Shown here: positions 1 through 64,000 of the stretch, piece after piece | Layout of the letters: every line of letters begins with the position of its first letter | Position numbering within the stretch: position 1 is the stretch's first letter | Translations under genes and position numbers: made by a program | Origin: an uncultured Acidimicrobiia bacterium | Lineage (GTDB): Bacteria; Actinomycetota; Acidimicrobiia; Spongiisociales; UBA11373 | Direction of reading: 5' to 3' | Assembly (NCBI GenBank): GCA_964511945.1 | Contig: CAZEHO010000002.1 | Span: 18,175 to 82,174 of the forward strand | DNA: 64,000 nucleotides | Notes under the pieces: generated by a model | Seen by the model: only the letters and a program-made list of their open reading frames with translations | What the model was told of the DNA's origin: nothing | Database searches by the model: none

Positions 1-241
1 TGGTCGGTGCGACAGGATCCGCGCCGCCGCCCACCCGCTCTGCTCTGAGCAACCCGGTGAGATCGGCCACATCCACGTCCGCCTCGAACACCATCAGGAC
101 CGTGCCGGTCTCGCCCTGCTGAACGACGTCGGGACGAGGTGACATCTCGAACGGCGGCAGGTCGTCGGCGGCGCCGGCCTGGGCTGGGCTCAGGGACAGC
201 AGCACCGTCGTCATCAGTGTGCAGAGGCCGGTTCGCATCAT
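1..241 (-). CDS. partial CDS, N-terminal part of a secreted protein (signal peptide MMRTGLCTLMTTVLLSLSPAQAGA); 3' part lies outside the window
   Basis: Minus-strand translation from the ATG at 239-241 gives a signal-peptide-like N-terminus (positive n-region, hydrophobic core, AQA cleavage motif). The reading frame stays open to the window edge. Confidence 0.3.
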   Translation of the reverse strand, partial: MMRTGLCTLMTTVLLSLSPAQAGAADDLPPFEMSPRPDVVQQGETGTVLMVFEADVDVADLTGLLRAERVGGGADPVAPT

Positions 242-390
242 CGGCGTCTCCCCGGTAGGCCTCCCTTCGAACGCTACCCGGTGCCATTGCGGGGGCAGTC
301 TCGGAGCCGATCGACACGGGCGAGAAGCGGCATCGGAGGCCTCGGAGCGCAATCGCGTTTCTGTCATACCCACCCCCAATAATTGAACGT

Positions 391-1656
391 ATGTTCGGTC
401 ATGGGGGTGTCCCGTTCGATCTCGAGGAGATCCCCTTCAACCTCGACAGGCTCTCCCCCGGTGGACCCCTCACCGCCCTACTGGCATCCGTCGACCTCCA
501 GCAGATCTCGGGTCACGACCGCGTCGTCATGTTGAAGCACCTCCAACGCATGGCCTCCCACTACCAAGCCCAGGTATGCGCCGCCATCGCCGCGATCGCA
601 GAACACATGGAGAACGCGGAGTTCCCTGATGATCCCGACCTGGCATGGCAGGCCACCGCCACCGAGGTCGGGACAGCTCTCCATCTCACTCGCCGTGCCG
701 CCGAGTCGGAACTCGAGGTGGCTTTGCAGCTGAAGCGGCGCCTCCCCCGAGTCTGGAACGCCCTCCTTCGCGGCAGCATCGATCGGGCACGGGCCCGAGT
801 CATCGCAGACAACACTGCACATCTCGATGAGAACACTGCACGTCGGGTTGTCGACGCGGTCATCGAAGACGCTGCAGGACTCACCACCGGGCAGTTGGCA
901 GCACGGGTTCGGCGCCTCACCATCGAAACCGACCCCGACACCGCTCAGGCCCGCTATGAGGAAGCAGTCGATCGGCGCCGCGTCGTGTTGGAAGCCGGCC
1001 CTGATGGCACCGCCACCCTCACCGGAATCGACCTGCCCCCGGACCGGGCGGTAGCTGCCACCAACCACATCAACCGGCTGGCCAAGCAACTCAACCGTCA
1101 AGGTGACCCCCGCCCCATCGACCAACTCCGCGCCGACGTCTACCTCAACCTCCTCACCGGGAATCCTGCCGAGGGCAAGGGCGGGGTTGTCGAGATCACC
1201 GTCGATCTCACCACCCTCACCGAACTCTCCCACTCACCCGCCGAACTGGCCGGCTACGGACCGGTCATCGCCGACATCGCCCGCCAAATCACCAACGCCC
1301 AAACCAACGGTGAATGGCGCTTCACCATCACCGACCCCAACAGCCGCCTCCCCATCCACGACGGCACCACCCGAAGGCGCCCCACCACCCACCAACGCCG
1401 CAGCGTCACCGCCCGGGACCGCACCTGCATCTTCCCCGGATGCCGCATGCCCGCCACCAACTGCGACCTCGATCACCGCAGACCCTTTGCTGAACACCCC
1501 GAGACATCAACCGATGGGCTCGCACCCCTCCTCCGCCGCCACCACCACACCACCCGGCACCGCCAAGGATGGACCTACCAACCCCTCCCCAACGGCGACT
1601 ACCTCTGGACCAGCCCCCTCGGCCACCAGCACACCACCAGCGGCAAACCCCCATAG
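391..1656 (+). CDS. DUF222 domain protein with C-terminal HNH endonuclease motif (REP13E12-family-like)
   Basis: ORF track 421 aa. The C-terminus CIFPGCRMPATNCDLDHRRPFAEHPETSTDGLAPLLRRHHHTTRHRQGW is the HNH signature of DUF222/13E12-repeat proteins of actinobacteria. Confidence 0.8.
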   Translation: MFGHGGVPFDLEEIPFNLDRLSPGGPLTALLASVDLQQISGHDRVVMLKHLQRMASHYQAQVCAAIAAIAEHMENAEFPDDPDLAWQATATEVGTALHLTRRAAESELEVALQLKRRLPRVWNALLRGSIDRARARVIADNTAHLDENTARRVVDAVIEDAAGLTTGQLAARVRRLTIETDPDTAQARYEEAVDRRRVVLEAGPDGTATLTGIDLPPDRAVAATNHINRLAKQLNRQGDPRPIDQLRADVYLNLLTGNPAEGKGGVVEITVDLTTLTELSHSPAELAGYGPVIADIARQITNAQTNGEWRFTITDPNSRLPIHDGTTRRRPTTHQRRSVTARDRTCIFPGCRMPATNCDLDHRRPFAEHPETSTDGLAPLLRRHHHTTRHRQGWTYQPLPNGDYLWTSPLGHQHTTSGKPP

Positions 1657-1726
1657 TGAAATCAGGATCCCTGACGCGCGGTGGGATCCATGGGCCCGGC
1701 GGCGCCGCCCGGTAGCCTCGCCGGTC

Positions 1727-2545
1727 ATGCCGCAAGACCGCTGGGCCAGCAACGACGTCATCGCCGACGATCTCGAGAAGGACTCGTACCCGACACTCGA
1801 AGGACCGATGGGCATGGAACTCACGCATCGCTCATCGGGGACCAAGGGGACGGTGGTTGCGTTCACCCAGGGTGCCAGGGTCATCCTCGAGGACCCCGTC
1901 GGCGGTCGCCACGAGTTCAAGCCGTACGACGGTTCGTTCGCCCACCGCGGAACCCCCGTTGCCCTCCGGGCGGGCACAGCGACGCAGTCTCGGCAGCAGC
2001 GTGGAGTCACCGCTTCGGGGTCGATCGACATCGGGCCCGTTGACGCCCGTGTCGCCCGCGCCGGGCGCATCTGGGTCGAAGGCATCCACGACGCCGAACT
2101 GATCGAGAGGATCTGGGGGGATGACCTGCGGATCGAGGGTGTGGTCGTCGAGCCGATCCACGGTGCCGACGAATTGCCGCAGATGGTCACAACCTTCGCC
2201 CCGGCGCCGAACCGACGGCTCGGCATCTTGCTGGATCACCTGGTCGATGGGTCGAAGGAGGCCCGTATCGCAGCCCGGGTTGCAGGCCCTCAGGTCCTGG
2301 TGACCGGCCATCCGTACGTCGATATCTGGGAAGCAATCCGCCCGCATGTAATCGGCATTGAGTCATGGCCCTCGGTGCCCCGGGGGGTCCCGTGGAAGGA
2401 CGGCGTGATCTCAGCACTTGGGGTACGGGCCGAGCCGGGAGCGTTCTGGCGGTCGGTGCTCGGCAAGGTGTCGACCTACCGGGACGTTGAGACCCCGTTG
2501 ATCACAGCGATGGAGAGGCTGATCGATTTCGTGACAGGCGGCTGA
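1727..2545 (+). CDS. DUF3097 family protein
   Basis: In-frame ATG at 1727 inside ORF 1103..2545. The upstream part of that ORF is a Pro/Ser/Thr-rich out-of-frame read-through of the DUF222 gene. The C-terminal ~270 aa (GGRHEFKPYDGSFAHRG...GHPYVDIWEAIRP) match actinobacterial DUF3097 proteins. Confidence 0.7.
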   Translation: MPQDRWASNDVIADDLEKDSYPTLEGPMGMELTHRSSGTKGTVVAFTQGARVILEDPVGGRHEFKPYDGSFAHRGTPVALRAGTATQSRQQRGVTASGSIDIGPVDARVARAGRIWVEGIHDAELIERIWGDDLRIEGVVVEPIHGADELPQMVTTFAPAPNRRLGILLDHLVDGSKEARIAARVAGPQVLVTGHPYVDIWEAIRPHVIGIESWPSVPRGVPWKDGVISALGVRAEPGAFWRSVLGKVSTYRDVETPLITAMERLIDFVTGG

Positions 2546-2850
2546 CCGCGACCCCGTACTGACCCAGGATGACGATCGCCCCGGTCACCGAACCCCCGAT
2601 CCCGACCGAATAGCCTGGACGTCGCAGGACGGGACCCTGGCGATCACCGGTCCGTTCGGGACTCTGGCCGGGGGTGAGGTATTCGACTCCGAATGGTTCG
2701 CCGCCGCCTGGTGGTCTCCGGATGGGATGACGTGGGCCCGGGTCGAGGAGGGCGATCCGGTTCTCTGGGAGGGCGAGAGCCGGCGCGGGATCCTGACCAT
2801 GACGGCGAATGCAGACGCGGTGATCGCTTTGGGCTACGGCCTGCTCGACG

Positions 2851-3477
2851 GTGCTCACGGCCCCGTGGCGTGGCGGACGGTTCCCGACCGGTAGCCTGCT
2901 CGCCGTGGAACTCGAATCCTGGACCGCCGCCGTTAGGCATGTTCCGAGGCGTCTGCGGACCTTCATCCTCCCGCCCGACCGCGGCGTGATCCCGGTACGG
3001 GAGCTCCGCTCGATGGCGTTGAGCTTCGGCATGTTGCTTCTCCTGTTGGCTGCGGTGCTGTCGGTCTCAGGACTGTCCGATGACGAACCCACGATGTTGG
3101 GCTGGATGGTGTTCCTCGCCGCCGGTGTGGGCAGCACTCTGGGAACGGTGGTCGCTTTCCGATCACGAGCGGCGGCGGTGATCACGGCCCGCAAACCGGA
3201 GGAGGCGGATCGCGCTTACGCCGTCCGGTTCTCCGTGTCTGCTGGCCTCGCCATGACGCCGAGCCTGGTGGCCATCGTTGTGGGGCTATGGCAGGGCCAT
3301 CTGCTCCCGTTCTGGGTCGCGGTTCCCCTCTCCGCCGGGTTGCTGGCATTCGTCGCGCCCTGGGCCCGGGACGTGCGTTCGTTGCAGACGCGAATGGACC
3401 GGGTCGACCTAGGGGCTGCCTTGATGACACCGCGGACCTGGTCGGCACGAGACGAGGCAGCCCGGCGGCGTTCCTGA
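2851..3477 (+). CDS. hypothetical integral membrane protein
   Basis: 208-aa ORF with several hydrophobic helices (LLLLLAAVLSVSGL, VFLAAGVGSTLGTVVAF, LVAIVVGLWQG...). No recognisable family. Confidence 0.4.
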   Translation: MLTAPWRGGRFPTGSLLAVELESWTAAVRHVPRRLRTFILPPDRGVIPVRELRSMALSFGMLLLLLAAVLSVSGLSDDEPTMLGWMVFLAAGVGSTLGTVVAFRSRAAAVITARKPEEADRAYAVRFSVSAGLAMTPSLVAIVVGLWQGHLLPFWVAVPLSAGLLAFVAPWARDVRSLQTRMDRVDLGAALMTPRTWSARDEAARRRS

Positions 3478-3534
3478 TAGTCGGTTGAGAGCCCTATTCC
3501 TCATACCCCGGGAGGCGGATCGCTTCCGGCTCGG

Positions 3535-3921
3535 ATGGACACGGCCGAACATTCGCTCTCCTTCGATGCGCTCGACCCTGAGCCGGTGCTCCCATCCCGT
3601 GTCGGGCGTGTTCTGCTCACTGCCCTCACCGCCGGCGTGCTCGCCGAATTGGCGATCCATCCGGTTCTCTTCGACGGGGCGGCACCGGGCCGGGGTTTGA
3701 CCGTCTTCTTTCTGCTTCCGATCATTGTTCTGCTCAACGGGCGGTGGTTGATCGGAGCGACTTCAATCACGACGGCAGTTTGGATGCGCTGTTCGTCGGG
3801 ATTTCGGGGGGTCGCTTCTGTGTCTCGGCGATGGCTTCGGAGGCTTCTTCTGCACGGACATCGCGTCACGGCTGACCGACGACCGCGGCTTCGATATCGA
3901 CAGGATGCTTGCGGACGGTGA
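3535..3921 (+). CDS. hypothetical small membrane protein
   Basis: 128-aa ORF with two hydrophobic segments. Weak support. Confidence 0.25.
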   Translation: MDTAEHSLSFDALDPEPVLPSRVGRVLLTALTAGVLAELAIHPVLFDGAAPGRGLTVFFLLPIIVLLNGRWLIGATSITTAVWMRCSSGFRGVASVSRRWLRRLLLHGHRVTADRRPRLRYRQDACGR

Positions 3922-3955
3922 CGTTTGGGGTCTCGAAGGCAGCCTGGGCTGATCG

Positions 3956-5005
3956 CTAGGGCGCCTGGCGTCCCATTGCCCTGTGGATCACGCGTATCGG
4001 ACGTGCTGCCAGCCGCATCGTCTGACCGATCGCGGTGGGGGCGTAGGCGGTCAACTCCACGATGTGGCGGGCGGCCTTGGTCCACTCCAGCTTCCACGGC
4101 TCGGCGTTGCCGGCGAATTCGTAGGTCTCGAGCCCGGCACCGAACGCCCGCTCGATCATCTCGACACGGAGCAGGCTTCCCGGAGCGGATCCCCGGTACT
4201 CCGGGTCGTACCCCGTCTTCAGCAAGTAGTGGCGGCGGTCATCCTGGATGCAGTAGTCGAACGCGATGGGGCGGCCGTCGATCCTTAGAAACGCAAGCCG
4301 CAGCCAGCCTTCCCCCGCCGCCCAGTGAGCAGCCTCCCGGTAGAGCCGCTCGATGGCCGGATTCGAGGCGATTGCAGTGCCCTCCCCGCCCTTCCAACCG
4401 GCAGCTTCGACGGCAAACCCCTCGGTGAGGAGTGCGTCGAGATTGCCGGAGCCGTCGTAGACCTCGATGGTCACCCGCCCCGCCTCTTCGAGCCGCCGGC
4501 GACGGCGCCGCAGGTCCGAGCGCTTCTTGGCGGGAAGCGACCGGGAGTAGGCCTCCCAACCGTCGGACAGATCGATAAACGGGGACTCCATGCGAGGCCG
4601 GCACTCGATCGTGAACCCGGCCCGGTCCAGTTCCGATCGGAGGACCCGAAACGTTGAGCCGGCGGCATCGAGGAAGCCGAGCACGATCTTGTGGGCCCCG
4701 CCGTTCGCCAACTCAGCGGCGAGATCCCCGAGCGCGGCGTCATCGGTGGCGGCGGCCTCAAAAACCGGACAGTGCCAGTCGGTCGGCGTCGCCAGGGTTC
4801 CGCCTCTGCGCAGCATCGGAAGGACCGCAGCGTGACCGTTCACGGGTCCTGCCGTGATCAGTGAGATCCGGCGGCGGCCGGCCCACGCCTGTACCCACCC
4901 GGGATGGGTGAACGGGACTGCGGCGGTGTCGGCTGCGAGGCGTTCCCAAGCCCGTACCATGATGGGGGTGAGTTCTCCCGCGAGCACGGCGGTCACCAAC
5001 GACAT
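3956..5005 (-). CDS. GNAT-superfamily N-acetyltransferase, FemAB/BioF2-like (Acetyltransf_6, CelD-like)
   Basis: 349 aa. The C-terminal motif YLLKTGYDPEYRGSAPGSLLRVEMIERAFGAGLETYEFAG is typical of the FemAB-like GNAT family. Confidence 0.7.
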   Translation of the reverse strand: MSLVTAVLAGELTPIMVRAWERLAADTAAVPFTHPGWVQAWAGRRRISLITAGPVNGHAAVLPMLRRGGTLATPTDWHCPVFEAAATDDAALGDLAAELANGGAHKIVLGFLDAAGSTFRVLRSELDRAGFTIECRPRMESPFIDLSDGWEAYSRSLPAKKRSDLRRRRRRLEEAGRVTIEVYDGSGNLDALLTEGFAVEAAGWKGGEGTAIASNPAIERLYREAAHWAAGEGWLRLAFLRIDGRPIAFDYCIQDDRRHYLLKTGYDPEYRGSAPGSLLRVEMIERAFGAGLETYEFAGNAEPWKLEWTKAARHIVELTAYAPTAIGQTMRLAARPIRVIHRAMGRQAP

Positions 5006-5059
5006 GTCCGACCAATCGGCCGTAGCGCTGCGCGACCTAAGGAAGTGGTGGATTGCCGG

Positions 5060-5326
5060 CTACAGCCGGAGGAAGAGTTTCTCCAACTCCAGGGGCGTGT
5101 AGCCCTCGTCGGCGGCCACATCCGGATCGGCCAGACATTGGGTGAGGGTTTGCGAAACGAACTGATATCCGGCTCGCCGCAGCGCCTGCGTGGCAGCTGC
5201 GAACTGAGTCGCTACATCGCGGCATTCACGGCCTTCTTCGAGCATGCCGGCGATCCCCCGGATCTGCCCCTCGACCCGGTGGAGGCGGCGGATGAGATCG
5301 CTGCGTTCTGCTTCATCGAGTTGCAT
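5060..5326 (-). CDS. CsoR/RcnR-family metal-sensing transcriptional repressor (DUF156)
   Basis: In-frame ATG at 5326 gives an 88-aa protein MQLDEAERSDLIRRLHRVEGQIRGIAGMLEEGRECRDVATQ...QCL with the conserved CsoR helices and a Cys/His ligand pattern. Confidence 0.8.
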   Translation of the reverse strand: MQLDEAERSDLIRRLHRVEGQIRGIAGMLEEGRECRDVATQFAAATQALRRAGYQFVSQTLTQCLADPDVAADEGYTPLELEKLFLRL

Positions 5327-5340
5327 GCGGTGACTCCTGA

Positions 5341-5354
5341 TACCCCGTGGGGTA
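5341..5354. promoter_or_regulatory. candidate CsoR-type operator, inverted repeat TACCCCGTGGGGTA
   Basis: A perfect TACCCC-N2-GGGGTA palindrome 15 nt upstream of the CsoR-family start, in the 41-nt divergent gap. It resembles known CsoR operators (TACCC...GGGTA). Confidence 0.45.
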
Positions 5355-5367
5355 ATCGTACTCCACG

Positions 5368-6420
5368 GTGGACGCTCCCGAATCCGTGACTCTTGCCGGC
5401 CGGTACGCTGGGCTCGTGCTCGACGCACCACCCGAATACGCCCCACCGATGCGATCGCCGGCTCCGGCGAGCGAGAACGACTTCACCTCACCGTCGGTCA
5501 CCCGTATCGGTGTCTCCGAGACGATCGGGTCGGGGATCCGCCGGGTGTGCGTGCAGCGGCTGGATCGGGCGATTGCCGGGTTGACGCAGAGCGACGACCG
5601 TGACGTCGGGGTTCACACCGCCCGCAAATCGATGAAGCGCATCCGGGCGATGATTCGTTTCGTCCGGGACCGGGTCGGTTACGAGGTGTACCGCAACGAA
5701 AACGTCGTTCTTCGCGACACGGCACGGCGGATCGCTCCGGTACGTGACAGTGCCGTGCTCGTCGAGACCCTCGATGAAATCTCCGAACGCAACCGAACAG
5801 GCCTCAAGGACGATGCGTTCGTCGACGTCAGGGAGCGGCTCAGCGATCGGCATTGGGCCATCAGCAGACGCATCCTCGACGACCCGCAGCTCGTGGCCGA
5901 GGTGGTCACCAACCTCCGGGTGGCCCGGCGGCGGTTCCTGGCGTGGCCGGCCGACGTGCCGGGAGCATCGCTCGAGGTGCCCGATCGGTACGACGCCGTT
6001 GCTGATGGGATCCACCGGGTGTATCGGCGGGGCAGGACCCGGATGGCAGATGCGTATCGAGATCGAACGACCTTCGCCTTCCATCAATGGCGCAAGCGAG
6101 TGAAATACCTGCGCTACCAGATGGAGGCTCTCGAGTCGCTGTGGCCGGAGGTCATCGGCGCCTATGCCCGGAGCGTCGATGAGCTCGGCGAGTCGCTCGG
6201 GTTCGAGCACGACCTGGCCATGCTGGAGCACACGCTGGTGCACGACCCGTCACTGTGCCCGGACCCGGAGGAGCGCCGGCTCCTCGGGGCTCTCGTCCTG
6301 CATGAGCGCGCTGTGCTCCGCCATGCCGCCGCGAAGCTCGGCAAGCTGGTCTATGCCGAGGATCCGGAAGTGTTCGTCGGCCGGGTCGGGAGCTACTGGG
6401 GTGCTTCCCGGGCGGGGTAG
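5368..6420 (+). CDS. CHAD domain-containing protein
   Basis: 350 aa with the conserved His/Arg-rich alpha-helical CHAD pattern (HTARKSMKRIRAMIRF..., FHQWRKRVKYLRYQMEAL). Confidence 0.8.
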   Translation: MDAPESVTLAGRYAGLVLDAPPEYAPPMRSPAPASENDFTSPSVTRIGVSETIGSGIRRVCVQRLDRAIAGLTQSDDRDVGVHTARKSMKRIRAMIRFVRDRVGYEVYRNENVVLRDTARRIAPVRDSAVLVETLDEISERNRTGLKDDAFVDVRERLSDRHWAISRRILDDPQLVAEVVTNLRVARRRFLAWPADVPGASLEVPDRYDAVADGIHRVYRRGRTRMADAYRDRTTFAFHQWRKRVKYLRYQMEALESLWPEVIGAYARSVDELGESLGFEHDLAMLEHTLVHDPSLCPDPEERRLLGALVLHERAVLRHAAAKLGKLVYAEDPEVFVGRVGSYWGASRAG

Positions 6421-6435
6421 GTCACATCCGGCCCG

Positions 6436-7806
6436 ATGCTGTCTACGCTGATGACCCAGTTGATGCGATTCCGATCTGCCGCCCCACTCCTCAGCCTGGT
6501 CCTGGCGCTTGCTCTCCTCGGCGCCGCCTGTGGTGACGACGCGGCCGATCTGACGACGACCATCGCATCCTCGACCACCGCGCCGGAGGAGACGCCGACC
6601 ACCCTGCCGATCTCGCCGGACGGCAACGCAGGTGACGCCGGCGACGAGGTGGCGGCGCTGGTCCCGATCATCGAGGAGTTGCGCGGTCTGCGTTTCCTGG
6701 ATGTTCCCGAAGTCACGGTCCTCAACGAGGAGGAACTGGGTTCTCGCATTCAGGAGAAGATCCTGTCGAAGATCGACCCGGCGGAGCTAGCGGTCGACCA
6801 GGCCTATCTGGAGTTGCTCGGGATGCTGGACGGGTCGGTCGACCTCGCCACGGCGCTACCGGCGCTGTACGCCGAGCAGATCGGTGGGTTCTACGACGGC
6901 GACACCGACGAGATGGTGGTCCTTGGCGGCCAGGAGATCACCCCGCTCACCAGGATGATCATGGTGCACGAGCTGATCCATGCCCTCACCGATCAGCACT
7001 TCGGCTGGTACGACACCGTCACCGCCCTCTCCGACGCCGAGCGCCACGAGGAATCGGTCGCCCTCCAAGCTCTGTACGAGGGTGACGCCACCTACTTCCA
7101 GGTCGTCTACATGCAGGCGCTGCCCGCCAACGATCAGCTCGTGGTCGCCGCCGAGTTGTTCGGATTCGACACCTCGGTCGCCGACAGTCTCCCTGCGTGG
7201 TTGAACGCCGATTTGGCCTTCGCCTATGACGCCGGATTCGCCTTCGTGACCCGCCTCGTTGCCGACGGTGGGATTGCCGCGGTCGACCAGGCCTACCGCC
7301 ACATCCCGGAGACCACCGAGCAGATCCTGGATCCTCCCGCCTACTTCACATTCGAGCCGGGTCGTCCGGTGGTGCTGCTCGACACCAGCCTGGCCGGCTA
7401 CGAGGTGCACGCGGAAGGCACCTTCGGGCAGTGGAACCTCTCGCTGCTCATCGAGAATGCCCTCGGGGTCGGCAATGCCGCCGTTGCCTCGGACGGATGG
7501 GGAGGGGATGAGTACCGGATCCTGAGTTCGGGGACCGAGATTGCATTCATGCTCCACTACGAGGGTGACACTCCCAGGGACGCCGAGGAGCTCGAGGCAG
7601 CTCTGCTCGAGACGATCGACGAAGCCATGGCGGTAGGCGGTGGGTCTGCCGACGACGATGCGCAGTCCACGACCTTCACCGGCGCGGACTACGCATTCGT
7701 CCAGCGTGTCGGGTCGACGGTGGTCTTCGTGGCTGCGTCGGACCCGATTGCCGGCACTGCACTGGTGGAAATGTTGCAGATGGCACCGCCGGCAGACGGC
7801 ACCTAG
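6436..7806 (+). CDS. secreted lipoprotein, putative HExxH zinc metallopeptidase
   Basis: Signal peptide plus lipobox (LLGAACGDD), a Thr/Pro-rich linker, and an HELIH motif (MIMVHELIHALTDQHFG). Confidence 0.65.
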   Translation: MLSTLMTQLMRFRSAAPLLSLVLALALLGAACGDDAADLTTTIASSTTAPEETPTTLPISPDGNAGDAGDEVAALVPIIEELRGLRFLDVPEVTVLNEEELGSRIQEKILSKIDPAELAVDQAYLELLGMLDGSVDLATALPALYAEQIGGFYDGDTDEMVVLGGQEITPLTRMIMVHELIHALTDQHFGWYDTVTALSDAERHEESVALQALYEGDATYFQVVYMQALPANDQLVVAAELFGFDTSVADSLPAWLNADLAFAYDAGFAFVTRLVADGGIAAVDQAYRHIPETTEQILDPPAYFTFEPGRPVVLLDTSLAGYEVHAEGTFGQWNLSLLIENALGVGNAAVASDGWGGDEYRILSSGTEIAFMLHYEGDTPRDAEELEAALLETIDEAMAVGGGSADDDAQSTTFTGADYAFVQRVGSTVVFVAASDPIAGTALVEMLQMAPPADGT

Positions 7807-7881
7807 CCACCGTCAATACGCCGCGCCCGGTTTCACCGTGCCACAATGACCTGTCAGTAGTGACAACTCGGGACGGGGGTC

Positions 7882-8379
7882 ATGGACTTCAACAAGTTTT
7901 GGAACAGCCTGTCGTTGGGGGGCAAGATCGGCGGAATCGCCGGGATCGTGCTGATCATCAACCTCTTCCTGCCTTGGTACGGCTTCAGCGGGTTCGGTGT
8001 CAGCTCCAGCATCAGTGCCTTTGACTCGGGATTCTTTGCCTGGTCCGGGTCCCTGCTGGCAATCGCCGGTGCAGTCCTGCTGCTGCTCAGCGAGGTCGGG
8101 AACTCCCAGATCAAGGCCGGACGCCTGAGCGGCAGCCAACTCGGTCTGTTGCTGGCCGGGCTCGGCACGCTCTTCGTCGTGCTGCGCTGGCTCACGGAGA
8201 CGAACTTCGTGAAGTTCGGCCTGTTCCTGGGAATCATCGGCGCAGCCGCAGTGACGTACGGCTGCTTCGCCAGTCTCCAAGCCTCGGGTGAGGGCATGCC
8301 CTCGGCCGATGACTTCAAGTCGTTTGGTGGAGGTGGAGGCGATGACGACGCGCCCCCGCCGCCCCCGCCGCCGGCGTAG
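7882..8379 (+). CDS. hypothetical membrane protein with poly-Pro C-terminus
   Basis: 165 aa, four hydrophobic helices, ends in GGGGDDDAPPPPPPPA. Confidence 0.5.
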   Translation: MDFNKFWNSLSLGGKIGGIAGIVLIINLFLPWYGFSGFGVSSSISAFDSGFFAWSGSLLAIAGAVLLLLSEVGNSQIKAGRLSGSQLGLLLAGLGTLFVVLRWLTETNFVKFGLFLGIIGAAAVTYGCFASLQASGEGMPSADDFKSFGGGGGDDDAPPPPPPPA

Positions 8380-8400
8380 AACACATCGGGCAACATCTGT

Positions 8401-8422
8401 GGAGGGCCCTTCGGGGCCCTCC
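8401..8422. terminator. GC-rich hairpin GGAGGGCCC-TTCG-GGGCCCTCC between convergent genes
   Basis: A perfect 9-bp stem with a TTCG tetraloop seen directly in the sequence, 22 nt after the stop of the 7882..8379 gene. No U-tract follows, which is common in high-GC actinobacteria. Confidence 0.5.
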
Positions 8423-8511
8423 ATCGCGTAAGGGTCTTCCCATCGGGGTGCCGACCGACCTAATTTGAGCGCGCGTCAACCCCAACGCAGCAGATCGGAA
8501 ACGGGCGCGGG

Positions 8512-8598
8512 CTACTTGCCCCGACCGGCGTTGGGGCGGCGGCCGTGATTGGCCTTGCGACGGCGGGCGCGCAGTCTGCGCCGCTTTGCTTTCGCCAT
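8512..8598 (-). CDS. very small Arg/Lys-rich ORF (MAKAKRRRLRARRRKANHGRRPNAGRGK); possible small ribosome-associated basic protein (bS22-like?), reality uncertain
   Basis: Hand-translated minus-strand ORF of 28 codons, convergent with the hairpin at 8401-8422. Its composition resembles actinobacterial bS22-type peptides, but the conserved GSVIKKRRKRM core is absent and there is no clear SD. Confidence 0.2.
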   Translation of the reverse strand: MAKAKRRRLRARRRKANHGRRPNAGRGK

Positions 8599-8947
8599 GG
8601 CGGGGAGGGTACCGGGAGATGCCGGCACGACCCAAACAGATGCTGATCGCGGGCCCCCGGGGGTGGGCGGCAGGCCCGGTGGATCACGGCACCGGCTGCC
8701 GCCTCAGGTGGAAGGGTCTCCGGGGGGCCGATCATGATCACGGCCTCCTGCTGAGGACACGATCCATCCACGGTTTCGGGCTGCGGGGCTCGCTCTGGGC
8801 GATTGCTCTCGGCCCTGATCTGTTGGTTCGTTCGGTCGGCCTCCTGCAACGTCGCGGGCTCGTGGTCGACCCGGCGGCAAGCTGGTTTCTCGAGATCCCT
8901 TGTTCATGGGAACCGCCGGTTCCCGGATGGCGGCTTATGGTGGAGCT

Positions 8948-9787
8948 ATGGCCGGAACACTGATTCTCTGCGCGGGCCCGATCGGGAACCTCGGCGACGC
9001 TCCGCCGCGCCTCGCCGAGGCACTGGCCGGCGCCGACGTCGTCCTGGCTGAGGACACCCGCCGCGCCCGGGTCCTGCTGGACCACATCGGTGTCGACCGG
9101 CCGCTGCGGTCGTACTTCGTCGGCAACGAAGCGGAGCGGGCAGGAGAACTGGTGGGGCGGCTCGAAGCCGGTCAGACAGTGGCCCTGCTCACCGACGCCG
9201 GGACTCCCGGCATCGCCGACCCGGGGCTGTCGGCCGTCCGGGCCGCCGTCGAGGCGGAGGCCCACATCACGGGAGTTCCGGGCCCCAGTGCCGTCACCCT
9301 TGCGGTGGCCGTCTCCGGGTTGCCGGGCGATCGATTCTGTTTCGAGGGGTTCCTGCCCCGGAAGGGGAAGCGCCGGGTCGAGCGGTTCGAGGAGTTGGCT
9401 GCGGAGACCAGGACGATGGTGCTCTTCGCTGCGCCACGAAGGCTTGCCGGCGACCTGGCCGGTCTGGCCGAAGCGCTCGGGGACGACCGGGTGGTGGTGG
9501 TGTGCCGGGAGCTAACCAAGCTCCACGAAGAGGTATGGCGGGGACGGCTTAGGGAAGCGGTAGAGCACTGGACCGACTCCGACGTGCGGGGGGAGATCAC
9601 GGTGGTCGTGGCGGGAGCCACCGATGCCCCGGCCGATCTCGAGGCGGCGATTGCTCAGGTGGAACAACTCGTCGATGACGGTATGCCGCTGGCGGAAGCG
9701 GTCAGGACCGTGGCGGAACTCTCAGCGGTGCGGCGTCGGTCCCTGTATGAGGCCGCGCTGAACCGCCCGGGGAAGAGCGGCGTCTGA
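8948..9787 (+). CDS. rsmI: 16S rRNA (cytidine1402-2'-O)-methyltransferase RsmI
   Basis: TLILCAGPIGNLGDAPPRLAEALAGADVVLAEDTRR is the RsmI/tetrapyrrole-methylase-fold N-terminus. Internal ATG at 8948 chosen; the ORF is open from 8900. Confidence 0.9.
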   Translation: MAGTLILCAGPIGNLGDAPPRLAEALAGADVVLAEDTRRARVLLDHIGVDRPLRSYFVGNEAERAGELVGRLEAGQTVALLTDAGTPGIADPGLSAVRAAVEAEAHITGVPGPSAVTLAVAVSGLPGDRFCFEGFLPRKGKRRVERFEELAAETRTMVLFAAPRRLAGDLAGLAEALGDDRVVVVCRELTKLHEEVWRGRLREAVEHWTDSDVRGEITVVVAGATDAPADLEAAIAQVEQLVDDGMPLAEAVRTVAELSAVRRRSLYEAALNRPGKSGV

Positions 9788-9793
9788 GCGGTT

Positions 9794-10054
9794 CTAGCGG
9801 TTGCGCTCGATGCGCTCGATGAGGTAGTCGCCCGGCTCGAGAACGACCAACTCGTCTCCCAGCGTCATTCGCTTCTTGCCGTCGAGCTTGAACTGAGCCA
9901 CAACCCTGGGAATCCGGGGGCGGATCGCAACGTGATCCCCCTCCAGACTGATTTCCAACTCGTCCCCCTCCTCGACTCCGAGCACTCGGCGAAACTCCGC
10001 AGGGATCACCACGCGTCCCAGGTCGTCGATCTTTCGCACGATGCCGGTGTGCAT
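9794..10054 (-). CDS. AbrB/MazE/SpoVT-family DNA-binding protein
   Basis: MHTGIVRKIDDLGRVVIPAEFRRVLGVEEGDELEI is a swapped-hairpin AbrB N-domain. Divergent from metG. Confidence 0.8.
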   Translation of the reverse strand: MHTGIVRKIDDLGRVVIPAEFRRVLGVEEGDELEISLEGDHVAIRPRIPRVVAQFKLDGKKRMTLGDELVVLEPGDYLIERIERNR

Positions 10055-10185
10055 GACACCTCCTGTGTCGTCGAGGCGAGGGCGCGGCGACGAACTGCAC
10101 CCTCCACTAGTCAGCCTAGAGCAATCCAGAGACTGGAACCTCCCGGCATTCCGCCCGGACCCGCCGTGGGTACCATGTCGCCACC

Positions 10186-11682
10186 GTGTCCCGCTTCTAC
10201 ATCACCACGCCGATCTACTACGTCAACGACGCACCCCACATTGGGCATGCCTACACGACCGTGACCGCCGACGCCCTCGCCCGCTGGCATCGCCTCATCG
10301 GCGACGACACCTACTTCCTGACGGGGACCGATGAGCACGGCCTCAAGGTCCAGCGTGCCGCCGAGGCCAATGGGATCACCGCCATCGAACAGGCCGATCG
10401 ATTCGCCGTTCGGTTCAAGGACGCCTGGACACAGCTGAACATCTCCAACGACGATTTCATCCGGACCACCGAGCCTCGGCACTACGAGGCGGTCCAGAAA
10501 CTGCTGCAGGCCTGCTACGACGCCGGCGACATCGAGAAGGGGACCTACGAGGGTCTGTATTCGGTCGCCGATGAGGCCTACGTCACGCCGGAGGAAGTGC
10601 CGGAACTCGAACGGCAGGGTCGTCCGGTGATCCAGATGCGCGAGGAGAACTACTTCTTCAAGCTGAGCCGGTACGAGGACGCGCTTATCGAGTGGTACGA
10701 AACCCATCCCGACTTCGTGCAGCCCGTCACCAAGCGCAACGAAGCGCTCGGATTCATCCGTCAAGGATTGCGGGACTTCTCGATCAGCCGTACGTCGATA
10801 GATTGGGGCGTTCCGATCCCGTGGGACGACGAGCACGTCACTTACGTTTGGTTCGATGCGCTGACGAACTACCTCACCGCCGCCGGCTACGCATCCGACC
10901 CCGATGCCTACGCCCGCCGCTGGCCTGCCGTGCACATGATCGGCAAGGACATCCTCCGGTTCCACTGTGTGTACTGGCCGGCGATGCTGCTGTCTGCCGG
11001 CGTCGAGCCTCCGGAGCACGTGCACGTCCATGGCTTCCTGCTCGTTGGTGGCGAGAAGATGTCGAAGACGAGCCTCAACCAGATTGCTCCCGCAGATCTG
11101 ATCGAGACCTTCGGCGTCGACGGCTACCGCTACCACTTCCTGGCCGATCAGCGGTTCGGTCCCGACGGCGATTTCTCGTACGAAGGCATGGTGGCTCGCT
11201 ACAACGCCGACCTGGCCAACAACCTGGGGAACTTGCTCGCCCGGGTCAGCACCATCGTGTCGCGCAAGCTCGACGGCGTCGGTCCGGCACCGTCGTCCGA
11301 CAGTGCGCTCGCCGAAGCCGCGGCCACGGGCCTCGCGGAAGCGACCCGCCTGTGGAACGAGGTGGCACCGTCTGAGGCGCTGGCCGCCACCTGGCGGATC
11401 ATCCACCAGGCCAACTCGTATCTCGAGGCCAACGAACCCTGGAAGATGGACCGGGGTCCGGATCTGGAGCGGGTGATGGGCGACGCTCTCGAAGCCCTGC
11501 GCATCGTCGCTGTGCTGGCGTCGCCGGCCATTCCGGAGGCGGCCGCTGAGATCTGGCGGCGGATCGGGCTCTCCGGAGCTCCGGACGAGGTCAGGCTTCC
11601 CGACGCCGCCGCGTGGGGCGGCTATCCGGCAGGGGCAACCGTGGAGCGGGGCGCCCCGCTGTTCCCTCGCATCACGGCGTGA
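10186..11682 (+). CDS. metG: methionine--tRNA ligase
   Basis: Class I HIGH (APHIGHAY) and KMSKS (KMSKT) motifs, 498 aa. Confidence 0.95.
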   Translation: MSRFYITTPIYYVNDAPHIGHAYTTVTADALARWHRLIGDDTYFLTGTDEHGLKVQRAAEANGITAIEQADRFAVRFKDAWTQLNISNDDFIRTTEPRHYEAVQKLLQACYDAGDIEKGTYEGLYSVADEAYVTPEEVPELERQGRPVIQMREENYFFKLSRYEDALIEWYETHPDFVQPVTKRNEALGFIRQGLRDFSISRTSIDWGVPIPWDDEHVTYVWFDALTNYLTAAGYASDPDAYARRWPAVHMIGKDILRFHCVYWPAMLLSAGVEPPEHVHVHGFLLVGGEKMSKTSLNQIAPADLIETFGVDGYRYHFLADQRFGPDGDFSYEGMVARYNADLANNLGNLLARVSTIVSRKLDGVGPAPSSDSALAEAAATGLAEATRLWNEVAPSEALAATWRIIHQANSYLEANEPWKMDRGPDLERVMGDALEALRIVAVLASPAIPEAAAEIWRRIGLSGAPDEVRLPDAAAWGGYPAGATVERGAPLFPRITA

Positions 11683-12437
11683 CCACCTGGGTCGACAACC
11701 ACTGTCATCTCCAGATGTCCGACGACGACCCCGACGCGCTGCTGGCGCGCGCGGTCGACGCCGGTGTCGAGTGGATCGTTTGTCCGGGGGCAGACGCCGA
11801 CTCGTCGGAAGAGGCCCGCGAGCTATCGATCCGCCACCCCGACCGGGTGCGGTGGGCCGCTGGTCTTCATCCCCACGATGCGTTGTGCTGGCCCGAGGAG
11901 CGCGATCGGATCACCGCCCTCGCCGCCGAGGCGGATGCCGTCGGTGAGATCGGCCTCGACTTCTATCGCAATCTCTCGCCGCGTGAACCGCAGCTCGCCG
12001 CGTTCCGGGATCAGCTCGGCCTGGCTCTTGCGCTGGGGAAGCCGGCCGTGGTCCACACCAGGGATTCGTTTGCCGAGACGTTCGAGGTCATCGAGGAGTT
12101 GGATGCCGGTCTGAGCACGGTGCTCCACTGCTGGACCGGTGGGAGGCGATGGACCAGGCGGTTCCGCGAATTGGGGGTGACCTTCTCGTTTGCAGGACCG
12201 ATTACGTTCGCCGGCGGCGACACGGTTCGGCTGGCCGCAACCGAGGTGCCGATCGACCGCACGATGGTCGAGACCGACACGCCCTACCTCACTCCGCCAC
12301 CGAACCGGCGGGCTCCCAACGAGCCCGCCAATGTGGTCAAGGTGGGGGAGGCACTGGCTGAGGTCTGGGGCATGCCGGTCGACGAGGTCGCCCGGCTCAC
12401 CTCGGCCACCGCCGCACGGGTATACGGCCGTGGCTGA
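11679..12437 (+). CDS. tatD: TatD-family metal-dependent hydrolase/DNase
   Basis: VDNHCHL...HTRDS...TVLHCWTG TatD motifs. GTG start at 11679 overlaps the metG stop (GTGA). Confidence 0.9.
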   Translation: MTTWVDNHCHLQMSDDDPDALLARAVDAGVEWIVCPGADADSSEEARELSIRHPDRVRWAAGLHPHDALCWPEERDRITALAAEADAVGEIGLDFYRNLSPREPQLAAFRDQLGLALALGKPAVVHTRDSFAETFEVIEELDAGLSTVLHCWTGGRRWTRRFRELGVTFSFAGPITFAGGDTVRLAATEVPIDRTMVETDTPYLTPPPNRRAPNEPANVVKVGEALAEVWGMPVDEVARLTSATAARVYGRG

Positions 12438-13254
12438 CGATCGCCCGCTGGGGCGCGCCGGCACGATCGCTCTGCTCGACCGCCACGGCCTTCGTCCCCG
12501 CAAGTCGCTCGGCCAGCACTTCCTGGTCGACCCGAACATCGTCGGCCGGATCGTCGAGATCGCGGGGATCGGCCCGGGTGACCGGGTCGTCGAGATCGGC
12601 GCCGGCACCGGCACCCTGACGCGTGCTCTGGCATCGACGGGCGCCGCCGTGACGGCCTATGAGATCGACGAGTACCTGCGACCGGTGCTGGAGGAAGTGC
12701 TGGCCGGAGCACCGGTCGACCTCCGATTCGCCGATGCGGCGGCCATCGATCTGCCGTCCCTGCTGGCCGGCGGGCCGTGGACGCTGGTCGCCAACCTGCC
12801 GTACAACGTCGGAACACCACTGCTCCTGGACCTGCTGCGGCGCGCTCCGCAGGTCGAACGTTTTGTCGTCATGCTGCAGCGGGAAGCCATCGACCGGCTG
12901 GCGGCGTCGCACGGCACGAAAACCTATGGACTGCCCTCGGTCGTTGTCCGGCTCCACGGATCGATCGAGGTGGCACTGCGGATCGGCTCATCGGTGTTCG
13001 TGCCGCCGCCAAAGGTGGAGTCGGCCGTCGCCGTGATCGCGCGCAGACCGGCAGCGACGCTGGCGGAGGAGGCAATTGCTCTGGCCGCCGCCGGGTTCGG
13101 ACAGCGTCGCAAGATGCTGCGTTCGTCGCTGCGCACAAAGGTCGCCGACCCGGTCGGAGTGTTGGAGCGGGCAGGCTTGCAGCCGACCGATCGGGCGGAG
13201 AACCTCAGTCCGGAGGAGTACCTTCGGCTCGCCGAGGTGATTCATGCAGGCTGA
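12430..13254 (+). CDS. rsmA: 16S rRNA (adenine1518/1519-N6)-dimethyltransferase RsmA/KsgA
   Basis: KSLGQHFLVDPNIVGRIV...VVEIGAGTGTLT SAM-binding motifs. GTG start at 12430 overlaps the tatD end. The upstream part of ORF 12190.. is an out-of-frame artefact. Confidence 0.9.
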   Translation: MADDRPLGRAGTIALLDRHGLRPRKSLGQHFLVDPNIVGRIVEIAGIGPGDRVVEIGAGTGTLTRALASTGAAVTAYEIDEYLRPVLEEVLAGAPVDLRFADAAAIDLPSLLAGGPWTLVANLPYNVGTPLLLDLLRRAPQVERFVVMLQREAIDRLAASHGTKTYGLPSVVVRLHGSIEVALRIGSSVFVPPPKVESAVAVIARRPAATLAEEAIALAAAGFGQRRKMLRSSLRTKVADPVGVLERAGLQPTDRAENLSPEEYLRLAEVIHAG

Positions 13255-14086
13255 TGCCTTCGCCAAGGTCAATCTGTCCCTCCGGGTTCGTGCACCGGAC
13301 CGCTCCGGCATGCACCCCCTTCGATCCCTGGCCCACTCGATCGACTGGAACGACACCCTCGAACTGACGGTTGCCGATGAGGATCGGTTCGAGGTCGTCG
13401 GGTCCGAGGAGGACATCCCGGCCGATCACTCGAACCTGGCCATGCGGGCGCTCGATGCGGTGCGCCCGCCCGGCGCGGACCCGGTTCTGCTGCGGCTCAC
13501 CAAGCGGATTCCGGCGGCGGCCGGGCTCGGCGGGGGCAGTGCCGACGCCGCGGCAGCGCTCACCCTCGGTGCGGCGCATTTCGGCGGCCGGGATCTGGAT
13601 CTGCAAGGCATCGGTGCCGGTATCGGCGCCGATGTCCCGTTCTGTCTGCAGGGGGGTGCGGCGCTCATGGAGGGCCATGGGGTGCACCTGACGCCGCGTC
13701 CCGCTCTGGACGGGTTCACCCTCGCGGTGGTGGTGCCGCCGTTCGAACTCGCTACCGCCGATGTGTATCGGCGGTGGGACGAACTCGGTCGCCCGGAAGG
13801 ACCGGCGATCGACCGGCAGCACCTTCCCGATCCGCTGCGCGATGAGGCGCCGCTGATCAACGACCTGACCCGGGCTGCCGTCGATCTGCAGCCGGATCTC
13901 GGCGACTGGATCGCCGACCTCTCGCTGGCCTGGGGCGCACCTGCCGTGATGTCCGGGAGCGGTCCGGCCCTCTTCGGCTTCTTCGGGACAACGGCCGAGG
14001 CGGCCGACGCGGTGGCCATGGTGTTCGGCGCTCGAGCCGTCCGGGCATGTCTCCCCGTTGAACAGGGCGTTCTGGTGAACACGTAG
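13244..14086 (+). CDS. ispE: 4-diphosphocytidyl-2-C-methyl-D-erythritol kinase
   Basis: KVNLSLRV...KRIPAAAGLGGGSADAAAAL GHMP-kinase motifs. Synteny ksgA-ispE as in Mycobacterium. Confidence 0.9.
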   Translation: MQADAFAKVNLSLRVRAPDRSGMHPLRSLAHSIDWNDTLELTVADEDRFEVVGSEEDIPADHSNLAMRALDAVRPPGADPVLLRLTKRIPAAAGLGGGSADAAAALTLGAAHFGGRDLDLQGIGAGIGADVPFCLQGGAALMEGHGVHLTPRPALDGFTLAVVVPPFELATADVYRRWDELGRPEGPAIDRQHLPDPLRDEAPLINDLTRAAVDLQPDLGDWIADLSLAWGAPAVMSGSGPALFGFFGTTAEAADAVAMVFGARAVRACLPVEQGVLVNT

Positions 14087-14108
14087 CGATACAATCGGCA
14101 CGCCCCAG

Positions 14109-14180
14109 TGGGGGGTGGTGTAACCGGCAGCACGTGGGGTTTTGGTCCCCGAAGTACGGGTTCGAGTCCTGTCCCCCCAG
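14109..14180 (+). tRNA. tRNA-Gln (anticodon TTG)
   Basis: Hand-folded cloverleaf: acceptor TGGGGGG/CCCCCCA with the U1-A72 pair typical of bacterial tRNA-Gln and discriminator G73. The anticodon loop is TTTTGGT and the T-loop is TTCGAGT. CCA is not encoded. Coordinates may be off by 1 nt. Confidence 0.7.
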
Positions 14181-14202
14181 CGATTCGGGAGGAAGAGGAG
14201 CA

Positions 14203-15579
14203 ATGAGTCTTCGGGCCATCATCCTGGCCGCAGGCCAGGGCACGCGGATGAAGTCGTCCACGCCCAAGGTGCTGCACGAAATCGCGGGCCGGCCGCTGGT
14301 GCTCTGGGTGCTGGACGCGCTGGCGGATGTCGATCCCGACGAGATCACCGTGGTCGTCGGTCACGGAGCCGACGACGTTCGGTCAGTCCTGCCGGAAGGT
14401 GTCCGCACGGTCGTGCAGGAGGAACGGAACGGGACCGGCCACGCGGTGATGGTTGCGCTGGAACATATCGGGTCGGTTGCCGGCGACACCGTGCTGGTGG
14501 CACCCGGCGACTCGCCCCTCATCCTGCCCGAGACCCTCAAGGCGCTGGTCGATGCTCACTCGGGAGCGGCCACCCTGTTGACGGCGGAGCTTGCCGATCC
14601 GACCGGGTACGGGCGCGTCATTCGCGACGGGGACCAGGTCACCGCCATCGTCGAGGAGAACGACGCGGATGCGGCCCAGCGGGCGATTCATGAGGTCGCG
14701 GTGTCGACCTACACATTCGATGGTTCTGCCCTCGAGAGCGCTCTCGATCGCATCACCAGCGACAACGCCCAGGGCGAGTACTACCTGACGGACGCGATCG
14801 GCATCCTCGCCGCCGAGGCGGATGTGCGGGCGATTCCCGCCGCCGATGCCGAGGAGGTGCTGGGCGTCAACAGTCACGACCAGCTGGCGGCGGCCGCAGG
14901 GATCATCAGGCAGCGGATCAACCACGGTCTCCTGCACTCGGGCGTCTGGATGCAGGACCCGGGCCGCACCTATGTCGACGCCGGGGTCACGATCGAGCCC
15001 GGCGCCCGGCTGTATGCCGACACCTACCTCGAGGGCTCCACCACGGTCGGTGACGGTGCGGAGGTCGGACCATCAACCTTCGCTCGCGACACCGCAATCG
15101 GTGCCGGAGCCAAGGTGTGGTTCTCCGTCGCCCGCGGCGCCCGAATCGGCGAGGGTGCGCAGGTCGGCCCCTACGCCTCGTTGCGCGAAGGAACCGTCCT
15201 CGAGGAGAACTCGAAAGCCGGGACCTTCGTCGAGACCAAGAAGACCACGGTCGGACCCGGCGCCAAGGTGCCGCACCTCGCCTATATGGGCGACGCCACC
15301 ATCGGGGAAGGCGCCAACATCGGCGCCGGGACCATCACCTGCAACTACGACGGCTACCACAAGCATCCGACCACGATCGGCAAAGGTGCCTTCGTCGGGA
15401 GCGACACCATGCTGGTCGCACCGGTGACGATCGGAGACGACGCGATCACTGGAGCCGGGTCCACAATCACGAGAGATGTCGCCCCGGGAGCCCTGGCGGT
15501 CGAGCGTTCGACCCAGAAGGAGGTCCCCGGCTACGCTGCGAAGCGGGCTCAGAAAGCGCAGCGGGAGGACGACGAGTAG
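14203..15579 (+). CDS. glmU: bifunctional UDP-GlcNAc pyrophosphorylase / GlcN-1-P N-acetyltransferase
   Basis: LAAGQGTRMKS nucleotidyltransferase motif plus C-terminal left-handed beta-helix hexapeptide repeats. SD GGAGGAAGAGGAG upstream of the ATG at 14203. Confidence 0.95.
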   Translation: MSLRAIILAAGQGTRMKSSTPKVLHEIAGRPLVLWVLDALADVDPDEITVVVGHGADDVRSVLPEGVRTVVQEERNGTGHAVMVALEHIGSVAGDTVLVAPGDSPLILPETLKALVDAHSGAATLLTAELADPTGYGRVIRDGDQVTAIVEENDADAAQRAIHEVAVSTYTFDGSALESALDRITSDNAQGEYYLTDAIGILAAEADVRAIPAADAEEVLGVNSHDQLAAAAGIIRQRINHGLLHSGVWMQDPGRTYVDAGVTIEPGARLYADTYLEGSTTVGDGAEVGPSTFARDTAIGAGAKVWFSVARGARIGEGAQVGPYASLREGTVLEENSKAGTFVETKKTTVGPGAKVPHLAYMGDATIGEGANIGAGTITCNYDGYHKHPTTIGKGAFVGSDTMLVAPVTIGDDAITGAGSTITRDVAPGALAVERSTQKEVPGYAAKRAQKAQREDDE

Positions 15580-15581
15580 CC

Positions 15582-16553
15582 ATGGAACTGGCCGGTCGGA
15601 AGCGGATGATGCTGTTCTCGGGGACCGCAAACCTCGAACTCGCGGAACGGGTAGCGCAGTTGCTGGGCATCGAACTCGGCGGTGTCGAACTCAGTGAATT
15701 CGCCGGCGGTGAGATCTACGCCCGATACACCGAAAGTGTGCGTGGTGCCGACTGCTTCGTGATCCAGAGTCACAGCAATCCGATCAACTATCACATCATG
15801 CAGCAGATGATCATGCTCGATGCCCTGGAGCGGGCGTCGGCGAAGCGGATCACTGCGGTGGTGCCGTTCTTCGGCTACGCCCGCCAGGACAAGAAGAGCA
15901 TGCCGCGTGAGCCGATTACTGCCCGGCTCATGGGCGATCTGTTTCTCGCCGCTGGAGCCGACCGCATTGTGTCGGTCGATCTCCACAGCGGCCAGATCCA
16001 GGGGTTCACTCGCAAGCCGTTCGACTCCCTGACCGCACTTCCGGTCTTCCTGGAGTACATCACCGAGAATCTCGAGGGACCGCTGGTTATGGTGTCACCG
16101 GACACCGGCCGGGTGCGGGTGGCATCCCGCTACGCCCGCCACCTCGACGCCGATGTTGCCTTCATCCACAAGCGGCGGCGCGTCGACGTCCATCATGAAG
16201 TTGCTGCGCTTCAGGTCGTCGGCGACATCTCCGGCAAGCACGCCGTGATCGTCGACGACATGATCGACACGGCCGGGACCGTCGTCGCCGCCGCCGAGCT
16301 GCTGCAGGAGGCCGGGGCGCTCAGTGTTCGAGCCCTGGCTACTCACGGCGTTCTCTCGGATCCGGCGGCAGATCGAATCAAGAACGCTCCGTTCGAGGAA
16401 GTTGTGATCACCGACACCCTGCCGGTTCCCGCGGCCGCCGCCGACCTGCCAAACCTGCGTGTGCTCTCGATCGCACCGATCCTGGCGGACACGCTGAAGG
16501 CGATCTTCACCGACGACTCGGTGTCGTCGATCTTCATGGGTGAGAACGCCTAG
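15582..16553 (+). CDS. prs: ribose-phosphate pyrophosphokinase
   Basis: MMLFSGTANLELAERVAQ...DLHSGQIQGF...VDDMIDTAGT PRPP synthetase motifs. ATG 2 nt after the glmU stop. Confidence 0.95.
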   Translation: MELAGRKRMMLFSGTANLELAERVAQLLGIELGGVELSEFAGGEIYARYTESVRGADCFVIQSHSNPINYHIMQQMIMLDALERASAKRITAVVPFFGYARQDKKSMPREPITARLMGDLFLAAGADRIVSVDLHSGQIQGFTRKPFDSLTALPVFLEYITENLEGPLVMVSPDTGRVRVASRYARHLDADVAFIHKRRRVDVHHEVAALQVVGDISGKHAVIVDDMIDTAGTVVAAAELLQEAGALSVRALATHGVLSDPAADRIKNAPFEEVVITDTLPVPAAAADLPNLRVLSIAPILADTLKAIFTDDSVSSIFMGENA

Positions 16554-16565
16554 CCCGTCGGGCCC

Positions 16566-16970
16566 ATGGACACCGTTGAGCTCACCTTCAGCACCGGATC
16601 TGCCCCGGCGGCGCTCGATATCACCGGCGACGTGGCCCGGTTCATTCGCGGCAAGGGTGATGGGCTCCTCACCGTGTTCGTCCCGCATGCCACCGCCGGC
16701 GTCGCCATCCTCGAGACCGGAGCAGGCAGCGATCGCGATCTGCTCGAGCATCTCGACACGCTCTTTCCCCGTGACGATCGCTGGAGCCACCGTCACGGAT
16801 CCCCAGGCCACGGCGCCGACCACGTGATGCCGGCCTTCGTGGCGCCGTCGGTCACGATCCCGGTGGTCGGCGGATCGCTCACCCTCGGCACCTGGCAATC
16901 GGTGGTGCTGGTCGATCCGAATCGGGACAACCGCTCCCGAAGGGTGCGGCTGGCGTTCATCGCCGGCTGA
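16566..16970 (+). CDS. YjbQ/UPF0047-family protein (secondary thiamine-phosphate synthase-like)
   Basis: 134 aa, LTVFVPHATAGVAILE...HVMPAFVAPSVTIPV matches the YjbQ family. Confidence 0.85.
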   Translation: MDTVELTFSTGSAPAALDITGDVARFIRGKGDGLLTVFVPHATAGVAILETGAGSDRDLLEHLDTLFPRDDRWSHRHGSPGHGADHVMPAFVAPSVTIPVVGGSLTLGTWQSVVLVDPNRDNRSRRVRLAFIAG

Positions 16971-16996
16971 GGAATCACGCTGCGTACAGTTGCGGC

Positions 16997-18121
16997 ATGG
17001 CATCCGTCGAGCTGCGCGGAGTCACGGTCCGCTTCGGAGACACCGCCGTTCTCGACGACATCGACCTGTTCGTTGCCGATGGGGAACTCGTTGTGGTCAC
17101 CGGGCCCTCGGGCAGCGGCAAGACGACGATTCTGAGGACGGTCGCCGGGTTCGTGAATCCTGAGGCAGGGTCGGTGTGGATCGGGAACGAGGACGTGACG
17201 CACCGCCAACCGATCAGGCGCGATCTGGCAATGGTGTTCCAGGAGTACGCGCTGTATCCGCAGCGCACCGCCGAGGGCAATATCGAGTTCCCGCTGCAGG
17301 CGCGACGGGTGATCCCCGAATCGGAGCGCAAGGAACGCGTTCGCCGCGAAGCCCGCAACTTGCGAATCGAGCACATCCTCGACCGCAAGCCCCGGGAACT
17401 GTCGGCCGGCCATCAGCAGGCGGTGGCGACTGCCCGGTCCCTGGTCCGGTCGTCACAGGCACTGCTCTTGGATGAGCCGTTGTCGAACCTGGATGCTCGT
17501 TTTCGTGCCGAGGGAAGGGTCGAGCTGCGCCGGATCCATCGTGAGGTGGGGGCGACGTTTCTGTATGTGACCAACGACCAGAGCGAGGCGATGTCGCTTG
17601 CCGATCGCCTCGTCGTGTTCGACGGGGGCCGGATCCAGCAGTTCGATCCTCCGCGCAAGGTGTACGACGATCCCGCCAATACGTTCGTTGCGACATTCCT
17701 CGGGAGCCCGTCGATGAGCCTGATTCCCGGCGAGTTGGCGGTGGACGGCGACGTCGTCGAGCTGCTGATCGGGACCGATCGCATCCACTTCGATCGGGAG
17801 ACGCTCGACGGCATGCCGTGGTACCCGCAGTGGGATGGCCGGCCGATCACCGTCGGGATCCGGCCGGAACACCTGGCTCCGGCATCGGGGTCGGAACCGT
17901 TCGTTCGGACCCTCCACGGCCGGGTGTCGGCGGTCGAAAATCTCGGCGGTGCAGCCATCGTCACGGTTGGTCTCGGCATCCGGGATGTGGATGTGAAGGT
18001 GTGGCTGCGGGCACCGGCGCGGCTGGAGGTCGGCGATCCGCTCGAGCTCGCCGTGTCGCTCGGGCGGCTGAGATTCTTCGACCCAGAGACGGGCTCGGCT
18101 CTCCTAGCATCCCGCCCATGA
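16997..18121 (+). CDS. orphan MalK/UgpC/MsiK-type sugar ABC transporter ATP-binding protein
   Basis: Walker A GPSGSGKTT, signature LSAGHQQ, Walker B LLLDEPLSNLD, plus a C-terminal TOBE/MalK regulatory domain. No permease or SBP adjacent. Confidence 0.85.
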   Translation: MASVELRGVTVRFGDTAVLDDIDLFVADGELVVVTGPSGSGKTTILRTVAGFVNPEAGSVWIGNEDVTHRQPIRRDLAMVFQEYALYPQRTAEGNIEFPLQARRVIPESERKERVRREARNLRIEHILDRKPRELSAGHQQAVATARSLVRSSQALLLDEPLSNLDARFRAEGRVELRRIHREVGATFLYVTNDQSEAMSLADRLVVFDGGRIQQFDPPRKVYDDPANTFVATFLGSPSMSLIPGELAVDGDVVELLIGTDRIHFDRETLDGMPWYPQWDGRPITVGIRPEHLAPASGSEPFVRTLHGRVSAVENLGGAAIVTVGLGIRDVDVKVWLRAPARLEVGDPLELAVSLGRLRFFDPETGSALLASRP

Positions 18122-18996
18122 GCGAACGAAGAGCTCGCAAGCGCGGCGCATCGGAACTCCGCCGGACGATCAAGCGTGCGATCCAGGAGGGACGGAGTGG
18201 CCGGGCCGGGTCCGCGGAACTCGGAGAGACAATTCAGCGAGCGATCGCGGCCCAAATGGTACGGAAGTTCCGTGAGCGGCCCGAGGTGGCGCGGAAGCTC
18301 GTCGAGGCCGGCCTCATCGACGAGGACTACGCGAACGTCGATCCGGCCACCATCGAGGATCCGGTGCGGTTCCTTCGCGAGTTCGGATCGGCGCTCGCCG
18401 AACGGGTCCGGGAGCAGCCCTCCACGCTCGCCCGGCTCGACCTGAACGCCGTGGAACTGATGGGCCAGGATTCGATCGGGACCACCCAGGCGGTCGCCGA
18501 ATCGACCCGGGACGATCGGGTGGTCCTGTTCACCGATCTCGAAGGGTTCACGTCCTTCACCGAGGACGAGGGTGATACGGCGGCAACCGAGCTGCTGACC
18601 GGGCACTACCAGGTGGTACAGGGCGTCGTTCGGTCTCGCGGCGGTGAGGTCGTGAAGCGCCTCGGCGACGGCCACCTCCTCGCGTTCCGGGCACCGGAGG
18701 CGGCGGTGATGGCAGGGCTCGAGATCGTCGAGTTGGCTCCCGATCCGTTGCGGCTGCGAGCGGGCGCGCACGCCGGCGAGGTGATGGTCTCCTCAGACGA
18801 CCTGCTCGGTCATGTGGTGAACATCGCTTCACGGGTTGCCGGTTCGGCGGGGGGCGGCCAGGCACTGATCACCGGAGCGGTGCGCCGGGATGCGGCCGAG
18901 CTGGCCGGTATCGAGTACGTGTCGACGCCGCCGCGGCCGCTCCGGGGGCTCGATGAACCGATGGCCCTCTGGGAGGTTCACCGGGTTCCGCGGTAG
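18118..18996 (+). CDS. class III adenylate/guanylate cyclase domain protein
   Basis: ATG at 18118 overlaps the ATPase stop (ATGA). C-terminal CHD domain: VVLFTDLEGFTSFTE...KRLGDGHLLAF...GAHAGEVMV...GHVVNIASRV. Confidence 0.8.
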   Translation: MSERRARKRGASELRRTIKRAIQEGRSGRAGSAELGETIQRAIAAQMVRKFRERPEVARKLVEAGLIDEDYANVDPATIEDPVRFLREFGSALAERVREQPSTLARLDLNAVELMGQDSIGTTQAVAESTRDDRVVLFTDLEGFTSFTEDEGDTAATELLTGHYQVVQGVVRSRGGEVVKRLGDGHLLAFRAPEAAVMAGLEIVELAPDPLRLRAGAHAGEVMVSSDDLLGHVVNIASRVAGSAGGGQALITGAVRRDAAELAGIEYVSTPPRPLRGLDEPMALWEVHRVPR

Positions 18997-19310
18997 GCCC
19001 TCACCTGCACTCGCTCGGTCGTCACCAGCCCGTCACCGACCATCTCGTCGAGTTCCGGGAGTACGGCCTCGATTTGCTCCTCGCGATCGACACACTCGAT
19101 CACGATCGGCAGGTCCTCAGAGAGCCGCACGATCGACGAGGTATGGAGCCTGGTCGATTGGCCGTACCCCTCGATCCCCTTGAGCACGGTCGCCCCGGCG
19201 AGGTCGTGGCTCCGTAACAGTTCGACAATCGCCTGGAACAGCGGCCGGCCCTCGAAACGATCGTCCTCGCCGATGAAGATGCGGAGCAGCAGATGGGCGG
19301 GGTCATTCAT
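18978..19310 (-). CDS. DUF190 (PII-like) protein, fluoride-operon associated
   Basis: MNDPAHLLLRIFIGEDDRFEGRPLFQAIVELL...ATVLKGIEGYG is the DUF190 family. Sits downstream of the crcB pair. Confidence 0.8.
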   Translation of the reverse strand: MNDPAHLLLRIFIGEDDRFEGRPLFQAIVELLRSHDLAGATVLKGIEGYGQSTRLHTSSIVRLSEDLPIVIECVDREEQIEAVLPELDEMVGDGLVTTERVQVRAYRGTR

Positions 19311-19314
19311 GAGC

Positions 19315-19662
19315 TCAGTCTGTCAGGTGGAACCCCAGCGCGCACAGGGCGACACCTGCAACGAGCGGCAACACCACATTGACCAGTGCCCGCCGGTGCT
19401 GGCCGGTCAAGAGGAGCCCGAAGCTCTCAAAGCTCCATGTCGAGAACGTCGTGAACCCACCGAGAAACCCGACGACCCCGGCGGCCGGGATGCCGCCGTC
19501 CGGCAGGGCCCCCGCCGCCAGCCCGATCGCCAGAGCACCGAGGAGATTGACGGCCAGGGTGCCGCCGGGGAAGTGGCCGCTGCGGGCCTGAACCCACCCT
19601 GCGGCCAGGTACCGGCCGACCGCTCCCAGGCCGCCCGCCGCGATGGTGATGGTCGTGATCAT
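19315..19662 (-). CDS. crcB: fluoride ion channel CrcB/FluC, second copy
   Basis: 115 aa with FLGGFTTFSTWSFE signature. ATG at 19662 inside the long ORF 19315..20310. Overlaps the upstream crcB by ATGA. Confidence 0.85.
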   Translation of the reverse strand: MITTITIAAGGLGAVGRYLAAGWVQARSGHFPGGTLAVNLLGALAIGLAAGALPDGGIPAAGVVGFLGGFTTFSTWSFESFGLLLTGQHRRALVNVVLPLVAGVALCALGFHLTD

Positions 19663-20057
19663 CGGCGCTCCCCGACGGCATGGCCCGCCCATGCTCCGAG
19701 GAGGCCGAGGATCGTGGATCCCGCGCCGTACCCGATGGCCGACGCGGCACGCCCCGCTTCCAGCAGTTGAACGGTCTCGAGGGCAAGGGCGGAGAACGTA
19801 GTGAACGATCCGAGCAATCCGATGGCCCAGAAGTCGAGTGATCGGGCCGATGAGCGGCTGATCTCCCGACGCGTCAGGTAGAAAGCCGCCGCCGTCGCTC
19901 CGGTGATGTTGACGAGCAGTGTGGCGGCGGGCCATCCGGCAGGGTCCCAGGAGATCCAGGCTCCCGCCGCGGTGCGCAGCGCCGATCCTAGGAGCCCGCC
20001 GGCCAGGATGACGGCAAGGCGTTGTGTGGAACGAAGGTCGATGGAGATCGCAAACAT
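19659..20057 (-). CDS. crcB: fluoride ion channel CrcB/FluC, first copy
   Basis: 132 aa, GLLGSFTTFSALALE signature. Directly preceded by a fluoride riboswitch. Confidence 0.85.
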   Translation of the reverse strand: MFAISIDLRSTQRLAVILAGGLLGSALRTAAGAWISWDPAGWPAATLLVNITGATAAAFYLTRREISRSSARSLDFWAIGLLGSFTTFSALALETVQLLEAGRAASAIGYGAGSTILGLLGAWAGHAVGERR

Positions 20058-20069
20058 GGCTCGGTTGGG

Positions 20070-20121
20070 GGGTAGGAGCCATCAGCCCGGGCGGGCGGTT
20101 TCGGCGAGCTCCATCGCCGTC
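20070..20121 (-). ncRNA. fluoride riboswitch (crcB RNA motif)
   Basis: Minus-strand sequence GGCGAUGGAGCUCGCCGAAACCGCCCGCCCGGGCUGAUGGCUCCUAC aligns almost position by position with the Thermotoga fluoride riboswitch (GGCGAUGAGGCCCGCCCAAACUGCCCUGAAAAGGGCUGAUGGCCUCUAC). It ends 14 nt before the crcB ATG. Confidence 0.8.
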
Positions 20122-20243
20122 GGCGTGATCGTACCGGACCCGCCACCGCAGCAGCGGGAGGGCTCCAGGGGTCGGTTCCGATCTTCGGGGTTGATCAAGG
20201 CAGCGGTCGTGGAAGAATCCCCAATGATGCTGACACAGGAGGG

Positions 20244-20762
20244 GTGATGACACGAAGCCATGTTTCATGGCGCGGAGCGGCTGTGCTCCTGGTGGCGGTG
20301 TTCGCCACACTGCTGACCGCTTGCTCTGAGGAGACGCCTGCAGCCGAGATCGTCGACGACCGTCCCGAGGTGGCCCGCGCCGACCTCAGCGGCATCGAGG
20401 TCGAGGTCCATCGGGAGCCCGGCTGAGGATGCTGTGGTGATTGGTCTGATTACATCGCAGACCACGGTGCAACGGTCGTTGCATCCGACGATCCGCAACT
20501 GAACAGTTTCCGGGAGGGCCTCGGGGTCCCACCGGAGGTCTTCTCGTGCCACACCGCCATCGTCGACGGCTATGTGGTCGAAGGGCACGTGCCCGCCGAG
20601 GCCGTCGTCCAGCTCCTTGCGGAGCGGCCGGACGCCGTCGGCATCGCGGTTCCGGGCATGCCGGCGCTGTCTCCCGGCATGGGCGGGGACCGCGGGGATT
20701 GGCTCGACCTCGATGTCGTCCTGATCGGGTTCGACGGGAGCCTGTCACCTTTCCAGTTCTGA
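20244..20762 (+). CDS. DUF411/CopG-family periplasmic lipoprotein interrupted by an in-frame TGA at the first Cys of the CxCC motif (selenocysteine candidate or pseudogene)
   Basis: The ORF track splits this into 20244..20426 (signal peptide plus lipobox LLTAC) and 20574..20762. Hand translation shows one continuous frame: ...EVHREPG-TGA-GCCGDWSDYIADHG...SCHTAIVDGYVVEGHVPAE...GIAVPGMPALSPGMGG. That covers the DUF411 motifs CxCC-W, SCHTA, EGHVP and GMPxxSPGM. No in-frame ATG/GTG/TTG lies between the TGA (20424-26) and 20571. A 7-bp hairpin TGGTCTG-N9-CAGACCA begins 15 nt after the TGA. Confidence 0.55.
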
Positions 20763-20780
20763 GAAACCGGGAATGTCCTA

Positions 20781-20826
20781 CCCCTGGGTCGATGTTTAGT
20801 ACTAAAGTATGACATCGACTCAGGGG
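20781..20826 (+). promoter_or_regulatory. AT-rich palindromic hairpin overlapping the heliorhodopsin RBS
   Basis: CCCCTGGGTCGATGT-TTAGTACTAAAGTATG-ACATCGACTCAGGGG has ~14-bp arms with one mismatch. Its loop carries the perfect palindrome TTAGTACTAA. The 3' arm contains the GGGGAAG Shine-Dalgarno for the ATG at 20832. Confidence 0.4.
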
Positions 20827-20831
20827 AAGAC

Positions 20832-21611
20832 ATGACCACCGTGACCGCTGAGACTGCCGTGCCGATGGTTCGGCTCCGCCGGCTCAACCTCATCGTTGGG
20901 CTGGCCCATCTGATTCAGGGGGTCCTGATCCTGGTACTGAGCAGCGGGTTCTCGATCCCGGTGCTCGCTTCGTTCGCCGACGGACCTCCGGGGACGCCTC
21001 CGCCACCAGCATCCATCCTGTTCGAGATGCCGTTTGCGGTGGTGATCGCGATCTTCTTGCTCTTCGCCGCAGCCGACCACCTGCTCATGGCGTTTGGTGG
21101 GGTCCGCCGCTGGTACGAGAGCAACCTGCGCAGGACCGTCAACTACGCCCGCTGGATCGAATACTCGATCAGCTCGTCTCTGATGGTCGTGCTGATCGCC
21201 ATGCTCACCGGCATCGTCGATTTTTTCGCCCTGCTCGGATTATTCGGGGTGAACGCCTCGATGATCCTGTTCGGGGCGCTCCAGGAGCGGTTCAATCAGC
21301 TCGACAAGGACAATGTCGATTGGTGGCCGTTCATCTTCGGAACCATCGCCGGGAGCGTCCCGTGGATCGCAGTGGCGTTCTCCATCGGTGGAGCAGTGCA
21401 GGAGGGCAACGGCGTTCCCGGCTTCGTGTTCGGAATCTTCGTGTCCCTGTTCATCTTCTTCAACAGCTTCGCCATCAACCAGGTGCTGCAGTACCGCCGG
21501 GTGGGGAAGTGGCGGGACTATCTGTACGGCGAGCGGGCCTACATCCTGCTCAGCCTCGGGGCCAAGACCGCGTTGGCCTGGCAGGTGTTCGGCGGAACGC
21601 TGGCCGGCTGA
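20832..21611 (+). CDS. heliorhodopsin
   Basis: 259 aa, 7 TM. Block-wise identity to heliorhodopsin 48C12: NLIVGLAHLIQ, DGPPGT, RWIEYSISSSLMVVLIA, LLGLFGVNASMILFGALQERF, PGFVFGIFVSLFIFFNSFAINQVLQY..KW.DYLYGERAYILLSLGAKTALAWQVFGGTL. The retinal Schiff-base Lys (in SLGAKTALAWQ), the counterion Glu (in RWIEY) and the conserved His are present. Confidence 0.9.
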   Translation: MTTVTAETAVPMVRLRRLNLIVGLAHLIQGVLILVLSSGFSIPVLASFADGPPGTPPPPASILFEMPFAVVIAIFLLFAAADHLLMAFGGVRRWYESNLRRTVNYARWIEYSISSSLMVVLIAMLTGIVDFFALLGLFGVNASMILFGALQERFNQLDKDNVDWWPFIFGTIAGSVPWIAVAFSIGGAVQEGNGVPGFVFGIFVSLFIFFNSFAINQVLQYRRVGKWRDYLYGERAYILLSLGAKTALAWQVFGGTLAG

Positions 21612-21663
21612 CATGACGCCTTCGGGCCTGCGCCCCCTTGCTCTTTCCCCGGGCGAGGGGGCG

Positions 21664-22251
21664 CTACCGCGCCGGTTGCGGAACGCCGACCGGGATCAGG
21701 TACAGCGGCAGGTCGTCGGCCCCCAGGCCGAGCACGGTGCACACGGCGGCCTCGTTGAAGGATCCAACCGGCACGGCCCACAGCCCGATGGATTCCGCCG
21801 CCAGCAGTACGTTCTGCCCGATATGGCCGGCCTCGAGCTTCACGTAGAGCTCGGCACGTTCCCCGTACTTGGCTGCGGTGCGAGCCACCCGGGCGGTGGC
21901 GACGACGGTGAGCCCGGCACGAGCGACGACATCCTGGCTGCCGCACGTAGCCGCCAGAGCCGATCGAACGTCGGCGCGGCCTGAGATCTCGACCGAGTGG
22001 GAATCACCCCGGTACGGGCCGTACCAATCGGGCGTCACCGCGACGACCATCATCGGGTCGGTGAAGCCGGCCGACGGTACGGTGCGGCGGCCGTCGTCGG
22101 AGGTGACGCCGTGGGCGGCCCACAGGACCAATGCGAGCTGTTCCGGGGTGAGCGCCTCGCCGGTGTAGTCGCGGCGAGAACGTCTGGTACCGAGCACCGT
22201 CGTCAGTGCCGGCCCGTCGATGGGAATCGGTGGCAGGTTGATGGTGTCCAT
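21664..22251 (-). CDS. SagB-type dehydrogenase / nitroreductase-family protein
   Basis: 195 aa from the ATG at 22251 (MDTINLPPIP...). TRRSRRDYTGEALTPEQLALVLWAAHGVT...KLEAGHIGQNVLLAAESIGLWAVPVG is the nitroreductase/SagB fold. Confidence 0.7.
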   Translation of the reverse strand: MDTINLPPIPIDGPALTTVLGTRRSRRDYTGEALTPEQLALVLWAAHGVTSDDGRRTVPSAGFTDPMMVVAVTPDWYGPYRGDSHSVEISGRADVRSALAATCGSQDVVARAGLTVVATARVARTAAKYGERAELYVKLEAGHIGQNVLLAAESIGLWAVPVGSFNEAAVCTVLGLGADDLPLYLIPVGVPQPAR

Positions 22252-22294
22252 GCAAGAAGTCTCGCGCAGCTGTGCCCGGCATAGACTCGCCCGC

Positions 22295-23272
22295 ATGCCC
22301 GAACTCCCCGAACCGATCGAAGGACATCCGTGGCGGCCCGTCACCGTCGACGATGCGGAAGCCCTCGCCCGGCTCCACGCGGCCTGCCATGCAGTGGACG
22401 GTGGGTACCTGATGGTGCCCTCGGAATATCGCGACGATCTGAACCACCCGGCCAACGATGCCGCTGCCGACACCATCGGGGTCTTCGATGAGTCGGGCGA
22501 GGCGATCGCGTTCGGGTACGCGTTCATGACCGGGGGTGAGGTCTCGACCCACCGGGTGTACCCGTGGGCGGAGGTCCATCCCGAATACCGACGCCGCGGG
22601 ATCGGGACCGCGCTGCAGACCTGGCTGGAGCGGCGGGCGATGGAGCGCCTGGAGTCCTGCGACGATGGGCTGCCCTCGACTATCCGGCTCGGTGCGTACT
22701 CCGATCAGGCCGATCGAATCGAACTGTTCGAGCGGCTCGGATTCGAGCCCGTCCGGTACTGGAGCGAAATGCTGCGGGATCTCTCACTGCCCTTCCCTTC
22801 GCTGCCGCCGATGCGCGGTATCGCGATCCTCGGCTGGTCGGAGGTGAACAAGGAGGCGGCTCGCGAGGTGCACAACCAGGCATTTGCGGATCACTGGGGG
22901 TCGGAACCGGTGAGCCCTGAAGGGTGGGAGCACCGGTTCAACGAGTTCTTCCTGCCCGAGGCGTCGTACGTTGCATACGACGGCGAGACCCCGGTCGCCT
23001 ATCTGACGTCGGCGATGTATCCGCACGATTTCGAGTCGCGAGGACGGACTGAAGCCTGGATCGAGGGGTTGGGCACCATCCGGTCTTGCCGCGGCCGCGG
23101 TATCGCCACCACCATGCTCCTTGAGGCGTTCGCCCGGTATCGCGATCGGGATCTGCAATACGCAGTCATCGGGGTGGATGCGGAGAACCCGACCGGAGCG
23201 GTCGGCCTCTACGAGAGGATGGGTTTCGTCACCGAGAAGCAGTCGGTCACGTACGCCAAGTCGTTCGACTGA
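22295..23272 (+). CDS. tandem-GNAT N-acetyltransferase, MshD (mycothiol synthase)-like
   Basis: Two GNAT cores (EYRRRGIGTALQ and CRGRGIATTMLLEAF). ATG at 22295 chosen. Confidence 0.7.
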   Translation: MPELPEPIEGHPWRPVTVDDAEALARLHAACHAVDGGYLMVPSEYRDDLNHPANDAAADTIGVFDESGEAIAFGYAFMTGGEVSTHRVYPWAEVHPEYRRRGIGTALQTWLERRAMERLESCDDGLPSTIRLGAYSDQADRIELFERLGFEPVRYWSEMLRDLSLPFPSLPPMRGIAILGWSEVNKEAAREVHNQAFADHWGSEPVSPEGWEHRFNEFFLPEASYVAYDGETPVAYLTSAMYPHDFESRGRTEAWIEGLGTIRSCRGRGIATTMLLEAFARYRDRDLQYAVIGVDAENPTGAVGLYERMGFVTEKQSVTYAKSFD

Positions 23273-24149
23273 CAAGACGTCGAGCCGACCGCAGCTTCGG
23301 TACCACCGCCGGGGTTCCCTGCGTCAGTTCTCGATACCCGGGACGCCGCTCTTCCATGCGGCGGTCCATGAGCGGGATACTCACTGCTACGAACAGCACG
23401 GTGACGGCGGCGGCGCCCACCACCGTCCATGCTTCGCCGGCGGCAATCCCGAAGAGCGCCAACCCCCACCAGAACCCGATCTCTCCCAGGTAGTTGGGGT
23501 GGCGGACGAGCGCCCAGAGGCCCTCGGTGAGCGTCCCGCTTCCTCCGCCGGCGCGAAACCTGCGTTTCTGGAGATCGGCCGTCGACTCGATCCACACCGC
23601 CAGAAGAGCGACCGCAGCGCCGGCCACTCCGAGAGCGCCGAACGCCCCGTCGCCGGTGACGGCGGCGTACACGGGGAGTAGGCCGGCAAACACGATAAGC
23701 GTCGGCATCATCTGGAGGGCGCCGAACGAGACCGCCCAGTACCCGGCGGTGCCGAAACGCCGGTACTCGGTGTACCGCCAGTCCTCGTGGTTGAGCCCGG
23801 TCCATCCGGCAAGGAAGTTGGCGGTAAGCCGGAGCCCCCACACCGCGACTACCGCGAGGACGACGATCCCGGCCCCGGACATCTCATCCTGCGCCAACCA
23901 CCAGGCGATGAGCAAGATCGGTGCCACCGACCAGTATGGGTCGTAGACGCTGGTGTTGTTGAAAGCCAGCGCCGCCAGGAACACCACGACGGTCGCCACC
24001 ACGTCCGCAACAAACGCCGCCAGCAGGATGCCGGAGTCCGCCAGCGCTTGCGCTGCCAGAAACCTGGCCAGCGCGGCGACGGCGTAGACCACAGCGAGCA
24101 CCAGGTAGCTGGCGGACCGGGACCAGGTTCGACGGCCGGGGTGAGTCAT
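23247..24149 (-). CDS. DUF1295 / isoprenylcysteine-carboxyl-methyltransferase-like membrane protein
   Basis: 300 aa polytopic protein with the LVRHPNYLGEIGFWWGLAL motif of the ICMT/steroid-5alpha-reductase-like family. Confidence 0.7.
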   Translation of the reverse strand: MTHPGRRTWSRSASYLVLAVVYAVAALARFLAAQALADSGILLAAFVADVVATVVVFLAALAFNNTSVYDPYWSVAPILLIAWWLAQDEMSGAGIVVLAVVAVWGLRLTANFLAGWTGLNHEDWRYTEYRRFGTAGYWAVSFGALQMMPTLIVFAGLLPVYAAVTGDGAFGALGVAGAAVALLAVWIESTADLQKRRFRAGGGSGTLTEGLWALVRHPNYLGEIGFWWGLALFGIAAGEAWTVVGAAAVTVLFVAVSIPLMDRRMEERRPGYRELTQGTPAVVPKLRSARRLVSRTTWRT

Positions 24150-25321
24150 CAGATGCTGATCAGCGGGCCGAAGACGAACACCAGGCCGACGCTGACCACC
24201 CCGACGGCAAGCGCGGCGGCGATGCCGACTACGAAGGGCCTGAAGCCGAGACCCTTGAGCTGGTCGAACGAGGTCCCCAACCCGACTCCGGCCATTGCAG
24301 TGGCCAGGATGTATTCCGCCCAGGTCCGGATGCCGTGGGTGAGGTCACCCCAGGCCCCCTCGGCCCAGATCCCGAAGGCGCTGCCGCCACCCTCGATCCC
24401 GGCGTCTCCGATACTGCGCAAAGCCGCCATGGCGAGGAACCCGAGAATGAACACCGGTACCAACTGCAGGATTCCGGTCTGCTCTCCCGCTTCTTCACCC
24501 TGGGCGCGCAGCCGGCGGGCGTAGACGTAGGTGATGCCCGGGATCGCAGCGACCATCATCGCGTTGCGAACCAGCTTGGCGACCACCGCGATGTCGGCTC
24601 CGCTCGGCGACGTGATGATGGCGAACGACTGGTCGTAGATGAGGCCGGCGCCGGCGACCTGGGCGGTCTCATGGATCGACGTTCCCAGGAACAGCCCGGT
24701 CCTGATCAGGTCGCCTCCGAAGATCAGATCGCCGAGGAACGGGTAGAGGAACATCGCGGCGATCCCGAAGATCGTGATGTTCGCAACCGCATAGGCCACC
24801 TCTTCGTCCTTCGCCCGGATCCCGGGGGCGGTGGCGACGATGGCGGTCGCTCCACAAATGCCGGTCCCGACCGCGATCAGGGTGCCGAGCCGGTCCGGAA
24901 GGCCGAGCCGGCGCGTGGCGATGGTGGCGACCACCAGGCCGGTCAGCACCGCTCCGACGACGATGGGGATGCCGAAGCCGCCGATCTCCAGCACGTCGAG
25001 CAGGCTGAGCCGGATTCCCAGCAGGATGATCCCGAGGCGCAGGAGCTTCTTGAGGCTGAAGGCGACGCCGGGTGCGAACACGTTGTGGAGCCCGATGGTG
25101 TTGCGCACGAGCATGCCGAGGACGATCGCCACGAGGATGAAGCTGACCAATCCGTCGAAGCCCCAAGCGGTGTTGATCAAGTCGGCCAGCCCCACGGCGG
25201 CGGCGACAACGGCGGTGGCCAGGGCGATCCCCGGAACCAGAGCCGGGACCTGGTCGATCGTGGTACCGAGCAGCAGGCGTTCGAGGAGCGTCGGCCGGCG
25301 CAGCGCTGTCTGGTCGCTCAT
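24149..25321 (-). CDS. YeiH/UPF0324-family putative sulfate exporter membrane protein
   Basis: 390 aa, ~10 TM, Gly/Ala-rich helices typical of UPF0324. Confidence 0.7.
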   Translation of the reverse strand: MSDQTALRRPTLLERLLLGTTIDQVPALVPGIALATAVVAAAVGLADLINTAWGFDGLVSFILVAIVLGMLVRNTIGLHNVFAPGVAFSLKKLLRLGIILLGIRLSLLDVLEIGGFGIPIVVGAVLTGLVVATIATRRLGLPDRLGTLIAVGTGICGATAIVATAPGIRAKDEEVAYAVANITIFGIAAMFLYPFLGDLIFGGDLIRTGLFLGTSIHETAQVAGAGLIYDQSFAIITSPSGADIAVVAKLVRNAMMVAAIPGITYVYARRLRAQGEEAGEQTGILQLVPVFILGFLAMAALRSIGDAGIEGGGSAFGIWAEGAWGDLTHGIRTWAEYILATAMAGVGLGTSFDQLKGLGFRPFVVGIAAALAVGVVSVGLVFVFGPLISI

Positions 25322-25445
25322 TCATGCTCCGTGTGCGGGCGGAAGCCGCAATTGTGACACGGGGAATGGGCGTAGCCTTCTCGGCGACACATCGGGAGGC
25401 TCCGCCGACCGACGCGGCCCCGCCGCGATCCGTAGTCTTCCCGGC

Positions 25446-25850
25446 ATGAGGGAAGACCTGGGTGATGCTCTGGTGAGCTCGGGCATGACCGCCGCCGAGC
25501 GGCGCCGGCTCCTCGAGATGTGTCACCCGCGGAGTGCTGAGGAGCTCGCCGGCGATGTCTCCAGCATCGAGGAGCACATGGCCGTGCTGAGCCTGGCGGC
25601 CGAGTCGGATCCCACCGTCGATCTCCAATTGGCCGATCGAATGGCCGCCGCGCTGCGCCTGCTGGTCGAGGACCGCCACCGGCTGACCTTCGAGGAGCGC
25701 AGGCTCTTGTGCGGTGCGATTGCCTACTTCGCGGCAGCCGCCGACGGAGCCGACGACATCCGCGATCTGGCCGGCCTCGAGGACGACGCCCGGATCATCC
25801 GGGCCGTCTGTTCCGCCCTCGGCCGCGGCGACATCGCCCGCAAGGTGTGA
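25446..25850 (+). CDS. hypothetical protein
   Basis: 134-aa C-terminal part of ORF 24831..25850 from an in-frame ATG. Helical, no recognised family. Confidence 0.35.
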   Translation: MREDLGDALVSSGMTAAERRRLLEMCHPRSAEELAGDVSSIEEHMAVLSLAAESDPTVDLQLADRMAAALRLLVEDRHRLTFEERRLLCGAIAYFAAAADGADDIRDLAGLEDDARIIRAVCSALGRGDIARKV

Positions 25851-25923
25851 CGGCCAACGGTCCCTTCATGCCAGAATCCCGCGTCGGAGCCGGAACGCGC
25901 CCGGTGCGACAGAGAGGCGGCGC

Positions 25924-28392
25924 ATGGCAGTGACCGAATCGCGAGGAACACTGGGGACCTTCTCCGGCGTCTTCACGCCGTCGATCCTCACAATCCTCGG
26001 GATCATCCTGTTTCTCCGCCTGGGGCTCGTCGTGGGAGAGGCGGGCCTGCGCAACGCGCTCGTCATGATCCTGTTTGCAACGGCGGTCTCGGTGCTCACG
26101 TCGATTTCTCTGGCGGCCATCTCGACGAACTTCCGGGTCGGCGGCGGCGGCGACTACTACCTGATCTCGCGGACCCTCGGAACCGAGTTCGGCGGAGCCA
26201 TCGGCATCGTGCTGTATCTCGCCCAGGCAGTGTCGATCGCGTTCTACGCCATCGGGTTCGGTGAGGCGATCTCATCGATCATCGGCTGGTCGGCGTCGTG
26301 GGGCCCTCAGGTGATCGCAGCCGCCGCCGTGCTGTTCCTCTTTGGTTTCGCCTGGGCCGGCGCCGATGTGGCCAGCCGGCTCCAGTTTGTCGTCATGGCG
26401 CTGCTGATCGCAGCGCTCGCCTCGTTCTACGCGGGTGCATTCGGTTCGTACGAGGGAGCTGCTGTACGCGAGTCGCTGTCGCCGCTCCCGGAGGGGCTCG
26501 GCTTCTGGACCCTGTTTGCCATCCTTTTCCCGGCGGTCACCGGCTTCACCCAGGGCGTCAGCATGTCGGGCGACCTGCGGGACCCGGGCAAGAGCCTTCC
26601 CCGCGGAACGTTCGCCGCAGTCGGGCTCTCGACGGTGGTGTACATCTCGGTGGCCGTCCTCATGGCCGGGTCGGCAACGCAGGAGGCGTTGGCCACCGAC
26701 ACCGGGACCATGGGAGACATCGCAGCGGTCGGCTGGCTCATCGACGTCGGCGTTGTTGCAGCCACGCTGTCGTCGGCGATGGCGTCGTTCCTCGGTGCAC
26801 CTCGCATTCTGCAGTCGCTGGCATCTGATCGGATCTTCCCGATCCTCCGTTTCTTTGCCGTCGGCGACGGCGAATCGGGGAATCCGCGACGTGGTGTTCT
26901 GCTGTCGCTGGTGATCGCACTCGGGACCATTGCGCTGGGCAGCCTCAACGTGATCGCCCCGGTGGTGTCGATGTTCTTCCTGATCTCCTACGGGCTGCTC
27001 AACTACGCCACCTACTACGAGGCCCATGCCTCGAGCCCGGCGTTCCGGCCCCGATTCCGCTTCTTCCACAGGCGGGCGAGTCTCGCCGGTGCGGTGGCCT
27101 GCCTGGGAGCGATGCTGGCCATCAATCCGCTCGTCGGCGCCGGTGCGGCGCTGGTGATGTACCTGATCTACAAGTACCTGGAGGGCCGGGATCGGGTCGA
27201 GCGGTGGGCCGATGCCAGCCACAGCCACTTCTTCCAGCGGGCGAAGGACAGCATCCGGGCCCTGGCCGGGGAGTCGGATCACGCCAGGAACTGGCGTCCC
27301 CGGATGCTGGCATTCTCGGCGGACCCGGCCCGCCGAGCTCGGCTGCTGCGGTTCACGACGTGGCTCGAGGGAGGCAGCGGTCTCACTGCGGTCGCCCAGA
27401 TCGTCGCCGGGGAGGGAGCCCTGAAGCGCCTGGAACGTTCCGAGGCGCACGAGGTGCTTGAGGAGCAGATCGACGAACTCGATCTCGACGTTCACGCACT
27501 CACCGTCCTTGCACCGGATCCGCTCGACGCGCTGCCGGTCATCGCCCAGTCGTTCGGCATTGGACCGATGAGCGCCAACACGGCGGTGTTCGGGTTACCC
27601 GAGGATCCCGATCAGGCCGCATGGGAGAGCTACGTGATGGCGCTGCGATCGGTCGCGCGGCTCGGGCTCGGAGTGGTTGCGGTGTCGAGCAACGAGGAGG
27701 TGTGGCAGTTCACCCAGGAGGTTCCCCGCAAGCACCGGGTGATCGACGTCTGGTGGGCGGACGACGACACCGGCCGGGAGGCGCTGCTGATGGCATACCT
27801 CGCCACCCGGACCGAGGATTGGGGCCGGGCGAAGATCCGCTTGCTGGCCCCGGCCGACGACACCCCGGATCAGGCTGGTGCGCTCGAGGCGATGCTCGAG
27901 GATGCCCGCATCTCTGCGGAGGTAGTCGTCGTGCCCGAGCCCTCCGCGGCGGTAATCAGGAGTGTGAGCGCCGGGGCGACTCTGGTCATGCTGCCCATGA
28001 GACTGAAGGGGACCACCCTCCTCGATGAGATCGCCGGGGTCGAACTCCCGGGCTTGATGTCCAAGTTGCCGTTGACGGCAGCAGTGATGGCGGCGTCTCC
28101 GATCGATCTGACTGCAGATCCGGAGAGCGGTCCGGCCGCCGAGCTTCTCGCGGCCGAGGAGCGGGCGGACGTCGCCAACGACCGTTTGCGGACGCTCGAA
28201 CGTCAGCTGAAACATGCCGAGGCTGATCTTCGCCAACTCAAGGTTGCACTGCCGAACTGGCCGTCGCTGGCGTCGGAGGTAGAAGTGGCCGAGGCCCGGG
28301 TGGCGGATCTCACCAGGCGGGTCGGCAAGGCGCGGGCCCGTGTCGATGTCGCCCAGGCCGATCTGGACGAACTCCGCAACGGCCGACGGTAG
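25924..28392 (+). CDS. APC-superfamily permease (amino-acid permease / cation-chloride-cotransporter-like) with a large C-terminal cytoplasmic domain
   Basis: 822 aa from the ATG at 25924. About 12 TM helices over ~480 aa, then a ~300-aa soluble domain ending in a coiled-coil (LRQLKVALPNWPSLASEVEVAEARVADLTRRV). Confidence 0.75.
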   Translation: MAVTESRGTLGTFSGVFTPSILTILGIILFLRLGLVVGEAGLRNALVMILFATAVSVLTSISLAAISTNFRVGGGGDYYLISRTLGTEFGGAIGIVLYLAQAVSIAFYAIGFGEAISSIIGWSASWGPQVIAAAAVLFLFGFAWAGADVASRLQFVVMALLIAALASFYAGAFGSYEGAAVRESLSPLPEGLGFWTLFAILFPAVTGFTQGVSMSGDLRDPGKSLPRGTFAAVGLSTVVYISVAVLMAGSATQEALATDTGTMGDIAAVGWLIDVGVVAATLSSAMASFLGAPRILQSLASDRIFPILRFFAVGDGESGNPRRGVLLSLVIALGTIALGSLNVIAPVVSMFFLISYGLLNYATYYEAHASSPAFRPRFRFFHRRASLAGAVACLGAMLAINPLVGAGAALVMYLIYKYLEGRDRVERWADASHSHFFQRAKDSIRALAGESDHARNWRPRMLAFSADPARRARLLRFTTWLEGGSGLTAVAQIVAGEGALKRLERSEAHEVLEEQIDELDLDVHALTVLAPDPLDALPVIAQSFGIGPMSANTAVFGLPEDPDQAAWESYVMALRSVARLGLGVVAVSSNEEVWQFTQEVPRKHRVIDVWWADDDTGREALLMAYLATRTEDWGRAKIRLLAPADDTPDQAGALEAMLEDARISAEVVVVPEPSAAVIRSVSAGATLVMLPMRLKGTTLLDEIAGVELPGLMSKLPLTAAVMAASPIDLTADPESGPAAELLAAEERADVANDRLRTLERQLKHAEADLRQLKVALPNWPSLASEVEVAEARVADLTRRVGKARARVDVAQADLDELRNGRR

Positions 28393-28479
28393 GCGGATGG
28401 GCGTCCCCACCTTGCCGTTCCGGTGTGGGGCCCGCCATAATGAGCCGACCTCCACGTCTTTCTTGAGGAGTCTTTCGTC

Positions 28480-29142
28480 ATGGAACAGGTGAGCCTGCGC
28501 GCCGAGACCGGCCGAACCAAGGGTTCGCGCCCGTCGCGTCGCCTCCGGCGCGAGGGTGCGGTCCCGGCCGTCGTCTATGGGCGAGGCCTGGAGCCGGTCT
28601 CCGTCGCCGTCAACCGCCGCGACCTCTACGGTGCCCTGCGCACCGAGGCCGGCCTCAACGCTCTGATCAACTTGGAAGTGGGCAAGGACGAGTTTCTGAC
28701 CGTTGCCCGTGAGATCCAGCGGGACCCGGTGCGCGGTGAGATCGTGCATCTCGACTTCCTGCAGATCTCACTCGACGAGACCATCCAGGCTGAAGTCGGC
28801 GTCGAATACCTCGGGGAGCCGGCCGGTGCGGCCGAGGGCGGCATCGTCGAGACCATCCGGACCGTTGTGCTGATCGAGGCGCTGCCGACGGCCATTCCGT
28901 CGTCGATCACCCTCGACATCTCCGAGCTCAACATCGGCGACAGTCTCAGCGTCGTCGATCTGCCCGAACTCGAGGGCGTCCTCTATGTGGATGACCCCGA
29001 GTCGACCCTCGTTACCGTCACCGTGCCTGCCGCGGTGGTGGCCGAAGAGGAAGAGGTCGAGGGTGAAGAGGGCGAAGAGATCGAGGGCGAAGAGGGCGAC
29101 GGCGAAGGCGAAGGCGCGTCCGACGAAGGGGACGAAGGCTGA
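28480..29142 (+). CDS. rplY: 50S ribosomal protein L25/general stress protein Ctc
   Basis: RAETGRTKGSRPSRRLRREGAVPAVVYG L25 N-domain with an acidic C-terminal tail. Confidence 0.9.
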   Translation: MEQVSLRAETGRTKGSRPSRRLRREGAVPAVVYGRGLEPVSVAVNRRDLYGALRTEAGLNALINLEVGKDEFLTVAREIQRDPVRGEIVHLDFLQISLDETIQAEVGVEYLGEPAGAAEGGIVETIRTVVLIEALPTAIPSSITLDISELNIGDSLSVVDLPELEGVLYVDDPESTLVTVTVPAAVVAEEEEVEGEEGEEIEGEEGDGEGEGASDEGDEG

Positions 29143-29762
29143 GCGACGGGCCCCTGCTCGTCGTCGGACTCCGCAACCCAGGTCCCGAATACGAGGGCAC
29201 CCGCCACAACATCGGTGCGGAGGTGATCAGCGCCGCCGCCGGTGGGGCCTCGTTCAAGCGTGCTCCCAGGTTCATTCGCGCACTGGTGGCGACGGCCGAC
29301 TTCGGTGGCCGCCGTGCCGTGCTGGCGCAGCCGGGCACGTTCATGAACGAGTCGGGGCAGGTGGTCGCGCCGCTGGTGCGCTACTACAAGGTCGATCCCG
29401 AAGACATCGTGCTGATCCACGACGACATCGACCTGCCCTTCGGCAAGCTCCGGTTCCACTTCGGGCGCGGGACCGGCGGGCACAACGGCGTGGCCTCGGT
29501 GGTTCGATCGCTGGGGAGCCCAACCCTGTGGCGGCTGAAGTTCGGGGTGGGGCGGCCTCCGGGGCGGATGGACCCGGCCGACTTCGTGCTGCGCCGGTTC
29601 TACGATCGGGAGCGGGCCGACGTCGATCTCATGGTGGCCGAAGCGGCTGATCTCGTCCGGGTGTTCGGGGCCGAAGGCGGCGATGCGGCCCGCCAGGCGG
29701 CAGGCGAGGCGACGGCCCGTCTCGGGATCGACAAACGAGCCGAAGACGATTCGGGAGAGTGA
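29139..29762 (+). CDS. pth: peptidyl-tRNA hydrolase
   Basis: [24 protein letters not shown]...[13 protein letters not shown]...GHNGV Pth motifs. The conserved N-terminus lies upstream of the first ATG/GTG/TTG (track start 29223). Start placed tentatively at the CTG at 29139, which overlaps the rplY stop. Confidence 0.8.
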
Positions 29763-31255
29763 TCGACGTGAAGGACTATGTCGGCGCCATCGACCAGGGG
29801 ACCACCAGCACCCGCTTCGTCATCCTGGACCGGGCAGGCCGGTTGGTTGCGATCGACCAGCAGGAGCACGAGCAGATCTATCCCCAGCCCGGGTGGGTCG
29901 AGCACAACGCCGCCGAGATATGGGAGCGGACCAGGGCGGTCATCACCGGAGCCCTGGACCGGGCGGGGATCACCGCCGGCGATCTCGCCGCCGTCGGGAT
30001 CACCAATCAGCGCGAGACGACGCTGGTATGGGATCCCGAGACCGGGGAGCCGCTGGCCCCGGCGATCGTGTGGCAGGACACGCGGACCGATGATCTGGTC
30101 CACCAACTGGCTGTCGATGGCGGGCTTGATCGCTTCCGTGCGGTGACCGGGTTGCCGCTGACCACCTACTTCTCCGGACTCAAGGTGCGGTGGCTCCTCG
30201 ACCACATCGACGGCCTCCGGACCCGTGCCGAGGAGGGGAGGGCGATCTTCGGCACCATGGACACCTGGGTCATCTGGAACCTGACGGGCCGGCATGTGAC
30301 CGATGTGACCAATGCCAGCCGGACGATGCTGATGCGTCTCGACACCCTCGAGTGGGACCGGGAAATCGCAGCCGCAATAGGCGTTCCTCTCCAGATGCTT
30401 CCTGAGATCGTCCCGAGTTCCGCGGTCTACGGCGAAGGAACCGGCCCCCTGGCCGGAGTGCCGATCGCCGGTGCACTCGGGGATCAGCAGGCTGCACTGT
30501 TCGGCCAAACCTGTTTTGCCCCGGGGCGCGCCAAGAACACCTACGGGACCGGTTGCTTCATGCTGCTCAACACCGGGACCGAAGCCGTGCCCAGCGACCA
30601 GGGTCTGCTGACCACGCTCGGGTATCAGCTGGAGGGGAGTCCGGCGGTCTACGCCCTCGAGGGCTCGATCGCCATCGCCGGTGCCGGCGTGCAGTGGTTG
30701 CGCGACAACCTGCGAATGATCGACTCGGCACCCGAAGTCGAGACGCTCGCCCGCGAGGTGGAGGACAACGGGGGCGCCTACTTCGTGCCGGCCTTCAGCG
30801 GCCTGTTCGCACCGTACTGGCGAACCGACGCCAGGGGAGTGTTCGCCGGACTCACCCGCTACGTCAACCGTCACCACATCGCCCGGGCGGTCCTCGAGTC
30901 GACCGCGTATCAGACCCGGGATGTGCTCGAGGCGATGGTCGCCGACAGCGGTGTCGATCTGGCGACGCTCTTCGTCGACGGCGGCATGGTCGCCAATGAT
31001 CTCCTGATGCAGTTCCAGGCCGACATTCTGGGGGTGCCGGTGATCCGGCCGACGATCGCCGAGACCACGGCGCTGGGAGCCGGCTACGCCGCCGGACTGG
31101 CGGTCGGGTTCTTCAGTGGCCTCGATGAGCTGTCGTCGTTGTGGGCCGAGGATCGCCGTTGGGAGCCGGAGATGGCCGGGAGAGAGCGCGAACGCCTCTA
31201 CGCCGGCTGGAAGAAAGCCGTGACCCGAACCTTCGACTGGGTCGAACGCGACTGA
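29759..31255 (+). CDS. glpK: glycerol kinase
   Basis: [13 protein letters not shown]...[18 protein letters not shown]-family kinase, 498 aa. Confidence 0.95.
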
Positions 31256-31279
31256 GCCGCCGACGCACCCTTCGGTACC

Positions 31280-31867
31280 ATGCCGGAGGTCTCGTCCAGA
31301 GGAGAGCGTCCCATCTCGATCCCCGATCGCCTTGCCTACGCCCGGATGATCTCCGTGCCAGTGATCGTGGCGCTGATCCTGCTGGCGGACGATATCGACC
31401 ACGCCTTTGGGATCGCCGCCGTAATCATGGCGCTCGCTTCGTTCACCGATTTCCTGGACGGGTACCTCGCCCGCCGCTGGCAGATCACCACGACGCTCGG
31501 TGCGTTCCTCGACACCATCGCCGACAAGCTGCTGGTGACCGGGGCGTTGTTCGCACTCGTCGAGGTCGGGCGGGCGTGGGCGTGGGCGGCGTTCGTGATC
31601 GTCGGCCGTGAGATCGCAATCTCCGGGCTGCGGGGGATCGCGGCCATGGACGGCGTTTCCGTCCCACCGTCGATCTGGGGCAAAGCGAAGGCCAACGTGC
31701 AGTACCTGGCCGTCTTCATGGCGATGCTGCGGACCCCGGACACGTACGGCGGGCTGTACCCCGACGAGTGGATGATGATCCTCGCCGCCGCCGTCACGGT
31801 GCTGTCGGGCGTGGAGTACATGGCCCGCTTCGCCGTGGTGCTCCGGGCCGACCGGGCTCGTGCCTGA
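31280..31867 (+). CDS. pgsA: CDP-alcohol phosphatidyltransferase (PgsA-like)
   Basis: DGYLARRWQITTTLGAFLDTIADKLLV is the CDP-OH phosphotransferase motif D(x2)DGx2AR...G(x3)D(x3)D. Confidence 0.85.
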   Translation: MPEVSSRGERPISIPDRLAYARMISVPVIVALILLADDIDHAFGIAAVIMALASFTDFLDGYLARRWQITTTLGAFLDTIADKLLVTGALFALVEVGRAWAWAAFVIVGREIAISGLRGIAAMDGVSVPPSIWGKAKANVQYLAVFMAMLRTPDTYGGLYPDEWMMILAAAVTVLSGVEYMARFAVVLRADRARA

Positions 31868-32834
31868 CACTCTCGTCACCGGCGGCACCGGGTTCATCGG
31901 TGGTGCTCTTCTCCGGCGCCTGATCGCCGATGGGCGTGCGGTCAGGGCCCTGGTGCGCAGCGATGCCGATGCCGAAGCGGTCGCCTCGCTCGGCGCCGAG
32001 CCGGTCGTGGGGGACCTGCGCAACCTCGCCTCGGTCGATCGAGCCGTGACCGGGTGCCGAACGGTTTTTCACGTTGCCGGGATCAACGAGATGTGCTCCC
32101 GCGACATCGACCTGATGTATCGCGTCAACCTCGAAGGGTCGCGCACCGTGGCCTCGGCGGCGGCTGCCGCCGGGGTTGAGCGGATCGTGTACACCTCGTC
32201 GGCGGCGGTGCTCGGTGAGGCCCCGGGACTGATAGCCACCGAAGCCACTCCGTTCACCCAGGACCTCAGCAACTACGGCCGCTCGAAGCGGCTGGGAGAG
32301 GAGGCGGTGTTCTCCGCAGCGCTCGACGCCGGAATCGACGCGGTGGCGGTGAATCCCTCGTCGGTGCAGGGCCCTGGCCGGACCGGGGGAACCGGGAAGA
32401 TCCTGCTCGGGTTCCTCACCGGAACACTCCGCTACGCGGTGAACACCACGATCAGCCTTGTCTACATCGACGACTGCATCGAGGCCCACCTCCTGGCCGA
32501 AGCCAACGGCGCACCGGGCGAGCGGTACGTGGTGAGTGGAGCAAGGGTGACCATTCGCGAAGCGTTGGATCTGCTCCGCCGGGTCTCCGGTGTCGATCAC
32601 CGGGTGCGGATGCTTCCGACATCCGTGCTCACCGCACTGGCTCCGGTGGTAGCCGGCGCGTTCCGGCTGATCGGCAAGCACCCGCCGCTGTGCCCGGAGA
32701 TGGCCCGCATTGCCGGCCACGGAGCCGCCTACGACGGGTCCCGGATCACTCGTCGACTCGGGCTGGATTACACCCCGCCGGAGGAGTGGCTGGCCACCAC
32801 AATCGAGTGGTACCGCAGCGAGGGGCTGGTCTGA
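31860..32834 (+). CDS. NAD-dependent epimerase/dehydratase-family SDR
   Basis: VTGGTGFIGGALLRRL Rossmann motif, 324 aa. Confidence 0.8.
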   Translation: MPDTLVTGGTGFIGGALLRRLIADGRAVRALVRSDADAEAVASLGAEPVVGDLRNLASVDRAVTGCRTVFHVAGINEMCSRDIDLMYRVNLEGSRTVASAAAAAGVERIVYTSSAAVLGEAPGLIATEATPFTQDLSNYGRSKRLGEEAVFSAALDAGIDAVAVNPSSVQGPGRTGGTGKILLGFLTGTLRYAVNTTISLVYIDDCIEAHLLAEANGAPGERYVVSGARVTIREALDLLRRVSGVDHRVRMLPTSVLTALAPVVAGAFRLIGKHPPLCPEMARIAGHGAAYDGSRITRRLGLDYTPPEEWLATTIEWYRSEGLV

Positions 32835-32852
32835 GCCGCCCGACGCAGGCCG

Positions 32853-33143
32853 CTACCCGGTCATGCGGTAGCCCACGTACCAGGCGCTGCACGGATGCGG
32901 AGCGACCTCGAGGAGCAGGTCACCGTGGCTGATCAGGCCGACGTCACCGGTTGATTCCCCGAAGTCGAAGACCAGTGCGGTTCCCGTCTGGGAGCCCACG
33001 ACCTTCCAATCGATCATCACGTCCACATACGCCGTGTAGTCGGCGTCGCGAATGCTGATCCGGCACTTGTCGGCGTTGCTCTGGAACATGCTGTTCGCAT
33101 GCTTAGGCGCGTCCCACAAATCGCGTACCATCACCACTCGCAT
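32853..33143 (-). CDS. hypothetical protein (start uncertain)
   Basis: ORF 32853..33230. The in-frame ATG at 33143 avoids a long overlap with mfd. No family recognised. Confidence 0.3.
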   Translation of the reverse strand: MRVVMVRDLWDAPKHANSMFQSNADKCRISIRDADYTAYVDVMIDWKVVGSQTGTALVFDFGESTGDVGLISHGDLLLEVAPHPCSAWYVGYRMTG

Positions 33144-36100
33144 GCCCGCCCCCCTTGTCACCCTGATCGACCGCTGGCGGCGCCACCCATCCCCGTCGAT
33201 TCCGGGTCGTCTGGTGGTGCCGCCCGGCATGCGCGCCTACTTCCTCGCCGGACTTGGCGCGAAGCTCGGCACTCCGATCTTCGCCGTGGTGCCGGGTGAA
33301 CGCGACGCCGAGAATCTCTCCGACGATCTCGAACTGTTCGTCGACGACGCGGTGATGCTCCCGGCGTGGGAGACCCTGCCGTTTGAGCACGTTTCTCCCA
33401 ACGTGGCGACCATGGCCGCCCGGTCGGAGGCTCGTCACCGGCTGCGCCGCGGGGATCCCGGGATCGTGGTGGCGTCGGTGCGGGCTGCAACTCAACGGGT
33501 CAGTGCGTCACCGGTCCATCCGGTGGTGGTGCGGACCGGAGATGAGCCGGGATTCGATGAAGTCGTTCGGGCGCTGACCGGCGCCGGATATCACCGCACC
33601 GATCGGGTCGAGAGCAGGGGTGAGATCGCAGTCCGCGGGGGCATTATCGACGTGTTCCCGGCGCAGGGCCGCGAGCCGTTCCGGATCGACTTCTGGGGTG
33701 ACGCCGTTGATGAGATCCGCAAATTTACCGTGGGCACCCAGCGCTCGGTTGATCCCGCCGATGTGGTCGTGGCCTACCCGGCCCGGGAGTTCCGTCCGGA
33801 TCCGGAGGTCATCGAGGGCGCTCGCGATCTGCTGCAACGGGAACCATGGGCGGCGGCGACCTGGGATCGCATTGCCGACGGGATGCTGTTCCCGGGGATC
33901 GAGTCGTGGCTTCCGTGGCTGGCACCCGAAGCAACCGCACTGTCCGAAGCCGACCCATCCGTGGTCGTCGTCCTCTTTGATCCGGCGCGTGCCGGTGATC
34001 GATCGCGCGACCTGGTCAAGGAGGAGAGCGAACTGGCGGCGGCGCTGGCGCCCACCTGGGGAACCGGGGCGCCCGAAGCCGGCGATCACCCGATGCTCTA
34101 CCTGCCCGTCGGCGAAGCCGTGTCCGACGATCGGCTCATCGAAGTTCCCTCACTGGCGGCCGGTCCCGGGGATGAATCTCTCGACGTCTCGGGGCTCGAC
34201 GCCGCGCCGGGCGATCCTGAGTCGGTTGCTGCGGGAATCGCCCGCCTCCTGGCCAAGAAGGTCCAGGTTGTCGTCGCCATGGACGGTGAACCGGCGGCAA
34301 GACGGGTCAGCCGGATCCTGGGTGAGAACGGTGTGGCGCTGCCGCACCGGGATTCAGCCGACGGCGACTCCATTGTGTTGTCGTACGGCATCCACCGTGG
34401 GTTTGTGGCTCCGGGTCTCGGAGTGGCGGTTCTCGGCGAGCAGGAAATCGCCGGCAGGCGGCGGGCTCATCGTCGGGTGACGGCGCGTCCGGTCCGTACT
34501 CGGGAAGGCGCCGGGTATGGGGATCTCTCCCCGGGGGACTACGTCGTGCATTACCGGCACGGGATCGGACGGTTCGAAGGCCTCGTCACCCGGACACTGG
34601 CCGGTATCGAGCGCGACTACCTCCTGGTGGCGTACGCCGCCGGCGACAAGCTCTATGTCCCCACCGACCAATTGGCGGCGGTCCGTCCTTACACCGGAGG
34701 CGAGTCGCCCCGGCTGTCGCGGATGGGCGGTGCCGACTGGTCGAAGACCCGGAGCAAGGTCCGCAAGGCCGTCGCTGCCGTCGCCGAAGAAGTGGTCGCG
34801 CTGCATCGGCAGCGAGCCCAGGTCGAGGGCCACGCCTTCGGTCGTGACACTCCCTGGCAGCGTGAGATGGAGGCGGCGTTCCCGTTTGAGGAGACCCCCG
34901 ATCAGCTGACCACGGTCGAAGCGGTCAAAGAAGATATGCAACTCGATGCGCCGATGGACCGCCTCGTGTTCGGCGACGTCGGCTTCGGCAAGACCGAAAT
35001 CGCGGTCCGCGCGGCCTTCAAGGCGGTACAGGACGGCAAGCAGGCGGCGATCCTGGTGCCGACCACTCTCCTTGCCCAGCAGCACCAGCAGACCTTCTCG
35101 GAGCGGTTCGACCCGTATCCGATCCGAGTCGAAATGCTGAGCCGATTCCTCACCGCCAAGCAGCAGCGCGAGGTGGCGGTCGGATTGGCCTCCGGCTCCG
35201 TCGATGTGGTGATCGCCACCCATCGGCTGCTCAGCGAGGACATCGAGTTCAAGGATCTCGGTCTGCTGGTCGTGGATGAGGAGCAGCGCTTCGGGGTGCA
35301 GGCGAAGGACAAGATCAAGGAGCTGCGTTCATCGGTGGACGTGCTGACGCTGACCGCGACCCCGATCCCGCGGACCCTCGAGATGGCACTCACCGGGATC
35401 CGTCCGGTGAGCCGAATCGCGACCCCGCCGGAGGATCGGCACCCGATCCTCACCTTTGTCGGGCCACTCGATCAACGCACCATATCCGCCGCGATTCGCC
35501 GCGAGATGCTGCGTGAGGGCCAGGTGTTCTATGTGCACAACCGGGTGCAATCGATCGACCATGCCGTCGCCCGGCTCCGGGAGCTGGTTCCGGAGGCGCG
35601 CTACGCCATCGCACACGGCCAGATGAGCGAAGGCCAGCTCGAACAGGTGATGCTCGACTTCTGGAACGGCGAACACGACGTGTTGGTCGCGACGACGATC
35701 ATCGAATCGGGCCTCGATCTTCCCCAGGTGAACACACTGATCGTCGAGCGGGCCGATCTGCTCGGGCTCGCGCAGCTCTACCAGTTGCGGGGACGGGTGG
35801 GCCGGTCCAGCCAGCGCGCCTACGCCTACCTGTTCCATCCGCCGGATCAGGCACTCTCGGAAGACGCTCACCGGCGGCTGGAGGCAGTCGGTGAGTTCGC
35901 CGACCTGGGATCCGGTTTCCAGCTCGCGATGCGGGATCTCGAGATCCGCGGGGCCGGGAGCATTCTGGGAAATGTTCAGTCCGGCCACATCTCTGCGGTG
36001 GGGTTCGACCTGTACGTGGAACTGGTCGCCGAGGCGGTGGCGCAGATGGAATCGGATGGGGGAGCGGAACCGGTGGAGACTCCCGCCGAGGTTCGCATCG

Positions 36101-36525
36101 AGCTCCCCGTAGATGCCCACCTGCCGGACGACTACGTAACCGACCAGGCAGCCCGGCTCGAGACATACCGGCGTCTGGCGGCGGGCACCACCCCCCAAGA
36201 CGTCGCCGATGTCCGCGCCGAATGGGAGGACCGCTTCGGCCCGCTTCCGCCGCGGGCGATCGCGCTGATCGATATTGCCGAACTCCGGGTTGAGGCGCTG
36301 CGGGTGGGGATCACCGAGATCGTCGCGCTGCGGCATGAGGTCAAGCTGGCGCCGGTTGATCTGAGCTCGTCGCAGGAGGTTCGGCTGCAACGGCTGACCA
36401 GGAGGCGGGGTGTCCTCAATGCCGCCGAGCACGCCCTCTTCGTCCCGACGCCCACCGGGAAAGTGGCCGTCGCGCTTGCGGAGTTCCTTCGTACAATGTG
36501 GCCCCCCGATCTCAACGAAAGCTGA
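33142..36525 (+). CDS. mfd: transcription-repair coupling factor
   Basis: UvrB-like N-domain, then DEAD/DEAH helicase motifs (GDVGFGKTE, DEEQRFGV, LTLTATPIPRTL) and a TRG C-domain. ATG at 33142 chosen inside ORF 33052... Confidence 0.95.
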   Translation: MPAPLVTLIDRWRRHPSPSIPGRLVVPPGMRAYFLAGLGAKLGTPIFAVVPGERDAENLSDDLELFVDDAVMLPAWETLPFEHVSPNVATMAARSEARHRLRRGDPGIVVASVRAATQRVSASPVHPVVVRTGDEPGFDEVVRALTGAGYHRTDRVESRGEIAVRGGIIDVFPAQGREPFRIDFWGDAVDEIRKFTVGTQRSVDPADVVVAYPAREFRPDPEVIEGARDLLQREPWAAATWDRIADGMLFPGIESWLPWLAPEATALSEADPSVVVVLFDPARAGDRSRDLVKEESELAAALAPTWGTGAPEAGDHPMLYLPVGEAVSDDRLIEVPSLAAGPGDESLDVSGLDAAPGDPESVAAGIARLLAKKVQVVVAMDGEPAARRVSRILGENGVALPHRDSADGDSIVLSYGIHRGFVAPGLGVAVLGEQEIAGRRRAHRRVTARPVRTREGAGYGDLSPGDYVVHYRHGIGRFEGLVTRTLAGIERDYLLVAYAAGDKLYVPTDQLAAVRPYTGGESPRLSRMGGADWSKTRSKVRKAVAAVAEEVVALHRQRAQVEGHAFGRDTPWQREMEAAFPFEETPDQLTTVEAVKEDMQLDAPMDRLVFGDVGFGKTEIAVRAAFKAVQDGKQAAILVPTTLLAQQHQQTFSERFDPYPIRVEMLSRFLTAKQQREVAVGLASGSVDVVIATHRLLSEDIEFKDLGLLVVDEEQRFGVQAKDKIKELRSSVDVLTLTATPIPRTLEMALTGIRPVSRIATPPEDRHPILTFVGPLDQRTISAAIRREMLREGQVFYVHNRVQSIDHAVARLRELVPEARYAIAHGQMSEGQLEQVMLDFWNGEHDVLVATTIIESGLDLPQVNTLIVERADLLGLAQLYQLRGRVGRSSQRAYAYLFHPPDQALSEDAHRRLEAVGEFADLGSGFQLAMRDLEIRGAGSILGNVQSGHISAVGFDLYVELVAEAVAQMESDGGAEPVETPAEVRIELPVDAHLPDDYVTDQAARLETYRRLAAGTTPQDVADVRAEWEDRFGPLPPRAIALIDIAELRVEALRVGITEIVALRHEVKLAPVDLSSSQEVRLQRLTRRRGVLNAAEHALFVPTPTGKVAVALAEFLRTMWPPDLNES

Positions 36526-36530
36526 TTCCC

Positions 36531-37433
36531 GTGCGCAAGTTTGCTCTCCTCTTCCTCGGTTTTGTCGTCGCCGTCTCCGCCTGTTCCGGTGGCAGCGACG
36601 AGATCGGGTCGGTCGGCGACCGGGTGTTCACGATGGCCGACATCGATGAGCTCTACGAGGTCGACACCGTGCCGATAGACCAAAGCTTCCGGGAATCGCT
36701 GTTCCGCGTCATGGCGGTCGAGGCGCTCGAGCAGGCCGTCGCTGCCGACTTCGGCATCACGATCGACCAGGCCCGCATCGACGAGTTGTTCGAGCAGCGA
36801 CTCGGTGAGGTCGAAGCCGCCGGACTCACGGTGGCTGATGCGCTGGGGTTCCCGGGGGCCGGCGACGAGATGCTGCGATTCAACAGCAAGCTCGAGATCC
36901 TCCTCGATGACACGATCACGGCGTTCTTCGCCGACGAGGAGTTCCTCCGCCGCTTCTACGACGAGGAAGGCGACGTCGCTCTCACCTCGGTGTGTGCTCG
37001 CCACATCCTCGTGAACACCGCCGAAGAGGCGGATGCCGCGCTGGCACGGCTCGAAGGCGGTGAGGACTTCGGCACGGTGGCCTCTGAGGTCTCCCTCGAC
37101 ACCGGGTCGCTCCCGGAGGGGAGCCTCGGCTGCGCGCCCGCCGGCAACTACGTGGGTCCGTTCGCCGATGCCACTATCGAGGCACCACTCGGCGAGCTGT
37201 GGGGTCCGGTCGAGACCCAGTTCGGGTTCCACATCATCATCGTCGACGACCGCACCAAGCCGACGTTCGAAGAGGTCGCCGCGGCGCCCGAGACGTATGT
37301 ACCGGCCCAGGCAGCTCAGACCGAGTTTGGCGCCTGGTTCAACACCAAGCTCGAAGAAGCCGACGTCACCCTGGACGAGCAGTACGGGACTTGGACTCCC
37401 ACCGGGATCGTCCCGCCGGCCGGCGAGGAATGA
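36531..37433 (+). CDS. parvulin (PpiC)-type peptidyl-prolyl isomerase lipoprotein (SurA/PrsA-like)
   Basis: GTG at 36531 just after the mfd stop gives a lipoprotein signal (RKFALLFLGFVVAVSACSG). PpiC domain: HILVNTAEEADAAL...FGFHIIIVDD. Confidence 0.8.
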   Translation: MRKFALLFLGFVVAVSACSGGSDEIGSVGDRVFTMADIDELYEVDTVPIDQSFRESLFRVMAVEALEQAVAADFGITIDQARIDELFEQRLGEVEAAGLTVADALGFPGAGDEMLRFNSKLEILLDDTITAFFADEEFLRRFYDEEGDVALTSVCARHILVNTAEEADAALARLEGGEDFGTVASEVSLDTGSLPEGSLGCAPAGNYVGPFADATIEAPLGELWGPVETQFGFHIIIVDDRTKPTFEEVAAAPETYVPAQAAQTEFGAWFNTKLEEADVTLDEQYGTWTPTGIVPPAGEE

Positions 37434-38860
37434 GCCGGATCACCATCGCCGGACTCGGTCCGGCCGGCCTCGGCCGGGTCCCCGCTCAGGTGCGGGATCG
37501 GCTGCTGGACCCCGAGGTTACGGTGATCGTGCGCACCACGAAACATCCGGCCGCGGCCGAACTCGCAGAGCTGCGCGAGGTGATCTCCGCCGACGACCTC
37601 TACGACTCCGCAGAGAACTTCGAGGAGGTGTACCGGGGCATCGCGGATCGGGTTCTGGTCGCTGCCGCCGGAGGTCCGGTGATCTATGCCGTGCCCGGGA
37701 GCCCGCTGGTCGGGGAGCGGGCGGTTGCGCTGCTCCGGGCCGAGTCCGAGGTCACGGTGCTCGGGGGTGAATCCTTCATTGATCTGGTGCTGGCGCGAGC
37801 CGGAGTCGATCCGCTTGCTCGCGGCTTCCAAGTTCTCGACGGCCACGCATTGCCTTACCCGCTGCTGCTCCACCTTCCGACGGTGATCGGGCAGGTCGAT
37901 ACGCCGTATGCTCTGTTCGAGGTCCGCGATGCTCTGCTCACGCTGCTCGACCCCGCCACCGAAGTCTTGGTGCTGCGGGATCTCGGTGATGACGACGAGG
38001 CCGTCGAACGGATTCCGCTCTCGGATCTGGGTGCGGTCCACGCCGGGTTACGTACGTCGCTCTTCCTCGATCCGGTGCCCCCGGGATGGCCCGGATTGGT
38101 GCAGACCAACACCCGGCTGAGGGCCGAATGTCCCTGGGATCGGGAACAGACGCATCACACGCTGGCCACCCACCTGCTCGAAGAGGCTTATGAGACACTC
38201 GAGGCAATCGAGGGACTGCCACCCGATGCGCCGAGCGGCGAGGCCGACGTGCCGGGTTACCTCCATCTCGAGGAGGAACTGGGCGACCTCCTGCTGCAGG
38301 TGGTCTTTCACGCAGTGCTGGCCACCGAAGCCGGCGTCTTCGGGATCGAGGAAGTCGCCGAGGGCATCCGCCGCAAGCTCGTGCATCGTCACCCCCACGT
38401 CTTCGGCGAGGTCGCAGCCGATACCGCCGAGCATGTGAGGGCGAACTGGGAGCTGCTCAAGCAGCAGGAGAAGCAGCGGGAGTCGCTGATGGACGGTGTG
38501 CCTTCGGCGATGCCGGCTCTGTCGCGAGCCCATAAGCTTCAGTCGCGCGCCGCCCAGATCGGGTTCGACTGGCCGGACCTCGACGGGGTCATCGACAAGC
38601 TGCGGGAGGAGATCGACGAACTGGTTGCCGACCTCGATCGACCCGAACGGGCAACCGCCGAACTCGGCGATGTCCTGTTCTCGGTGGTCAATCTGGCACG
38701 GCGTCTGGAGATCGAACCGGAGCAGGCATTGCGGGGAGCAGCTGTTCGATTCGAGCGGCGGTTCCGGGCGATGGAGGAGAGCGGTAGCCTGACCGGGCTC
38801 TCGCTCGAGGAGCTCGATCGCCGGTGGGACGCGGCGAAGGCCGCCGAAACCGACGGGTAG
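37430..38860 (+). CDS. mazG: MazG-family nucleoside triphosphate pyrophosphohydrolase with N-terminal tetrapyrrole-methylase-like domain (YabN-type)
   Basis: ATG at 37430 overlaps the PPIase stop (ATGA). N-domain MSRITIAGLGPAG...IYAVPGSPLVGE, then two MazG EExxE repeats (LEEAYETLEAIE, LGDVLFSVVNLARRL). Confidence 0.85.
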   Translation: MSRITIAGLGPAGLGRVPAQVRDRLLDPEVTVIVRTTKHPAAAELAELREVISADDLYDSAENFEEVYRGIADRVLVAAAGGPVIYAVPGSPLVGERAVALLRAESEVTVLGGESFIDLVLARAGVDPLARGFQVLDGHALPYPLLLHLPTVIGQVDTPYALFEVRDALLTLLDPATEVLVLRDLGDDDEAVERIPLSDLGAVHAGLRTSLFLDPVPPGWPGLVQTNTRLRAECPWDREQTHHTLATHLLEEAYETLEAIEGLPPDAPSGEADVPGYLHLEEELGDLLLQVVFHAVLATEAGVFGIEEVAEGIRRKLVHRHPHVFGEVAADTAEHVRANWELLKQQEKQRESLMDGVPSAMPALSRAHKLQSRAAQIGFDWPDLDGVIDKLREEIDELVADLDRPERATAELGDVLFSVVNLARRLEIEPEQALRGAAVRFERRFRAMEESGSLTGLSLEELDRRWDAAKAAETDG

Positions 38861-40618
<1,758 letters not shown>

Positions 40619-40626
<8 letters not shown>

Positions 40627-41140
40627 CGGCCCGGTCGTCGCAGCCCAACTGGGACGGCCGCTCCGATCCGAGGCAGACGTCGTGGTGCGCTGCCACCTCG
40701 GACTCCCGGTGGTGACGAGGGTCCCACCGCTGCTCGACGACGGCACACCGTTCCCGACCCGGTACTGGCTCTCTTGCCCGCTTGCCGGCAAGCGGGTCGG
40801 CCGTCTCGAGGGAGCCGGGGGTGTCGGCGCGATGGATCGGCGCGTCGCCCGGGTCCCCGAATTTGCGGCCCTTCTCCAGGCGGCCCACGAGCGGTACGCA
40901 TCGGAACGCGATTCGGCGCTGCCGGAGAACGCACACCCGAGCCCGAGCGGCGGGGTCGCCGGATCGTCCGGGGGCGTGAAGTGCCTCCATGCCCACTACG
41001 CCGATCACGCGGCCGGGAACGACAACCCGGTCGGGGAGACGGTTGCCCCATGGGTGGAGCCACTCGACTGTGCGATGCCCTGCGTCGTCGATCGAGGAGA
41101 TGGAGCGATGGCGAACCCGCAATGGCGGGAGCCACGGTGA
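40619..41140 (+). CDS. DUF501 domain protein
   Basis: 173 aa. RCHLGLPVV...RYWLSCP...VKCLHAHYA matches DUF501 (Rv1025-like). Confidence 0.8.
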
Positions 41141-42039
41141 GGGTCGCCGCCGTCGACATCGGGACCAACAGCACCAGGCTGCTGGTCGCGGAGCCGGGCG
41201 AGCCCGGCCTCCGCTGGATCGAGCGGCGAACTGTGGTCACCGGATTGGGCAAGGGCGTCGATGCCGCCGGCCGGCTCTCCCGGGATGCAATCGACCGAAC
41301 CGTCGGCGTCCTCGCCGCCTACGGCGCCGCGATGCGGGGTGCAGGGACGGAGCGCACGCTGGCGGTTGCGACCTCGGCCACTCGCGATGCCGCCAATCGA
41401 GACGAGTTCCTCGACCGTGCCGAGCAAGCACTGGGAATGCGCCCCGAGGTGATCAGCGGTGACACCGAGGCCCGGTTGTCGTTCCGAGGGGCGACCGCCG
41501 GACTGCCCTCCGGCGGGTCGTTTCTGGTGATCGATCCGGGCGGCGGAAGCACCGAATTCGTGTTCGGGACTGCGCTGCCAGAGATGGCTGTGAGCATCGA
41601 CATCGGGTCGGTCCGGATCACGGAACGGTCACTGCCGCACCGTCCGGCATCGACAGCTGATCTCCTGGCTGCAGCCGCCCACGTCGAGTCGCTGTTTGCG
41701 CCGATCGAACTGCCGGGCCTGCCGGATGTGGTCGTAGGGGTCGGCGGGACCTACACCAGCCTCGGCGCGATCGCTCTCGATCTTCCGCAGTACGACCGGC
41801 TTGCGGTACACCACAGCGTGATGAGCGTCGACATGCTCGGGTTGCTGATCACCCGGCTCGGGGAGATGGGCGTCGAGCAGACGGCGGCCATCCCATCGCT
41901 CGACCCGGCTCGGGCACCGGTGATTCTGGGCGGGGCGATCGTTGCCGAGGCGGCGCTGCGCCGGTCCGGGCGACGCGAGATGACCGTGTCGGAATCGGAC
42001 ATCCTCGACGGGATTGCTCTCGAGTTGCTCGACGGGTAG
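41137..42039 (+). CDS. ppx: exopolyphosphatase/guanosine pentaphosphate phosphohydrolase (Ppx/GppA family)
   Basis: GTG at 41137 (GTGA overlap). VAAVDIGTNSTRLLVA...FLVIDPGGGSTEFVFG ASKHA motifs. Confidence 0.85.
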   Translation: MRVAAVDIGTNSTRLLVAEPGEPGLRWIERRTVVTGLGKGVDAAGRLSRDAIDRTVGVLAAYGAAMRGAGTERTLAVATSATRDAANRDEFLDRAEQALGMRPEVISGDTEARLSFRGATAGLPSGGSFLVIDPGGGSTEFVFGTALPEMAVSIDIGSVRITERSLPHRPASTADLLAAAAHVESLFAPIELPGLPDVVVGVGGTYTSLGAIALDLPQYDRLAVHHSVMSVDMLGLLITRLGEMGVEQTAAIPSLDPARAPVILGGAIVAEAALRRSGRREMTVSESDILDGIALELLDG

Positions 42040-42639
42040 CTACCGCCGCGGCTCGACGGGCATTCGTCCCTCGGCCGACGCTCGCAGGGCGTGTTCCATG
42101 ACCGAGCCGTGGAATCGATCGGGGAGGTCGAGGTCGATCCGGATCAGCCCGTCGACGTAGTCGAGTTCGGCGCCGAGTGCTTGCAGCCCTTCGATCACGT
42201 GACGGTTCTCGGTGAGCGCCCAGGATCGGAACACGTCGATTCCATTGCGGCGTGCGGCTTCGATCAGGTGATCGAGCAGCAGGCTGCCGATCCCACGGCC
42301 GTGCATGTCGTCGACCACGGCGACGGCGGCCTCGGCGACGTGGGGGTCGACCGGATCCCGCACATAGCGGGCGATGCCGAGCCCGGGCTGGCCGGGTTCG
42401 TCGATTGCGAGCGCCCCGCTCGCGTAGTGGCTCGTGTAGTCGATCTCGGTCAGATAGCGGAGTTCGCGCTGGGTGAGCTCTTTGACCGGGCGGAGGAACC
42501 GGCGGTACCGGGACTCGGGGGAGAGCCGCTCGAGGCCCTCGACCAGCTTGTCCTTGTCGTCCGGCCGGATCGGCCGGATCAGGATGCGAGTGCCGTCGCG
42601 GAGCGTCTCGATGAACTCCTCGGCTGGGGGTTCGGTCAT
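42040..42639 (-). CDS. GNAT-family N-acetyltransferase
   Basis: 199 aa, HGRGIGSLLLDHLIEAARRNGI acetyl-CoA-binding motif. Confidence 0.8.
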   Translation of the reverse strand: MTEPPAEEFIETLRDGTRILIRPIRPDDKDKLVEGLERLSPESRYRRFLRPVKELTQRELRYLTEIDYTSHYASGALAIDEPGQPGLGIARYVRDPVDPHVAEAAVAVVDDMHGRGIGSLLLDHLIEAARRNGIDVFRSWALTENRHVIEGLQALGAELDYVDGLIRIDLDLPDRFHGSVMEHALRASAEGRMPVEPRR

Positions 42640-42674
42640 ACTCGCAGCCTACGGACGGATACAGTTTGTCGTGC

Positions 42675-42760
42675 GCCCGGGTGGCGAAACTGGCAGGCGC
42701 GGCGGACTTAAACTCCGCTGTCCCTTCGGGGGCGTGAGGGTTCGAATCCCTCCCCGGGCA
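42675..42760 (+). tRNA. tRNA-Leu (anticodon TAA)
   Basis: Acceptor GCCCGGG/CCCGGGC, anticodon loop CTTAAAC, long variable arm, T-loop TTCGAAT, discriminator A. Hand-folded. CCA not encoded. Confidence 0.75.
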
Positions 42761-43150
42761 CAAGACGTCTGGTCAAGGGCCGCGGCCCAGAAGGGTGCTT
42801 TCCACGAGGCTGCCGGGATCGTCGGATGGGTTGATTCGATGGGGGAGCAACCGCTGCGAGCGGAGCGGGTCGCTTCGGTCGATTCCGCTCTCGACGGAAT
42901 GAAGGCCGATACCGGTGCCGAGTTGAACATCGGCGAACTCCAGGAGACAACCGTGAACGGTCACCTCTATGTCTTCCGGGAGTGGGACGGCGTGATCGAG
43001 GGCGAGCCGGGTCGAGGGATTTCCGGCGTCGGTTCGTGCGATGGGCGCGTCGTCGTACAAGGCTCGCAACCGACCATTCCCCCGCAGGGGTGCGGAGCGA
43101 CTTTGAGATGCTCATTGCTTCGATCGTCCGTCAGTCCTGACCTCGAACAC

Positions 43151-45769
43151 CTACCGGATCTCGCCGCTGCTCCGCATCCGATCGAGTTCGGCCCGGATCA
43201 TTCCCCTTGATTTCGAGAGCCAGTTGGCCAGCCCCGCCTCGGAGGCCGGGTTGCTTCCGTTCTGGTTCGCGGCCAGCCTCCTCCGCTCGGTAGCCGTCCA
43301 GGTCGTGGTCAGGAATGAGGACCGCAGGAGTTCGATCTCGTACTTGCAGCCCTTCTCGCACTCGCGGGCTTCGTTCACCCATTCGACGAACCTGTCGAAG
43401 TGACGGTCGCGGAACTCGCAGCCGTGGTTCATCACCGAGGATTTGTCGTCCTCATGCCCGTAGATGTGCCAGATGAAGCCCGGCAGGTAGTTCTCGAAGA
43501 AGCCGGACACCCCGTCGGTGTGGTACTCGTCGAAACACCCCAGCACGTGACCGAACTCGTGAGTGAGGGTCTTCTCGTCGGTGAACTGATCGACGTTCAC
43601 GTCCTCCATCACATTGGGTCGTCGTTCCTCGTCCTCGACATCGATGGTGTGGTGCTCTCCGGAACTCACCTCGACGATGCGCACCTGGATAGGAACCCGG
43701 GGGCAGCAGGGTGCCGACGGATCAGAGGTGCAGACCAGGGCGGCGGCACCGTCCCAATGGCCGACGGCCTTGTCGAACCGCTGACGGAAAGCGCGCCGCG
43801 CCTCGGCGCTGATGCCGTCGGCGTATTCGAACTTGACCTTCACGGTGATGACCATTCGGCAGTTCTCCTCGTCGAACACCGCATCGAAGTCGCCGGAGAA
43901 CATGCCCCCGAGGTCGGTGTCGGTCTCTTCGAGTTTTAGCCAGTGGTAACAATCCCAGTAGGACTGGAAGGTGTCTTCCTCCCCGAAGTCGAGCACGTCT
44001 TCGAATGCGTCGAGCCCGCCGAGTGAGTTCACCGCGACGTTGAAAAGCCAAACCGCATCACCGCGCGGCTCCGACCTGAACAGCTCTCGGATGGTCGAGA
44101 TGATCGCTTCCTGATTGGCCTCGGAGTCGTCCTGCATGAGCCGTGACAACCGGTTCTTCAGCAGCCTGAGGTCCTCGCCGAGCCGCTGTGTGATCGGGGG
44201 CTCGGGCTCGGGGGCCGGTTGGATGGAGCCACCGATACCGCCATCAGTGTCTCCGCTGCCATTGCTCGCGTTGTTGTCTTTGGCCGGCTGCGGCTCCGGT
44301 TCCGGCTTGACCCGCGACCAGAGCCACCACCCACCGAAGCCGATGAAGACCAGTGCCACGAGGATCCACACGACCGGCGGGATTCCGCCGCCACCGCCGT
44401 CGGTGGTGGCTTGCCCTTCGTCTTCCCCGACGGGAGTGTCCTCAGGGGTCGGCTCCGGGTCGGGCTCCGGGGTCACCGCAGGCTCGTCCGCGGGCGTCAC
44501 GGCCGGCTCGGGAGGGGATTCTCGGGTGTTGGTGATCGTGCAGGTCACCTCGTCGCCGGGCGCGACCTCGAAACTGGCGCCACCGGCACCGGAATCACCG
44601 GTCGAGCATTCGACCGTCGGTTCCAGCCACCCCTCGGGCACCTCCTCTCCAACGCCGTACGTGCCCGGTGCCAGTTCGGCGCTCCCGATCTCGCCGTCGC
44701 CGAGCGCGAACGGGCCGATCGTCTCGTCCGAGTCGAACCCGGTGACGTCCACCACGAAGACGTCGTCGGTCGGCTCGCCTTCGATCTCCTTGATGATCGT
44801 CAGGAGCGCCGGCTCTGGCTCCGGTTCACCGGACCCGACCGCTACGACTTCTTCGATCGGAAAGAACTCGGTGAGGTCTGCCGGAGCTGTGGATCCGACT
44901 GCGGTGGCCTCGGTGAAGAGCGGCGGGAACGTCTCGAAGTCGAAGGTGCGGACGCCGGTGATCCCCGCAAGATCGGCGCCGGAGATCAACTGGACGAAGC
45001 CGTGCCGCCCAACGGCGTCGGCCGCATTGATCCCCATTTCGGTGAATCGACCGTTGTCGAGCACCCGAGCCGAGGGGCCAATCAGTTCGCCGTTGATGCA
45101 ATTGGAGACGACCGCAAGATTGCCGTTGAAGAACGAGTCGTTGAACACCTCCGGGCTGGCACCGGTGTTTTCGTCCCATACGAGGCCGGGGAGCCGCGCG
45201 ACGACGCCTCGATCGACGTGGCTCGCGGCGCACCCGGGGTCGGGCCGCGGGTTGCTGTGCCCGAAGATGAAGACCGGCCGCCCTTCGGTCGGGGTGAAGG
45301 GTCCACCGGACACGCGGACACCGTACTCCTCGTCGAACGCTCCGAGCTCGAAGACCATGACCTGGTCGGTCGGAGAGAGCGGGGGGAGTTCCGTCCCTTC
45401 GAGTGGAACGGTTTCGACGCCGACGGCCATGCTCGTGGTGGGGTCGAAGCCGAGGTCGATCACTTCGTCGTGCGGGTTGATCACCACCGCAAAGGTGGCG
45501 CCGATCTGCACCGTTTCGGCTACCTCGGCGGGGACCTGGACCTCACCCTTGAACGGGTTGTAGACCGGCGAATCCACCATCCGGTAGAGAGCCGGGCAGC
45601 CGGGTGGGGGACCGGGGAGTTCGTCGGGTGGAAGGTTGAGGAAGTCCTCGAGTTGTGTGTTGAGGCAGTCCACTGCCGGATCGAGTACGACGACTTGAGC
45701 GGCAGTCCCGGTTGCCGGAGCGATCACCCCGACCAGCAGCAACACGATCGCCAGACGCACCCAACGCAT
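43151..45769 (-). CDS. large membrane-anchored protein: signal peptide, extracellular domain with SpaA/prealbumin-like fold, Pro/Glu/Thr linker, single TM, cytoplasmic HExxH zincin-like domain
   Basis: 872 aa. MRWVRLAIVLLLVGVIAPATGTAAQ signal. An EVTCTITNT Ig-like module. PEPAVTPADEPAVTPEPDPEPTPE linker. TM IPPVVWILVALVFIGFGGWWLW followed by SRVK (positive-inside). C-terminal LTHEFGHVLGCFDEYH motif. Confidence 0.7.
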   Translation of the reverse strand: MRWVRLAIVLLLVGVIAPATGTAAQVVVLDPAVDCLNTQLEDFLNLPPDELPGPPPGCPALYRMVDSPVYNPFKGEVQVPAEVAETVQIGATFAVVINPHDEVIDLGFDPTTSMAVGVETVPLEGTELPPLSPTDQVMVFELGAFDEEYGVRVSGGPFTPTEGRPVFIFGHSNPRPDPGCAASHVDRGVVARLPGLVWDENTGASPEVFNDSFFNGNLAVVSNCINGELIGPSARVLDNGRFTEMGINAADAVGRHGFVQLISGADLAGITGVRTFDFETFPPLFTEATAVGSTAPADLTEFFPIEEVVAVGSGEPEPEPALLTIIKEIEGEPTDDVFVVDVTGFDSDETIGPFALGDGEIGSAELAPGTYGVGEEVPEGWLEPTVECSTGDSGAGGASFEVAPGDEVTCTITNTRESPPEPAVTPADEPAVTPEPDPEPTPEDTPVGEDEGQATTDGGGGGIPPVVWILVALVFIGFGGWWLWSRVKPEPEPQPAKDNNASNGSGDTDGGIGGSIQPAPEPEPPITQRLGEDLRLLKNRLSRLMQDDSEANQEAIISTIRELFRSEPRGDAVWLFNVAVNSLGGLDAFEDVLDFGEEDTFQSYWDCYHWLKLEETDTDLGGMFSGDFDAVFDEENCRMVITVKVKFEYADGISAEARRAFRQRFDKAVGHWDGAAALVCTSDPSAPCCPRVPIQVRIVEVSSGEHHTIDVEDEERRPNVMEDVNVDQFTDEKTLTHEFGHVLGCFDEYHTDGVSGFFENYLPGFIWHIYGHEDDKSSVMNHGCEFRDRHFDRFVEWVNEARECEKGCKYEIELLRSSFLTTTWTATERRRLAANQNGSNPASEAGLANWLSKSRGMIRAELDRMRSSGEIR

Positions 45770-45851
45770 GGTTCCCCTCCCGCGAATGAGCGGTCACACC
45801 ATAGGGGAGGGTGCCGATCAGTGCCCGCGACGCCCCGCCTAGCATCGGCGG

Positions 45852-47087
45852 ATGCCTGCCACCGTCGTCCTTCTCGGAACCCTCGACACCAAAGGCCTGG
45901 AGTACGCGTACCTGCGGGATGAGGTGACCGCCGCCGGGTGTGACGTGGTCATGGTCAATGCCGGGATCCTGGGAGATCCGGAGTACCCGGTCGATTTCAG
46001 CCGTCGCGATGTCGCCGAGGCCGCCGGCGCCGACCTCGATGAGCTTGCCGCCTCGGGGGACCGTGGTGCCGCCGTGACCACCATGGCGGAAGGCGCTGCG
46101 GCGATCTGTACCCGGTTGCACGCCGAAGGCCGGCTCGACGGAATCCTGGGTGCCGGTGGGTCCGGAGGCACCTCGATCATCAGCCGGGCGATGCGGGGAC
46201 TCCCGGTCGGCGTGCCGAAGATGCTCGTCTCGACAATGGGAGCCGGCGACACCCGTCCCTTCGTTGGTGCTCGCGACATCGCCATGATGTTCTCGGTGGT
46301 CGACATCGCCGGGATCAACGCGATCTCCCGTCAGATCCTGGGGAATGCGGCTGCCGGGATGGCGGCAATGGCCACCGCAGACCGAAACCGCGGGGAACAT
46401 GCTGGGGAGCGACCGCTGATCGGGGCCACCATGTACGGGGCGACAACGCCGTGCGTCGATGCGGCTCGGGCCTGGATGGAGGAGGCCGGATACGAGGTCC
46501 TCGTGTTTCATGCCACCGGCACCGGGGGGCGTTCGATGGAGGCCTTGATGGCCAGCGGCCACATCACCGGTGCTCTCGATATCACCACCGTGGAGTTGCT
46601 CGACGAGATCACCGGGGGAGTGTTCACTGCAGGTCCGGCGCGCCTCGAGATCGCCGGCCGGCTGGGACTGCCCCAGGTGGTCACGGTCGGCGCTGCCGAC
46701 ATGATTGCGTTCTCGCCTCCCGAAACCCTCCCGCCGGAGTGGCGGGAGACCCGCACCCTGTATCAACACAATCCGCACGTGACGCTGGTGCGCAGCACGC
46801 CCGACGAGGCCGCTGCCTTCGGCCGGCTCGTCGCCGAGAAGCTCAATGCGGCAACCGGGCCCCTGACCGTGTTCATCCCGCTCCAAGCGACTTCTTCGTA
46901 TGCCGTGGCCGGCGGGGTCTTTCACGATCCGGTCGCCGACTCGGCCCTGTTCGATGCCGTACGGGATGGGCTCGATCCGTCGGTTGAGCTGATCGAGATC
47001 GACGCGGAGATCAATGATCCCGCCTTCGGGGAGGCCATGGCCCGCCGTCTCGATGAGCACTACCGGGCCTGGTCGCAAGAGCGGTGA
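45852..47087 (+). CDS. UPF0261 (Tm-1-like) family protein
   Basis: VVLLGTLDTKGLEYAYL...GILGAGGSGGTSI matches UPF0261. Confidence 0.85.
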   Translation: MPATVVLLGTLDTKGLEYAYLRDEVTAAGCDVVMVNAGILGDPEYPVDFSRRDVAEAAGADLDELAASGDRGAAVTTMAEGAAAICTRLHAEGRLDGILGAGGSGGTSIISRAMRGLPVGVPKMLVSTMGAGDTRPFVGARDIAMMFSVVDIAGINAISRQILGNAAAGMAAMATADRNRGEHAGERPLIGATMYGATTPCVDAARAWMEEAGYEVLVFHATGTGGRSMEALMASGHITGALDITTVELLDEITGGVFTAGPARLEIAGRLGLPQVVTVGAADMIAFSPPETLPPEWRETRTLYQHNPHVTLVRSTPDEAAAFGRLVAEKLNAATGPLTVFIPLQATSSYAVAGGVFHDPVADSALFDAVRDGLDPSVELIEIDAEINDPAFGEAMARRLDEHYRAWSQER

Positions 47088-47366
47088 CGCGTTCCGCGAT
47101 GGCCCGTTATTGAGGTCGGAAGCCCCTAACCAGATCGGCTCGGACACCCGTAGGTTGCCCCCATGTTCGAGACCGTTTCGGGGCTGCGGCCGGCTGAACT
47201 CCTCGTGACGTTCCGGCGACCCCCGCGCGTACCGCTCCCGTTTGACGCCGCCGCCGGGGCGTGCGTATCATCGATTATCGATGGCTAAGCGACTTCACTC
47301 CCGCAGGTCTGGGACGCCCCTGGGGGCGCTCACCGACCTCTCCCATCACTCCGGAGCCGGACGCTG

Positions 47367-48350
47367 ATGTTTGTCGTCGACCGGCTCAAGGCTCAGGGTG
47401 ATCGTCTTCGGAAGCTTGATCGCAACACCCAGGTTGGCTCGGCAATCGGGGTCATCTTCTTCTTGTGGCTGGTGTTCACCGCCGGCCTGAACAAGTCGGT
47501 GGTGATCGGTTTGACCGAGCATGCCCCTCTGGTCCTGGCGGCGATGGGATTCGCTCTGCTGTACCGGCTGAACGGCATCATCAACGTTGGCTATGCCGAG
47601 ACGGTGACGCTGGGCGCCTACTTCGGCATGGCGATGAACAACAACTGGGGCTGGAACTTCTATGTGGTCCTGATCCCGGCCAGCATCATCGCCGGGCTGG
47701 TCAGTGTTGCCACATACCTGTTCATCTTCCGTCCGGCCAAGCAGCGCAACGTCGGGATGCTCGAGATGATCCTCATCTCGTTCGGCCTCTCGATCTTCCT
47801 GCGCCACACCCTGCAGTTCGTGTTCGGCTACCCGGTCCGGTTCTTCGACGTTCCGGCTCCGACCCGGCTCGAGGTGCTCGGCGTCGGCGTATCACTCTTC
47901 CGCATGGTGGCGCTCATCAGCGTGATCGTGCTGGCGCTCGCGCTCTACTACTTCATTCAGCGCTCCACCTACGGTCTGCAGATCCGGGCGCTGGCAAACG
48001 ATGAGGACCTGGCCCAGGCCAGTGGCATCCGGCCCCTGGCGGTCACTGTGATGATCTGGTTCATCGCCGGAATCGCCGGCGGAATGGCCGGAGCGTTCTA
48101 CGGGGTCGGCTCCAATATCGCCCCGCTGCTTGGCTGGCGGCAGTTCCTCTTCATCCTGCTGGTGGTCCTGGTGGGCGGCGCCCGCAGTATCGGGGGCGTG
48201 ATCATCGCCGGTATCGGTACCGGTATCGCTCTCGCCGCGATGACGCTGCAGTTCGGCCAGGTGCTGTACGGCCAGCTCATCCTGATCACCGCTTTTGTCG
48301 TCATCCTCAAGGTGCGCAGCCTGCGTACCGCCGACACGGGGAAGGTGTAG
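47367..48350 (+). CDS. branched-chain-amino-acid-type ABC transporter permease (LivH family)
   Basis: 327 aa, ~9 TM. First gene of the permease-permease-ATPase-ATPase-SBP cluster. Confidence 0.85.
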   Translation: MFVVDRLKAQGDRLRKLDRNTQVGSAIGVIFFLWLVFTAGLNKSVVIGLTEHAPLVLAAMGFALLYRLNGIINVGYAETVTLGAYFGMAMNNNWGWNFYVVLIPASIIAGLVSVATYLFIFRPAKQRNVGMLEMILISFGLSIFLRHTLQFVFGYPVRFFDVPAPTRLEVLGVGVSLFRMVALISVIVLALALYYFIQRSTYGLQIRALANDEDLAQASGIRPLAVTVMIWFIAGIAGGMAGAFYGVGSNIAPLLGWRQFLFILLVVLVGGARSIGGVIIAGIGTGIALAAMTLQFGQVLYGQLILITAFVVILKVRSLRTADTGKV

Positions 48351-48352
48351 TC

Positions 48353-49300
48353 ATGAACCTCGACTGGCTTGACGCCTTCCTGGTCGGTGGCCTCTTCTCG
48401 GTGATGCTGGTCGGTGGGCTCGGCCTGCTGCTCCATCTGCAACTGGGCCTGACCCGGGTCGCCAACTTCGGCGTTGTTGGATTCTGGGGTATCGGGATGT
48501 ACGCCTACGGCGTCCTCTACGTCCAGGTCGACTGGCCGTTCGGCGATCCGTGGCGCTTCATCCTGGCGGCGCTGTTCGGCATCTTCGTTGCCGGGCTGGC
48601 CGGTGCGCTGATCGGCTGGCTGATCGCCGGGATGGACACCGACGGCGTGATGGTGACCACCCTCGGTTTCGCCACGATCGTGTGGATCCTGGCCACGACG
48701 CAGAAGGACCTCACCAACGGAGCGCTCGGCCTGGGCGGACTGCGGTTCCCGTACGACATCGGCTCGGTGAAGTCGAATGAGCTTCTTTGGCTCGGGATCC
48801 TGACCCTCGTCGTGGGCGTGATCCTGTGGTACGTGTGGAAGGTCCACCGGTCCCCGTACGGCCGCATGTTGATCGGTGTCGGCGGCAACGAACCGCTAGC
48901 GCGCAGCCTCGGCAAGCCTGCCTTCCGGTCCAAGCTGTGGATGTTCGCGGTGACCTCGGCCGGCATGGGCTGCCTGGGCGTGATGTTCGGGGTGATGGAG
49001 CGCTTCCTGGAGACCTCCAACCTCGGCATCGACCTGACGCTGGCCGCCTTCGTGGCGCTGGTGCTGGGTGGATCGGCCCGCATCTGGGGCGCGATCGTCG
49101 GTGCGATCTTGTCGATCGGCTTCTTCGACATCGTGGTGCAGTCGTACCTGCCGCTCCCGCTGGAGTGGTACGGCCACACGATTCCGGTATTGCGAGAAGC
49201 AGTGTTCGGAGCGGCACTCATCGTCGTGCTGCTGTACCGCCCGCTCGGCATCCTCGGCGATATGCGGCGTGACAAGCTGATGCGGAGTCTCCATGGCTGA
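48353..49300 (+). CDS. branched-chain-amino-acid-type ABC transporter permease (LivM family)
   Basis: 315 aa polytopic protein adjacent to the LivH-like permease. Confidence 0.85.
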   Translation: MNLDWLDAFLVGGLFSVMLVGGLGLLLHLQLGLTRVANFGVVGFWGIGMYAYGVLYVQVDWPFGDPWRFILAALFGIFVAGLAGALIGWLIAGMDTDGVMVTTLGFATIVWILATTQKDLTNGALGLGGLRFPYDIGSVKSNELLWLGILTLVVGVILWYVWKVHRSPYGRMLIGVGGNEPLARSLGKPAFRSKLWMFAVTSAGMGCLGVMFGVMERFLETSNLGIDLTLAAFVALVLGGSARIWGAIVGAILSIGFFDIVVQSYLPLPLEWYGHTIPVLREAVFGAALIVVLLYRPLGILGDMRRDKLMRSLHG

Positions 49301-50087
49301 TGTGAACGGTGCGATGAACGGTCGACCCCAGATTCGGGTCGAAGGTGCGGTGAAGAGCTTCTCCGGCCGCGTCGTCGTGGACGTCGATGAACTGATTCTG
49401 GGCGACCAGCCCATTGAGGGCTTGATCGGGCCGAACGGCGCCGGCAAAACGACCTTGATGCGGATGATCATGCACTCGACCCCGTTGGACTCGGGGACGA
49501 TCACGTTCTACCCGCAGGGCGCAGACGACGAACCGATCGTGCTCTCCGGCCTGCCCACCCACCGTATGGCCCGCCTCGGAGTGGTGAAGAGCAACCAGGT
49601 CATCATGGACTTCGACAAGCTCACGATCTGGGATTCGCTGATGCTGGCTGTGGCCACCTCGAAGAACGAGCGGCCTCACCGGATCTTCGACGAGCAGTCT
49701 CTGTTCTCCGAGCACGAGGAGCGGATGCGGTACTACCTCGACTACTTCGGGTTCGAGGACCCTGCCGGCTTCGCCGGATCCGCCGGCGACAAGAAACTGC
49801 TCGACATCGTGCGTTGCCTGCTGTTGGAGCCGAAGTTCCTGCTGCTCGACGAGCCCACCGCCGGACTGCCCGACGAACTCACCGAGAAGGTGATGAACGT
49901 GGTCCGCCAACTCGCGGCCAAAGGCACCTCCGTGGTCATCGTCGAGCACGACCTCAACGTCATCTGGAGCCTCAGCGATGAGGTGCACTTCATGGCGGAG
50001 GGAAGCGTGATCATGCGGGGCGCCCCGGAGGACATCCGGGCCCACCGCACCGTCGTCGAGAAGTATCTGGGAGAGGGCCATGTCTGA
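49293..50087 (+). CDS. ABC transporter ATP-binding protein (LivG family)
   Basis: Walker A GPNGAGKTT, signature SAGDKK, Walker B LLLDEPTAGL. Confidence 0.9.
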   Translation: MADVNGAMNGRPQIRVEGAVKSFSGRVVVDVDELILGDQPIEGLIGPNGAGKTTLMRMIMHSTPLDSGTITFYPQGADDEPIVLSGLPTHRMARLGVVKSNQVIMDFDKLTIWDSLMLAVATSKNERPHRIFDEQSLFSEHEERMRYYLDYFGFEDPAGFAGSAGDKKLLDIVRCLLLEPKFLLLDEPTAGLPDELTEKVMNVVRQLAAKGTSVVIVEHDLNVIWSLSDEVHFMAEGSVIMRGAPEDIRAHRTVVEKYLGEGHV

Positions 50088-50796
50088 GCCGGCCGCATCC
50101 ACCATCCTCGAAGCCAAGGGGGTACGGAGCGGGTATCACGGCGTCACCGTGATCAAGGGGCTCGGCTTCGAGGTGACCAACGAGGTCTTCGCTGTCCTCG
50201 GCGCCAACGGCGCCGGCAAGACCACGCTGCTGGCAACCCTGGCACGGCTGATTCCGCTGATGGGCGGTTCGATCAGCTTCCTGGGCGACGACGTCAGCCG
50301 CATTCCCGCCTTTGAGACGGCCGCCCGCGGCATGGGGTATGTCCCACAGGAGAAGGGCACCTTTCCGGACATGACGGTGCTCGAGAACCTGCAGATCGGT
50401 GCGATGATCGGTGAGCGCAGCCGGGAGGAACGGATGCGAGAGGTGTTCGACCTCTTCCCCGATCTCGAGGCGCTACAAGGGCAGCTGGCCGGCACCCTCA
50501 GCGGCGGAGAGTCGCGCATGGTGGCGTGCGGCCGGGCGCTGATGCAGGAGCCCAAGCTGCTGCTCCTCGACGAACCCACCGCCGGGCTCTCTCCGCTCTA
50601 CGTGGACATGTTCTTCGAGAAGATCCAAGAGATTCACGAAGTCAAGGGTGTCGGCATCATCCTGGCCGAGCAGAACGCCACCAAGGCGCTCGAAGTTGCG
50701 GACCGGGTGATGGTGCTCAGCCTTGGCGAGGCGTTCACGGTCATGGACGCCTCCGACCTGACGACCGAGCAACTCAAGGAGGGATACAGGATCTAA
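50080..50796 (+). CDS. ABC transporter ATP-binding protein (LivF family)
   Basis: GANGAGKTT, LSGGESRM, LLLDEPTAGLSP. Confidence 0.9.
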   Translation: MSEPAASTILEAKGVRSGYHGVTVIKGLGFEVTNEVFAVLGANGAGKTTLLATLARLIPLMGGSISFLGDDVSRIPAFETAARGMGYVPQEKGTFPDMTVLENLQIGAMIGERSREERMREVFDLFPDLEALQGQLAGTLSGGESRMVACGRALMQEPKLLLLDEPTAGLSPLYVDMFFEKIQEIHEVKGVGIILAEQNATKALEVADRVMVLSLGEAFTVMDASDLTTEQLKEGYRI

Positions 50797-50847
50797 TGAC
50801 TCTGATGACCTCCAACCTGAAAGCATGAAACGGGAGGAAGGAAAGAA

Positions 50848-52284
50848 ATGACAAGACGCACTATCAAGATGGCACGGGTGATTGCGGTTCTGCTCGTGCT
50901 CTCTTTGATTGCGGCAGCTTGTGGAGATGACGACGACGCCGCCGATACCACGGCGGCGCCGGCGACCACGGCTGCTCCGGCGACCACGGCCGCTCCGGCA
51001 ACCACGGCCGCTCCGGCAACTACGGCCGCTCCGGCAACCACGGCTCCGGCCGCTGGTGATGTACCGGTGTGTGAGCTTGCCTACTTCACGGGTGAGTTCG
51101 CCGCATACGGCGAGTCGCTGACCGCAGACATCGCGTTCCCGCTCTCGATCATCAATGAGGATCCGCCGCTTGGGCGGAATTGGAACCTCATTTCCGAGGA
51201 CATCGGGACCGTGGGTGAGGGCCAGGCGGCCCGGACTTGCGTCGAGGTGCACGACGCCGAAGTCATCGTTTCGATGGCGCACGGCTACCGCACCTATCGC
51301 GACTTCATGCTGGAGTGGATCGCTGAGAACGATCGGCCTATCGGCCCGACCGTCCACGGCGGGACCATCCCGGGCAACCTCGGCGGCAACGCTGCTGAGC
51401 CGCTGTTCCGTGCTCAGGGTCTGGATGAGGCGCTTGGCTTCTCCGGCATTCTGAAGGCGCAGGACTACGGCGCCCAGACGATCGTGATCTTCGCGACCGA
51501 GGTTGAGGGCTTCCAGCTGGCAGCCGGCTCTGCGGAGCAGGCGGCGGCAGCCGTTGGGATCGAGGTGCTGGCACGCATCGACGTTCCCGCCGAGCAGCCT
51601 TCATATCGTGCTGAGGCCGAGCGGATCGCCGAACTGGCCCCGGATGCAGTGGTCGCGCAGGCAGGCTCGGTTGAGTCCGCCACGCTGATCAACGCTGTGG
51701 CAGAGGCTGGATTCTCGACCCACTGGATCGGTGAGTCGGGCTGGATTCAGCCCGAGTTCGTTGGTGGTCTCGCCGAGGGCGTCATTGCCGGACAGATGAG
51801 CATCGGCCTTGCCGGCATCGCCTTCCGCGATGACATCCCGGCTTGGGACTTCTATGAGGCGGCCTACCTGGCCTCCGACATCCCGCCCGAGGGGCAGGAA
51901 GACCCGACCGGCATCTATCACTACACCACCTACGACCTGATGGTCCAGACGGCACTCGCCGTTGAGTACGCAGGCACCACCGCAGCCAGCGCGTGGGCAC
52001 CTGCGATGTTCGAGGTCGGTTCGGCCCCCGGCACCGTGTGCTACACGTACCCGGACTGCCTGGCGCTGATCAGGGCCGGCGAAGACATCGACTATGAGGG
52101 CGTCACCGGATCCGGCGACTACACCACCGGTGGTGTGAACTCCCAGAACCAGTCCTACGTTGGGTTCAACGACGACGGCACTCCGATGGAGCAGGAAATC
52201 TTCGATTTCGCCCGTGTCGAGGAACTGACCAACCTGGCGGCCGTTCTGGCCGAGTGTGACGCCGACAACGTCTGCACCTGGTAA
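50848..52284 (+). CDS. ABC transporter substrate-binding lipoprotein (LivK/periplasmic-binding type I fold)
   Basis: Lipobox LIAAACGDDD, a (TTAAPA)x5 linker, then a type I PBP fold. True substrate unknown. Confidence 0.8.
   Translation: MTRRTIKMARVIAVLLVLSLIAAACGDDDDAADTTAAPATTAAPATTAAPATTAAPATTAAPATTAPAAGDVPVCELAYFTGEFAAYGESLTADIAFPLSIINEDPPLGRNWNLISEDIGTVGEGQAARTCVEVHDAEVIVSMAHGYRTYRDFMLEWIAENDRPIGPTVHGGTIPGNLGGNAAEPLFRAQGLDEALGFSGILKAQDYGAQTIVIFATEVEGFQLAAGSAEQAAAAVGIEVLARIDVPAEQPSYRAEAERIAELAPDAVVAQAGSVESATLINAVAEAGFSTHWIGESGWIQPEFVGGLAEGVIAGQMSIGLAGIAFRDDIPAWDFYEAAYLASDIPPEGQEDPTGIYHYTTYDLMVQTALAVEYAGTTAASAWAPAMFEVGSAPGTVCYTYPDCLALIRAGEDIDYEGVTGSGDYTTGGVNSQNQSYVGFNDDGTPMEQEIFDFARVEELTNLAAVLAECDADNVCTW
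50947..51046 (+). repeat. 18-nt tandem repeat (~5.5 copies) encoding the (TTAAPA)n linker of the SBP
   Basis: acc acg gcS gct ccg gcR repeated head-to-tail. It creates the artefactual VVAGAA ORF on the opposite strand (50793..51041). Confidence 0.8.
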
Positions 52285-52377
52285 ACGACCGCTGATCGAG
52301 CAACTGAGCGACTGAATGCAGCGGCAGCGGGGAAACCCGCTGCCGCTGCTTCACAAGCGGGGCGAGAGGGGATCGGC

Positions 52378-52773
52378 GTGGGTCATCTGCTGCACCATAT
52401 TCACATCAAGTCGAAGGATCCGCGTGCCAGCGCCCGTTGGTGGGTGGACATGTTCGGCGCCACGATCAAACCCGAGTTGGAGTTCGGTCCGATGCTGTTC
52501 GCCCCGGTGGAACTGGACGGCGTTCAGATCAGCTTCACCGGGCCGGCGCCCGGCGAGGACGATGTGATCGCCGACCCACCGGCCGTGCCGTACTACGGCC
52601 TGGAGCACATCGGGTTGATGACCGACGACCTGGATCGGGATCTGGCCCGCTTCGAGGAACAGGGCCTCACCGTCTACGAGCGGCGCCCGGGTGCAGGTGG
52701 CTTCGAGATCGCCTTCGTGGCGACGCCAGACGATGTATATGTGGAGTTGCTCCAGGCTCCGAAGGGGGACTGA
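52378..52773 (+). CDS. VOC-family (glyoxalase/bleomycin-resistance/extradiol dioxygenase fold) protein
   Basis: 131 aa, MGHLLHHIHIKSKDPRASARWWVDMFGATI N-terminal beta-alpha-beta-beta-beta module. Confidence 0.75.
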   Translation: MGHLLHHIHIKSKDPRASARWWVDMFGATIKPELEFGPMLFAPVELDGVQISFTGPAPGEDDVIADPPAVPYYGLEHIGLMTDDLDRDLARFEEQGLTVYERRPGAGGFEIAFVATPDDVYVELLQAPKGD

Positions 52774-52775
52774 TC

Positions 52776-53660
52776 GTGCAGCGGCTGAGGAGTTTTGCGT
52801 ATCACGAGCCAACGACCCTGGCCGAAGCCGTATCGGTTCTCACCGCAGCTGGGGATGACGTCCACGTGCTGGCCGGAGGCACGGATCTGGTGGTGGACAT
52901 GAAGACCGGGAGGATGCGGCCGAACACCGTTGTCAACCTCAAACGCATTCCCGGAATGACCTTGATCGAGGCCGTGGATGGTGGGACCCGCATCGGCGCG
53001 CTTACCAAGGTCACCGACATCGAAGCCTCTTCACGGGTCCAGGAGGAGCATCCGGCTCTGGCCCAGGCTGCCGCGGTGCTGGCATCACCCCCGGTTCGGG
53101 CGCTGGCGACGATCGGCGGCGGGATTGGACGGGCATCACCGGCTTCGGACCTGGCGCCACCGCTGATCGTGCTGAACGCGGTCGCGACGATCGAGGGGCC
53201 CGGCGGTCCCCGGGAGGAACCGGTCGAGGACCTGTATGCCGGACCTGGAATCACCACCTTGGACCCGGCCGACATCATCACGTCGGTGTTCCTGCCGGAG
53301 CGTGCGCAGCGCAGCGGCTCGGCGCATCTGAAGATCGGTGCTCGGGGCGGGGGCACCGATATCGCCATCGTGGGGTCGTGTGCCGCCGTGGTGCTGGGTG
53401 ACGGGCTGGTCGTTGAGGATGCCCGCATCGTCCTGGCCTCGGTTGCTCCGGTGCCGCTCCGAGCCCGTGCCGCCGAGGATGCGCTGCTCGGCGAAATCGC
53501 GACTGAGGAGGTGATCGGCGGCGCCGCCGACCTTGCGGCCGCGGCCTGCACTCCGATCACCGACCTGCGGGGAACCGCCGAGCACCGGCTGGTGCTGGCC
53601 CGGGTCCTCACCCAGCGAGCGCTTCGGGCGGTGGTGGCCATGGCTGAGGAAGCTTGCTGA
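52776..53660 (+). CDS. xanthine-dehydrogenase-family FAD-binding (medium) subunit, CoxM/CutB-like
   Basis: GTG at 52776 just after the VOC stop. FAYHEPTTLAEAV...LAGGTDLVVDMK FAD-binding motif, CO-dehydrogenase flavoprotein C-domain. Confidence 0.85.
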   Translation: MQRLRSFAYHEPTTLAEAVSVLTAAGDDVHVLAGGTDLVVDMKTGRMRPNTVVNLKRIPGMTLIEAVDGGTRIGALTKVTDIEASSRVQEEHPALAQAAAVLASPPVRALATIGGGIGRASPASDLAPPLIVLNAVATIEGPGGPREEPVEDLYAGPGITTLDPADIITSVFLPERAQRSGSAHLKIGARGGGTDIAIVGSCAAVVLGDGLVVEDARIVLASVAPVPLRARAAEDALLGEIATEEVIGGAADLAAAACTPITDLRGTAEHRLVLARVLTQRALRAVVAMAEEAC

Positions 53661-54124
53661 TGTTCGATCTCACCTTCTCCGTGAACGGTCGGCAGCGCAC
53701 CGTTTCCGTCGAGGGACGGACCACCCTCCTCGAGGTGCTCCGCGAATCCCTACTGCTCACCGGTTCCAAGGAAGCGTGCGGTGTCGGTGAGTGCGGCAAC
53801 TGCATGGTCCTGGTGGACAACCAGGCGACGCCGTCGTGTCTCGTCCTGGCGGCCGACGCGGCCGACCGAGATGTCGTCACCATCGAAGGAATCGCGGCGG
53901 ACGGCGTGCTGGACACGGTGCAGCAGGCATTCGTCGACGCCGGCGCCTTCCAATGCGGGTTCTGCACCCCCGGCATGGTGGTGACCGCCAAGGCATTGCT
54001 TGACGAGAACCCCGAAGCTGAGCCCGATGAGATCAAGCAGGCACTGTCCGGGGTGTTGTGTAGGTGCGGCTCGTATACCAAGATCATGGCCGCATTCGAT
54101 GCACTGACCGGGAGGGGGTCCTGA
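53654..54124 (+). CDS. (2Fe-2S)-binding small subunit, CoxS/CutC-like
   Basis: CGVGECGNCMV plant-type ferredoxin cluster and CGFCTPGMV second cluster. Confidence 0.9.
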   Translation: MLMFDLTFSVNGRQRTVSVEGRTTLLEVLRESLLLTGSKEACGVGECGNCMVLVDNQATPSCLVLAADAADRDVVTIEGIAADGVLDTVQQAFVDAGAFQCGFCTPGMVVTAKALLDENPEAEPDEIKQALSGVLCRCGSYTKIMAAFDALTGRGS

Positions 54125-56421
54125 TGGTCACGACGCATGTCGGTGAATCCGTTGAACGGGTGGACGCGCGGGAGAAGGTGACCGGCGCCACCGTCTACGG
54201 GGTAGACGTCGCCCTGCACGGGATGCTCCATGGCGCCGTGGTCCGCAGCCCGCATGCTCACGCCCGGATCGTTTCGATCGATACCTCGGCAGCGGACGCC
54301 GCTCCCGGGGTCGAGGCAATCGTGACCGGACGAGACTTCCCCTTCCTCTTCGGTGCCAGCACCAAGGACCAGCCCTTCCTGGCCATCGACCGGGTTCGCT
54401 ACATCGGTGAGCCGGTGGTCGCTATCGCGGCGGAAACCGAAGCGCAGGCCCAGGAGGCCGTCGAGCTGGTGAAGGTGGAGTACGAAGAGCTTCCGGCCGT
54501 TGTCGACATGATGGAAGCGCTGGAGGACGACGCGCCGCTGGTCCATCCCGACCAGCACACCTACGAGTCGGATGGGCACGTCATCGTGCCGCACACCAAC
54601 GTCAACACACTGTGGACGTTCGAACGCGGCGATGCCGAAGCCGGGTTCGAGGGAGCCGACCTGGTGGTCGAGCACACGTTCTCGGCGCATGCCTTGAGCC
54701 ATGCTGCGCTCGAGCCGCACGTCTCGGTCGCCCAGTACGACCCGGGGACCGGGGCCTACACACTGTGGATCCCGACCGACCGCCCCTTCCAGATGCGCAG
54801 CGAGCTGACCGCTGCACTCGGGGTGCCGACCGACAAGATGCGCCTGATCGTGGCCGGTGTCGGCGGATCGTTCGGCGGCAAGAACACGCTCATCTCAGAG
54901 GCGATCTCGGTCGCTCTCGCCCGCTACGCCGGTGGGCGTCCGGTGCGGGTCGAGTTCACCCGGGCCGAGGACCTGGTGGCGACAGCCACACGGGTGCCGG
55001 CGATCATGACGCTCAAAACCGGCGTGATGATTGACGGCACCATCGTGGCCAGGACCGCCGACATCCTGTGGGACAGCGGGGCGTACACCTCCAACACCGT
55101 CGGGGTGGCGATTCGCGGTTCGAGCACCGTATTCGGGCCCTACCGCTGCCCCAACCTGGAGCTGCGGGCCCGCCAGGTGTACACCAACCGGGCGATCAGC
55201 GGGTCGTACCGGGGGTACGGCACCACCCAGGTGACCTGGGCGTGCGAGTCGCAGATGGACATCATCGCGGCCGAGCTGGGGATCGACCCGCTCGAGTTCC
55301 GGGTGCGCAACGGTTATCAGGAGGGCGACCCCTACGTCAACGAGCAGGTGATGCACGGCGTCGGGTTGATCGAGTCGCTGGAGCGCACCGCCGAGGAGAT
55401 CGGCTGGGGTGACGTGGATAGGGCTCCGGCGCCGCATCTGCGGCGCGGCAAGGGCATCGCCACGATGATCAAGCCGACAGCCACACCCACCAGCTCCAAT
55501 GTGATGATGAAGATCGAGGAGGACGGCCGGGTGACGGTGATGGCCTCGGCGCCCGAGATCGGTTCGGGCCAGGCCACCGTGCTTGCGCAGATGACCGCCG
55601 ACGCCATCGGGGTACCGATCGACAGCGTGATCGTCTCCGATACGGACACGGCCACATCGCCGTTCAACGGACCGGTGGCGTCGAGCCGCACCACCTACCA
55701 CGTGGGCAACGCGATCATCACCGCCGGCTCCGAGGTGCGGGAGAAGATTCTCGAAGCGGCCGCGGACATCCTCGACCTGGACATCGCCGGGCTCGATCTG
55801 GTCGACGGCCAGATCCTGGAGAACGGTGCTCCCGTGAAGCCGCTCAGCGAGCTGTTCGGCGGGTTCGGCTACGTCGATGGGTACTCAATCACTGCCGAAG
55901 CTCGCTTCTCGACGAAGGGATCGCCCCTGTTGAAGGCGGCGCCCCCGTATGAGTGGATGAGCAGCATCTTCTGGATGTTCGCCACCCACGCCGTCGAGAT
56001 CGAGGTCGACATCGAGACCGGGGTGCTGCGAGTGGTCAAGGTCGCCGCGGCACAGGACGTCGGCAAGGCGATCAACCCGATGACCGTGGAGCAGCAGATC
56101 GAGGGCGGCGTGATCATGGGGCTGTCGAACGCGATGTTCGAGGAGTTCAAGGGCTCCGACGGCAGGATCGACAACTCCAGCTTCGCCGATTACAAGGTGG
56201 CGACGCTGCCGGACCTTCCCGAGATCGTGCCGATCATCGTGGAATCGCACCATGCCGAGGCCCCGTGGGGCGCCAAGGGGGTGGGCGAGCCCGGCGCTGC
56301 TTCAACTGCTCCCGCCATTGCCAATGCCCTCTTCGACGCGATCGGGATCCGGATCACCGACCTCCCGATCACGCCGGAGAAGATCGTGGCCGCGATTCGG
56401 GAGCGCGATGCGCAAGACTGA
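54124..56421 (+). CDS. xanthine-dehydrogenase-family molybdopterin-binding large subunit
   Basis: ATG at 54124 (TGATG overlap). 765 aa with Ald_Xan_dh_C/C2 domains. Has the generic GSYRGYGTTQ loop, not the form-I CO-dehydrogenase AYRCSFR loop. Confidence 0.9.
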   Translation: MVTTHVGESVERVDAREKVTGATVYGVDVALHGMLHGAVVRSPHAHARIVSIDTSAADAAPGVEAIVTGRDFPFLFGASTKDQPFLAIDRVRYIGEPVVAIAAETEAQAQEAVELVKVEYEELPAVVDMMEALEDDAPLVHPDQHTYESDGHVIVPHTNVNTLWTFERGDAEAGFEGADLVVEHTFSAHALSHAALEPHVSVAQYDPGTGAYTLWIPTDRPFQMRSELTAALGVPTDKMRLIVAGVGGSFGGKNTLISEAISVALARYAGGRPVRVEFTRAEDLVATATRVPAIMTLKTGVMIDGTIVARTADILWDSGAYTSNTVGVAIRGSSTVFGPYRCPNLELRARQVYTNRAISGSYRGYGTTQVTWACESQMDIIAAELGIDPLEFRVRNGYQEGDPYVNEQVMHGVGLIESLERTAEEIGWGDVDRAPAPHLRRGKGIATMIKPTATPTSSNVMMKIEEDGRVTVMASAPEIGSGQATVLAQMTADAIGVPIDSVIVSDTDTATSPFNGPVASSRTTYHVGNAIITAGSEVREKILEAAADILDLDIAGLDLVDGQILENGAPVKPLSELFGGFGYVDGYSITAEARFSTKGSPLLKAAPPYEWMSSIFWMFATHAVEIEVDIETGVLRVVKVAAAQDVGKAINPMTVEQQIEGGVIMGLSNAMFEEFKGSDGRIDNSSFADYKVATLPDLPEIVPIIVESHHAEAPWGAKGVGEPGAASTAPAIANALFDAIGIRITDLPITPEKIVAAIRERDAQD

Positions 56422-56452
56422 CAACGGAATCGAGGGGGAGAAAGGGCCTGGG

Positions 56453-57439
56453 ATGAAGCTCTACACATTCCGGGTGGGGACTCCACTCGGCCCGAAGGTA
56501 CGCATTGGAGCCGAGCTGGATGGCCGTCTCGTCGATCTGAACAGCGCGGCCGCGTTCACATTCCGCGACGATGGCGAACCCGACTGGCGCGAATACGCCG
56601 ACTTTCTGGTGCCACCCGACATGGTGCGGTACCTCGAACGCGGCGACAAAGCGAAGCGGGCGGTTGAGACTGCTCTGGGGACCGTTTCGGCGGCCGGCCC
56701 CGACGAGGCGGACCCGGCCATCGGGAGGCTCACGTACGGCTTCGACGAAGTCGGTTTGATGGCGCCGGTGCCGCGGCCCAACATCGTGTGGGACTCCATG
56801 GTGTTCCTCGAGCACGTGAAGATGGGGCGGCCGGTCATTCCCGACGCGTTCTACGACCACCCGCCGTACTTCACCCAGAGCGGCGCCATCGTCGCCGGGC
56901 CCTTCGACCCGATCGTCAAGCCGCGGTTCACCGAGCAGCTGGACTTCGAACTCGAGTTCGGCATTTACATCAGCAAGGCCGGGATCAACATCGCGGTGGA
57001 CGAAGCCGAGGAGCACATCGCCGGATTCACCATCTACAACGATGTCTCGGCCCGCGATGTCCAGTTCCGTGAGATGGAGATGATGCTGGGCCCGGCGAAA
57101 GGGAAGAACTTCGAGGGCTCAAACATCATGGGACCCTGCCTGGTGACCCCCGACGGGCTCGATTACAACAACATGCGGATGGTGGCCCGGATCAACGGCG
57201 ACAAGGTCGTCGATGACAACTCATCGACAATGCACTACAAGTTCCCTGAAATCATCTCGTGGATCTCCGAGGAGGAGATGCTGTATCCGGGCGACTTCAT
57301 CGCTTCGGGGACGTGCGACCACGGCACGGGACCGATGTCGGACTTCCCCCGTTGGCTCGAAGTCGGCGATGTGGTCGAGTTCGAGATCGAGGGGATCGGC
57401 ATCATCCGCAACGAGGTCGTCGCGGCGCCCGAGCGTTAA
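56453..57439 (+). CDS. fumarylacetoacetate hydrolase (FAH) family protein
   Basis: 328 aa from the ATG at 56453 (MKLYTFRVGT...). FAH-fold C-terminus with the metal-binding E/D pattern. Confidence 0.85.
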   Translation: MKLYTFRVGTPLGPKVRIGAELDGRLVDLNSAAAFTFRDDGEPDWREYADFLVPPDMVRYLERGDKAKRAVETALGTVSAAGPDEADPAIGRLTYGFDEVGLMAPVPRPNIVWDSMVFLEHVKMGRPVIPDAFYDHPPYFTQSGAIVAGPFDPIVKPRFTEQLDFELEFGIYISKAGINIAVDEAEEHIAGFTIYNDVSARDVQFREMEMMLGPAKGKNFEGSNIMGPCLVTPDGLDYNNMRMVARINGDKVVDDNSSTMHYKFPEIISWISEEEMLYPGDFIASGTCDHGTGPMSDFPRWLEVGDVVEFEIEGIGIIRNEVVAAPER

Positions 57440-57444
57440 CCGGG

Positions 57445-57747
57445 CTACTCGACCTCGGTGAGCACGATCACGCCGATCGGCTCGTCGAGCAGGTCCGGGA
57501 TCTCCGCCCGGTACGCCTTGTAGTGGTCGGTGGCGCGGTGTGCTTCGAGGGCGGCCTGGTTGGTGTAGCGCTCGATGAGATGGAAGGTTGTACGTCCGTC
57601 CGATTCGGCCTGGTAGAGGTCGTACACCTCGTTGCCGGGCTCCCGGCGGGTAGCGGTGCGCATCCGGCGGAGGATGGCGGCGGCGGCTTCGGTCTGTCCC
57701 TCGCCTGGAACAAAGCTGGCGAAGACCATCACTGGTTGATCGGACAT
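57445..57747 (-). CDS. antibiotic-biosynthesis-monooxygenase (ABM) domain protein
   Basis: 100 aa ferredoxin-like ABM fold (VMVFASFVP...TFHLIERYTNQAALEAH). Confidence 0.8.
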   Translation of the reverse strand: MSDQPVMVFASFVPGEGQTEAAAAILRRMRTATRREPGNEVYDLYQAESDGRTTFHLIERYTNQAALEAHRATDHYKAYRAEIPDLLDEPIGVIVLTEVE

Positions 57748-57891
57748 CGTGCTCCTTGCAGCGTTGCTGGCTGCAGGCTACCGAGGTGGGGGAGGGGAAG
57801 GCCCGGATCGGCCCGGCAGGTTGTCCGGGTCGGATCGATGGCTGCGCATCGCGGGGTCAACGCCCGAATCTCCCATCGGTAGATTGGCCGT

Positions 57892-59253
57892 ATGGAGGTT
57901 CCCGATGTCCGATATGTGATCACGGACGATGACGTCCGCATCGCGTATCAGGATGTCGGAAGTGGCCCGGCGACCCTCCTGGTTCCGACGTACTGGGGTC
58001 ACGCCGAGGGAAACTGGGATCTCGAACACCTGCGCCGGCTGTTCGAGCGGCTGGCGGCGAACCTCCGGTTCCTGACGTTCGACCACCGGGGCACCGGCAT
58101 GTCGGACGGGTTTGTCGAATCCCCGACGCTTGAGGACCGGACACTCGACATCGGTGCTGTGATGGACGCTGCCGGGCTCGAGACCGTGAACCTCTTGGGC
58201 CACGACTTCGGTGCGCAGGTCGCCGTCGGGTTCGCGGCTCGCCACCCGGATCGAGTAGATCGGTTGGTTCTCGTCAACAGCCGGGTTGGAGCATCCGCCA
58301 AGGCGCGTGCCGACGAGCTCAATCCGGGAGCGGCCGAGCCCGACCCGCTGGCGAGGCTCCCGGCGGCGCTCAGCAGCGCCGACACGGTCGGGATCGAGGT
58401 CGCCGCATCGCTGAGCCGGTTCACCCCAAGCGTTGCCAAGTACCCCGACGTGCTGCGGGCGATTCCCCGCCTGCAGGCGCTGGCCGGCTCACGGGACGCC
58501 TACCGCCGCCAGATCGAGAGCGTCGCCGGCGTCGACGTGACCGAAGAGGCGAAGCGGATCTGTGCGCCGACCCTGGTGACCCACACCAGCGGCAATGTGC
58601 TCCACCACGTCGGATTCGCCCGGTTGCTCGCGGAGCTCATTCCCGACGCGACGCTCGTTGAGTTCGATGGGGTCGACCACCTGTACTGGTTCGCCGACAA
58701 CTGGCGCGAGATCGCCGATACCCACATCAGGTTCATCACCGAGTCCGAGGTTCACGCTCCGGCGGTGCGCCGCTTTGCGGTGGTGCTGTTCACCGACATG
58801 GTCGGGTCGACCCGAGCCTCGCTCACCTCTGGCGATGAGGAGTGGCACCGTCTGCTCGACACCCACGATCGCATCTCGCAGAGGATCGTGTCACAGCACG
58901 GGGGATCGGTCGTCAAGCACATGGGAGATGGCGTGCTCGCCACATTCGATGCCCCGTCGCAGGCGGTGGACGCGGCAATCCGGTGCAGGAGCGAGCTCGC
59001 CGAGGCGGGCATCGGAGTTCGAGCCGGAATCCACGCCGGAGAGATAGAGGTTCGCGGCGAGGACATCTCAGGCGCGGTCGTCAACCTCGCCGCCCGCGTG
59101 CTGCGAGAAGCGCCCGAGGACGACATCTACACCTCGTCGACGATCCGGGACATGCTGATCGGGTCACCCCACGCCTTCGAGAGCGCCGGATCGCGACGGC
59201 TCAAAGGTTTCGAAGGGGAGTGGGAACTCCACCGGATAGCCACCACGCCCTGA
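57892..59253 (+). CDS. alpha/beta-hydrolase fused to class III adenylate/guanylate cyclase domain
   Basis: N-terminal alpha/beta-hydrolase fold (~280 aa, GHDFG in the nucleophile-elbow position). C-terminal CHD: FAVVLFTDMVGSTRAS...KHMGDGVLATF...GIHAGEIEV...GAVVNLAARV. Confidence 0.8.
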   Translation: MEVPDVRYVITDDDVRIAYQDVGSGPATLLVPTYWGHAEGNWDLEHLRRLFERLAANLRFLTFDHRGTGMSDGFVESPTLEDRTLDIGAVMDAAGLETVNLLGHDFGAQVAVGFAARHPDRVDRLVLVNSRVGASAKARADELNPGAAEPDPLARLPAALSSADTVGIEVAASLSRFTPSVAKYPDVLRAIPRLQALAGSRDAYRRQIESVAGVDVTEEAKRICAPTLVTHTSGNVLHHVGFARLLAELIPDATLVEFDGVDHLYWFADNWREIADTHIRFITESEVHAPAVRRFAVVLFTDMVGSTRASLTSGDEEWHRLLDTHDRISQRIVSQHGGSVVKHMGDGVLATFDAPSQAVDAAIRCRSELAEAGIGVRAGIHAGEIEVRGEDISGAVVNLAARVLREAPEDDIYTSSTIRDMLIGSPHAFESAGSRRLKGFEGEWELHRIATTP

Positions 59254-59392
59254 AGGAGGCTCGACTCACCACTCGGCGTCGGGACCCATGGCGAAGATGT
59301 CGAGGAGCTCAGCGATGCGGGCCGCCTTCTCCTCGATATGGCCCGCCGCCTCCCGGCTGAGCGGGCCGAGCCGCCGGACCGCTCCCCGGCAG

Positions 59393-59887
59393 TTACGAAG
59401 TGCGTTTTGGGACAAAGCGGACGATCGCCCAACCCCAGAGCACGGCGACCAGCGTCAGGACCCCTGCAGGGATGAGGCGGACCGCCAGAGATGTTGGCTC
59501 CTCCGCTGCGACCGCGGTGGCCCATGCCACCGTTCGAGTTGTGGAGCTGTCCGGATCGAACAGGAAGTCCACGGAATCGCCAGCACTCGCCCTCCCCGAG
59601 GGAAGATCTCTCACGTTCTTCTTGAGCACGAACGTGCCGTCGGGCTCCGACGAGTCTGGGAACTCAATGGTCGCCGTTCGGACGGTGCCGCCCGGGAAAC
59701 CCCCGTACTCAAACGCATCTACCTCCGTGACGGTCCCGGTCAACTCCGGCCAGCTGAGCGCTCGTTCTGCCCACGCTCGACGGTCGAGGTCGTTGCCGTG
59801 AAGGTCGAGCCCCCGCGCCATCGCAATGATGGCGATGATCGTGACAGCGATGGGACCGATCCACATCCACCATCGGCGGCGCATCAT
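59393..59887 (-). CDS. hypothetical membrane protein (DUF3592-like topology)
   Basis: N-terminal and C-terminal TM helices flank a soluble beta-rich middle. Confidence 0.45.
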   Translation of the reverse strand: MMRRRWWMWIGPIAVTIIAIIAMARGLDLHGNDLDRRAWAERALSWPELTGTVTEVDAFEYGGFPGGTVRTATIEFPDSSEPDGTFVLKKNVRDLPSGRASAGDSVDFLFDPDSSTTRTVAWATAVAAEEPTSLAVRLIPAGVLTLVAVLWGWAIVRFVPKRTS

Positions 59888-59950
59888 CCAAGCGCGTCCT
59901 TCTCAGAGGTGTGGCGCTCGGCGGAGGCGACCCCGGCCGGGACACCGACA

Positions 59951-60187
59951 CTATCCAGCGGGCTCACCGCCGCCCCGATCTGCCCGAGCAACCATGTAGC
60001 CGCTGACGCCTCCCCAGACATGGAACACGAGAGCCATCACCGCTGCCGTCAGACTGTCCGACGATGTTTCGCCGAACACCAATGAGTAGGCCAGGAGGCC
60101 GATCAGGATGCCTCCGACCACAAACGGCCAGGTACGGGGTTGGTGTCCTCGGTGGTTCATGCTTCCCCCTCGGTCCGCCTGGTTCAC
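59951..60187 (-). CDS. small hypothetical membrane protein
   Basis: 78 aa, two hydrophobic helices. Confidence 0.3.
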   Translation of the reverse strand: MNQADRGGSMNHRGHQPRTWPFVVGGILIGLLAYSLVFGETSSDSLTAAVMALVFHVWGGVSGYMVARADRGGGEPAG

Positions 60188-60255
60188 AACCTATGTGAGG
60201 AGGCCATTGCGAGATATCGGGGAAGACCCTGGTCTCTTCCCTGACCGGCGATTCC

Positions 60256-60702
60256 CTATCCGCTATGGGAGTCCGGCTGCGCAGGTCCACCCGACGTCCA
60301 CGGCCAGGTCACGCACCCGGCGATCTCGGGGAACGCGACGAAGTCGGCGGTGCCCTTGAGCACGAGCGTGCTGATGGAGAACTCTCCCAGTACCTCGGCG
60401 GCCCTCCGCAGCGTCGCTCCGCTCACGCTGACGTCATCCACCACCAGCAGGTGTCTTCCGGCAGGAACCGGGATCCCGGGATCTCCGATCACCCGTGGGT
60501 GATCGAACATGGGGGTGTTCTCGTCGTCCCGGTACGAGAGGCGAAGCCGGGAGATGGGACGATCCAGCAGTTCGGCCGCGATCTCGCCGGCGGCCACGCC
60601 ACCTCGCTCGATCGCGACGACGGCATCGACTTCCGGGAGTGGGAGCTGCTCAATCCGCCGGGTGATCTCTTCGATCGGAACGAAGGGCCTTGCCATGGTC
60701 AT
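60256..60702 (-). CDS. phosphoribosyltransferase-domain protein
   Basis: C-terminal 148 aa of ORF 60256..61248 from the in-frame ATG. HLLVVDDVSVSGATL is a PRPP-binding motif. The upstream part of that ORF is out of frame with the overlapping membrane-protein gene. Confidence 0.6.
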   Translation of the reverse strand: MTMARPFVPIEEITRRIEQLPLPEVDAVVAIERGGVAAGEIAAELLDRPISRLRLSYRDDENTPMFDHPRVIGDPGIPVPAGRHLLVVDDVSVSGATLRRAAEVLGEFSISTLVLKGTADFVAFPEIAGCVTWPWTSGGPAQPDSHSG

Positions 60703-61253
60703 CGCAGGGTATGGTGAGCGACGGTACCGATGACAGACAGCACCAGGATTCCGGGCCACCCCGTCTGCAGTGTGCCGAGGAAGTCCACCACGGCCATGCC
60801 CGGAAGCACGGCAGAGATGATTGCTGCGGATCCCACACCGATCAGGTAGGCGATCGGGACCACAAAAGACCAGTGGAAGCGCTGCAGGGCTCGAAGTGCG
60901 ATCACGAATGCTGCGATCTGGAGCACCAGCGCGAGCAGCACCGGATCCGCCGGCAAGCCGGTCAGCAGGCGGGCCACGAACGGCGTCAGTGCGCTGACGG
61001 CCACGGCCAGCGGCAGCCGCAGCAGCAGCGCCGCCAGCAGCGGGGCGTAGAACATCGGCAGCAGCACCGGGCCCAGCCCTGGTGAGGCAGCCGGGGCAAG
61101 GTGCACGAACCACGGTGCCAGCATCGCCAGAACTCCACCGGCGCCCAGCGCGACCGCGGCAGTCGGCGACGGAATCGCAGTCGACCTCACCACAGCGCCG
61201 GAAGCCGCAGTCGGGATCTGCCAGATGGGGTGTTTCGCCTCGCTCCAATGCAC
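60699..61253 (-). CDS. hypothetical polytopic membrane protein, translationally coupled to the PRTase gene
   Basis: 184 aa with ~5 TM helices. Stop overlaps the PRTase start. Confidence 0.5.
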   Translation of the reverse strand: MHWSEAKHPIWQIPTAASGAVVRSTAIPSPTAAVALGAGGVLAMLAPWFVHLAPAASPGLGPVLLPMFYAPLLAALLLRLPLAVAVSALTPFVARLLTGLPADPVLLALVLQIAAFVIALRALQRFHWSFVVPIAYLIGVGSAAIISAVLPGMAVVDFLGTLQTGWPGILVLSVIGTVAHHTLR

Positions 61254-61270
61254 TATGCCGTTCCTTTCGC

Positions 61271-62521
61271 TTACCCGTTCTCGACCAGAGGGACCGTCAT
61301 GCCCCCGTCCATCAGGATCAGGATGCTGGCGTTCCCACCTTTCTGTTCCAGAGCCGTCTCCACCGCCTCCTGGATGTGGTCGAAGGGGCGGATGAAGATG
61401 TCGCGCATCACCTGGGGGTCCATCGAGGTGACCGCCCAGGTATCGGCGTACACGCTGATCTCGGCCATCTTGGCAGCCTTGTGGTAGCCGAGGACATAGC
61501 CATCGTCAATGCGCCGGACCGCATCCTGGGGTGAGTCCGCCGCCGACAGGAGGTCCATGAACGATTTGGCGCCGGCGCCCTCGCGGCAGATCGACACCAG
61601 GATCAGGATCCCTCCGTCTTTCACCGCGTGTTTGGCGTTGTCGATGCCCTTCTGCGACTGGTAGAGGTTGATGTCACCGGGGGCTTTGACGACCGAGACG
61701 ACGATATCGGCCTTCTCATCGACCCGGGCTCCGAACACCTCGTTTGCCAGGTCGATCACCTGGTCGAAGGACTCATGGATGTCCCCGGCAACGCAGGCGT
61801 AGACCCGGTGATCCTTGTCCAGCACCGTGTTGATGGTGAAGACCTCCGTGTCGACGGTGGACAGTGCGTCGACCATGTCCTGATGGACCGGATTGTCGTC
61901 GAGATGAAGGGCGCGAGCCTTCGGTGACAGGGCCAGCTTGTGATTCTGCTCGATGGTGGAGAAGGCGGCGATGCCGGGTAGGAAGGACTTCCGGCCGCCG
62001 GTGTAGCCGGCGAAGTAGTGCGGCTCCACCGATGAGATGATCAGGATCTTATGAGCCTCGGCACCAAGCCGGTTGACCCGCATCTCCGTACCGTTCTTCG
62101 AGGTCCCGAGCAGCACCATGTTCTGGTCGTCACGAGCGTCATGGGCGTAGATCCGATCCCGGAACCGTTCGTAGTGGACATCCGAGAAGATCTGCCGGTA
62201 CTCGGCCTCGGTGGGAGCGCGGTGTGCTCCGGTGGCCACCATGAACGAGGCGTTGCCGGCCGCCAGCAGGTCGGCGATGACATCGAGGACCGCCGCGGTC
62301 GGGGTGGGACGGGTGGCGTCGTTGACGAGGACCAGGACATCTCGGGCATCTGAGAGGAACGCCTCCAGGCTGTATGAACCCACCGGGTGGTCCATGGCCT
62401 CGCGGATGCAGGTGTCCGGATCGGGGATCTCGACTTCGTTTGGGGTGATCACGCCGGCGATCAGCCCATCTGGAACCTCGAGTTCCTGGTGGCCGTCACC
62501 GTACGGCAGGCTGATCTTCAT
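61271..62521 (-). CDS. larA: LarA-family nickel-pincer-nucleotide-dependent racemase/epimerase homolog (DUF2088)
   Basis: 416 aa from the ATG at 62521 (MKISLPYGDGHQ...). LarA N- and C-domains (VATGAHR..., SSVEPHYFAGYTGGRKS). Confidence 0.75.
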   Translation of the reverse strand: MKISLPYGDGHQELEVPDGLIAGVITPNEVEIPDPDTCIREAMDHPVGSYSLEAFLSDARDVLVLVNDATRPTPTAAVLDVIADLLAAGNASFMVATGAHRAPTEAEYRQIFSDVHYERFRDRIYAHDARDDQNMVLLGTSKNGTEMRVNRLGAEAHKILIISSVEPHYFAGYTGGRKSFLPGIAAFSTIEQNHKLALSPKARALHLDDNPVHQDMVDALSTVDTEVFTINTVLDKDHRVYACVAGDIHESFDQVIDLANEVFGARVDEKADIVVSVVKAPGDINLYQSQKGIDNAKHAVKDGGILILVSICREGAGAKSFMDLLSAADSPQDAVRRIDDGYVLGYHKAAKMAEISVYADTWAVTSMDPQVMRDIFIRPFDHIQEAVETALEQKGGNASILILMDGGMTVPLVENG

Positions 62522-63010
62522 GCGGAAGCCTCTCGAGTACCTGGTCTGTTCCACCCCTTTTAGTCGGTGTTCGAGCGCTCGGCCAGACGGGGGTGTTGGG
62601 CAGTATGACGATTGGCGGAGCCGCCGTAGCGCAGGCGGTGCACTGATATGGGGTGGTTGGTCAAGTCGCGGGGTGTCGGGTGGCCCGCGGTGGGGTGGGG
62701 GGACGCAAACGAAGTATGGGAGCGGCGGTTGGCCATGCTGATATCGCGGATCGGGACCGCACATCGTGGCTGCGTTGGAACCTGCCTCTGGCTAGCGGCG
62801 CGAATTGGTGTCGCGTAGTGCCTGGCGAGGGTTGTTCCGCTCAATGCTCCCTCCGTCCCCAAGACGGTGTGTTCTTGTTCAGTTGAGATGGCTGGTGCCC
62901 ACTCCCCAGATGAATCCGGCGAGTTCTCGGGCGACGGCGACAATGGCAACGTTGCGGTTCTTGAGGCAATCCACGACGTTATGCGGACAGGGCCGACCAC
63001 CCCATCATGA

Positions 63011-63808
63011 CTAGAAGGTCCTGAACAGCGATGGGAACTTGAGCGCGAGCCAGGGGCGCCGGCCCCAGGCCAGCAGCTTGCCGGCCAGGATCGGGCCGAG
63101 TTGCCTGCTCCGGCCAAAGCCCAACAGCAGATAGGCGGCGGGGTCGGCAGAGATCCGGCAATCGACCCTCTGGTCGGACGACGGCTCGACCCGGGCGACT
63201 CCATCGGTGAACACCACCACCGCGGTGTCGCCATCGCGAATCCGGAGTTCGAAGCTTGCCGTTAGGCCCCCCGCCTGCCCGGCGTCCACCATGTGGGTCA
63301 ACAGGGGGATCAGGGCGCCTGCTGTCGGCGCGGCATGCTCGCGGGTGATCTGCCACGGCAACCCACACGCCCGGGCTATGTCGTGCCCGTGCACCAGTAG
63401 TTCGGCGACGGCGACCGCTACCAGTGTCGAGAGGGGAGTATGCACGCCCCGGAACACCTCAACGGTCGGGTCCCCGCTCACCGCTTCCAGGAAGGACCCG
63501 AATCGCTCTCCCGTGGCATCGATCCGGTCGGCGAGAACCCGCAGATCACGCTCGGGATCTGCCGCCAGCCTGGAGTCGTTGATCTCCGCAACCGCTTCGA
63601 GGGACTCCGGCGCCTGCGTTCCCTGTGCAACTCCCAGGAGGTTCGGTCTGCTCGACGCAACATGAGCAGCAGTCTCACCGACGTTCCATGTGCCGATCGC
63701 CGGAACGGTGGCGTCTGGGACCTGCCGGAGCAGTTCTGTGAATCGGCGCCCCGATCCCTCCAGTGCCTCGCGGTTTGCGGACAGCAGCGTTTCCGATCCC
63801 AGGGACAT
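63011..63808 (-). CDS. mycothiol-dependent maleylpyruvate isomerase N-terminal domain (TIGR03083/DinB_2) family protein
   Basis: N-terminus ...GTWNVGETAAHVASS with the metal-binding His, typical of actinobacterial TIGR03083 proteins. Confidence 0.7.
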   Translation of the reverse strand: MSLGSETLLSANREALEGSGRRFTELLRQVPDATVPAIGTWNVGETAAHVASSRPNLLGVAQGTQAPESLEAVAEINDSRLAADPERDLRVLADRIDATGERFGSFLEAVSGDPTVEVFRGVHTPLSTLVAVAVAELLVHGHDIARACGLPWQITREHAAPTAGALIPLLTHMVDAGQAGGLTASFELRIRDGDTAVVVFTDGVARVEPSSDQRVDCRISADPAAYLLLGFGRSRQLGPILAGKLLAWGRRPWLALKFPSLFRTF

Positions 63809-64000
63809 TGCTCCTTCCTTGGGGTGCTCTCTCCCGTGCCTCAGTATGCCCGATTGGGACCGTCGCGTGGTTTGGGAACCGACCGATTCCGTTTTGCAGA
63901 CCGCAGCATCTCGATGAGCCCACCGATCACGACCAGCGCGACGGTGATCACGACCCAGGTGGGAACCGTCACATCGCCCAGGGGGTACACGATGTTTCCC

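Follow-up and report, generated by a model that had tools for sequence, protein, structure and literature searches.

The question raised by this locus is whether a TGA codon that interrupts a DUF411/CopG reading frame ends translation, marks a damaged gene or is read as selenocysteine (Sec). In the window, by which we mean the whole 64-kb stretch of DNA that was analysed, positions 20244 to 20762 of the + strand form one reading frame whose sole internal stop is the TGA at 20424-20426. We favor the interpretation that 20247-20762 encodes an exported, lipid-anchored CopG/DUF411 protein in which Sec takes the place of the first CxCC cysteine, giving U-G-C-C. We put the probability of this at about 0.85, an estimate that rests on sequence comparison alone. 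Sec insertion and its dependence on SelB are inferred only, as are export, the binding of copper and any benefit of Sec relative to Cys, and there are no data on selenium in the protein.

Architecture of the interrupted gene

All features of the gene lie on the + strand, and the gene is complete. The probable start codon is the ATG at 20247, preceded by a Shine-Dalgarno-like AGGAGG at 20237-20242 that was read from the sequence and whose function is inferred; a GTG at 20244 is an alternative start. From the ATG to the true stop, a TGA at 20760-20762, the product would be 171 amino acids long, counting the proposed Sec60 at the internal TGA. A putative signal peptide (20247-20324) has the lipobox L-T-A-C at its end, and Cys26 (20322-20324), which is invariant in our alignment A1, is the predicted lipidation site. 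Export and lipidation are inferences: a CopG/DUF411 protein should be extracytoplasmic, and the window protein meets this expectation with a hydrophobic N terminus and the lipobox, for which only sequence evidence is available.

The read-through product, with Cys placed at the TGA, matched Pfam PF04214 (DUF411) with an E value of 3.8e-25 and 87.8 bits (cut-off, 27), and the CopG structure 6WIS with an E value of 4.9e-26 over 103 residues (query residues 50 to 152). In the 6WIS alignment, HREPG-U-GCCGDW of the window protein stands opposite HRDAN-C-GCCKDW, which puts the TGA at the first Cys of CxCC. The U-G-C-C motif (20424-20435), which can also be read as UxxC (Sec60...Cys63), aligns column for column with the CGCC of 6WIS and of the Cys homologues. 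The CxCC motif is complete only if the UGA is decoded as Sec or Cys. Further downstream are the S-C-H-T motif of DUF411 (20544-20555), which contains Cys101 and His102 and aligns to 6WIS, and the segment P-G-M-P-x-x-S-P-G-M-G-G (20652-20687), which contains the conserved Met138 and Met145. The window protein has S100, C101, H102, T103, M138 and M145, none of which varies in A1. Indeed, the window protein keeps 38 of the 38 residues that are invariant in that alignment, including every one downstream of the TGA.

The simplest reading of the TGA is that translation stops there, yielding a 59-amino-acid lipopeptide, with the downstream domain either untranslated or translated after re-initiation. 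This is how gene callers annotate the gene in every public record that we saw. However, the earliest ATG, GTG or TTG past the internal TGA is the GTG at 20574, 49 codons on, and none precedes SCHT, so a re-initiated product would lose the CC pair, W66, Y69 and SCHT and, with them, the greater part of the domain. In such genes, the stretch from the TGA to the called start (G-C-C-x-x-W-x-x-Y) is strongly conserved at the protein level, and a separate C-terminal piece would have neither a signal peptide nor the metal-binding motif. We find termination at this codon barely credible. An initial sequence-only reading of this DNA had claimed that a single frame is split only by the TGA at 20424-20426, that the TGA occupies the first Cys position of CxCC and that no start codon lies between it and about residue 50 of the conserved domain; the single internal stop, the 6WIS alignment and the position of GTG 20574, respectively, uphold these claims.

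Recurrence of the TGA and coding constraint around it

Used as a protein query, the read-through sequence retrieved 3257 relatives, the best 120 of which were inspected. Among these best 120 of 3257, 35 were fragments of 102 to 108 amino acids that start just past the CxCCxxW motif. Seven short relatives of 102 to 104 amino acids (P0014, P0021, P0023, P0026, P0027, P0028 and P0068) were traced to their DNA, and all seven carry TGA at the first-Cys codon, in frame and 21 to 27 nucleotides upstream of the called open reading frame (ORF). Before the TGA, each of the four that were examined in full has an ORF of 53 to 62 amino acids with a signal peptide and lipobox. In public gene calls, every TGA form examined is split into two ORFs, one of 53 to 62 amino acids followed by one of 102 to 104. 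Since gene callers break the TGA forms into two short ORFs, the result is systematic mis-annotation.

A pattern scan of metagenomes for G-U-G-C-C-x-x-W-x-x-Y with TGA at the U position gave at least 120 matches; among the 120 matches listed, 51 satisfied a strict filter for DUF411 motifs, and inspection by eye added about 10 further DUF411 sequences. The collected set comprises at least 70 distinct TGA forms, alongside 73 Cys forms. The TGA forms come from at least three phyla: Actinomycetota, including Ilumatobacteraceae, Acidimicrobiaceae and other Acidimicrobiia; Chloroflexota, with Ca. Fredericiella danica; and Acidobacteriota, with two complete Vicinamibacterales chromosomes. A scan of a genome collection gave mainly Cys forms among the matches listed, which did not include the genome of the window. 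To gauge the codon without bias, we used 79 DUF411 genes from species-representative genomes that had been chosen by similarity in the C-terminal domain. Their first-Cys codon is TGC in 57, TGT in 13 and TGA in 9, with no TAA, no TAG and no codon for any other amino acid.

The reading frame appears to be constrained on both sides of the TGA. Pairwise differences at the first, second and third codon positions were 0.40, 0.36 and 0.61 over the 15 codons upstream and 0.33, 0.33 and 0.56 over the 30 codons downstream. Divergence is thus highest at third positions on either side, from which we infer purifying selection, in frame, both before and after the TGA. The in-frame ORF that precedes the TGA includes a lipobox-like motif in 58 of 70 TGA forms. 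TGA also serves as the true terminator in 44 of 67 TGA-form genes, and its use as the usual true stop excludes a reassigned genetic code.

The recurrence of TGA at one codon, combined with this coding signature, is the standard comparative signature of a selenoprotein as inferred from alignments, and it excludes a pseudogene or an error for the DUF411 TGA family as a whole. The presence of Cys homologues at the UGA position makes this a classical Sec/Cys pair; one Cys form, L226, is a close relative that falls within the TGA clade. The sequence-only reading had left the choice between a Sec-containing CopG and a recent nonsense pseudogene; the 70 TGA orthologues, the Cys homologues and the coding-like substitutions favor the former.

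For the window gene taken by itself, a narrower doubt remains, namely that its TGA arose by nonsense mutation, through an error in sequencing or assembly, or as a strain polymorphism of TGC or TGT, so that the gene is either a pseudogene or encodes Cys. TGA is a single base away from TGC and TGT, no independent read or contig covers the window TGA (the overlap with L219 is limited to the 3' end of the gene), and the Sec machinery of the host is unverified. Against this, TGA stands at the same codon in 10 of 10 other members of the window's clade (clade A), and the six genome loci most similar to the window have TGA in six of six cases. Because clade A shares the TGA and the window protein keeps all of the invariant residues, a lesion or error in the window is very unlikely, and the hairpins described below weigh further against it.

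The genomic surroundings vary. The next gene on the same strand as the window gene, at 20832-21611, encodes a heliorhodopsin (PF18761; E value of 3e-96). This adjacency had been thought to add interest to the locus. The neighbor is indeed there and in the same orientation, but none of the other loci, of about 225, has a heliorhodopsin beside DUF411; the arrangement is not conserved, adds no interest and led us to reject a functional link between the two genes. Upstream in the window, the opposite strand carries two crcB genes and a DUF190 gene, together with their fluoride riboswitch. No copper genes adjoin the DUF411 gene in the window, where it is not beside copA, cus or cueO. Several TGA forms elsewhere adjoin genes for an ArsR-type regulator and a P-type ATPase, accompanied in L003 to L008 by DUF3703 and SCO1/SenC and in L001 by CopC/CopD and DUF305. 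One TGA form adjoins FeoAB.

Hairpins downstream of the UGA

In this section, nucleotide 1 is the U of the UGA. In the window, a candidate SECIS hairpin, H1, lies at 20442-20464 of the + strand (nucleotides 19 to 41), with a 7-bp stem (TGGTCTG/CAGACCA; 20442-20448 paired with 20458-20464) and a 9-nucleotide loop; it starts 15 nucleotides past the TGA. A second hairpin, H2, adjoins it on the + strand at 20466-20485 (nucleotides 43 to 62) and reads GGUGCAAC-GGUC-GUUGCAUC, with the GGUC tetraloop at 20474-20477. A single-sequence fold of 20420-20500 was not unusually stable (z=-0.37), and support for H1 as a predicted element comes only from comparison with relatives.

That comparison used clade A, comprising 11 distinct sequences in which the protein continues W-[S/A]-x-Y-...-D-H-G-A-T-V-V-A. 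Unguided RNAalifold analysis of clade A predicted both hairpins, pairing nucleotides 18/19-24 with 36-41/42 in H1 and 45-50 with 55-60 in H2; in the window, H2 has two pairs beyond these six. The combined structure of H1 and H2 has 86.7% of its cells paired, versus 31 to 68% when the partners were slid, and its covariation score of 0.167 compares with 0.085 in shuffles, none of 500 of which reached 0.167. Pair 24-36 of H1, which joins two wobble positions, is found as G-C, C-G and G-U and, in the window, as U-A. The window is the only member of the clade with A48-U57 in H2, a pair that is G-C in the other sequences; this double change (G48A plus C57U) is synonymous and compensatory. The window also has U45-A60. 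The U24-A36 change in the window's H1 is likewise synonymous. Compensatory synonymous changes that preserve both clade-specific hairpins would be unexpected of a dead gene, which argues further against a lesion in the window.

The pairing is also largely confined to the Sec forms. At least six of the seven H1 pairs are formed in 9 of 11 clade A Sec forms versus 2 of 73 Cys forms, and all six H2 pairs (45-60 to 50-55) are formed in 7 of 11 clade A Sec forms, including the window, versus 0 of 73 Cys forms. The nearest Cys relatives of clade A, L224 and L225, have neither H1 nor H2. The perfect 7-bp hairpin that had been proposed 15 nucleotides past the UGA therefore lies where it was placed and is conserved in clade A with a covarying pair. 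The further suggestion that it is the SECIS holds only in part: H1 is conserved, but a second conserved hairpin, H2, stands immediately beside it. H2 may belong to the SECIS alongside H1 or may take its place, and SelB may bind H1, H2 or both. The distance usually quoted for a bacterial SECIS from its UGA is 16 to 37 nucleotides. The spacing of H1 is usual, and the GGUC loop of H2, about 48 nucleotides from the UGA, lies beyond that range.

The main clade, clade B, consists of 49 sequences in which the protein continues W-V-[V/G]-Y-L. It has a 6-bp hairpin at +18 to +34, with nucleotides 18-23 paired with 29-34 and a loop C-G-K-G-U at +24 to +28; the hairpin starts 14 nucleotides past the UGA and is intact in 46 of 49 sequences. 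Because the stem is mostly fixed by the amino acids encoded, we tested synonymous sites. U19 pairs with the third base of a Leu codon that is CUG in 31 sequences, CUA in 16 and CUC in 2, a preference for a purine third base (p=2e-10); elsewhere in the same genes, Leu is encoded by CUC 155 times, CUG 150 times and CUA 10 times. CUA thus makes up 33% at the hairpin Leu versus 2.5% at other sites in these genes (p=9e-11). Loop base C24 comes from a Val codon that is GUC in 48 of 49 sequences versus 49% elsewhere (p=6e-13), and the pair 18-34 is G-C in 46 sequences and C-G in 2. From these alignments we conclude that clades A and B each have a predicted stem-loop 14 to 15 nucleotides past the UGA that is Sec specific and selectively maintained, and that differs between the clades in sequence and register. 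The alignment of orthologues that had been suggested as a check thus gave TGA, TGC and TGT at the first-Cys codon, with conserved hairpins downstream in both of these clades.

Several general tests of structure were negative. The low-GC clade C showed no clear common hairpin. No Rfam model of a SECIS or of tRNA-Sec matched, whether the whole window was searched with gathering thresholds or the surroundings of the gene with E values of up to 10; only spurious microRNA families appeared, on a hairpin upstream of the heliorhodopsin gene. When the folding energy of nucleotides 13 to 69 was compared with synonymous-codon shuffles, the window gave z=-0.77 and the Sec forms were not more structured than the Cys forms (mean z of +0.16 versus -0.17), with only five clade A members reaching about -1.7 to -2.4. 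We dropped this measure as a general Sec criterion, since it showed no overall difference between Sec and Cys forms. Nor did a long 10-bp hairpin in L001 qualify as a feature of the family, since clade B does not conserve it.

Decoding of the UGA and comparison with known systems

Searches of the 64-kb window and of about 2 Mb flanking the related loci yielded no tRNA-Sec, selA, selB or selD; whole genomes were not covered. ARAGORN identified only a tRNA-Gln and a tRNA-Leu in the window, and in the window plus all 219 sequences (2.0 Mb) it found 22 tRNAs, none of them tRNA-Sec. Searches with tblastn of the window and all loci, using E. coli SelA, SelB and SelD as queries, returned nothing relevant. 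Two weak hits, both to GTPases in Nitrosomonas loci of the Cys form, were all that appeared. The sel genes are single copy and need not adjoin the genes that depend on them, so their lack in the window and flanks is uninformative rather than negative. In the order Actinomarinales, another order of the Acidimicrobiia, selA, selB, selC and selD have been reported in all 84 complete Actinomarina genomes (bioRxiv 10.64898/2026.04.03.716425), which makes Sec use plausible in the class. We found no convincing further case of an in-frame TGA in a Cys-type motif in 0.5 Mb of TGA-form loci, and no convincing TGA-interrupted coding frame elsewhere in the window. A CMD/AhpD-like gene in L009 was considered as a second selenoprotein and rejected; it proved to be two adjacent genes in the same frame, without a CxxU motif.

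With the machinery out of reach of these searches, the UGA could be recoded without selenium. It might be read as Cys by a tRNA-Sec-like tRNA with a UCA anticodon and a SelB-like factor, or as Trp or Cys by near-cognate read-through, giving a full-length protein without selenium. Cys-reading tRNA-Sec-like tRNAs of this type, together with a SelB-like factor, are known from some Actinobacteria. The comparative evidence presented above shows that the UGA is translated, the same hairpins would suit a SelB-like factor, and neither selA nor selD is present in any sequence that could be searched (the window plus about 2 Mb of flanks). On the other side, the site alternates solely between Cys codons and TGA, the TGA forms span three phyla although Cys-recoding systems are, to our knowledge, rare and lineage restricted, and decoding UGA as Cys offers no gain over a plain TGC. 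Moreover, the TGA stands at the N-terminal position of a thioredoxin-fold UxxC/CxCC motif, where Sec is classically placed in many predicted selenoprotein families (PMC13188914). We consider recoding to anything other than Sec improbable, though of the alternatives it is the one that the present evidence does least to remove.

Under the preferred interpretation, that of a Sec-containing CopG lipoprotein, the UGA at 20424-20426 would be read by Sec-tRNA(Sec) delivered by SelB. SelB would be recruited by one or more stem-loops in the mRNA, H1 (+19 to +41) and possibly H2 (+43 to +62, with the GGUC loop), and termination would occur at the TGA at 20760-20762, which is without such an element. The protein would then be exported and lipidated at Cys26. 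By homology to Pseudomonas CopG, its UxCC motif and two Met residues may hold a multinuclear copper cluster, and/or the protein may interconvert Cu(I) and Cu(II) outside the cytoplasm. As a ligand, selenium would be softer, more nucleophilic and more tolerant of oxidation than sulfur.

The sequence-only reading had been aware of no Sec member of the CopG family, and current inventories agree. PF04214, DUF411, CopG and UxCC are all missing from a table of 119 prokaryotic selenoprotein families and subfamilies in a 2026 review (PMC13188914), and no model in NCBIfam release 20, which includes many selenoprotein models, matches the window protein. We found no paper joining DUF411 and selenoproteins; the supplementary tables of surveys and BSepDB were not covered. 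Within those limits, a new selenoprotein family that is the Sec form of a known copper protein is supported. A more far-reaching version is tentative, with odds slightly below even: that this uncatalogued selenoprotein family uses Sec as a bridging or terminal ligand of the CopG copper cluster, forming a natural Cu-Se cluster in an exported lipoprotein, that it is widespread in uncultured Acidimicrobiia and also occurs in Chloroflexota and Acidobacteriota, and that clade A may have an unusual two-hairpin SECIS.

If the Sec assignment is true, it adds a widespread family to the bacterial selenoproteome, and many uncultured freshwater, soil and marine Acidimicrobiia would use selenocysteine. The mechanism of CopG, as a carrier of a copper cluster or a Cu(I)/Cu(II) oxidoreductase, is unsettled, and a natural replacement of Cys by Sec marks the first CxCC residue as reactive; should the Cu-Se cluster be real, the Sec/Cys switch would mark that cysteine as the chemically active residue of CopG. 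The TGA and Cys forms of DUF411 supply matched Sec/Cys pairs for experiments, and the clade-specific hairpins offer new material for modeling the bacterial SECIS in high-GC Gram-positive lineages, for which the existing models fail.

Among known recoding signals, the closest comparison is with the SECIS of the E. coli fdhF type, which, like the putative elements of clades A and B, is a stem-loop in the coding sequence shortly past the UGA. The loop sequence of the fdhF SECIS is GGUC, identical to the tetraloop of H2. The DUF411 hairpins differ from that type in having no Rfam match, in a register and sequence that depend on the clade and, in clade A, in the presence of two adjacent hairpins.

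As for the protein, CopG is a periplasmic thioredoxin-like protein whose CxCC motif and two Met residues bind a tetranuclear copper cluster; it contributes to copper resistance and has been proposed to oxidize Cu(I) and to transfer copper to cuproproteins (PMC7558416). The window protein resembles Pseudomonas aeruginosa CopG (6WIS/6WJE) in its domain, the position of its CxCC motif, SCHT and the two PGM methionines. Both have a signal peptide and are extracytoplasmic, by inference in the case of the window protein, and some TGA forms are linked to copper-homeostasis genes. Unlike P. aeruginosa CopG, the window gene has a UGA codon for the first Cys of CxCC, and its product is a predicted lipoprotein of a Gram-positive-type member of the Actinomycetota, whereas P. 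aeruginosa CopG is a soluble periplasmic protein.

Two groups of selenoproteins bracket this proposed form. In the thioredoxin-fold UxxC selenoproteins (thioredoxin, glutaredoxin, DsbA-like proteins and thiol:disulfide interchange protein), Sec likewise takes the N-terminal position of CxxC at the start of helix 1, Cys homologues are common and some families are exported (PMC13188914). The UxCC of the window protein differs from their UxxC by an extra Cys, which is a copper-cluster ligand in CopG, and its likely substrate is copper rather than a disulfide. In the predicted Sec-containing metal-handling proteins, as proposed for the window protein, Sec stands in for a Cys that would be a metal ligand in the homeostasis of copper or heavy metals; these include the SO_0444 Cu/Zn efflux transporter with UxC, a cation-transporting P-type ATPase with UxxC, and CopZ-like 2Fe-2S, MerT-like and YHS domain proteins (PMC13188914). 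Unlike the window protein, they belong to unrelated folds and families, and none is a CopG-type multinuclear copper-cluster protein.

Surroundings of the DUF411 gene in the window

The CopG/DUF411 lipoprotein gene (20247-20762, plus strand), in which the in-frame TGA at 20424-26 is the proposed Sec60 codon, is flanked on one side by a divergent fluoride operon. On the minus strand, a fluoride riboswitch (20066-20127; RF01734, 53.9 bits) leads into a tandem pair of crcB genes (19659-20057 and 19315-19680), after which comes a DUF190 gene (18978-19310). The sequence-only reading had placed the DUF411 gene directly upstream of a heliorhodopsin gene on the same strand, and this was borne out by a strong match to PF18761 (E=3e-96) at 20832-21611. 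None of the other approximately 225 DUF411 loci collected from relatives has a heliorhodopsin gene adjoining DUF411.

Folding of the stretch that runs from the stop codon of DUF411 to the start of the heliorhodopsin gene revealed a very stable hairpin at 20769-20840, with a dG of -41.2 kcal/mol (z=-6.7) and a stability that was equaled in 0 of 200 shuffled sequences. Its stem is approximately 16 bp (CCCCUGGGUCGAUGUU/GACAUCGACUCAGGGG), and an outer stem, AUGUC/GACAU, takes in the start codon of the heliorhodopsin gene (AUG, 20832) together with that gene's purine-rich leader. The hairpin could serve to occlude the ribosome-binding site, or it could be a palindromic operator or a terminator without a U-tract. 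An Rfam search at this hairpin returned nothing but spurious miRNA matches.

Variation at and after the TGA codon

Two actinomycetotal TGA forms, that is, DUF411 genes with TGA at the first-Cys codon of the CxCC motif, read U-S-C-C (TGA AGC TGC TGC) in place of U-G-C-C (L021:6173 and L024:7352), and the second position of the U-x-C-C motif is therefore not fixed. A Cys form carrying TGC, L226:345-854, differs very little in this region from the TGA forms of the main clade, clade B, and still contains the complete 6-bp clade B hairpin, with 6/6 pairs. This gene appears to have switched recently from Sec to Cys, or from Cys to Sec. No clear common hairpin was found among the low-GC TGA forms (43 to 50% GC; L105, L123, L129, L130, L143, L197, L205, and L213); some of them have a GGUUUCA-AGAC-UGAAACU stem-loop at +41 to +58, counting the U of UGA as 1.

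Gene neighborhoods of other TGA forms

In L223, a TGA form of the window's own clade, clade A, lies just 3' of two large open reading frames (342 and 749 amino acids; L223:108-3563) with weak or faint matches to multihaem cytochromes c, a hint that the context in this organism is one of extracytoplasmic redox chemistry. Loci L003 to L008 share a conserved, operon-like row encoding an ArsR-type regulator, a P-type ATPase, DUF3703, SCO1/SenC, and the TGA-form DUF411 (for example, L003:661-4482), after which DsrE and rhodanese-domain genes lie on the other strand. Selenocysteine forms are known in both the DsrE and rhodanese families; the copies at these loci appear to be Cys forms.

Follow-up and report, generated by a model that had tools for sequence, protein, structure and literature searches.

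A heliorhodopsin next to a CopG-like candidate selenoprotein gene in an actinobacterial housekeeping region: a gene pairing confined to two closely related genomes

Introduction

The function of heliorhodopsins (HeRs) is still open, so that a truly conserved neighbouring gene would have been a valuable lead. Partner systems have been published for AbHeR with glutamine synthetase, TfHeR with a photolyase and OcHeR with the ABC transporter OmrDE (PMC9529153, PMC9769723, PMC11109279). These HeRs belong to the same family as the one described here and presumably act in the same way, the light-activated HeR binding and modulating its partner. The window analysed in this study, a 64-kb stretch of DNA from an uncultured Acidimicrobiia bacterium, carries an HeR gene immediately downstream of a gene for a DUF411/CopG-like lipoprotein. 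An initial annotation, made from the sequence alone, put forward the conserved co-transcription of these two genes as a functional clue for HeR. Does the gene order at this locus point to a partner?

The evidence presented below gives us good confidence that this is a canonical HeR, likely a slow-cycling sensor, that its adjacency to the DUF411 gene is accidental, and that it appears to have a palindromic control element of its own. The DUF411 gene attracts interest for another reason, namely an in-frame TGA codon at a conserved cysteine position.

The heliorhodopsin gene

The HeR gene (20832..21611, + strand) is an intact, full-length open reading frame with an ATG start and a TGA stop, and encodes a protein of 259 aa. 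The translated sequence matches the Pfam model PF18761 (Heliorhodopsin) over profile positions 1–242 of 242 (E = 3.3e-96, 321.8 bits, cut-off 26.7 bits) and the NCBIfam equivalog model NF038020 ('heliorhodopsin HeR') with 310.5 bits (cut-off 100 bits), and so lies above both cut-offs over its full length. The exact protein is present in public data, and the best HeR matches come from Ilumatobacteraceae/Acidimicrobiia.

The best matches among solved structures are the heliorhodopsins 9ljj, 6su3 (48C12) and 6uh3, with E-values of about 1e-70 over residues 12–257. In the alignment with 48C12 (PDB 6su3; E = 3.7e-70, 240 bits), residues 12–257 of the window protein fall on residues 9–253, and the key residues can be assigned directly: K245 (in SLGAKTALAWQ) corresponds to the Schiff-base lysine K241 in TM7, E110 (RWIEYSISSS) to the counterion E107 in TM3, H26 (AHLIQ) to H23 and H83 (ADHLL) to H80. 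The HMM search and this alignment bear out the initial annotation, which had identified 20832–21611 as a heliorhodopsin from a TM7 Lys, a TM3 Glu and a TM1 His; both the Lys and the Glu are retained on careful alignment. Across an alignment of 28–29 HeR homologues, E110, H83 and K245 never vary, and H26 is almost always retained (at least 90%). The roles given here to Glu107 and the Schiff base follow PMC10434121 and PMC9726877.

The protein aligns at full length and without large gaps with 48C12 (6su3/6su4/6uh3) and with other HeRs from Actinobacteria and Chloroflexi. It shares with these 48C12-type HeRs the Schiff-base Lys, the single counterion Glu and the two His, together with the sequence blocks RWxEYSxSSS, NASMILFG, PGFVxGI, FNSFA and AKxALAWQ. 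The family-defining features are all alike; the genomic context alone differs, and it is not conserved. The window HeR adds one more protein to a known family, and the context in which its gene lies is neither remarkable nor conserved. Three arginines (R14, R16 and R17) precede TM1, in agreement with the positive-inside rule, and homology to the solved structures suggests the inverted topology, in which the N-terminus would be cytoplasmic.

Genomic surroundings

Pfam searches of the window ORFs revealed a housekeeping setting (RsmI, MetRS, TatD, IspE, GlmU, YjbQ, L25, Pth, Mfd and enolase), as the initial annotation had described it. The annotation had also listed neither retinal-biosynthesis nor microbial-rhodopsin partner genes in the window, and Pfam agrees: among about 50 further ORFs of the 64 kb, no blh, crtB, crtI or crtY and no second rhodopsin was detected. 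The same searches of the 64-kb window returned no LitR-like, photolyase or fasciclin gene, and no selA, selB or selD. The only tRNAs in the window are tRNA-Gln and tRNA-Leu.

On the 5' side of HeR, a gene for a MalK/UgpC-like orphan ABC ATPase (16997..18121, +) is followed by an adenylate/guanylate-cyclase-domain gene (+). The mechanically called ORF of the latter, 17818–18996, exceeds its orthologues (269 aa) and overlaps its neighbour; its real start is probably near 18190. On the opposite strand lie a DUF190 gene (18978–19310, −), two crcB genes (19659–20057 and ~19315–19680, both −) and a fluoride riboswitch (20066–20127, −; Rfam RF01734, 53.9 bits), which together form a crcB-crcB-DUF190 operon under the riboswitch, divergent from the DUF411 gene (20247..20762, +).

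On the 3' side, HeR converges with a nitroreductase-family gene (21664..~22260, −; start uncertain). Its called ORF, 21664–22527 (−), is longer than the orthologues (193–194 aa) and overlaps the adjacent gene, and the real start is probably near 22250. The initial annotation had named a convergent SagB-type dehydrogenase here. The convergence stands, but the likeness to the SagB type is no more than a resemblance, with a SagB-domain score of 59 bits against a cut-off of 78.4 bits. Further 3' are genes for a double-GNAT protein (weakly MshD-like), a DUF1295 protein, a YeiH-family protein and an SLC12-type permease, and then L25, Pth, GlpK, Mfd and enolase.

Together with the window, the closest available loci, with HeRs at least 79% identical to that of the window, provide five contexts of one clade. 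L001 (HeR 80% identical) is fully syntenic with the window, including a DUF411 gene that is split in the gene calls. In L002–L004 (79%) the ABC ATPase gene lies 78 nt 5' of HeR, the 2.7-kb block from the cyclase to the DUF411 gene is missing and the downstream genes are the same. The HeR gene of L183 (81%) is preceded by the end of the ABC ATPase gene, and that of L181 (79%) by a divergent metallo-beta-lactamase-like gene. More distant are L006–L009 (HeR 64% identical), with an ABHD18 hydrolase gene upstream, an OmpA-family gene downstream and DUF411 absent. The hydrolase gene of these four loci, of the ABHD18-type alpha/beta class, is on the same strand as HeR, stops 26–50 nt 5' of it, and corresponds to one of the neighbour groups of Kim et al. 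2024, 'alpha/beta hydrolase'.

For a wider comparison, 80 HeR loci were taken from species-representative genomes with HeRs 50–65% identical, covering Acidimicrobiia, other Actinomycetota, Chloroflexota and some archaea and Firmicutes; 72 of the 80 include at least 1 kb of upstream sequence. Outside the clade, none of the cyclase, DUF190, CrcB, nitroreductase, double-GNAT, DUF1295, YeiH and SLC12 genes recurs at HeR in full-length form. DUF1295 gave weak partial matches near HeR at four other loci.

Among the surrounding genes, those conserved within the clade deserve consideration as partners. HeR might work with the nitroreductase-family protein or, by analogy with OmrDE, with the MalK/UgpC-like ABC ATPase. 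The nitroreductase gene is convergent with and adjoins HeR in the clade contexts that have a readable downstream flank (window, L001, L002–L004 and L181), the ATPase gene is co-directional and immediately 5' of HeR in the relatives that do not have the 2.7-kb block (L002–L004 and L183), and ABC transporters are one of the ten frequent HeR neighbour groups reported by Kim et al. 2024. However, neither gene recurs beside HeR outside the clade (the nitroreductase gene in 0 of the 80 diverse loci), and all clade loci lie within one and the same housekeeping arrangement (prs, yjbQ ... L25, pth), so that the order is explained by common descent. Moreover, convergent genes such as HeR and the nitroreductase gene cannot be co-transcribed, and OmrDE are fused exporters, whereas the window ATPase is a soluble subunit of the importer type. 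A working partnership with either neighbour is therefore unlikely. None of the partner genes of the AbHeR, TfHeR and OcHeR systems adjoins HeR in the window, where the nearby ABC ATPase is an orphan subunit of the importer type located 2.7 kb away.

Recurrence of the DUF411–HeR pairing

That HeR lies on the same strand as the CopG-like gene and just 3' of it was correctly noted in the initial annotation: the spacer between the DUF411 stop codon and the HeR ATG is 69 nt long (20763..20831, +), with a Shine-Dalgarno-like GGGGAAG ahead of the ATG. Scans of 20100–21800 detected neither an intrinsic terminator nor a sigma-70 consensus in this spacer and were uninformative. With no terminator found in a spacer this short, read-through from DUF411 into HeR could give a bicistronic transcript in this genome.

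The pairing itself does not recur beyond one close relative. A search with 120 DUF411 proteins found DUF411 within 6 kb of HeR in 0 of the 80 diverse HeR loci. Conversely, HeR was found in 0 of 91 DUF411-anchored loci, 71 of which extend at least 0.9 kb downstream; here the usual company of DUF411 is metal homeostasis (ArsR, P-type ATPase, DUF3703, SCO1, or FeoAB), and is not light-related. Even among close relatives with HeRs 79–81% identical the adjacency is unstable, with DUF411 present in two of the five clade contexts (window and L001) and absent from L002–L004, L181 and L183. DUF411 is not listed among the ten frequent neighbour groups of Kim et al. 2024, and neither DUF411 nor a copper gene is mentioned in two published HeR neighbourhood studies.

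Because the pairing with the CopG-like gene is found elsewhere solely in the syntenic relative L001, it is best regarded as incidental, and the proposal that conserved CopG–HeR co-transcription is a functional clue is not supported. The two genes adjoin through an accident of gene order in one lineage, seen in only two closely related genomes, and a false lead on HeR function is thereby removed.

In the window and in L001, the ABC ATPase gene and HeR are separated by the cyclase-DUF190-crcB-crcB-DUF411 block (~18130–20762), which is missing from L002–L004 (compare L002 5923–6001) and L183. This 2.7-kb block is best explained as a lineage-specific insertion or deletion within a conserved prs-yjbQ…L25-pth housekeeping region.

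A conserved, co-transcribed pair would have linked HeR to extracytoplasmic copper/redox chemistry through the CopG-like (UxCC) lipoprotein. The two genes are indeed co-directional and closely spaced, with no terminator detected between them, they are kept together in L001, and DUF411 is a predicted lipoprotein on the outer side of the membrane, where HeR loops are exposed too. Against this stand the empty searches from both the HeR and the DUF411 side, the loss of the pair in three of the five closest contexts, its omission from the published neighbour lists, and a variable spacer with a separate conserved element before HeR (see below). We consider such a pair very improbable, and we hold it no more probable that the HeR and DUF411 proteins work together at all. 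The same low expectation applies to a lineage-restricted, light-controlled module for extracytoplasmic copper/redox protection, in which HeR would be co-expressed with a selenocysteine-containing CopG-like lipoprotein. If true, such a module would tie a heliorhodopsin functionally to a UGCC selenoprotein not described before, a real link but one restricted to this lineage.

A palindrome upstream of HeR and its possible regulator

With the pairing accounted for as an accident of gene order, the spacer itself offers a different clue to the control of HeR. A perfect AT-rich palindrome, TTTAGTACTAAA, is located at 20795..20806, 36 nt 5' of the HeR ATG, and is a candidate operator or promoter element. 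It occurs once in the 64-kb window, which has a G+C content of 66%. The DUF411–HeR spacer, 69 nt long in the window, measures 184 nt in L001, and the two are otherwise unalignable, yet both retain GTTTAG(T/C)ACTAAAGTATGAC just 5' of the HeR ribosome-binding site. The palindrome is absent 5' of HeR in L002, L181 and L183. Since the spacer changes in length while the palindromic element stays in front of HeR, the gene appears to have transcriptional control of its own. Together with the recurrence of the element before LitR/CarH-like and fasciclin genes in related Acidimicrobiia (see below), this suggests that HeR transcription is independent of DUF411, and possibly light-controlled.

Sites of the form TTTA[GC]NNNTAAA were collected from about 1.4 Mb of fetched loci. 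In high-GC DNA they occur only 5' of HeR, LitR-like and fasciclin genes. Those 5' of HeR are the sites of the window and L001. Upstream of genes encoding an HTH_17 domain and two B12-binding domains, the motif is found in L016 and in L017 (two sites, 23 nt apart), and variants with one or two mismatches precede such genes in L010, L022 and L054. In all five of these loci the same or near-identical 12-mers lie within ~60 nt 5' of the LitR-like gene. In L022 and L054 the palindrome also precedes fasciclin genes that stand beside LitR-like regulators and HeR. The individual TTTAG(Y)(R)(Y)TAAA sites are at ~5959 in L001, ~4230 and ~5271 in L022, ~685 and ~4602 in L054, 1809 and 1833 in L016, 3064 and 3087 in L017, 3233 in L010 and 5957 in L088. 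Of the 80 diverse loci, 12 have a LitR/CarH-like gene within 6 kb of HeR; a fasciclin gene is present in 6 and a photolyase gene in 3.

Secreted fasciclin (FAS1) genes stand beside HeR in L054, L056, L062, L048, L045 and L022, mostly co-directional and directly upstream; in L054, for example, the FAS1 gene (734–1699) is followed by HeR (1794–2573). A fasciclin neighbour is not among the ten HeR neighbour groups of Kim et al. 2024.

The LitR/CarH family comprises AdoB12-dependent, light-responsive repressors, and a palindrome of the TTTAGNNNTAAA type precedes LitR-like genes in related HeR loci, as it does HeR in the window. The LitR-like proteins of the HeR loci combine an HTH domain with two B12-binding domains, the HTH scoring as HTH_17 and not as Pfam MerR. 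The direct repeats described for the operator of Thermus CarH differ from the HeR palindrome. CIRCE and IdeR boxes were considered by inspection as identities of the palindrome and rejected, as their half-site spacing is different. Searching the literature for the palindrome brought up nothing but unrelated primers, and searches combining heliorhodopsin with LitR/CarH returned nothing relevant.

From the sequence pattern, the palindrome may be an operator or part of a promoter in a B12-dependent light regulon. We tentatively propose that HeR transcription in this genome is controlled through the palindrome by a hypothetical LitR-type regulator, an assignment to which we give slightly less than even chances. 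A palindrome common to HeR promoters and to genes for LitR/CarH-like B12 photoreceptors suggests that some HeR genes are members of a light-induced regulon.

Proposed mode of action

By analogy with published 48C12-like HeRs, the window HeR would be a retinal-binding seven-helix photoreceptor of inverted topology, and most likely senses light with a slow photocycle and modulates other proteins, without transporting ions. Light would isomerise the retinal on K245, after which the Schiff-base proton would shift toward E110 and the His pair. A long-lived intermediate could then alter the cytoplasmic or the extracellular surface of the protein and so modulate a partner protein. The gene order at this locus does not point to such a partner. 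The most likely mode of regulation would be light-dependent derepression by a LitR/CarH-like B12-binding regulator encoded elsewhere in the genome, and the retinal would likewise be supplied from elsewhere.

Least probable is the reading that the window HeR, like the viral heliorhodopsin V2HeR3, uses light to transport ions (protons), even though at least one heliorhodopsin is described as transporting protons in PMC9448325. The window protein is closest to the bacterial 48C12-type HeRs (240 bits) and only distantly related to viral HeRs, and the Schiff-base proton of 48C12-type HeRs is reportedly not released to the bulk (PMC9726877).

The DUF411 gene as a candidate selenoprotein gene

The gene upstream of HeR (20247..20762, +) encodes a DUF411/CopG-like lipoprotein (PF04214, E = 3.9e-25) with the lipobox LLTAC, and is a candidate selenoprotein gene with the motif U60-G-C-C. 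Residues 50–152 align with CopG of Pseudomonas aeruginosa (PDB 6wis, DUF411; E = 5e-26), and the motifs xGCC, SCHT, VEGHVP and PGMPxxSPGM are alike in the two proteins. They differ at the first Cys of the CxCC motif, which in the window is encoded by an in-frame TGA (20424..20426, +; …VHREPG-TGA-GCCGDW…) that aligns with the first CxCC Cys of 6wis and would be read as selenocysteine; the motif is otherwise intact (U/stop-G-C-C). The window protein, unlike CopG, is a monoderm lipoprotein, and the contigs that carry the Sec-type subgroup are Actinobacteria-like and of high GC. The CxCC of CopG reportedly binds a copper cluster (Hausrath et al. 2020).

The TGA codon is not a peculiarity of one gene. 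At the column of the first Cys it is found in 16 distinct sequences, compared with 69 homologues that have TGC or TGT. The 16 are the window, L001, L090, L094, L177, L180, L097–L102, L117, L118, L148 and L167, and include 10 of 80 metagenomic DUF411 loci; the TGA-form genes were located at 5304–5816 in L001, 3791–4315 in L090, 1397–1894 in L094, 2794–3309 in L177 and 374–871 in L180. The coding sequence flanking the TGA is conserved and in frame on both sides, and TGA is otherwise a normal stop codon in this genome, the HeR and DUF411 genes both ending in it. Because the TGA recurs, its flanks are conserved in frame and TGA serves elsewhere as a normal stop, these observations argue for selenocysteine rather than a broken gene, and the 'possibly UxCC' reading of the initial annotation is upheld by this conservation. 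Overall, the DUF411 protein is probably a genuine selenoprotein.

A candidate SECIS region, for which the support is partial, lies 17–61 nt after the UGA and consists of two adjacent hairpins at 20441–20465 and 20466–20485 (+), the second with a GGUC tetraloop. In the subgroup of the window (n = 5), the two-hairpin covariation is 0.282 versus 0.126 for shuffled alignments (1/500) and at most 0.129 for slid controls, with 88% of cells paired. In a second TGA-form subgroup, a small hairpin spans +18 to +34. No structure common to all 16 TGA sequences was obtained (0 pairs), the window's own fold after the UGA is not unusually stable (z = −0.47), and an Rfam search of the region with E up to 10 gave spurious matches only.

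The UGCC form of DUF411 is, credibly, an apparently undescribed Sec/Cys family. A 2026 review of more than 110 prokaryotic selenoprotein families has no entry for DUF411, PF04214, CopG or UxCC, literature searches for DUF411 with selenocysteine and for CopG with selenoprotein returned nothing relevant, and NCBIfam has no model for the family. If true, this would extend the bacterial selenoproteome by a metal-cluster protein, the UGCC form of CopG/DUF411. A second selenoprotein (CMD/AhpD-like) beside DUF411 in L094 was considered and rejected, since the sequences on either side of its in-frame stop are unrelated.

Database entries are further evidence against a broken gene. Among the 120 best DUF411 homologues in the database, about 35 are fragments of 102–108 aa that cover only the part downstream of the CxCC position. 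The six that were inspected begin just past the motif, and all four with DNA checked carry an in-frame TGA. Many truncated 'DUF411' entries of 102–104 aa arise because gene callers split or truncate the gene at the in-frame TGA.
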